Position numbers and translations under genes: made by a program
Assembly: GCA_030665925.1 (NCBI GenBank)
Contig: DAOUYX010000001.1
Span: 1-25,880 of the forward strand
Origin: Methanosarcinales archaeon
GTDB taxonomy: Archaea; Halobacteriota; Syntropharchaeia; Alkanophagales; Methanospirareceae
DNA length: 25,880 bases
Reading direction: 5' to 3'
Notes under the pieces: model-generated
Told to the model about the DNA's origin: nothing
Seen by the model: the letters and a program-made list of their open reading frames with translations, nothing else
Database searches by the model: none
Shown here: piece by piece, positions 1 through 25,880 of the stretch
Position numbering within the stretch: the stretch's first letter is position 1
Layout: each line of letters begins with the position of its first letter

Positions 1-67
1 TTTTAAAAAATAAAGGGTTTATTTAACGCTAAGAACTAAAAACACTACAAACGGGGTGATAGCAATC

Positions 68-1117
68 ATGAGAATGAAAAATGCCATAGAAAACATCAAA
101 GCACTGGACGGAACAGCGATGCGAATCGCCAGGGAAAGACAAGATACTCTCACAAAACCCACGAGTAGCTTGGGAACCTTAGAAGACATATCCATACAAA
201 TTGCAGGAATCACGGGCAATCCCTCGCAGGGGATAAAGGATAAAGTAATTATAACGATGGCTGGTGACCACGGCGTTACGGAGGCGGGAGTGAGTGCGTA
301 TCCCAGCGAGATTACTGGTCAGATGATTTATAATTTCCTTAACGGCGGTGCCGCAATAAATGTATTGGCGAGACACGTGGGTGCACGAGTGGTTGTCGTT
401 GATATGGGCGTTGCTGTGGATATAGTAAGCGAAACGCTGGTTGATAAGAAAATCGGTTATGGAACCGCGAATATGATAAACGGACCTGCAATGACTCATG
501 ATGATGCGGTGCGGTCTATCGAAGCGGGCATAGAAGTCCTCGAACTCGAAGCTGAGAAGGGCATGGATATTGTTGGCGTTGGAGACATGGGAATTGGAAA
601 TACAACGCCAAGCAGCGCTATTGCAGCGGTAATAACAGGAGCAGCGGTGAGAGCAGTAACTGGTAGAGGCACTGGTCTTGACGACGAAGGGCTGGAAAGG
701 AAGATAGAGGTAATAGAGAAGGCAATAAGCGTTAATCACCTGAACAAAAAGAACCCGATAGACGTCCTCGCAAAAGTAGGCGGTTTTGAGATCGGCGGGA
801 TGGTCGGAGTTATGCTGGCAGCGGCATCGCACAGAATTCCAGTGGTTATAGACGGGTTTATATCAGGTGCCGCAGCGTTAATTGCTTATGAGATAGCACC
901 CGCAGTGAAAGATTACATGATTGCATCGCATCAGTCGGTAGAGCGTGGACATTCGGTGGTTCTCGATTACATCGGGTTGAAGCCACTGCTTGACCTGGAT
1001 ATGCGACTTGGTGAAGGCACGGGTGCGGCGTTAGGAATAAGCATTGTAGAAGCGGCATGCAAAATACTGAACGAGATGGCGACTTTTGAAGCGGCTGGTG
1101 TCTCCGAACGATCATAG
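68..1117 (+). CDS. cobT: Nicotinate-nucleotide--dimethylbenzimidazole phosphoribosyltransferase (bacterial-type CobT)
   Basis: Motifs [51 protein letters not shown] track start is GTG 56; ATG 68 follows a GGGTGA SD-like motif. Confidence 0.95.
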
Positions 1118-1196
1118 CGCAACACTATGGAGGTATGTGTCAGTGTTTTTTCCTTCCAAAATCTCATCATCCGGTACAATCAGGAATTTCATATCT

Positions 1197-1709
1197 CTAT
1201 GATGGCGGGTGAATCTGCACGCCTTTTACACTCTTTAGCCTTCCTATTTCTTCTATTAACTCTCCCGGTATGTTCCTATCGGTGATAATCGTGAGTTTTG
1301 GGTTATCTACCAGATAGGGGTCGTCACTAACCGCTTGTCTTATGCTCACTCCCCGCCTTGCCATGACCGTAGCAACCTCTCCAAGTATCCCTTTTGCTTT
1401 CGCATCCATGGGATGAATAATAATCACACTAAGCCCCAACAAAGGAGCAACTTCAGCAAGAAACGCAATAGACCGCATATTCTCAAATACTTTCTTCAAT
1501 GCGGGCTCTCCTAAAATTCTTTTCACGGTCATATCAACTACCCGCCGATCCACGCCTATCTCACTTGCTATCTGCGTATGAGGTATCTCAATCCCGCCTG
1601 AGGCTACTTTCCCTTCGGGACTCACTTGGAATCCTCTCTCCAGTAAGAGTTCTATAACCTTCTTTTGCGATGGTGAACCTTCAAACTTCTCCATTACTTC
1701 TTTCCACAT
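1197..1709 (-). CDS. Archaeal ACT-domain regulator of amino-acid metabolism (COG2150-like)
   Basis: N-terminal HTH-like IASEIGVDRRVV and C-terminal ACT-like GILGEVATVMARRGVSIRQAVSDDP; 170 aa. Confidence 0.85.
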   Translation of the reverse strand: MWKEVMEKFEGSPSQKKVIELLLERGFQVSPEGKVASGGIEIPHTQIASEIGVDRRVVDMTVKRILGEPALKKVFENMRSIAFLAEVAPLLGLSVIIIHPMDAKAKGILGEVATVMARRGVSIRQAVSDDPYLVDNPKLTIITDRNIPGELIEEIGRLKSVKGVQIHPPS

Positions 1710-1819
1710 CGCTTTCCTCTTTTCCGTTCCCGTAACCGCTTTCCTTTTAAGAAAAGACGTTACCTAAGATTTACGTTACGTAATCTCCGGTGGTGTATTT
1801 GGCAGAAGGATATCCCTTC

Positions 1820-2137
1820 TTACCGATATCCCCTTTTCGTGATATCCTCGCGTATTTCCTCGAATCTCCTCGTTGCGGTACCCACTTTGTCTCTCACTTC
1901 CTCTTCTACGGATTGCATACTCACCCGCAAAGACCGCTCCTTCTCGCTCAAATCTCGTTCTATTCGCCGCAATCGCTCATCTATGCTTAAGAACAATAGC
2001 GCTAACATTCCGACCGTTATCACTGCTGCAAGTGCAATCGCTGAGTCACGATACCTGCCCCACAACCGATACGTAAGCACGAAGGTAGAGAAGACCATCA
2101 CCACCGAAAATATTATATTCCTTGCTTCCATACTCAT
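1820..2137 (-). CDS. Hypothetical small membrane protein (two TM helices plus coiled-coil tail)
   Basis: Two hydrophobic stretches followed by a charged heptad-like region; co-oriented with the ACT regulator gene. Confidence 0.75.
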   Translation of the reverse strand: MSMEARNIIFSVVMVFSTFVLTYRLWGRYRDSAIALAAVITVGMLALLFLSIDERLRRIERDLSEKERSLRVSMQSVEEEVRDKVGTATRRFEEIREDITKRGYR

Positions 2138-2245
2138 CCCCCTTTTCCCCTCTTTATTTTTACTTGTGCTGGAAATTCATAACCACAATTATCTAACTTT
2201 CCGTTTCTATTTAAATATAAAGCCTTTTAGTTTCTGAATGAACTG

Positions 2246-2902
2246 GTGGAGATGCAAAAAACAGTACTTATCCTGGCAGGTGGGAAAAGCCAAAGATTCC
2301 AATCTTTCGATAAATGCTTCATCACGTTAAACAACAAACCACTCATACAGCATGTGATTGATAACCTATCGAGCGTGGCAGACGAGATAATAGTGGCAGT
2401 ACGAGACGAGCAGCAAGGGGAACAGATCAGAGATGCCATACCAAATAATACCGTTTTGGTTTTTGACACGTTGAAGGGCTTTGGTCCGCTTGCAGGCATA
2501 CTATCGGGTTTAGAACGGGCTTTCTCTTCGTATTCCCTCGTTATCGGCTGCGATATGCCGTTTGTGAACAGATACGTGGTAGAATTTCTATTTGAGGTAG
2601 CTGAGCGTGGTAATTACGATGCAGTCGTGCCGAGATGGGAAAACGGAATGGTAGAGCAATTGCATGCGGTTTATAAAAGAGAGCCGATGCTTGCAGCGAT
2701 AAGAGATTCGATAAAAAAAGGTGATGCGAAGATACTTAATGTTTTATCACGGCTCAAAAATGTCAATTACATTCCCATGAATACAATAAGAGGCATTGAC
2801 ACGGAGTTGATAACCTTTCGAAATATTAACACGCCGGAAGAGTTGAAAAATTGTGCATCACTGGTTGAGACGGAAATACCAAGAGACGAGAGGCGTAAAT
2901 AA
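2246..2902 (+). CDS. mobA: Molybdenum cofactor guanylyltransferase
   Basis: LILAGGKSQRF, DK, GPLAGI, GCDMPF, FRNINTPEEL motifs. Start is GTG 2246 or ATG 2252. Confidence 0.93.
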   Translation: MEMQKTVLILAGGKSQRFQSFDKCFITLNNKPLIQHVIDNLSSVADEIIVAVRDEQQGEQIRDAIPNNTVLVFDTLKGFGPLAGILSGLERAFSSYSLVIGCDMPFVNRYVVEFLFEVAERGNYDAVVPRWENGMVEQLHAVYKREPMLAAIRDSIKKGDAKILNVLSRLKNVNYIPMNTIRGIDTELITFRNINTPEELKNCASLVETEIPRDERRK

Positions 2903-2921
2903 AACAGTCGTAATTTTAGCT

Positions 2922-3054
2922 AACCACAGATTACACTGATTCCCACGAGAAAATGTAAACTTTGAGATACAAGAAGTCAGAGAACAGTGGTTAGAATTCT
3001 GTTTTCTATTCTTTGATCTCCGGTCTTGTGTCTATCTTGTGGAATCTCGTGGTT
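2922..3054. repeat. Imperfect palindromic element E of the CRCNGA repeat family
   Basis: Left arm AACCACAGATTACACTGATTCCCACGAGA; right arm reverse complement AACCACGAGATTCCACAAGA. CCCACGAGAAAA (2942-2953) exactly matches the reverse complement of 21676-21687. Confidence 0.6.
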
Positions 3055-3787
3055 TTTTGCACAATTGAGAGAGATAAACTCCAAAAGGCGCTCTCTTACA
3101 ACTCTTTATCCTTACCTTACCCTCTTTTATCCTCCTCAGGATCGCTTCGTATTCGGGCTTTTGCGCTACGTCAACCTCAACATCTACGGTCGCAAGACCA
3201 ACGCAGTCCGCGGAATGTGCATCGCTTCCCACAACGGCTATAATGTTGTTGGTGGCTGCCTTTCTCCTCGCCATTTCATTCGCGACTCCGAAGAAATATC
3301 TGGAATTGTATGTTTCTATCGCGTCTATGCCGGGATGCACGCAAAGATTACCGATGCTATGGCGGAACGGATGGAAAGGATGCGGCGCAATAATCACAAC
3401 CGTGCCTTTATTCTCCTTCTCTTTCTCTCTTTGCCGCGCTATTCTTATCGTTTCCTCTGGCGATAACCCTTCCTCTATCCCTTCTTCGACTCCAAGCACA
3501 ATCAAATGACCTTCGGACGTTGATACTTCTATACCAGGGATAACTATCAAATCCCACTCGTTATCGGCTACGTATTTCCGCGCCGCAGAAGAACCGTCCA
3601 TCGTGTCGTGGTCGCATATTGCGATACCATCAAGCTTTTCCGCTATCGCGCTTTCTATTATCTCCTCGATGGAGGCACGTCCGTCATGCGAGTAATTCGT
3701 ATGCACGTGCAGGTCAAGAGTTAGTGTTCGCGTTAGGGGCATTGTACGTCTACTGAGTTTATCTAATGGCATTAAGTTAATCACCAA
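3032..3787 (-). CDS. PHP-family metal-dependent phosphoesterase
   Basis: DLHVHTNYSHDG, AICDHD, IPGIEVS, GHL, APHP, VGSDAH motifs. Start uncertain (GTG 3787 overlapping the cimA stop, ATG 3772 or a later ATG). Confidence 0.92.
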   Translation of the reverse strand: MVINLMPLDKLSRRTMPLTRTLTLDLHVHTNYSHDGRASIEEIIESAIAEKLDGIAICDHDTMDGSSAARKYVADNEWDLIVIPGIEVSTSEGHLIVLGVEEGIEEGLSPEETIRIARQREKEKENKGTVVIIAPHPFHPFRHSIGNLCVHPGIDAIETYNSRYFFGVANEMARRKAATNNIIAVVGSDAHSADCVGLATVDVEVDVAQKPEYEAILRRIKEGKVRIKSCKRAPFGVYLSQLCKKPRDSTR

Positions 3788-5262
3788 TACAATCTATTCA
3801 CGCCGTTGATTAGTGCGTGCACCGATGCGATGACGATGTCTTCACTCACGCCACTCGCGGTCATCGTCTTATCTCCCCTGCTTATCTTTACTACTACGTT
3901 TACCAGCGCATCCGTTCCACCGGTGATGGCGTCAACATGGTACTCCTCAAGGCGTAAATCGTTCATTGCCCTTCCCGCCAGTGCTTTCCTCAATGCATTT
4001 ATCGCTGCATCCACCGGACCGATACCAACGTCTGCTTCCACAATATCCTCGCCATCTATCTTCAATCTTATTGATGCCGTTGGCCGAACGTTCTTCCCGG
4101 ATACCACAGATAAGTCAATAAGTTTTATCTTCTCCTCTCTTTCTATGCTCAGCACGTCCTCGACTATCGCCTGGAAATCCGAATCCGTAACTAATTTACC
4201 CTTATCGCCGAGTTCCTTCACTTTCACCAATATCCTCGTCATCTGCTCCTCATCGGCTGCGATGCCCATCTCTTTCAACACCTGTTTCACTGACGCCTTA
4301 CCCGTATGCTTCCCGAATGCAAATCGTCTTGTTCTCCCTATTATCGCCGGATCCATTGGCTCATATAAGCTCTTATCCGCCAACGTCCCGTGGACGTGCA
4401 TTCCCGATTCGTGCGTGAAGGCGTTATCGCCCATAAGCGGCTTGTTCGGAGCAAGCGGCATCTTTGTCAAATTCCTGACAACTCGAGAAGTTTCATACAA
4501 CTTTCCTTTCGTGATTCTCGTTTTCACATCGTAAAGCAGTTCCAAAGCGGTTACCACCTCTTCCAAGGAGGCATTACCCGCCCGTTCTCCCAGGCCGTTC
4601 ACCGTGACATGTACAATCCTTGCTCCCGCCGACACCGCAGCTATCGTATTCGCAGTGGCTAATCCGAAGTCGTTATGACAATGCACGGAAACCGGAGTGT
4701 TAACTGTGCAAAGAGACCGAAATATCTCCTTCGTTCGCTCCGGATACAACACACCAACGGTATCGCAGAAACATAAACGGTCAACAACCGTGGATAAATC
4801 CGAGAAGAAGGATTTCAAAAATGCCATATCCGCTCTGGATGCGTCCTCGGAACTGATCTCCACGTTTAAGCCGTGCGCTTTCACATATTCCGCCATCTCA
4901 ATCGTCCTAGCTCTCAGCGTCTCCCGATCCATCTTCAGCTTCTTCTTTATGTGCGCGTCCGAAACGGGAGCAACCAGATTAATCGTATCAACGTCACATT
5001 TAATTGCAGCATCAATATCTCCCTTCAGTAGCCGCGCAAAGGAGCAAATGTCAGCCTTCAAACCTTCGTTCGCTATTGCCTTTATCGCTCTCTGCTCGCC
5101 TTCCGAAATGATAGCCGTGCCCGCTTCTATAACGTCAACGCCGAGTATATCAAGCTGTTTTGCAATCTGCAACTTCTGTTCTGGAGTCAACGACACCCCC
5201 GGGGTTTGCTCGCCATCACGAAGCGTGGTGTCCAGGACTTTTACCGCTTTTACTTCCTCCAT
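3781..5262 (-). CDS. cimA: (R)-citramalate synthase (2-isopropylmalate synthase family)
   Basis: DTTLRDGEQTPGVS, HCHND, GLGERAGN, C-terminal LeuA regulatory domain. EAGTAIISEGE and APVSDAHI resemble methanogen CimA more than LeuA (recalled family pattern). Confidence 0.8.
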   Translation of the reverse strand: MEEVKAVKVLDTTLRDGEQTPGVSLTPEQKLQIAKQLDILGVDVIEAGTAIISEGEQRAIKAIANEGLKADICSFARLLKGDIDAAIKCDVDTINLVAPVSDAHIKKKLKMDRETLRARTIEMAEYVKAHGLNVEISSEDASRADMAFLKSFFSDLSTVVDRLCFCDTVGVLYPERTKEIFRSLCTVNTPVSVHCHNDFGLATANTIAAVSAGARIVHVTVNGLGERAGNASLEEVVTALELLYDVKTRITKGKLYETSRVVRNLTKMPLAPNKPLMGDNAFTHESGMHVHGTLADKSLYEPMDPAIIGRTRRFAFGKHTGKASVKQVLKEMGIAADEEQMTRILVKVKELGDKGKLVTDSDFQAIVEDVLSIEREEKIKLIDLSVVSGKNVRPTASIRLKIDGEDIVEADVGIGPVDAAINALRKALAGRAMNDLRLEEYHVDAITGGTDALVNVVVKISRGDKTMTASGVSEDIVIASVHALINGVNRLYW

Positions 5263-5353
5263 AAGCTATCATTCCTTGTCTACTATAATAAGTGGTAGGC
5301 GTATTTATTTATAATTCAACCTACTCCAATTTAAATTTACTTGGTGATAAAAA

Positions 5354-5818
5354 CTGAAAGCGCTAATAATTTACTCTTCGCGGCATCATAGGAACACTGA
5401 AAAAATTGCTCACGAAATGGCAACTGTTCTTAACAATGCAGAATTAGTAAACCTCAACGAGGCGGACACACCCGCCTTAGCAGACTATGATCTGATCGGT
5501 TTTGGTTCCGGGATTTATTGGGACCGTCACGATAAAAGATTGTTAGATCTCGTTGGTACTTTGCCTCTGGTAAACAACAAAAGGGCATTTATTTTTTCTA
5601 CAAGTGGGATAAGAGAAGGTCGCGTTTTGAATAATTTTAACAGGCGATTAAAGCGGAAATTGTTAGAGAAGGAGTTTATTATTATTGGAGATTTTTCATG
5701 CCGAGGATTCGATACTGTCGGTCCGTTAATACTAATTGGTGGAATACACAAAGGCAGACCGAATGAAAATGATTTAGAAGCGGCAGCGGATTTTGCAAAG
5801 GGTTTGCATGCCAAATAA
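5354..5818 (+). CDS. Flavodoxin family protein with apparent CTG start (or decaying gene)
   Basis: Frame is open upstream of ATG 5417 and reads (L)KALIIYSSRHHRNTEKIAHEMA, the typical flavodoxin N-terminus. In-frame TAA at 5348-5350, GGTGA at 5343-5347. Also GFGSGIY, FIFSTSG, FSCRGFDT, KGRPN motifs. Confidence 0.8.
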   Translation: MKALIIYSSRHHRNTEKIAHEMATVLNNAELVNLNEADTPALADYDLIGFGSGIYWDRHDKRLLDLVGTLPLVNNKRAFIFSTSGIREGRVLNNFNRRLKRKLLEKEFIIIGDFSCRGFDTVGPLILIGGIHKGRPNENDLEAAADFAKGLHAK

Positions 5819-5884
5819 ATGATGAACGCAAATTTTCATAAATGCTTTATAATAATCGCAACCAAACAATGTAACCACTGACCG

Positions 5885-6859
5885 ATGAGAAGGATAGAAG
5901 AGCTTGACACGTTCCTTATAACAAACGAAGAACTGAAAGGGACGATAGAGGAGATTGGATGGAAGGATTTCATTGCGGAGATCAAAAGCGGGTTTGAGCA
6001 CAGCTCTTTGGGGTACAGTATCGCGCCACCAAAGGTGTACGTTAATACAGAAGTGTCCGACATGAGATGTATGCCCGCGTATCTACCGAAATATAATCCG
6101 CATTACTGTGGTGTGAAGATCGTTTCGGTTGCACCGGGGAATGAAAGGTTTGGCGTACCCACGGTATTGGGTGAATATTTGCTCCGGGATGCGGAAACGC
6201 AGCAATTGATTGCGATACTGCAGGCAGAGGAGATGACCGCGTATAGAACCGGTGCGGCTATGGGTGTTGCTACTGACGCATTAGCAAGGAAAGATTGTGA
6301 AGTGCTCGGTATAATAGGTGCGGGAAAGCAAGCTCCCTACCAGGCTAAGGCAATACTGACTGTAAGACCTTCCATTGATAGAATAAAGGTGTTTGATACC
6401 ACAGAGCGACATGCGATAAGATTTAAAGCCGAATATGAGAGTGAATTTGGTGTTGACATCGCAGTCGCCGGATTGGAGGATGCAATGGATGCTGATATAG
6501 TTACAACGGTAACTCCTGCTACGAAACCGTTCATTTCCCCTGAACTGATAAAGCCAGGAATGCATCTTAACGGCGTTGGCGCGGATTCAAAGACGAAGAT
6601 AGAATTCTACCCGGAAGCGCTGAAGAAATGCAGGATATTTGTTGATGCATTATCGCAGTGCAAACATTCAGGTGAGATCTATCAAGGGCTGGAGAGAGGG
6701 ATAGTAAAAGAAGAGGATTTGGTTCCTTTGGGTGACGTTCTGCTTGGGAAAGCAAAGGGCAGGACGAGCGAAGACGATATAACCTTCTTCAAATCTACTG
6801 GCGTTGCGGTTGAAGATTTAATTACTGCAATACTGGTATTTGAAAAGTTGAAACAATAA
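5885..6859 (+). CDS. ala: Alanine dehydrogenase / ornithine cyclodeaminase (mu-crystallin family)
   Basis: PPK, MRCMPAY, GVKIVSV, TAYRTGAA, GIIGAGKQA, FKSTGVAVEDL. The basic residues match the archaeal AlaDH pattern; substrate is not proven. Confidence 0.8.
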   Translation: MRRIEELDTFLITNEELKGTIEEIGWKDFIAEIKSGFEHSSLGYSIAPPKVYVNTEVSDMRCMPAYLPKYNPHYCGVKIVSVAPGNERFGVPTVLGEYLLRDAETQQLIAILQAEEMTAYRTGAAMGVATDALARKDCEVLGIIGAGKQAPYQAKAILTVRPSIDRIKVFDTTERHAIRFKAEYESEFGVDIAVAGLEDAMDADIVTTVTPATKPFISPELIKPGMHLNGVGADSKTKIEFYPEALKKCRIFVDALSQCKHSGEIYQGLERGIVKEEDLVPLGDVLLGKAKGRTSEDDITFFKSTGVAVEDLITAILVFEKLKQ

Positions 6860-6874
6860 GGAGCCAGACCATCA

Positions 6875-6897
6875 AACTTTCTTTCACAAAGAAAGTT
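6875..6897 (+). terminator. Perfect hairpin downstream of ala (terminator-like or repeat end)
   Basis: AACTTTCTTT-CAC-AAAGAAAGTT, a 10-bp perfect stem 15 nt after the stop codon. Confidence 0.5.
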
Positions 6898-7096
6898 GGA
6901 TTAAAGAAACCTGTATTTTCGCGCAGCGTTTTGGATTAAACCTTTTTCTAAAAAGAAAACTAACAAAAAAATCGGGACTGTCAACTTTGTTGGGTGCTGA
7001 CACTAATATCATTTTTTAAAAACCCTATTTTTCCTAAATGCCGAATGATTTTTAAATTGAATCTGCTATAACCCACGACAACTTTACAACCACCAC

Positions 7097-7450
7097 CTAT
7101 CCATCCGAAGTAACCAAGCTGTTTAAGACGGCTACAATACGTGCAAAGGTCTCTTGCTTAATCTTTCCTAAGCTCTTCACTACAATCAACTGACTCAAAG
7201 AATAAATCTTATCTACCCTTATCATACTATCTTTGGGTAAATTGCCGTCTTCCAGGTCATTCTGAGTCATTAAAAGGGTATAATCTTTCTTTTCTATGTT
7301 GGAAGTAACAGCTACGACGACAATATCTTCCGTCTTTTGGTTGTAATTATCGTTGGAGATTACGATTACAGGCCGTCTCTTCTTAGACCTTAAATCACTA
7401 AATGGGATGGGAATTAAAACCAAGTCTCTTTGCTTTAACTTATGCATCAT
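7097..7450 (-). CDS. PemK/MazF family toxin (type II TA)
   Basis: QRDLVLIPIPFSD, KRRPVIVISND, VVAVTS, IRVDKI. Likely start ATG 7450 or 7447, overlapping the upstream gene's stop. Confidence 0.92.
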   Translation of the reverse strand: MMHKLKQRDLVLIPIPFSDLRSKKRRPVIVISNDNYNQKTEDIVVVAVTSNIEKKDYTLLMTQNDLEDGNLPKDSMIRVDKIYSLSQLIVVKSLGKIKQETFARIVAVLNSLVTSDG

Positions 7451-7646
7451 TCCAGATCTCATCATCAATAGAATTGTCCCAAAAATCTAAACTACTCTCT
7501 GAAGCCATAAACAGGTTTTCGAACTCTTCTTCCTCGACCAGCGGGAGTATTATTATTTCTGCTCTTCTTCCCTTTAGTTTCCCCAATTCGGGTAACTCAA
7601 TTCTGCCTTCTTCGCTAATCTTCGCATAAAATTTTAAAGCTTCCAT
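7440..7646 (-). CDS. Cognate antitoxin (acidic C-terminus, DUF2281-like tail)
   Basis: Small gene overlapping the toxin start, with acidic tail SESSLDFWDNSIDDEIWNDA. GAGGAGG SD lies directly before ATG 7646 (ORF track GTG 7670). Confidence 0.8.
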   Translation of the reverse strand: MEALKFYAKISEEGRIELPELGKLKGRRAEIIILPLVEEEEFENLFMASESSLDFWDNSIDDEIWNDA

Positions 7647-7726
7647 TTCCTCCTCTCTTATCACCTCCACTTAATAGTTATACCCATTCAATAAATATAA
7701 AGATATGGTCGGTCGCCTCAAAAAAC

Positions 7727-7738
7727 AAAAAGCTTATA
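7727..7738 (+). promoter_or_regulatory. BRE/TATA-like promoter motif
   Basis: AAAAGCTTATAT, divergent from the TA operon and upstream of the small sorting-signal ORF. Confidence 0.35.
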
Positions 7739-7825
7739 TGCTCCCTACGGCTCATACGTTTCTGAAGTGGAAAAATAAGACCGCATGACAAAGCGGAAGT
7801 TGAAATCTCGGGATCGGAAATTTTC

Positions 7826-7942
7826 ATGTATTCCCGTCAACCAACAGCAACAACAGTCCTAGCGCTGACCCCAATTGGACTGATAGCACTTGTCGGCTTG
7901 CTTTCGGCAGTCGCAACACTGAGCATAAGAAAGAGGCTTTAA
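7826..7942 (+). pseudogene. Orphan C-terminal protein-sorting signal (VPXXXP-CTERM-like): remnant of a surface-protein gene or a 38-aa peptide
   Basis: Manual translation: MYSRQPTATTVLALTPIGLIALVGLLSAVATLSIRKRL*. P/T linker, VxxxxP motif, TM helix and basic tail, followed by a T-tract at about 7960-7972. Not in the ORF track. Confidence 0.7.
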
Positions 7943-8072
7943 GTAACTTTATCCCCTCTCCTTCCTTTTTTCGCTTAGCTCTTAACAATTATGCAAGATT
8001 GTAGAAACTTTTCTTCCGTTCAAGGTTCGGTAAATCTTTTAGTTTCCTGACTTTTGATCGTCCACGTAGAAA

Positions 8073-9053
8073 CTAAACATACGATTTATGAGCTGTCATC
8101 TCTTTTTCGTAGATGCTCCTCAGTGCATCTGCCATATCAGCATAGCAATAATAGCTGGAATGCGCTGCTTTGTGCTCATACACAGAAATACTCTTCTTCA
8201 CTCTTTCCATTGCAGAGTCAAGCTTTACCCACCGGAGATCAACTGAATCTTCAGGTTTATAACTACTATCTGCAATCTTTGTGGTATATCCCTTTTTCTT
8301 CAGTACTGCACTAATCTCTTCGTATGTCAGTTCATCGCTCACATATCGGCCAATGAGCTGTTTTACACGCGTTAGTTCATCCCGCCTTCTAATTCCATAT
8401 CTTTTATCATCATTCAATGTGGGTGGAGTCGCTAAACCAGCAAATGAGGGAATATAAGGTGTTTCTAAAAAGGTATCAAAAGCGGATTCTTTAGCTTCGC
8501 TCAATTCCCTAAAGAATTTTAGGATGTCGTCTCTTCTGGGCATTCCCAAAAAACCCAGCGTTTCCATGATGACCAAGGGGTCCTCATAAGAACCCATCCC
8601 GTTTTCTTCGTCCCGTGCTTTCAAGAAACTCCTGAGACCTTCGCGCGTAACTTCGACAAGCGCATCGGGAATGAAATGTGCAGCTCGCAAATTCGCCCTT
8701 TGCAGTGGTGTGATAAACTCTTTCTGTTCCCACAGGAACAGCGAGAAATTATAGGGATAATATTCATCCATATCCGCAAGATAAGCGAAGTTATGCCCAA
8801 TGATACCGAATTTTGCTAAAATAGAGGGATAATAATCGAACTTTATATGAGCATTTGGCGTTGAGAACCGCATCTCTCGTTCTGCCGGGAATATAAGCGC
8901 GGGATTTTTAAATTGATACCAGATAGAAGGATCGTATTCAATCCTGAAGCTTTTGAAAGCTTCGGTTTCAAAGTATCTCAGCATCATCTTAAATGCCTTA
9001 TCCCACTCCAGTTTGATCTTTGCTATCAGGTGCGACAAATCGGTTTCTTTCAT
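8073..9053 (-). CDS. Hypothetical protein (326 aa)
   Basis: Long uninterrupted ORF with protein-like composition; no family recognised. Confidence 0.8.
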   Translation of the reverse strand: MKETDLSHLIAKIKLEWDKAFKMMLRYFETEAFKSFRIEYDPSIWYQFKNPALIFPAEREMRFSTPNAHIKFDYYPSILAKFGIIGHNFAYLADMDEYYPYNFSLFLWEQKEFITPLQRANLRAAHFIPDALVEVTREGLRSFLKARDEENGMGSYEDPLVIMETLGFLGMPRRDDILKFFRELSEAKESAFDTFLETPYIPSFAGLATPPTLNDDKRYGIRRRDELTRVKQLIGRYVSDELTYEEISAVLKKKGYTTKIADSSYKPEDSVDLRWVKLDSAMERVKKSISVYEHKAAHSSYYCYADMADALRSIYEKEMTAHKSYV

Positions 9054-9071
9054 TTTTACTTCCTATTGCAA

Positions 9072-9232
9072 CTTGACTTTGTCACATTTCAAATTTACCG
9101 CAGAGAACGCGGAATTAGAGGTTTAGTTTATTAGCGGTTCAGCTCGTTAGCTAAACCTCCAAACCTCTAAACCCCTAAACCTACATCCTCTGCGTTCTCC
9201 GTGAACTCCGCGGTTAATCTAACAATGTCAAT
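9072..9232. mobile_element. MITE/REP-like element A (161 bp)
   Basis: Ends match element B in inverted orientation (36/39 and 54/56 nt); TGAC-N3-GTCA tips; 4x8-bp tandem CTAAACCT at 9151-9182. Confidence 0.7.
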
Positions 9233-9291
9233 GTAGTAATTATAAAAACATCTCACGACTATTTATTAGATCGGAGCTTCAATCAGAGATT

Positions 9292-9708
9292 ATGCCAAAA
9301 TGGGAAGTGCATGATAAATGGGCGGAGAAGCTGGAGCTATCCAAAGAAATTGCGAACTTTGTCAATCAGTTAAGTGACTTCCCTGACAAAACTCAGGAGT
9401 TTATGGAGTTCTGTGAGCGAGAAGGAGAAGAGATAATTTTGCAACTAGTAAGGACTCACGATTTTGAAATGATAATGAAGATTCCTAAGTATCTCCAGTT
9501 AGCGTTTGCGCGTCAAAAAGGGAGTGAATACGTGATGGCTTGGTATTTGCATTACGTCATGGATTACATACGAATGGCACCGGCACTCACTGCTGAGGAA
9601 ATACTAAAAAGAACTGAAGCTATATTTGAGCCATGTCAAGAGTTGGAAATTGTCAAAAGGTTTGTACGGGAAAACGCAGAAGAATTAGTATGCGATTGCA
9701 GGGCGTAG
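9292..9708 (+). CDS. Hypothetical protein, possible metal-dependent hydrolase
   Basis: 138 aa with H7, D29-x-P, H56-D57 and H87-x3-D91; this spacing recalls PLC/P1-nuclease/YdjM-type helical hydrolases (inference). Confidence 0.7.
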   Translation: MPKWEVHDKWAEKLELSKEIANFVNQLSDFPDKTQEFMEFCEREGEEIILQLVRTHDFEMIMKIPKYLQLAFARQKGSEYVMAWYLHYVMDYIRMAPALTAEEILKRTEAIFEPCQELEIVKRFVRENAEELVCDCRA

Positions 9709-9746
9709 AATTTTATCTTTTGAATCCTCAATTGAAATAGGTTACC

Positions 9747-11084
9747 GTGATACAATTACGCTTCGAGAAAGGAACACTTGTTGTAAAGAGCAATTTCAAG
9801 CTGCCACATACCGTATGGGACATGAGGTCGGGCTGTTATAGATGCCTGCCGATGTTCTACGGTGATCTGATAGAATATCTAAAACTTTCCAAGCTTGATT
9901 ATGAGGATGCCGTTCTGAATGTGCCGCCCATGCCGAATTTAACCTGCACCGTAACCTTGCGCGATTATCAAAAAGACGCATTGCATACCTGGCTCCAAAC
10001 AAGGAATGGCGTTTTGGTCCTCCCTACCGGTGCGGGCAAGACGGTAATAGGAATAAAAGCGATTTCCGTGCTGAAAGCTCCGGCATTGGTTGTCGTGCCG
10101 ACGCTGGAACTGGTGAAGCAGTGGAAACGTGAACTGGAAAAGGCATTTGGAATCAACGTTGGCACTTACAGCGGCGAAGGACACGTATTAAAGCCAATAA
10201 CCGTAGCGACGTACGACACCGCATATCTGAGGGCAGAAGAGCTTGGCAATCGCTTCCTGTTCTTACTCTTCGATGAGGTGCACCATCTGCCATCTCCGGG
10301 CTATGCGAACATAGCAGAGATGTTCGTTGCTCCGTACCGGCTGGGATTGACCGCAACGTACGAACGCGAAGATGGCCTCCATAAAGAGCTCGAACGATTA
10401 GTAGGAGGAAAGGTATACGAAATTGGCATAGATAAACTGAAAGGGAAGCATTTAGCAGAATACACAACGCGGAAGATCGTTACCGATTTAACGGATGACG
10501 AACGAAAGGAATACGAGAGAGATCACGTGGTATTTACAGAGTTCTTGAAAGAAAAGCACATAATCCTGAAATCGCCTAAAGATTTCAGATTACTCGTGAT
10601 GCGGAGTGGTCGCGATCCGAGAGCGAGAGAGGCGTTGTTAGCACGAAACAGAGCGAGAAGAATAGCGTTAAACTCACAATCGAAGTTACACGCTCTGTCT
10701 GAAATTCTGGACAAGCATTCCGGTGAACGGATGATTATATTTACGGAGCATAATTCGTTGGTCTACGCAATCTCCAAGGAGTTCCTCATACCCGCGATTA
10801 CGCACACCACGGAGAAAGAGGAGCGAGCGGAAATCTTAGAGTACTTCCGAAGCGGGAAATACAGGATAATAGTAACCTCCAAGGTCCTTGAAGAGGGCAT
10901 TGACGTGCCAGAAGCATCTGTTGGCGTTATCTTAAGTGGTAGCGGTAGTAAAAGAGAGTACAAGCAGCGATTAGGTAGGATTTTGAGAAAGAAAGAAGGT
11001 AAACTCGCTATTCTATACGAAATCGTATCAAAAGGAACAACTGAGGTTGGAATAGCAAGGAGACGTAAACATGTTACCGAGTGA
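9747..11084 (+). CDS. xpb: XPB/Rad25-like SF2 DNA helicase
   Basis: Walker A LPTGAGKT, DEVHH, LTATYERED (RED motif), EGIDVP, QRLGRILR; GTG start. Confidence 0.92.
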   Translation: MIQLRFEKGTLVVKSNFKLPHTVWDMRSGCYRCLPMFYGDLIEYLKLSKLDYEDAVLNVPPMPNLTCTVTLRDYQKDALHTWLQTRNGVLVLPTGAGKTVIGIKAISVLKAPALVVVPTLELVKQWKRELEKAFGINVGTYSGEGHVLKPITVATYDTAYLRAEELGNRFLFLLFDEVHHLPSPGYANIAEMFVAPYRLGLTATYEREDGLHKELERLVGGKVYEIGIDKLKGKHLAEYTTRKIVTDLTDDERKEYERDHVVFTEFLKEKHIILKSPKDFRLLVMRSGRDPRAREALLARNRARRIALNSQSKLHALSEILDKHSGERMIIFTEHNSLVYAISKEFLIPAITHTTEKEERAEILEYFRSGKYRIIVTSKVLEEGIDVPEASVGVILSGSGSKREYKQRLGRILRKKEGKLAILYEIVSKGTTEVGIARRRKHVTE

Positions 11085-12603
11085 ACTGCTCATCACAAGG
11101 ATAAAAAAGGACAGAATCTATCCGAGCTTCGTGCAGCTTGACGACACAGAGCATCTGGAATTGGCGGAGGAGCTTATAGACGTTTACAAAAATTTGACGG
11201 GAAAGAAGAAGAGCGAAATAGACGAACTCCTGGAGGAGCTTGAGCAGGGCTTGAATTTCAAACGTGTAAGGGGTTTGAGAACGCTTTTAGAGCGGCGATG
11301 CAACTTCACATCGAAGTTTGTTATTGAGCCGGTATCGGCACGGCGAGCAGTTTTCGAGGCGGCGAACAGCAGAAGAGTCACAAACAGGAAAGAAAGAGCA
11401 GAGATTATCGAGACTGTTGTAGACAAACTGAACGTTTCGGTTGATGATTTAGAGCAGTCGCTATGGGCAGACCATGAATCAGAGGTTATATTAGGGGATT
11501 TTGAGCCTTTGAGTCCTGAAGAGCTGTTAAAGTGGTACAATCTCGCACTTGCACAAACGCTGCTGTTCAAATCAACGGGTATGACCATTGCAGTTAAGGG
11601 CAATGCCAAGGAGATTTTCAGGGCGATAAAGTATTTCGGTTTGATGTATCTCCAGGAGGCTGGGAATAAGGTACGAATTGAAGGTGCATCGTCATTGCTG
11701 AAATTGAGCGAAAAGTACGGCACGACTCTGGCGAAACTGCTGCCCATAATCGTCAAGAGCGATGAATGGCAAATAGATGCCGAGATCGTTATTCGAAGAG
11801 ACATGCCGCGGATTTATCATTTTGTCATGGACAGTAGAAGTAAGAATCTGTTAATGAGCAAAGAGCAAGAGGTACAAACAACGTTTGACAGCAGCCTTGA
11901 AAAGAAATTTTATAATGATTTTGTAGCCCTGCCCACAGCGCAGAGCTGGGAATTGATACGAGAGCCAGATGTGATATTCACGAGCAAAGGCGTGTTCATC
12001 CCTGATTTCAAGTTCAGGCATAAAGAACTGCAAATAGAGACCTATTTCGAGATCGTAGGGTTCTGGACTGAAGAGTACATCAGCCGGAAATTGGCAAAAC
12101 TCCGTGCGCTGCCGTTCACTATATTGGTAGCAATCGACAGGAATCTCGCTTGCTTCAATGCAGCTCAGTTCGAGCTGGATCTTGATCTACCGATGATATT
12201 ATTCACCAAAAAAGTTCCGATTGGTGACGTCATCCGGTATTTAGCGGCGATTGAGCGAGAAGCGATAACGAAACAGGTGGATCTGTTAAAGGAAACACAG
12301 ATAGCGCTGGAAGGGGATATAATACCCATTAAAGATATTGCTCGGAGATACTCCGCAACTAAAGAAGCGGTAAGAGCGTGTTTGAAGCATCCCGATTATG
12401 TGGTGTTTAAAGAGGTTATAGTTAGCAAGGAGTTGTTGGGAGAGGTAAAGGAAAGACTGCTGTCTATACAGAAATATGGAGAAGCACGTAAAATCATCGA
12501 ACAAACGGAGTTAACAAACGCAGACGAGGTGTTGGCACATCTTGGGTTTACGGTGCAGTGGAAAGGGTTGGACGTTGGTGCGGCGACGATTGCGCTTCAA
12601 TAA
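11071..12603 (+). CDS. bax1: Bax1-like endonuclease (DUF790 family), XPB partner
   Basis: MLPSELL start overlaps the xpb end; YNLALAQTLL, GASSLLKLSEKYG, FDSSLE, FIPDF..., EIVGFWT nuclease motifs. Confidence 0.88.
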   Translation: MLPSELLITRIKKDRIYPSFVQLDDTEHLELAEELIDVYKNLTGKKKSEIDELLEELEQGLNFKRVRGLRTLLERRCNFTSKFVIEPVSARRAVFEAANSRRVTNRKERAEIIETVVDKLNVSVDDLEQSLWADHESEVILGDFEPLSPEELLKWYNLALAQTLLFKSTGMTIAVKGNAKEIFRAIKYFGLMYLQEAGNKVRIEGASSLLKLSEKYGTTLAKLLPIIVKSDEWQIDAEIVIRRDMPRIYHFVMDSRSKNLLMSKEQEVQTTFDSSLEKKFYNDFVALPTAQSWELIREPDVIFTSKGVFIPDFKFRHKELQIETYFEIVGFWTEEYISRKLAKLRALPFTILVAIDRNLACFNAAQFELDLDLPMILFTKKVPIGDVIRYLAAIEREAITKQVDLLKETQIALEGDIIPIKDIARRYSATKEAVRACLKHPDYVVFKEVIVSKELLGEVKERLLSIQKYGEARKIIEQTELTNADEVLAHLGFTVQWKGLDVGAATIALQ

Positions 12604-12969
12604 GTGTTGTATTAAACCTCCAAAAAGATCTATCATTTTTTTGGCAACCACTGAATTCGGAGGCAGTTTTTCTGCGATGCGAGATTGTTCAATAATTGTT
12701 TGAATACCTTTGAGAAAAATAATGTAGTGCTCACCGCTCTCTCCATTCATAATCCCAGGAATCAACTCCCTCTTTAAACGTTTTCTGATCGCAGTATCCC
12801 ACATAACAAACAGTTCGGGATTCAATAAACTCAAAGCCTTACTTGCCCCAGTTTGACAAAGAAGACTCCTGGATTGGTCAAAAATACGCTTTATTATTAA
12901 TACGTATTGACAAAAGTTATCATATTTTTTGCTTATGTTTAACGATACTAAAATAGACGAGGCAATACT
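12511..12969 (-). pseudogene. Degraded hypothetical gene (GASK...P..FVMWD..IR family)
   Basis: Frame is open from 12969 with no credible start. Core reads KRIFDQSRSLLCQTGASKALSLLNPELFVMWDTAIRKRL; the 3' end runs into the bax1 antisense strand. Confidence 0.5.
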
Positions 12970-13008
12970 TCAAGGAGATACCTCGAGAAGGTGCTGTTTT
13001 ATGACCCT

Positions 13009-13080
13009 GTCTGTGTATTTCAAGCCAATTGCCCAGCCTACTTCAAACAGCCCCGCAACAAAAAGACGCCCTCATGCCAT
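13009..13080 (-). pseudogene. sugE: 5' fragment of an SMR-family exporter (SugE/Gdx-like) with a nonsense codon at position 3
   Basis: Manual translation MA*GRLFVAGLFEVGWAIGLKYTD. Conserved E13, W16 and K-Y match; TGA replaces the conserved W3. Similarity stops after helix 1. Confidence 0.8.
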
Positions 13081-13500
13081 TCATTTGACCGCTCCTACAA
13101 GTGCCGTGTTTCAGTTTTATCTTCTCTCCTTCCTTTGGGAAAACATATAACTAACGCACCATACCACCAATAACAGATGTTCTCAGCGAGATAAAAGAAG
13201 GAACCACCGAAAACTTTTTTTCATCCGAGAACAGTTGTGCAACCACGAATATAAATTTTTAGACTGCGTTTCAGTTAGAATCGGATTTAACGTATTTTTA
13301 GGTGCTACTTTTATAATCAGAGAAAAGAACGACCGTAAACGTGCAAAAATCTGGATTTAGATTCCTGATTATAGGTTGTGATAGGGTAGAGGTTAAATAA
13401 TATATGATAGAAATAAATAAGATATAAACCAACAGATAATATAGGTTCGTAAGTTGTAGGATATAGGTTAGATAGAAGGAAAATAGGAGGAAAATGAAAG

Positions 13501-14766
13501 ATGGCAGAGAAAGAACACATGAATTTGGCTATGATAGGACATATCGACCACGGCAAGTCAACGCTGCTGGGACGGCTGCTGATGGATACCGGAGTGATAG
13601 ACCCGCATACAATAGATGAGTACAGGAAAAAGGCCGAGGCGATAGGAAAGGGGTCATTCGAGTTTGCTTGGGTGATGGATAGTTTGAAGGATGAAAGAGA
13701 GCGGGGCATTACTATAGACGTCGCTCATCAGAGGTTTGATACTAATAAGTATTATTATACGATCGTAGATTGTCCCGGTCACAGAGATTTCGTAAAGAAC
13801 ATGATTACGGGGACGTCTCAGGCGGATGCAGCGGTGTTGGTGGTGGATGCCAAGGACGGGATAATGGCGCAGACAAAGGAGCATGTCTTCTTATCCAGAA
13901 CCTTAGGAGTGACTCAGCTCATCATCGCTATAAACAAGATGGACAGGGTGAACTACGAGCAGAAGAGCTTCGAGGAGTTGAAGAAGGAGCTTTTAGAGCT
14001 TCTGGGAGTCGTGGGATACAAGAAAGATGTTCTCGTGTTTGTCCCCGTTTCTGCATTTGAGGGCGAGAACATAACGAAGCACAGCGAGAAGATGAAATGG
14101 TTCGACGGTCCCACCTTCTTGGAAGCGCTGGACCTCATGAAAGTGCCGGAGAAGCCAGTTGAGCTTCCGCTTAGAATCCCGGTACAGGACGTGTACACAA
14201 TAACCGGCGCTGGTACGGTTCCCGTAGGAAGAGTGGAAACGGGAAAGCTGAAGAAAGGCGACAAAGTGATTTTTAACCCGCCAGCTGTGGTAGGAGAGGT
14301 AAAATCAATAGAGATGCACCATGAAGAGATTCCAGAAGCAATTCCCGGCGACAATATCGGCTGGAATGTTCGGGGGGTCGGCAGGACGGATATACGGCGG
14401 GGAGATGTCTGTGGACATGTAGATAATCCACCAACGGTTGCGGATGAGTTTACCGCACAGCTCGTTGTTCTTCAGCATCCGACGGCAATTACTATCGGAT
14501 ACACTCCTGTTTTCCATTGCCACACCGCTCAAATTGCGTGCACGATACAGGAAATTACCAAGAAATTAGACCCGAAGACTGGCGCGACCAAAGAAGAGAA
14601 CCCGGACTTCATAAAAACAGGCGATGCCGCTATAGTGAAAGTAAAACCGACGAGACCATTAGTCATCGAGCGTGTGAAGGAGATACCACATCTTGGAAGG
14701 TTCGCAATCCGAGACATGGGGCAAACCGTTGCCGCTGGCATGGTGATTGATATAAAGGAGAAGTAA
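13501..14766 (+). CDS. tuf: Translation elongation factor 1-alpha
   Basis: [39 protein letters not shown] motifs. Confidence 0.99.
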
Positions 14767-14809
14767 AGTAAACCTAATCCAGACACAAACAAAACAAGGA
14801 GGAAGAGGG

Positions 14810-15127
14810 ATGGGGATGAACCAAAAAGCACGGATAAAGCTTTCGAGCGTGGATCATAAAAAATTGGATGAAATCTGCCAGCAGGTGAAGAGGATAGTTG
14901 AGACTACCGGTGTCAGAATGTCAGGACCCATACCTCTGCCTACAAAGAAGCTTGTTGTGCCATGCAGGAAGAGCCCGGATGGCGAAGGCTCTCCTACCTG
15001 GGATCATTGGGAAATGCGCATACACAAGCGGTTGATAGACCTGGAAGCGGATGAACGGGCACTGCGACAACTGATGCGCATACCTATTCCCAAGGACGTA
15101 CACATCGAAATTGTGTTGAAGGGGTGA
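14810..15127 (+). CDS. rps10: 30S ribosomal protein uS10
   Basis: [34 protein letters not shown]; follows tuf. Start is 14810 or 14816. Confidence 0.98.
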
Positions 15128-15232
15128 GTAGGGATACCAACGCACGCGATAGACAGATAAATATAGAAAACTATAAATACCAGATGGATGGTATCCTATA
15201 CCAACGTATAATAAAAAATAGAGGTGATAAAG

Positions 15233-15457
15233 ATGGGAATCGTACCGGATGAAATAATGAAAGAAAAGGATGATGAAATAGTGGCGCTGATAAAGGAGAT
15301 AGACGATTTAGTGAACGAACTCAAAGCCGCAACCGAAGAGGAGCAGAGAACGGAAATAATAAATAAGATAACAGAAAAGGAGAAGGATTTGCGTTCTATG
15401 AGGCATAAAAAAGGAGAGTTCCGGGCAGTGCTATCGCAACCTACAAAGCTCTGGTAG
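15233..15457 (+). CDS. Hypothetical small coiled-coil protein (74 aa)
   Basis: GAGGTGA SD before ATG 15233; charged helical sequence. Confidence 0.7.
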   Translation: MGIVPDEIMKEKDDEIVALIKEIDDLVNELKAATEEEQRTEIINKITEKEKDLRSMRHKKGEFRAVLSQPTKLW

Positions 15458-15494
15458 GTTCGTAGCTAAAATCAAATAAAAAACAAAAAGAAAG

Positions 15495-15519
15495 AGAAGA
15501 AAAAAATATTTTTTCTTCT
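15495..15519. terminator. Hairpin/poly-T signal between convergent genes
   Basis: AGAAGAAAAAA-ATA-TTTTTTCTTCT, an 11-bp stem with T-tracts on both strands, between the 74-aa gene and hdrB. Confidence 0.5.
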
Positions 15520-16410
15520 TTATTTTAGCAGCTTCTCAGGCATTGTAGTTGTTTGTGCGTCTAATCCACATTCCTTTACACTGAGTCCCATTGCGAGCCC
15601 GAGAAATTGCGTGGCGAACAGGATGGGGAAATTGAATGTGGTTCCAAAAGCCTTGTTCATCTCCGCTTGCCCCCGGTCAAGCTGCAAATGGCAGAACGCA
15701 CAGGGGTGAACCATGCAATCACAGCCCGCTTCTATCGCATTCACCAGCTTCTGACGTGTCCATTCCAGAGATTGAGGTGTATCCGCGGTTCGGTTTCCGC
15801 CGCCAGCACCGCAGCACATCAATTTATCCTTGTAATCTACCTCTTTCGCACCCGTTACCTTCACGAGGTCCTCTAAAATGTAGGGAGTTTCGGAAGAGCC
15901 ATGTCCTCTTACCTCCCGTGGCTTGAGGAAATGGCAGCCGTAATGCACCGCTACATTCACATCGTTCATCGGCTTCGTTATCCGCTCCTTTAGCTTATCC
16001 AATCCGATGACATCGTGAAGAATTACGATTGAATGGTGCACCTTCGTGGTTCCCTTGAATTCTCTACCGAATTTACCTAACACCTCATTAGTCTTTTCTT
16101 TTAACTTCGGGTGATCTTTCAGTAAATGGTCGGCTTCTTGAAGCGAGCCGTAACAACCATTACACGTCACATAGATCTCAAGCCCCATCTCCTCTGCAAT
16201 ACAGAGATTCCGCGCTGCTACCGGCAGCCACGTATGCATGTCAAAAGAGCCAAAGACACCCGGCGCTGGACAACAGGAAGCACCTACCATCTCCTTCGTC
16301 TCTATCCCAAACTCCTTAAAGATCCGCTTCGTCGCCGCTTCTATTCCCGGATACCTGTTTGGCGTGATACATCCGAGGAAAAAAGCATACTCCTTCGCTT
16401 CTTCACTCAT
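15520..16410 (-). CDS. hdrB: Heterodisulfide reductase subunit B
   Basis: Two CCG domains (GCIT..CCPAPG..CNGC; HYGCH..CCGAGG..CAFCH). ATG 16410 overlaps the hdrC stop (ATGA), so the ORF track start at 16455 is probably too long. Confidence 0.95.
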   Translation of the reverse strand: MSEEAKEYAFFLGCITPNRYPGIEAATKRIFKEFGIETKEMVGASCCPAPGVFGSFDMHTWLPVAARNLCIAEEMGLEIYVTCNGCYGSLQEADHLLKDHPKLKEKTNEVLGKFGREFKGTTKVHHSIVILHDVIGLDKLKERITKPMNDVNVAVHYGCHFLKPREVRGHGSSETPYILEDLVKVTGAKEVDYKDKLMCCGAGGGNRTADTPQSLEWTRQKLVNAIEAGCDCMVHPCAFCHLQLDRGQAEMNKAFGTTFNFPILFATQFLGLAMGLSVKECGLDAQTTTMPEKLLK

Positions 16411-16964
16411 TTCTTCTCGCCTCCTTCTGCTTCTCTTAAATTCATCGTATTCCAATCAAAATCAATCATCGCATCATAATGCGTTGTTCTGAATATCTCT
16501 TGCACCTGTTCCAGTTGTTCTTTGTACTTCTGCGTGGTCGGGGGCTGCGACTCAAGCCCTACCTCCTCTCTCAGCTTCATCTGTGGCTCTCCAATCGGCA
16601 CTGCATGACCGGTTTTTAGCACATAAACGCCGATCATTCTGTGCGGTACAGACATGTGCCCCGCCTTCGCAGCTAAGTTCCTTATTACCCTTATTAGATC
16701 CGTTGTTTTCACCCCTTTTGGACATCGCTCATAGCACGTGAAACATGTCGAGCAGAACCACAGTTCAGGGGCGTTAAAAATCTCCTCACGCATATCCTCC
16801 TGCGCCATCCGGAATAGTTTTCTCGTCCTGAACGCCGTGTACCTTCCTGATGGACAGCCCCCGGTACACTTACCGCATTGCACGCACAGCATCAGCGTTT
16901 CCATGTGCTCCTTGCCAAAGACTTCGCCTCCATGATCAACCATATCTTCATATAACGTTCCCAT
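16407..16964 (-). CDS. hdrC: Heterodisulfide reductase subunit C
   Basis: Two 4Fe-4S motifs, CVQCGKCTGGCP and CSTCFTCYERCP; coupled to hdrB. Confidence 0.95.
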   Translation of the reverse strand: MGTLYEDMVDHGGEVFGKEHMETLMLCVQCGKCTGGCPSGRYTAFRTRKLFRMAQEDMREEIFNAPELWFCSTCFTCYERCPKGVKTTDLIRVIRNLAAKAGHMSVPHRMIGVYVLKTGHAVPIGEPQMKLREEVGLESQPPTTQKYKEQLEQVQEIFRTTHYDAMIDFDWNTMNLREAEGGEKK

Positions 16965-17073
16965 TTGAGTATCCCTCCTTATCCACTTTTGATTACCTCT
17001 TCTTTTTACAAGTTCCTACTTTCCCTTATATATAATTTGCTATTTTTTATGGCAGGTTAAAATAATAGCAGGG

Positions 17074-17601
17074 TCATAATTCCACGATTCTTGCTTCTTC
17101 CTTCTCGAAATCGAGTAGTGCCACTGTCTTTCGCCCCGTGATATATCCACAGCACTCCCCGGGATTTATCACCCACGTTTTTTCTCCCCGCGCTCCGCCA
17201 TTATTTCTATGTTGCTCGATTATCGCTTTATGCGTATGACCATATATCACCACATCATACATACCTGACGCAGTCAGTGGTTTCACTATCGCTGGTCTGT
17301 GGGTCACAATTATCTTCTTCGCGGCGAGTTCAAATTCGTACGGGTCTTCATGTAGCTCGCCCACACCTTTCTCTTTGTAAAACTTCTTTAAAAGCAGCTT
17401 ATCGCCGTCGTTATTGCCGAATACCCCTACCAGCGGAGCTTTGAGCTTTCTAAATGGTCGCTCTGTGAATGGTGCTACGAAATCGCCAGCGTGAACCAGT
17501 AGTTCGATGCCTTCGTCGTTGAAAATTTCCACCGCTTCGCTTATCGCAGCGAGATTATCGTGTGTATCTGCTATTATTCCCACCTTCATGCTTATTCTCA
17601 C
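17074..17601 (-). CDS. Metallophosphoesterase (MJ0936/YfcE family)
   Basis: ADTHDN, HAGDF, GNND, VTH, GHTH, INPG motifs. Confidence 0.93.
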   Translation of the reverse strand: MRISMKVGIIADTHDNLAAISEAVEIFNDEGIELLVHAGDFVAPFTERPFRKLKAPLVGVFGNNDGDKLLLKKFYKEKGVGELHEDPYEFELAAKKIIVTHRPAIVKPLTASGMYDVVIYGHTHKAIIEQHRNNGGARGEKTWVINPGECCGYITGRKTVALLDFEKEEARIVEL

Positions 17602-17687
17602 CTTTTATGCTGCTATTTCTCCTCTTTACCTACCCTATCCGTAGAGTATAAATATTTTATATGCCCGCGAAGGATAAAAATAAATAG

Positions 17688-18935
17688 ATGGCAGATCCAC
17701 ACGCGCGACGAAAATACACCATCGTTGGCATAGATCCAGGCACTACGATGGGAATTGCCATAATCGACCTTAACGGGAAACCGGTAGAAGTGTTCAGCGC
17801 AAAAAATTATTCGATTTCTGATGCTATAGCAGTGATAATATCGCATGGAAGACCTTTAATAATCGCTTCTGACGTAACCCCCACCCCTGCGATGGTGAAA
17901 AAGATAGGCAGTATGTTCGCTTCACCCGTTCACGACTTGGACGAATCCCTGTCAACGGAAGAGAAGATTGCGTTGACGAAAGGCGAAGGATACAAATACA
18001 AAAATGCACATGAGCGGGATGCATTAGCCGCCTGTGTTAACGCGTTTACGCGCTATAAGAAGAAATTCGCTCAGGTGCAGAAGAAGACGCCCGCAGGGGT
18101 GAATGTGGAAGAGGTGAAAGCGTTGGTGGTTAAAGGCGTGTCCATAAGTGCCGCTATAAATAGACTAATCAGTGCTGAAGAGGAGAAGGAGAGAAGGAAG
18201 GTTACGAAAGAGGAGCGGCGGGAAGAGAAGAAGGGCGGTGAAGAGAAGGAAAACAAAATCATTATCAGGTTACGTGGCCTTCTGAAAGGTAAAGGCGAGA
18301 GAGTAGAGGTGCTGGAGGAACGCGCAACAGCGTTAAAGGCGAGCTTAAAAGAAAAAGACCGTGAAATAAGACGTTTAAAGCGCAAACTTGATTCTATTTG
18401 GTCAGAAAGCACGAGAGAGATAAAAAAGGCGGAGGAGATAAGAAAGAGAGACGCGGAGATAGAGAGACTGCGAGAGGAAGTAGGAGCGCGAGAGAATGAG
18501 ATTGCAGAGCTAAGGAGAATTGTCGAGGGACTAAAAGGAAAAGGGAAAAGGGAGGTGAAAGGGGGAAAGAGGATAAAAGTGATACAATCTTTCAGCCATG
18601 ATGCAATAGTGGAGACTGATAGGAAATACGGACTTAACAGAGGTGACATCGTATTCCTTGAAGACGGCAGCGGAGGAGGCGCAAGCACCGCGGAACTGTT
18701 GGCGAAGAAGGGTGTTGTTGCGGTGCTATACGGTAAAGAGCTATCGCATTTCGCTGCTGATACGTTTTCCGAATTTAATATCCCCACGTTCTCCACCGAA
18801 GAAATACCGCTGCTGTTAAAAGAAGATTTAGAAGACGAGCGAGATTTTGCTTTTGTAGATCGGCACGTTCTTAACGAACGGATAGAGGAATGGAAGAGGA
18901 GGAGGAAAAGGGGAAAGGTGATACTACAGAGATAA
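17688..18935 (+). CDS. DUF460 (COG2433-like) protein: RNase H-like N-domain plus coiled coil
   Basis: IVGIDPGTTMGIAIIDLNG, IIASDVTP, HERDALAA, long coiled coil, C-terminal DGSGGG domain. Confidence 0.88.
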   Translation: MADPHARRKYTIVGIDPGTTMGIAIIDLNGKPVEVFSAKNYSISDAIAVIISHGRPLIIASDVTPTPAMVKKIGSMFASPVHDLDESLSTEEKIALTKGEGYKYKNAHERDALAACVNAFTRYKKKFAQVQKKTPAGVNVEEVKALVVKGVSISAAINRLISAEEEKERRKVTKEERREEKKGGEEKENKIIIRLRGLLKGKGERVEVLEERATALKASLKEKDREIRRLKRKLDSIWSESTREIKKAEEIRKRDAEIERLREEVGARENEIAELRRIVEGLKGKGKREVKGGKRIKVIQSFSHDAIVETDRKYGLNRGDIVFLEDGSGGGASTAELLAKKGVVAVLYGKELSHFAADTFSEFNIPTFSTEEIPLLLKEDLEDERDFAFVDRHVLNERIEEWKRRRKRGKVILQR

Positions 18936-19499
18936 CAAGAGTTCTCTTATTCGCTCTATCTCCACGTATAGATCCCTCTTAACCTGAGAATGAGGTTCTT
19001 CGGACAATTTCGTTTCTATGCTATCTAAATCCCTTATGAACTTAGCTAATTCCCCCTCCGTGAAAGATTGATGCATATACGACTTCTTCATCGTGTGAGC
19101 CCGTAGCATGCCTACGCGAGCTTCCATCCATTTTACGGAAGTTGACACTTCTTCTGCAAATTCATTCTTAGAGGAGGGTATAGCGGCTTTAACCTCTATT
19201 TCTATCCTTTTAAATTCTTCCTTAACCGCACTTTCACAGTTTTCCACGTCAGCGGAGGAGACACCTAAAAGGGCGATATAATACGTGTAAAGCGCATTCA
19301 GGGTAGCGCATAAATCCTCCCGGTCTGTTGCATCTCTTAGCTCTGTTATGCTTTTATCCACTCTGAGTTTATGCCTGAACAGAGCGCGAATTTTATCTTC
19401 GGTTTGCCATGCCGACCGAAAAATAACGGGGTAAACCAACTCTGCCAGCATTTTAACTCTTATTTCAGGCTCAAAGAATACCGTTTTATACCCGCGCAT
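18924..19499 (-). CDS. Hypothetical helical protein (191 aa)
   Basis: The ORF track start at 19640 overlaps mch; ATG 19499 is more plausible. No family recognised. Confidence 0.7.
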   Translation of the reverse strand: MRGYKTVFFEPEIRVKMLAELVYPVIFRSAWQTEDKIRALFRHKLRVDKSITELRDATDREDLCATLNALYTYYIALLGVSSADVENCESAVKEEFKRIEIEVKAAIPSSKNEFAEEVSTSVKWMEARVGMLRAHTMKKSYMHQSFTEGELAKFIRDLDSIETKLSEEPHSQVKRDLYVEIERIRELLLSL

Positions 19500-19571
19500 A
19501 AGCAATAAAAAAAGAATCCTATTCTTATAAATAGTGGCATGGCATTGTAGAATAGCACAGGTGGATGAATA

Positions 19572-20534
19572 ATGATAAGCGTGAATGAGTATGGATTGGA
19601 CGTTTTTGATGAAATGATGGACCGTGCAGATGAGTTGCAAATAGGCATAGCGGAGTTGGATAATGGGACAACGCTCATAGATGCAGGTGTAGAAGAGAAA
19701 GGTGGATTTGAAGCGGGACTATACGTGTCGAGGATATGTATGGCGGACCTTGCGGATATTACATTCAGCAGTTTTGACCTTGATAAAGTGGTGGTGCCGG
19801 CGATAGAGCTTACCACTGACAATCCGGTAATCGCATGCATGGCGTCGCAATTTGCGGGATGGCGGATAAAGGTGAAGAAGTTCTTCGCTATGGGCTCAGG
19901 GCCTGCACGGGCGCTTTCACTCAATCCAAAAGAGCTGTATGAGAAGATAAATTATACGGACGACGCAACTGAGGCGGTATTAGTTTTGGAAAGCAGCACG
20001 ATGCCCGATGCGGAAGTGACGGCGGAGATAGCGAAGGCGTGCAGGGTGGAACCTGAAGACCTGTACATTGTGGTTGCACCAACGAAATCTATTGCGGGCT
20101 CGGTGCAAATATCAGCGCGGGGCATAGAGACGGGCATTCACCGGCTCGAAGTTTTAGGGTTCGACATAAACTGCATAAAACATGCTCATGGCATCATACC
20201 GATCTCGCCGCTCGCCAGTGACGATCTGAAATGTATGGGCTCGACCAACGATTGCATCATGTACTGCGGTCGCACGTATTACACGGTGGATTACGAGAAC
20301 GTAGAGGAATTGAAGGGCTATGTGAAGGACGTGCCGTCACTGAATTCGAAGGATTACGGAAAGCCATTCTACGTCACCTTCAAGGAGGCTGAATTTGACT
20401 TCTACAAGATAGACGCCGCGTCGTTCGCACCCGCGGAGATTACGGTGAACGAATTGAAGAGTGGTAAGACATTCACCAGCGGGAAGATCAATCCGGAAGT
20501 GTTACTGGAGTCTTTTGGGATAGAGACGGTATGA
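19572..20534 (+). CDS. mch: Methenyltetrahydromethanopterin cyclohydrolase
   Basis: [51 protein letters not shown] motifs. Confidence 0.97.
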
Positions 20535-20704
20535 TCCGTTTGGAGTCGTTCGTAAAGCTATACAAAAAGAAGAGGCAGGCACAAAGAAAAGAAATCGAGA
20601 ACTAAGTAGCTCAAAAAGGGAGTGGAGTGCGGATATCAAGATAATATCAGCAGTATCCTTTGAACTTCTCTATTTGATTTGCTCAGCAGGGCAGAGAAGG
20701 TGGT

Positions 20705-21391
20705 TCAGCACAGTAGCCACACTTCTTCTTCCCCTTCTTTTTTTCTTTCACTTTTTATCTTACCGTGATATGCCATATTCTCCAATACTTCATTGAGAAG
20801 GTGACGTGGCACATAAAAGTCGAACTCTTGCTTCATAGCAGTCTTTAAGTCATGCAGACTCATCCCGTTCCCTTCTTTAGCAATGACCCGCTCTAACAAT
20901 TCCATTACGTCCTCATGAATGCTCCAAGGATAGACCACCCACTTCCAATCGCTTATAAGCTCGCCGTAAAAATCGGGAACGTACGAGGAAGACGCTTTGT
21001 GCTGCATCGTTACGGTTTTTACGTCCCGTGCTCCCAAGGATTTAACGTACTCAGCCACAAGTTTTAAGCTGTCTCCAGTGTCCGTTATGTCATCTACTAT
21101 TAGTACTCGTTTCCCCCTTATTATCTCCCGTGCTCTGTCGTCAAGCCCGTATTTCAGCTTCGCATCGCCAGTAATCGTGGCTGCTATACCCCAGTGCTCC
21201 ATCTTCAAGCTGAACAAGTCCTTAAGCAGGAAGAAATCGCAGAGATTGCGCGCTAAAAACCAGCCACCTCGTGCCACGCCAACGATAACCTCGGGCTTGA
21301 ATCCCGCAGCCTTTATCTCTTCGCTTGCGTCCTTGCAAAGGTCGTACGCGTAGTTCCAGTCAACCACCGTGCAGTTGAATTTCTCTTGCAT
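20705..21391 (-). CDS. Type I phosphoribosyltransferase (purine PRTase-like, COG2236)
   Basis: IVGVARGG, PRPP-binding VLIVDDITDTGDSL, WVVYPW. Confidence 0.92.
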   Translation of the reverse strand: MQEKFNCTVVDWNYAYDLCKDASEEIKAAGFKPEVIVGVARGGWFLARNLCDFFLLKDLFSLKMEHWGIAATITGDAKLKYGLDDRAREIIRGKRVLIVDDITDTGDSLKLVAEYVKSLGARDVKTVTMQHKASSSYVPDFYGELISDWKWVVYPWSIHEDVMELLERVIAKEGNGMSLHDLKTAMKQEFDFYVPRHLLNEVLENMAYHGKIKSERKKEGEEEVWLLC

Positions 21392-21426
21392 GAATCTCAG
21401 CTCACTTCCTCATAAATTTATTCGTT

Positions 21427-21446
21427 CACTACTCGTTGAAGTAGTG
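21427..21446. promoter_or_regulatory. Operator-like inverted repeat upstream of the PRTase gene
   Basis: CACTACT-N6-AGTAGTG, perfect 7-bp arms about 35-55 nt upstream of the start codon. Confidence 0.35.
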
Positions 21447-21482
21447 TTGGTTATATCCCTTACTATTTCTGTCTGTATATAA

Positions 21483-21785
21483 CTTGACATTGTCAGATTA
21501 ACCGCGGAGTTCACGGAGAACGCAGAGGATGTAGGTTTTAGGTTTGTTTTTGTATATAAAGTATAACTGCCTTCTCTTTAAGACACTGATTTACACTGAT
21601 TCACACGGATTTATTTCTTTTTGTGGTTTTTTTTCATCTGTGTTCATCTGCGTTAATCTGTGTCAACGATTTAGGTTTTCTCGTGGGGCTGCGGCTATTA
21701 ATACCTGACAACTAAGACCTAACACCTTATTTTCTCTGTGAACTCAGCGTTCTCTGCGGTAAATTTTAACTATGACAAAGTCAAG
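21483..21785. mobile_element. MITE/REP-like element B (303 bp) with nested palindrome C, flanked by ATAA direct repeats
   Basis: CTTGAC...GTCAAG termini; ATAA at 21479-21482 and 21786-21789; ends match element A; nested triple 10-bp inverted arms at 21584-21610 and 21636-21664. Confidence 0.75.
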
Positions 21786-21802
21786 ATAATTAAGAGTTTT
21801 GT

Positions 21803-23077
21803 ATGAGGATAGGCGGAGAGAAGAAGGTGAAAGAGACAGTAGAGAAAAAGGAGACGCAGAAGTATCTTATAGGTTGTCTCAAGGATTTGATCAGGATACC
21901 GACGTTCGTGCCGCCGGGTGAGCATTACGGCGAGATAGTAGATTGGCTTATTCCCGTGTTTAACGATCTTGGATTCAAATGCGAAAGAGTGGATATGCCC
22001 GTGGATATTTATGAATCACGGCAAAGGACAGAGGAGTTGAGCGGTGTAAGAGCGAATCTGCTCGCCACTAAGGATTACGGTGCGAAGGAAAGTGTGGACG
22101 TCTATACGCATTTAGACGTGGTTCCAGCAGGAGAAGGCTGGAGTACGCCTCCCTTCGAGCCGGTGATTAAGGACGGCAGAATCTACGGACGCGGGGTGGC
22201 GGATTCAAAAGGGAGTGTCGCATCACTTTTAACTGCGCTGCGCATTATGAATGAGCAGGGATTAGAGGGCAAGTACAATATTCGGGTTGCGTTGACTACG
22301 GACGAGGAACTGGGGCTCTACTCGGGTTTGTGCTTCTTCGCCGATGAAGGATTATTACAAGGCGATTATTTACTGTGCATGGACGGCGATAACGAAGGGG
22401 TGTGCGTGGCAACGAATGGTGTGATGAACTGGGAGATGAAGGTGCTGGGTAGATCGTGTCATAGCTCTATGCCGTTTTTAGGTGTGAATGCGATAGAAAA
22501 CGCGGCGGTCGTGATACGCGAGTTAGAGGCACTGAAGAAAGCCGTTGCGCAAAGGGAATCGAAGGTACCGTGCAGTTCAGAGATGACAGAAATAACTGGG
22601 CAGAAGCACATAAAGCCTGTTTTTAACGTTACGATGATAAACGGTGGTGTGAAGGAGAATCTTATACCTCCGAGCTGCACCTTACGAGGTGACCGGCGCT
22701 ATATTCCCGAAGAAGCGGTTGAGGACGTGGTAAAAGAGTTTGAAGCCGCAGTAGAAACCATAAAAACGAGGCGTGGAATAGATTTAGAACTGTATCTTAA
22801 ACCCGGATTCCCACCCCTGTTTACCGATTCCGATGACGATGACGAATGGGTAACTCGGGTGAAGGATGCAGCATCCGACGCTTTTGGCGTGTCTAAAGAG
22901 ACGATAGGTGTGCAAGGGGGGTTAGACATTGCTTATGCGGTTAAAAAGACGCATCAGCCGGTTTGTGCTCTTGGCGTTGGTAGTTGGACCGAGAGCAATG
23001 CGCATGGACCTGATGAGAACGTTCGGATAAGCGATTTGAAGAATTACGTGAAGTTTTTGATAAGGCTGTTGACGTGA
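21803..23077 (+). CDS. M20 family metallopeptidase (ArgE/DapE-like)
   Basis: HLDVVP, YGRGVADSKG, DEELG, GRSCHSS, NAHGPDE motifs. Confidence 0.93.
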   Translation: MRIGGEKKVKETVEKKETQKYLIGCLKDLIRIPTFVPPGEHYGEIVDWLIPVFNDLGFKCERVDMPVDIYESRQRTEELSGVRANLLATKDYGAKESVDVYTHLDVVPAGEGWSTPPFEPVIKDGRIYGRGVADSKGSVASLLTALRIMNEQGLEGKYNIRVALTTDEELGLYSGLCFFADEGLLQGDYLLCMDGDNEGVCVATNGVMNWEMKVLGRSCHSSMPFLGVNAIENAAVVIRELEALKKAVAQRESKVPCSSEMTEITGQKHIKPVFNVTMINGGVKENLIPPSCTLRGDRRYIPEEAVEDVVKEFEAAVETIKTRRGIDLELYLKPGFPPLFTDSDDDDEWVTRVKDAASDAFGVSKETIGVQGGLDIAYAVKKTHQPVCALGVGSWTESNAHGPDENVRISDLKNYVKFLIRLLT

Positions 23078-23146
23078 ATGTTAATACTATACTAAACTAA
23101 AAAGGCTATCTTTTTGTTTTGACAAAGAGGAAAAGAGTAAAGGAAA

Positions 23147-23755
23147 ATGCCTATGCGGATCGTAAGCTTAACCGGAGGAGTAGCAAGTGGCAAGAGCCTC
23201 GTGTTACGCACGTTTGCGAATCTCGGCGCTTATGCAATAGATTGCGATGCGCTCAGCAGGGAGGTCGTCATACCGTGCTCGAAGGCGTGGTGGGAGATCG
23301 TGCGTCTCTTTGGCAAAGGTATCCTGAAACGAGATTTAGAGATAGACCGTAAGAAGCTGCGGGAGATCGTGTTCAGTGATTTAAAGAAGCGAAAGGCTTT
23401 AGAGAAGATAATACATCCGGAAGTAAAAAGGAAGTGTGCGGAACGAATAGAGGCGATAAAGAAGATAGAATCGGAGCCCCAAACTCTCGTTGTCGTTGAC
23501 GTCCCGCTGTTAATAGAGACGGGGATGCACGCTGAATTTGATATGGTAATTGTCGTTTACGTCAGCGAAGAGACGCAGATAAGAAGAGTGATGGAACGCG
23601 ATGGTCTAACGAAGACGAAGGCGCGAAAGATGATTGCATTACAGATGCCCCTGAAGGCGAAGTTGAAATTCGCCGATATTGTCATAACTAACGAAGGCAC
23701 ACGAGAAGCAACAGAGAAACAGGTGAGAAGGGTGTTTGCGGCGCTTTCTTCTTAA
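23147..23755 (+). CDS. coaE: Dephospho-CoA kinase, bacterial type
   Basis: LTGGVASGKS P-loop, DCDALSREVV, IDRKKLREIVF, HPEV, DVPLLIE, RDG...QMP motifs. Confidence 0.92.
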   Translation: MPMRIVSLTGGVASGKSLVLRTFANLGAYAIDCDALSREVVIPCSKAWWEIVRLFGKGILKRDLEIDRKKLREIVFSDLKKRKALEKIIHPEVKRKCAERIEAIKKIESEPQTLVVVDVPLLIETGMHAEFDMVIVVYVSEETQIRRVMERDGLTKTKARKMIALQMPLKAKLKFADIVITNEGTREATEKQVRRVFAALSS

Positions 23756-23768
23756 CTTGACTGACCAG

Positions 23769-24119
23769 TTACCTGCTAAAGTCCAATTCTGCGAGAATAA
23801 ACAAATCGATTTCATCTGCTAAATCAGCGAAACGATCCTTAAACTCGCGTATCTTGTCCCTTATCTCTTCTTCAGTCCTTGCTATGTCAAGCTTCTCCTC
23901 GAGGTCTACCTCTTTGTGATAGATGTCATCAATCAACGCGAAAATACCCGGCTGTTTGGCTTTAAACGCGCTTAAATCGTCCGTAATGTTCCCGCCCTTC
24001 TTGTAGTTTGCCAGTATCGCATCGCATTCCTTAAAAATCGCGTCACTTTCCTTATAAAATGAGTCCAGCGTTTTCAAAAAGACTTTTGACGCTTCTTTCA
24101 CTTTCTCTTCTTCTGTCAT
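23769..24119 (-). CDS. Hypothetical acidic helical protein (116 aa)
   Basis: Intact ORF downstream of arcS with amphipathic helical composition. Confidence 0.75.
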   Translation of the reverse strand: MTEEEKVKEASKVFLKTLDSFYKESDAIFKECDAILANYKKGGNITDDLSAFKAKQPGIFALIDDIYHKEVDLEEKLDIARTEEEIRDKIREFKDRFADLADEIDLFILAELDFSR

Positions 24120-24169
24120 TGGTCTGTGATAATGAGTGATAGTACCGGATATTTAAATATTTCTTGATT

Positions 24170-24243
24170 TTTATTTTCGTATACAAAATATAACTGCCTT
24201 CTCTTTAAGACACAGATTAACACTGATTTACACGGATTTATTT
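24170..24243. repeat. Solo left arm (D) of nested element C
   Basis: 24189-24243 matches 21562-21616 at 52/55 nt; weaker similarity extends about 19 nt further upstream; no right arm follows. Confidence 0.8.
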
Positions 24244-24263
24244 AGGGTGAACGTTGTTGATTT

Positions 24264-25880
24264 TTATTCCTCCACCTCCCTCACATCCACCGCGACACCC
24301 CTTCGCGATTCCACCATCTCCCAGCCGCTCATTTTCGCTCTACCCACGCCAAACGCCATCTTACCGGTAAAAATAACCTCATCGTTCACCCGTATTTGTT
24401 CGTCTGCGTTAACAACACCCGGCGCTAATATCGAGCCCGTAGGCATGAAATCGCCTATGTGCACCGTGTACGAAGAAAGAAACTGTTTCATACGAAGAGC
24501 ACCCTCCATAGGACGCACTAAAAGCCCGTATTCAGGCACGATTCGTGCAAGGACATCGCCGTTTACGCTGAGTTTATACGAGGGGAACTTCCCGGTTATT
24601 TTCGTTCGTTCTCCTTCTTTCCGCGATACGAGCTCGCGTCCCGCACCCGTACCGAACTGATAATCCGCCATTGCCCTGAGCATGCCCAATTTCTTTTCAA
24701 AGCCTGATAACGGTTTTTTATCGCCACACAGCATGGCTATTCGTGCGTTCAGCCGGTTCAGCGCTTCTTTTGACGTCATTTCCTCGCCTTCCTCGCACGT
24801 GTACACCACGTCCATTCCCAACTCGTCCGCAACACATGAACAGAGTTCTTTGTACGCACCGCTGAGATGCGCAACGAACTGCACGTAATTTCCTGCGTTT
24901 CGCTCAAGGTACGCACGCAGGCACGAAGCTACCCACGCGCGCTCCTCCGCATCCCAGTATCCCGTCACGGGGATGTCGTAGAACGCAGCAGGGTACAGCA
25001 CTTCCAGCTCGCGTGGCACGACACCGAGCGGAGACGTCAGGATAATTTCATGAATATGCCCTTTATATTGTGCAATCGCTTCTCGGAACTTCACGTGAGA
25101 TGGCGACAGTGAATATGGCTTCCGTGCAGAACAGGGTAAAAGCAGCAAAACCTGCCTAACTGGAGGTTCGTATCGTTCCAGCACGCGGTTTACAAACCGC
25201 TTCACTTCTATCCTCTTCAGCGATTCCATTGTATTCGCCATCATGCAGTGGTTTCGAGCAACTGGCGTTCTCCGCTCAAAATACTCCTTTTCATCGAGGT
25301 CTAAGATTCTCAACACCGCGGTTAAAAACGTCGAGGATCGCACCTTCAGCTCCACGTACTCACGCAAACTGCCGGCTCGTATATGCGCTTTTGTCTTCTT
25401 CACTTCCTTCTCCAGAAGCAGCGTGTTATGCTTCGCTAATAACGATGCTTTTTCTATGCTCTCCTTCTCCCTTAACTCATCTACCGTTAACGAGGAGCAG
25501 ACACTACAAGTGCACGGCAATTCCTCCAACTCACTTAAACTCACAGCGCCTTCTTCCGTTTGATAAATACCCTGATAGCCGTTTATCACGGCATTCGTGT
25601 CGTCTATCACGTCAACGCCCATGTAGAACAGAAGTGCAGCATTTTCAGCCGTTGCGATTGCAGGCACCCATAAGGCAACGTCCGACGGTATCGCGTTTCG
25701 CGCATCAATTATCCTGCGAACGAACGCCCGCGGGCTGTAAAGCATAGCAGACGCGAAGGAAAGCACGTAACAATCAACATAGAGTGACGGGATTGCTTCT
25801 TCCATCTTTGTAAACAAAGGGTGCACTTTCGGCAGGAGGACAGCACCTCGTGGTGCGTCATGTAATTCCTCCTGGAATAA
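24264..25880 (-). CDS. arcS: Archaeosine synthase subunit alpha (TgtA2/ArcS) with PUA domain; 5' end outside the window
   Basis: LLLPCSARKPYS..SH, TSPLGVVPRELE, YDIPVTG, DYQFG, C-terminal PUA. The frame stays open to the window edge beyond the ORF track's GTG 25826. Confidence 0.92.
   Translation of the reverse strand, partial: LFQEELHDAPRGAVLLPKVHPLFTKMEEAIPSLYVDCYVLSFASAMLYSPRAFVRRIIDARNAIPSDVALWVPAIATAENAALLFYMGVDVIDDTNAVINGYQGIYQTEEGAVSLSELEELPCTCSVCSSLTVDELREKESIEKASLLAKHNTLLLEKEVKKTKAHIRAGSLREYVELKVRSSTFLTAVLRILDLDEKEYFERRTPVARNHCMMANTMESLKRIEVKRFVNRVLERYEPPVRQVLLLLPCSARKPYSLSPSHVKFREAIAQYKGHIHEIILTSPLGVVPRELEVLYPAAFYDIPVTGYWDAEERAWVASCLRAYLERNAGNYVQFVAHLSGAYKELCSCVADELGMDVVYTCEEGEEMTSKEALNRLNARIAMLCGDKKPLSGFEKKLGMLRAMADYQFGTGAGRELVSRKEGERTKITGKFPSYKLSVNGDVLARIVPEYGLLVRPMEGALRMKQFLSSYTVHIGDFMPTGSILAPGVVNADEQIRVNDEVIFTGKMAFGVGRAKMSGWEMVESRRGVAVDVREVEE

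Follow-up and report, generated by a model that had tools for sequence, protein, structure and literature searches.

The window is the whole stretch of 25,880 nucleotides that was analyzed, and it belongs to a genome bin (G000) of ANME-1/Methanophagales that comprises 1.46 Mb in 197 contigs with 45% G+C and is 74% complete. The genes in the window encode an archaeal EF-1alpha, a methenyl-H4MPT cyclohydrolase, HdrB/C-like proteins, XPB-Bax1, and an ArcS-type transglycosylase. The window also carries two copies, A and B, of a short repeat element, each located between divergently transcribed genes, and none of the 20 large ORFs encodes a transposase. In an inverted-repeat search of the window, no pair was longer than the two arm pairs of A and B, and the two copies are in opposite orientation, as had been noted. 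The right-arm pair joins 9170-9231 with 21484-21545 (62 nt, 94%) and the left-arm pair joins 9072-9116 with 21741-21785 (45 nt, 89%). The features of the two copies, which are treated below as MITEs, and of one related remnant are as follows.

9068 to 9071, no strand: left target-duplication copy of A, GCAA, degenerate; GTAA is found once at the empty site in G012 and G006.
9072 to 9232, plus strand: MITE copy A (161 bp); it shares 94% identity with G000:C64:1440-1591, and G011, G012, and G006 have an empty site here.
9072 to 9088, plus strand: left tip of A, CTTGACTTTGTCACATT, which agrees at 17/17 positions with the IRR of an IS701-family IS at G069:C103.
9097 to 9113, plus strand: left subterminal arm of A, formed by two units with a 9-bp period, ACCGCAGAGAACGCGGA, with the array design of the 5' arms of alpha-type GxxExxY cassettes.
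9114 to 9181, plus strand: interior of A, a hairpin module that contains no gene and features GGTTTAG / CTAAACC arrays, which are also found on either side of the PF05635 gene G000:C58:3657-3971 and of its relatives.
9188 to 9214, minus strand: right subterminal arm of A, three 9-bp units reading ACCGCGGAGTTCACGGAGAACGCAGAG on the minus strand, recognized by pattern match and conservation.
9213 to 9232, minus strand: right tip of A, degenerate, ATTGACATTGTTAGATTAAC, corresponding to the IRL of the IS701-family IS.
9233 to 9236, no strand: right target-duplication copy of A, GTAG, degenerate, recognized by comparison with the empty site.
21479 to 21482, no strand: left target-duplication copy of B, ATAA; G008:C96 has a single ATAA (...GCGTAT-ATAA-TTAAGAG...).
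21483 to 21785, minus strand: MITE copy B, 303 bp, a standard copy with a nested insert, defined by blastn, the empty site, and comparison with a sibling.
21483 to 21527, plus strand: IRL-like tip of B (21483-21502) and three-unit arm (21501-21527), from tip comparison and array pattern match.
21546 to 21685, minus strand: nested gene-less 'gamma' GxxExxY-type cassette in B with inverted 10-bp CACAGATTAA-type arrays and the tail GGCAGTTATACTTTATATACAA; it is absent from the sibling MITE G006:C240, matches G000:C117:2392-2526 at 135/135 positions, and has the arms that surround an intact PF13366 gene at G063:C198.
21734 to 21785, minus strand: three-unit arm (21734-21760) and IRR-like tip (21769-21785) of B, from tip comparison and array pattern match.
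21786 to 21789, no strand: right target-duplication copy of B, ATAA, with a single ATAA at the empty site.
24170 to 24243, minus strand: solo half of a gamma-type cassette remnant upstream of the minus-strand ORF 24119-23769; it is related to the insert of B and is not a part of the MITE.

The tips of A and B are CTTGACTTTGTCA and CTTGACATTGTCA, and each is followed by units with a 9-bp period, as the original prediction described. Alignment by blastn against the whole 1.46-Mb genome reproduced the predicted 36/39 identities between the left ends of the two copies (E 2.6e-9), and the likeness of the right ends was likewise recovered, with 54/55 identities (E 1.9e-23) in place of the predicted 54/56. 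The left arm of A keeps only part of the array, two units (9097-9113) against three in B, which is also what had been noted. Copy A is built from an IRR-like tip, a two-unit alpha-type arm, a gene-less module of the four-helix-bundle type (9114-9181), a three-unit arm, and an IRL-like tip. Copy B has the same frame around another center and in addition the gene-less gamma cassette of ~139 bp (21546-21685), and it is longer than A because of this nested cassette. The interiors of A and B gave no alignment, consistent with the earlier reading, since their centers are of different cassette types. Folding of copy A gave a long hairpin with a z score of -4.3, and the hairpin module of its interior is also found outside MITEs. 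No coding remnant or ORF was detected in A or B, and an Rfam search of the window matched no family.

A and B belong to a family whose copy number goes far beyond the two copies in the window. G000 contains 17 paired copies and one truncated copy (~18), and the left-then-right order of the ends is constant. The usual length of a copy is 140–165 bp, compared with 303 bp in B with its nested insert. The terminal inverted repeats read CTTGAC(T/A)TTGTCA at both ends and are extended by the inverted three-unit arms. All copies in G000 are intergenic, they occur in every sort of gene context, and none overlaps a real ORF. In 5 of the 18 copies (C72:1604-1743, C85:9393-9556, C128:46-208, C145:17670-17814, and C113:3909-4051) the stop codon of a gene lies no more than 1 nt away.

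Among the other genomes of the same GTDB family that were searched, 12 of 24 gave blast matches to the MITE, compared with 0 of 16 genomes outside this family, and the distribution within the genus is patchy (6/15 genomes). A search with the 13-nt tip CTTGACWTTGTCA gave matches in 44 of 61 family genomes, with ~0 for the reversed control. The exact right-end pattern is present on 87 contigs that are labeled ANME-1, Methanophagales, or, loosely, Methanosarcinales, Syntrophoarchaeum, Methanobacteriota, or Halobacteria. The summed contig depth at the repeat-bearing bins of the window (8871-9341 and 21117-22058; runs X1, X3, and X5) is 100- to 3000-fold over that of the single-copy flanks, for example 37,288 vs ~12, which indicates that the repeat families are extremely abundant in the assemblies of the whole sediment community.

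Target duplications were determined for 38 distinct complete copies taken from G000 and from fetched ANME-1 loci. Identical 4-mers directly outside the tips were found in 20 of the 38 copies, and all 20 conform to NTAN. Control positions shifted by 1–8 nt gave 0–1 matches in 38, and the flanks of different copies match in 7.1% of pairs. The ATAA repeats that had been seen around B are present at 21479-21482 and 21786-21789, and the site is empty, with a single ATAA, in G008, G014, G011, G006, and G012. In G008, with flanks that are 92–95% identical, the site reads ...GTCTGCGTAT-ATAA-TTAAGAG..., compared with ...ATAA[303 bp]ATAA... in G000, and B was inserted after G000 and G008 had diverged. 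Environmental contigs from runs X5 and X6, which belong to two other studies, join position 21475 to 21786, and the contigs of the source sample (X1 and X3) are broken at the repeats and bridge neither A nor B. Copy A had been described as showing no clear duplication. Its site is empty in G011, G012, and G006, and the comparison of GTAA in G012 and G006 with GCAA[161 bp]GTAG in G000 indicates that A is an older insertion with a decayed duplication. The NTAN target can itself be a TAA or TAG stop codon that is regenerated by the duplication. In the relative with an empty site, insertion B corresponds to the sequence TATATAA, ~20 nt upstream of a peptidase ATG, and this TATATAA may be the TATA box of the peptidase gene.

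In sister genera, pairs of the same tips lie 1.65–1.8 kb apart and enclose one ORF of ~455 aa. Intact insertion sequences of this kind are G056:C25 (1653 bp, target duplication TTAG), G074:C168 (1664 bp, TTAG), and G050:C294 (1814 bp, GTAA). The G056 and G050 ORFs match Pfam DDE_5 (PF13546) with E values of 2e-55 and 2.8e-48, and they score 320 and 306 bits against the NCBIfam IS701 family transposase profile (NF033540), for which the curated cut-off is 150 bits. The G074 ORF is 84% identical to the G056 ORF. A second IS subgroup is 38% identical, has the tip TTTGACAATGTCA, and makes a TTAT duplication (G073), and this tip variant is present on some MITE copies. The right-end consensus of the MITE, CTTGACATTGTCAGATTAAC, matches the IRL of the ISs in G069, G016, and G048 (CTTGACtTTGTCAGATTAAC) at 19/20 positions, and the left end CTTGACTTTGTCACATT matches the IS IRR at 17/17, so the two distinct ends of the MITE are the two ends of the IS. 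Decay intermediates are also found, including a 1250-bp IS in which the transposase gene is broken and the duplication is TTAC, and tip-only elements of 41–80 bp. The duplications of the IS701 family are exactly 4 bp, and its ends have been given the signature ---YACT-Y--YR, which is not representative of the whole family according to the same paper (De Palmenaer et al. 2008, PMC2266710). The tip CTTGACTTTGTCA agrees with 6 of the 7 specified positions of this consensus, which does not cover the whole family, and has G rather than Y at position 4.

No IS701 gene or IS DNA was found in the 74% complete G000 by tblastn with two transposases, blastn with five ISs, or the profiles PF13546 and NF033540, and a protein search reported no IS701 transposase in G008, a close relative rich in MITEs. 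The absence from G000 is weak evidence because of this completeness and because IS copies are cut off at contig ends. IS ends are present at G044:C46 and G069:C40/C182 though the protein search gave no transposase there, and at several loci the G044 and G069 contigs stop after 125–140 nt of an IS copy, a stretch that includes the IRL and the first transposase codons. The partner ISs are systematically lost from short-read bins.

Inward of the tips, the MITE ends differ from the IS ends. They are at least 90% conserved across genera for ~45–50 nt, and only 17–20 nt per end are common to the IS, with the conserved subterminal part absent from the ISs. This part holds a triple array, ACCGC-N-GAG NN CRC-N-GAG NN CRC-N-GAG, that occurs in 22 of 38 ANME-1-family genomes (up to 71 matches per genome) and in 7 of 262 other genomes of the phylum. 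G000 has 92 two-unit arrays, compared with 0–1 in shuffled sequence, of which 47 are tipped and 45 lie outside the MITE in other repeat families. At least 4 further repeat families of G000 feature ACCGC-N-GAG triple arrays of 9-bp units with other outer ends, e.g., the TIR CACTGTCTAAAAATCTAGTGATTTATCACCGC; families of this kind are located at C29 5560-5700, C58 5165-5300, C72 11260-11400, C82 4430-4560, C93 5270-5400, C155 3060-3160, and elsewhere.

Arrays of this design also bracket genes. An internally deleted GxxExxY (PF13366) gene lies exactly between such arrays at G000:C52, and at G044:C17 arrays at 28977-29003 and 29398-29424 surround a PF13366 gene at 29023-29373. Across the family, intact PF13366 genes lie between inverted arrays whose unit is specific to the gene subfamily. 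The alpha unit is of the 9-bp CGCNGAG type found in the MITE, the beta unit is of the 10-bp CACGAGATTA type, and the gamma unit is of the 10-bp CACAGATTAA type and is accompanied by the tail GGCAGTTAGACTTTATATAC (in the copy inside B the tail reads GGCAGTTATACTTTATATACAA). A similar packaging is found for four-helix-bundle (PF05635) genes, with at least 5 different units, one of which is the GCGGTTTAG/CTAAACC type around G000:C58:3657-3971. At the ANME-1-family loci, each PF13366 and PF05635 subfamily lies between inverted tandem arrays of its own 7–14-bp unit; those seen are CGCNGAG, CACGAGATTA, and CACAGATTAA for PF13366 and GCGGTTTAG, GGTGTGAG, AGGAATTAGGG, AGCCAATAGGGAAT, and ACAGGAT for PF05635. 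This correspondence suggests a cognate recognition between the protein, or the hairpin, and the arms. Many cassette remnants keep only the N-terminal part of the gene and represent decay towards gene-less palindromes. PF13366 is listed as 'function unknown' (PMC3424549), and the few papers on GxxExxY/PF13366 give its function as 'unknown'.

The gamma insert of B has no target duplication and is missing from the sibling MITE G006:C240. The gamma-type gene-less cassette (window 21546-21685 and 24170-24243, G000:C117:2392-2526, and ~30 other copies) has the conserved tail GGCAGTTATACTTTATATACAA, which resembles an archaeal BRE/TATA promoter and usually lies 10–30 nt upstream of the ATG of the next gene, so gamma remnants may supply or replace promoters. 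No tip-bounded element holding a GxxExxY or four-helix-bundle gene was found among the fetched loci. A specific match of the left and right MITE arms to the alpha 5' and 3' arms was considered and rejected, since a hand count gave 21/27 vs 19–21/27 and did not discriminate between them.

Taken together, A and B are very probably copies of a non-coding ANME-1 (Methanophagales) MITE whose transposition depends on an IS701-family DDE transposase supplied in trans. Copy number, end pairing, target duplications, empty sites, and the tips and target rule common to the ISs of sister genera are direct observations, and from these we infer the act of mobilization itself and the identity of the enzyme-supplying IS copy, none being present in the G000 assembly. 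The transposase would recognize the 17–20-nt tips as counterparts of the IS ends, with the right end of the MITE taken as IRL and the left end as IRR. It would then cut out or copy the element and insert it at an NTAN target that is cut with a 4-bp stagger, and repair of the cut would leave the 4-bp direct repeat. The original prediction had proposed mobilization in trans without naming the enzyme; the trans reading holds, and the enzyme is assigned here to the IS701-family DDE transposases of sister genera. Among the genes that had been suggested as cargo of longer copies, an IS transposase was found, and neither GxxExxY nor four-helix-bundle genes encode the mobilizer. Their part in the element is another one, as the arms of their cassettes match the subterminal arrays and the interior of A.

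Judged by its composition, the MITE is most likely a chimera of IS701 tips around a gene-less cassette, because the part of each end beyond the tip is not IS sequence but an array of GxxExxY-cassette design. The element would have originated when IS701 tips were wrapped around a gene-less cassette, and its variable center would have repeatedly taken up other gene-less cassettes, of the four-helix-bundle type in A and of the gamma GxxExxY type in B. Only 17–20 nt per end are IS-like, compared with the 45–50 nt per end that are conserved, which suggests that the arms may matter for movement beyond what the IS requires. An extended form of this model is a double parasite, in which GxxExxY-cassette arms acquired IS701 tips and both parts are functional. 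A protein encoded by the cassette, or the hairpin itself, would then take part in the excision, integration, or taming of the insert, and this role would account for the conservation of the arms, at least 90% over ~45–50 nt across genera. This extended form is considered rather doubtful. If it is true, it would be the first case of repeat-armed cassettes moving with a defined enzyme, target site, and footprint.

A point against an IS701-family mobilizer is that no IS701 was found in G000 or G008, yet insertion B postdates their split, an objection that is weakened by the incomplete bins and truncated IS copies described above. The same gap favors an explanation in which the copies are gene-less GxxExxY-type cassettes that spread by the cassette's own mechanism, e.g., a nuclease acting on the array arms, and in which the IS701-like tips are incidental. 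The arm design is the one that brackets PF13366 genes, the arms are conserved well past the IS-like tip, tipless and tipped array palindromes have similar frequencies in G000 (45 vs 47 two-unit arrays), and a gene-less gamma cassette has recently entered copy B. However, the 4-bp NTAN duplications begin exactly at the tips, and these tips match the IRL and IRR of IS701-family ISs, which produce duplications of that same kind. The gamma cassette in B has no target duplication, so cassette-type entry looks different from MITE entry, and a purely cassette-driven spread is therefore regarded as improbable. It is even harder to assign the movement to another transposase of G000. An IS4-family gene on C153 and a 639-aa DDE_Tnp_1 gene on C180 are the sole DDE transposase genes obtained from targeted profile searches of G000, but the MITE tips are on neither contig, both proteins give weak NF033540 matches below the IS701 cut-off, and IS4-family duplications are ~7–13 bp (PMC2266710), not 4 bp. 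Mobilization by either gene is very improbable.

The least probable of the explanations considered is that the copies are not MITEs but regulatory or structural palindromes of the REP/BIME kind that are maintained by the host and multiplied by recombination or by a REP-associated HUH transposase. The original prediction had called the element MITE/REP-like. The copies are indeed intergenic and hairpin-forming (z -4.3), and they adjoin gene starts or stops. The target duplications and clean empty sites, the patchy distribution within one genus, and the lack of an Rfam match argue against this reading, as does a search of the 74% complete G000 that did not find a Y1/HUH transposase (PF01797). 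The REP/BIME reading is largely refuted by the target duplications already, and the MITE half of the earlier description stands with the paired copies, the duplications, and the empty sites.

A MITE copy at G044:C31:50339-51081 has a TTAC duplication and a ~560-bp nested insert of another element, whose marks are a TIR (GCTTTGCTAATAAAG) and a duplication of 10 bp (TTCTCGGCGG). A transposase-like ORF fragment (…GIQPKNGTSWGYVYFTLDWLG…ADRELFN…) at G000:C93:1-900 runs off the contig end and is located downstream of the truncated MITE left end at C93:2340-2404. At G008:C118:4323-6541, two inverted MITEs, each with TTAA on its outer side, enclose genes for a transporter-like protein of 293 aa and a protein of 176 aa, and the left flank and the interior of this segment are missing from G000. 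The segment G080:C4:17644-18968 is tip-bounded, contains two tandem ORFs (158 and 168 aa), and also has TTAA on both outer sides. The G008:C118 and G080:C4 segments may be composite or cargo-carrying non-autonomous transposons, or may have arisen by chance. A candidate long tip-bounded element at G024:C46 was rejected, because its two right ends, 2.6 kb apart, belong to separate small copies around ordinary genes.

The ANME-1 archaea, which have not been cultured, play a key part in marine methane oxidation, and nearly all that is known of them comes from fragmented genome bins. The IS701-type MITE provides these archaea with a defined, abundant MITE family that has a named partner transposase and the target rule NTAN, and this rule puts copies in AT-rich intergenic DNA near gene starts and right at TAA/TAG stops. 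The family explains at least some of the contig breaks in the bins, as several contigs end inside a MITE or IS copy, and its copies are markers for strain-level population studies and a candidate source of regulatory change. The mosaic body links DDE transposition, with its duplications and empty sites, to widespread repeat-armed cassettes, the mobility of which has so far been without direct footprints. Here the cassette arms are seen moving with a defined enzyme family, target, and footprint, and the gamma insert in B is a case in which the arrival of a gene-less cassette at a new site can be dated.

The Correia elements of Neisseria and the SM elements of Sulfolobus are classical prokaryotic MITEs, and the ANME-1 element shares with this class a length below 600 bp, a non-coding sequence, terminal inverted repeats, target duplications, many intergenic copies, and hairpin potential. 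It differs in that its body consists of arms taken from unrelated small gene cassettes and is not an internally deleted IS. REP elements insert without a target duplication and require a Y1 transposase. The dispersed intergenic palindromes of REP/REPIN systems with RAYT (HUH) proteins likewise occur in many copies, whereas the ANME-1 MITE has duplications and the search of G000 did not find a Y1 gene. The MaeMITEs of Microcystis are a further published example of prokaryotic MITEs (PMC2779907).

The agreement with the IS701 family (PMC2266710) lies in partner ISs with a DDE_5/NF033540 transposase and duplications of exactly 4 bp, and in a MITE that shares 17–20 nt with the IS at each end and follows the same NTAN target rule. 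Unlike the members of this family, the MITE has no transposase gene and contains IS sequence in its tips only, and the ANME-1 ISs are 1.65–1.8 kb in length compared with the typical 1.4–1.55 kb. The GxxExxY and four-helix-bundle cassettes share their unit design with the subterminal arrays of the MITE and with the interiors of A and B, but the MITE lacks such a gene and has IS701 tips and a 4-bp duplication. The nearest published work on repeat-armed cassettes concerns ORF-bearing intervening sequences of 23S rRNA (Coxiella IVS, PMC4990558), and the Ssn nucleases with their cognate repeats (PMC11893778) are a looser functional parallel. No description of ANME-1 MITEs was found in the literature searched, and short ISs were filtered out in a 2026 paper on ANME-1. 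MITEs and the IS701 family are each well known already, and what is new here is the hybrid of IS701 tips and a gene cassette.
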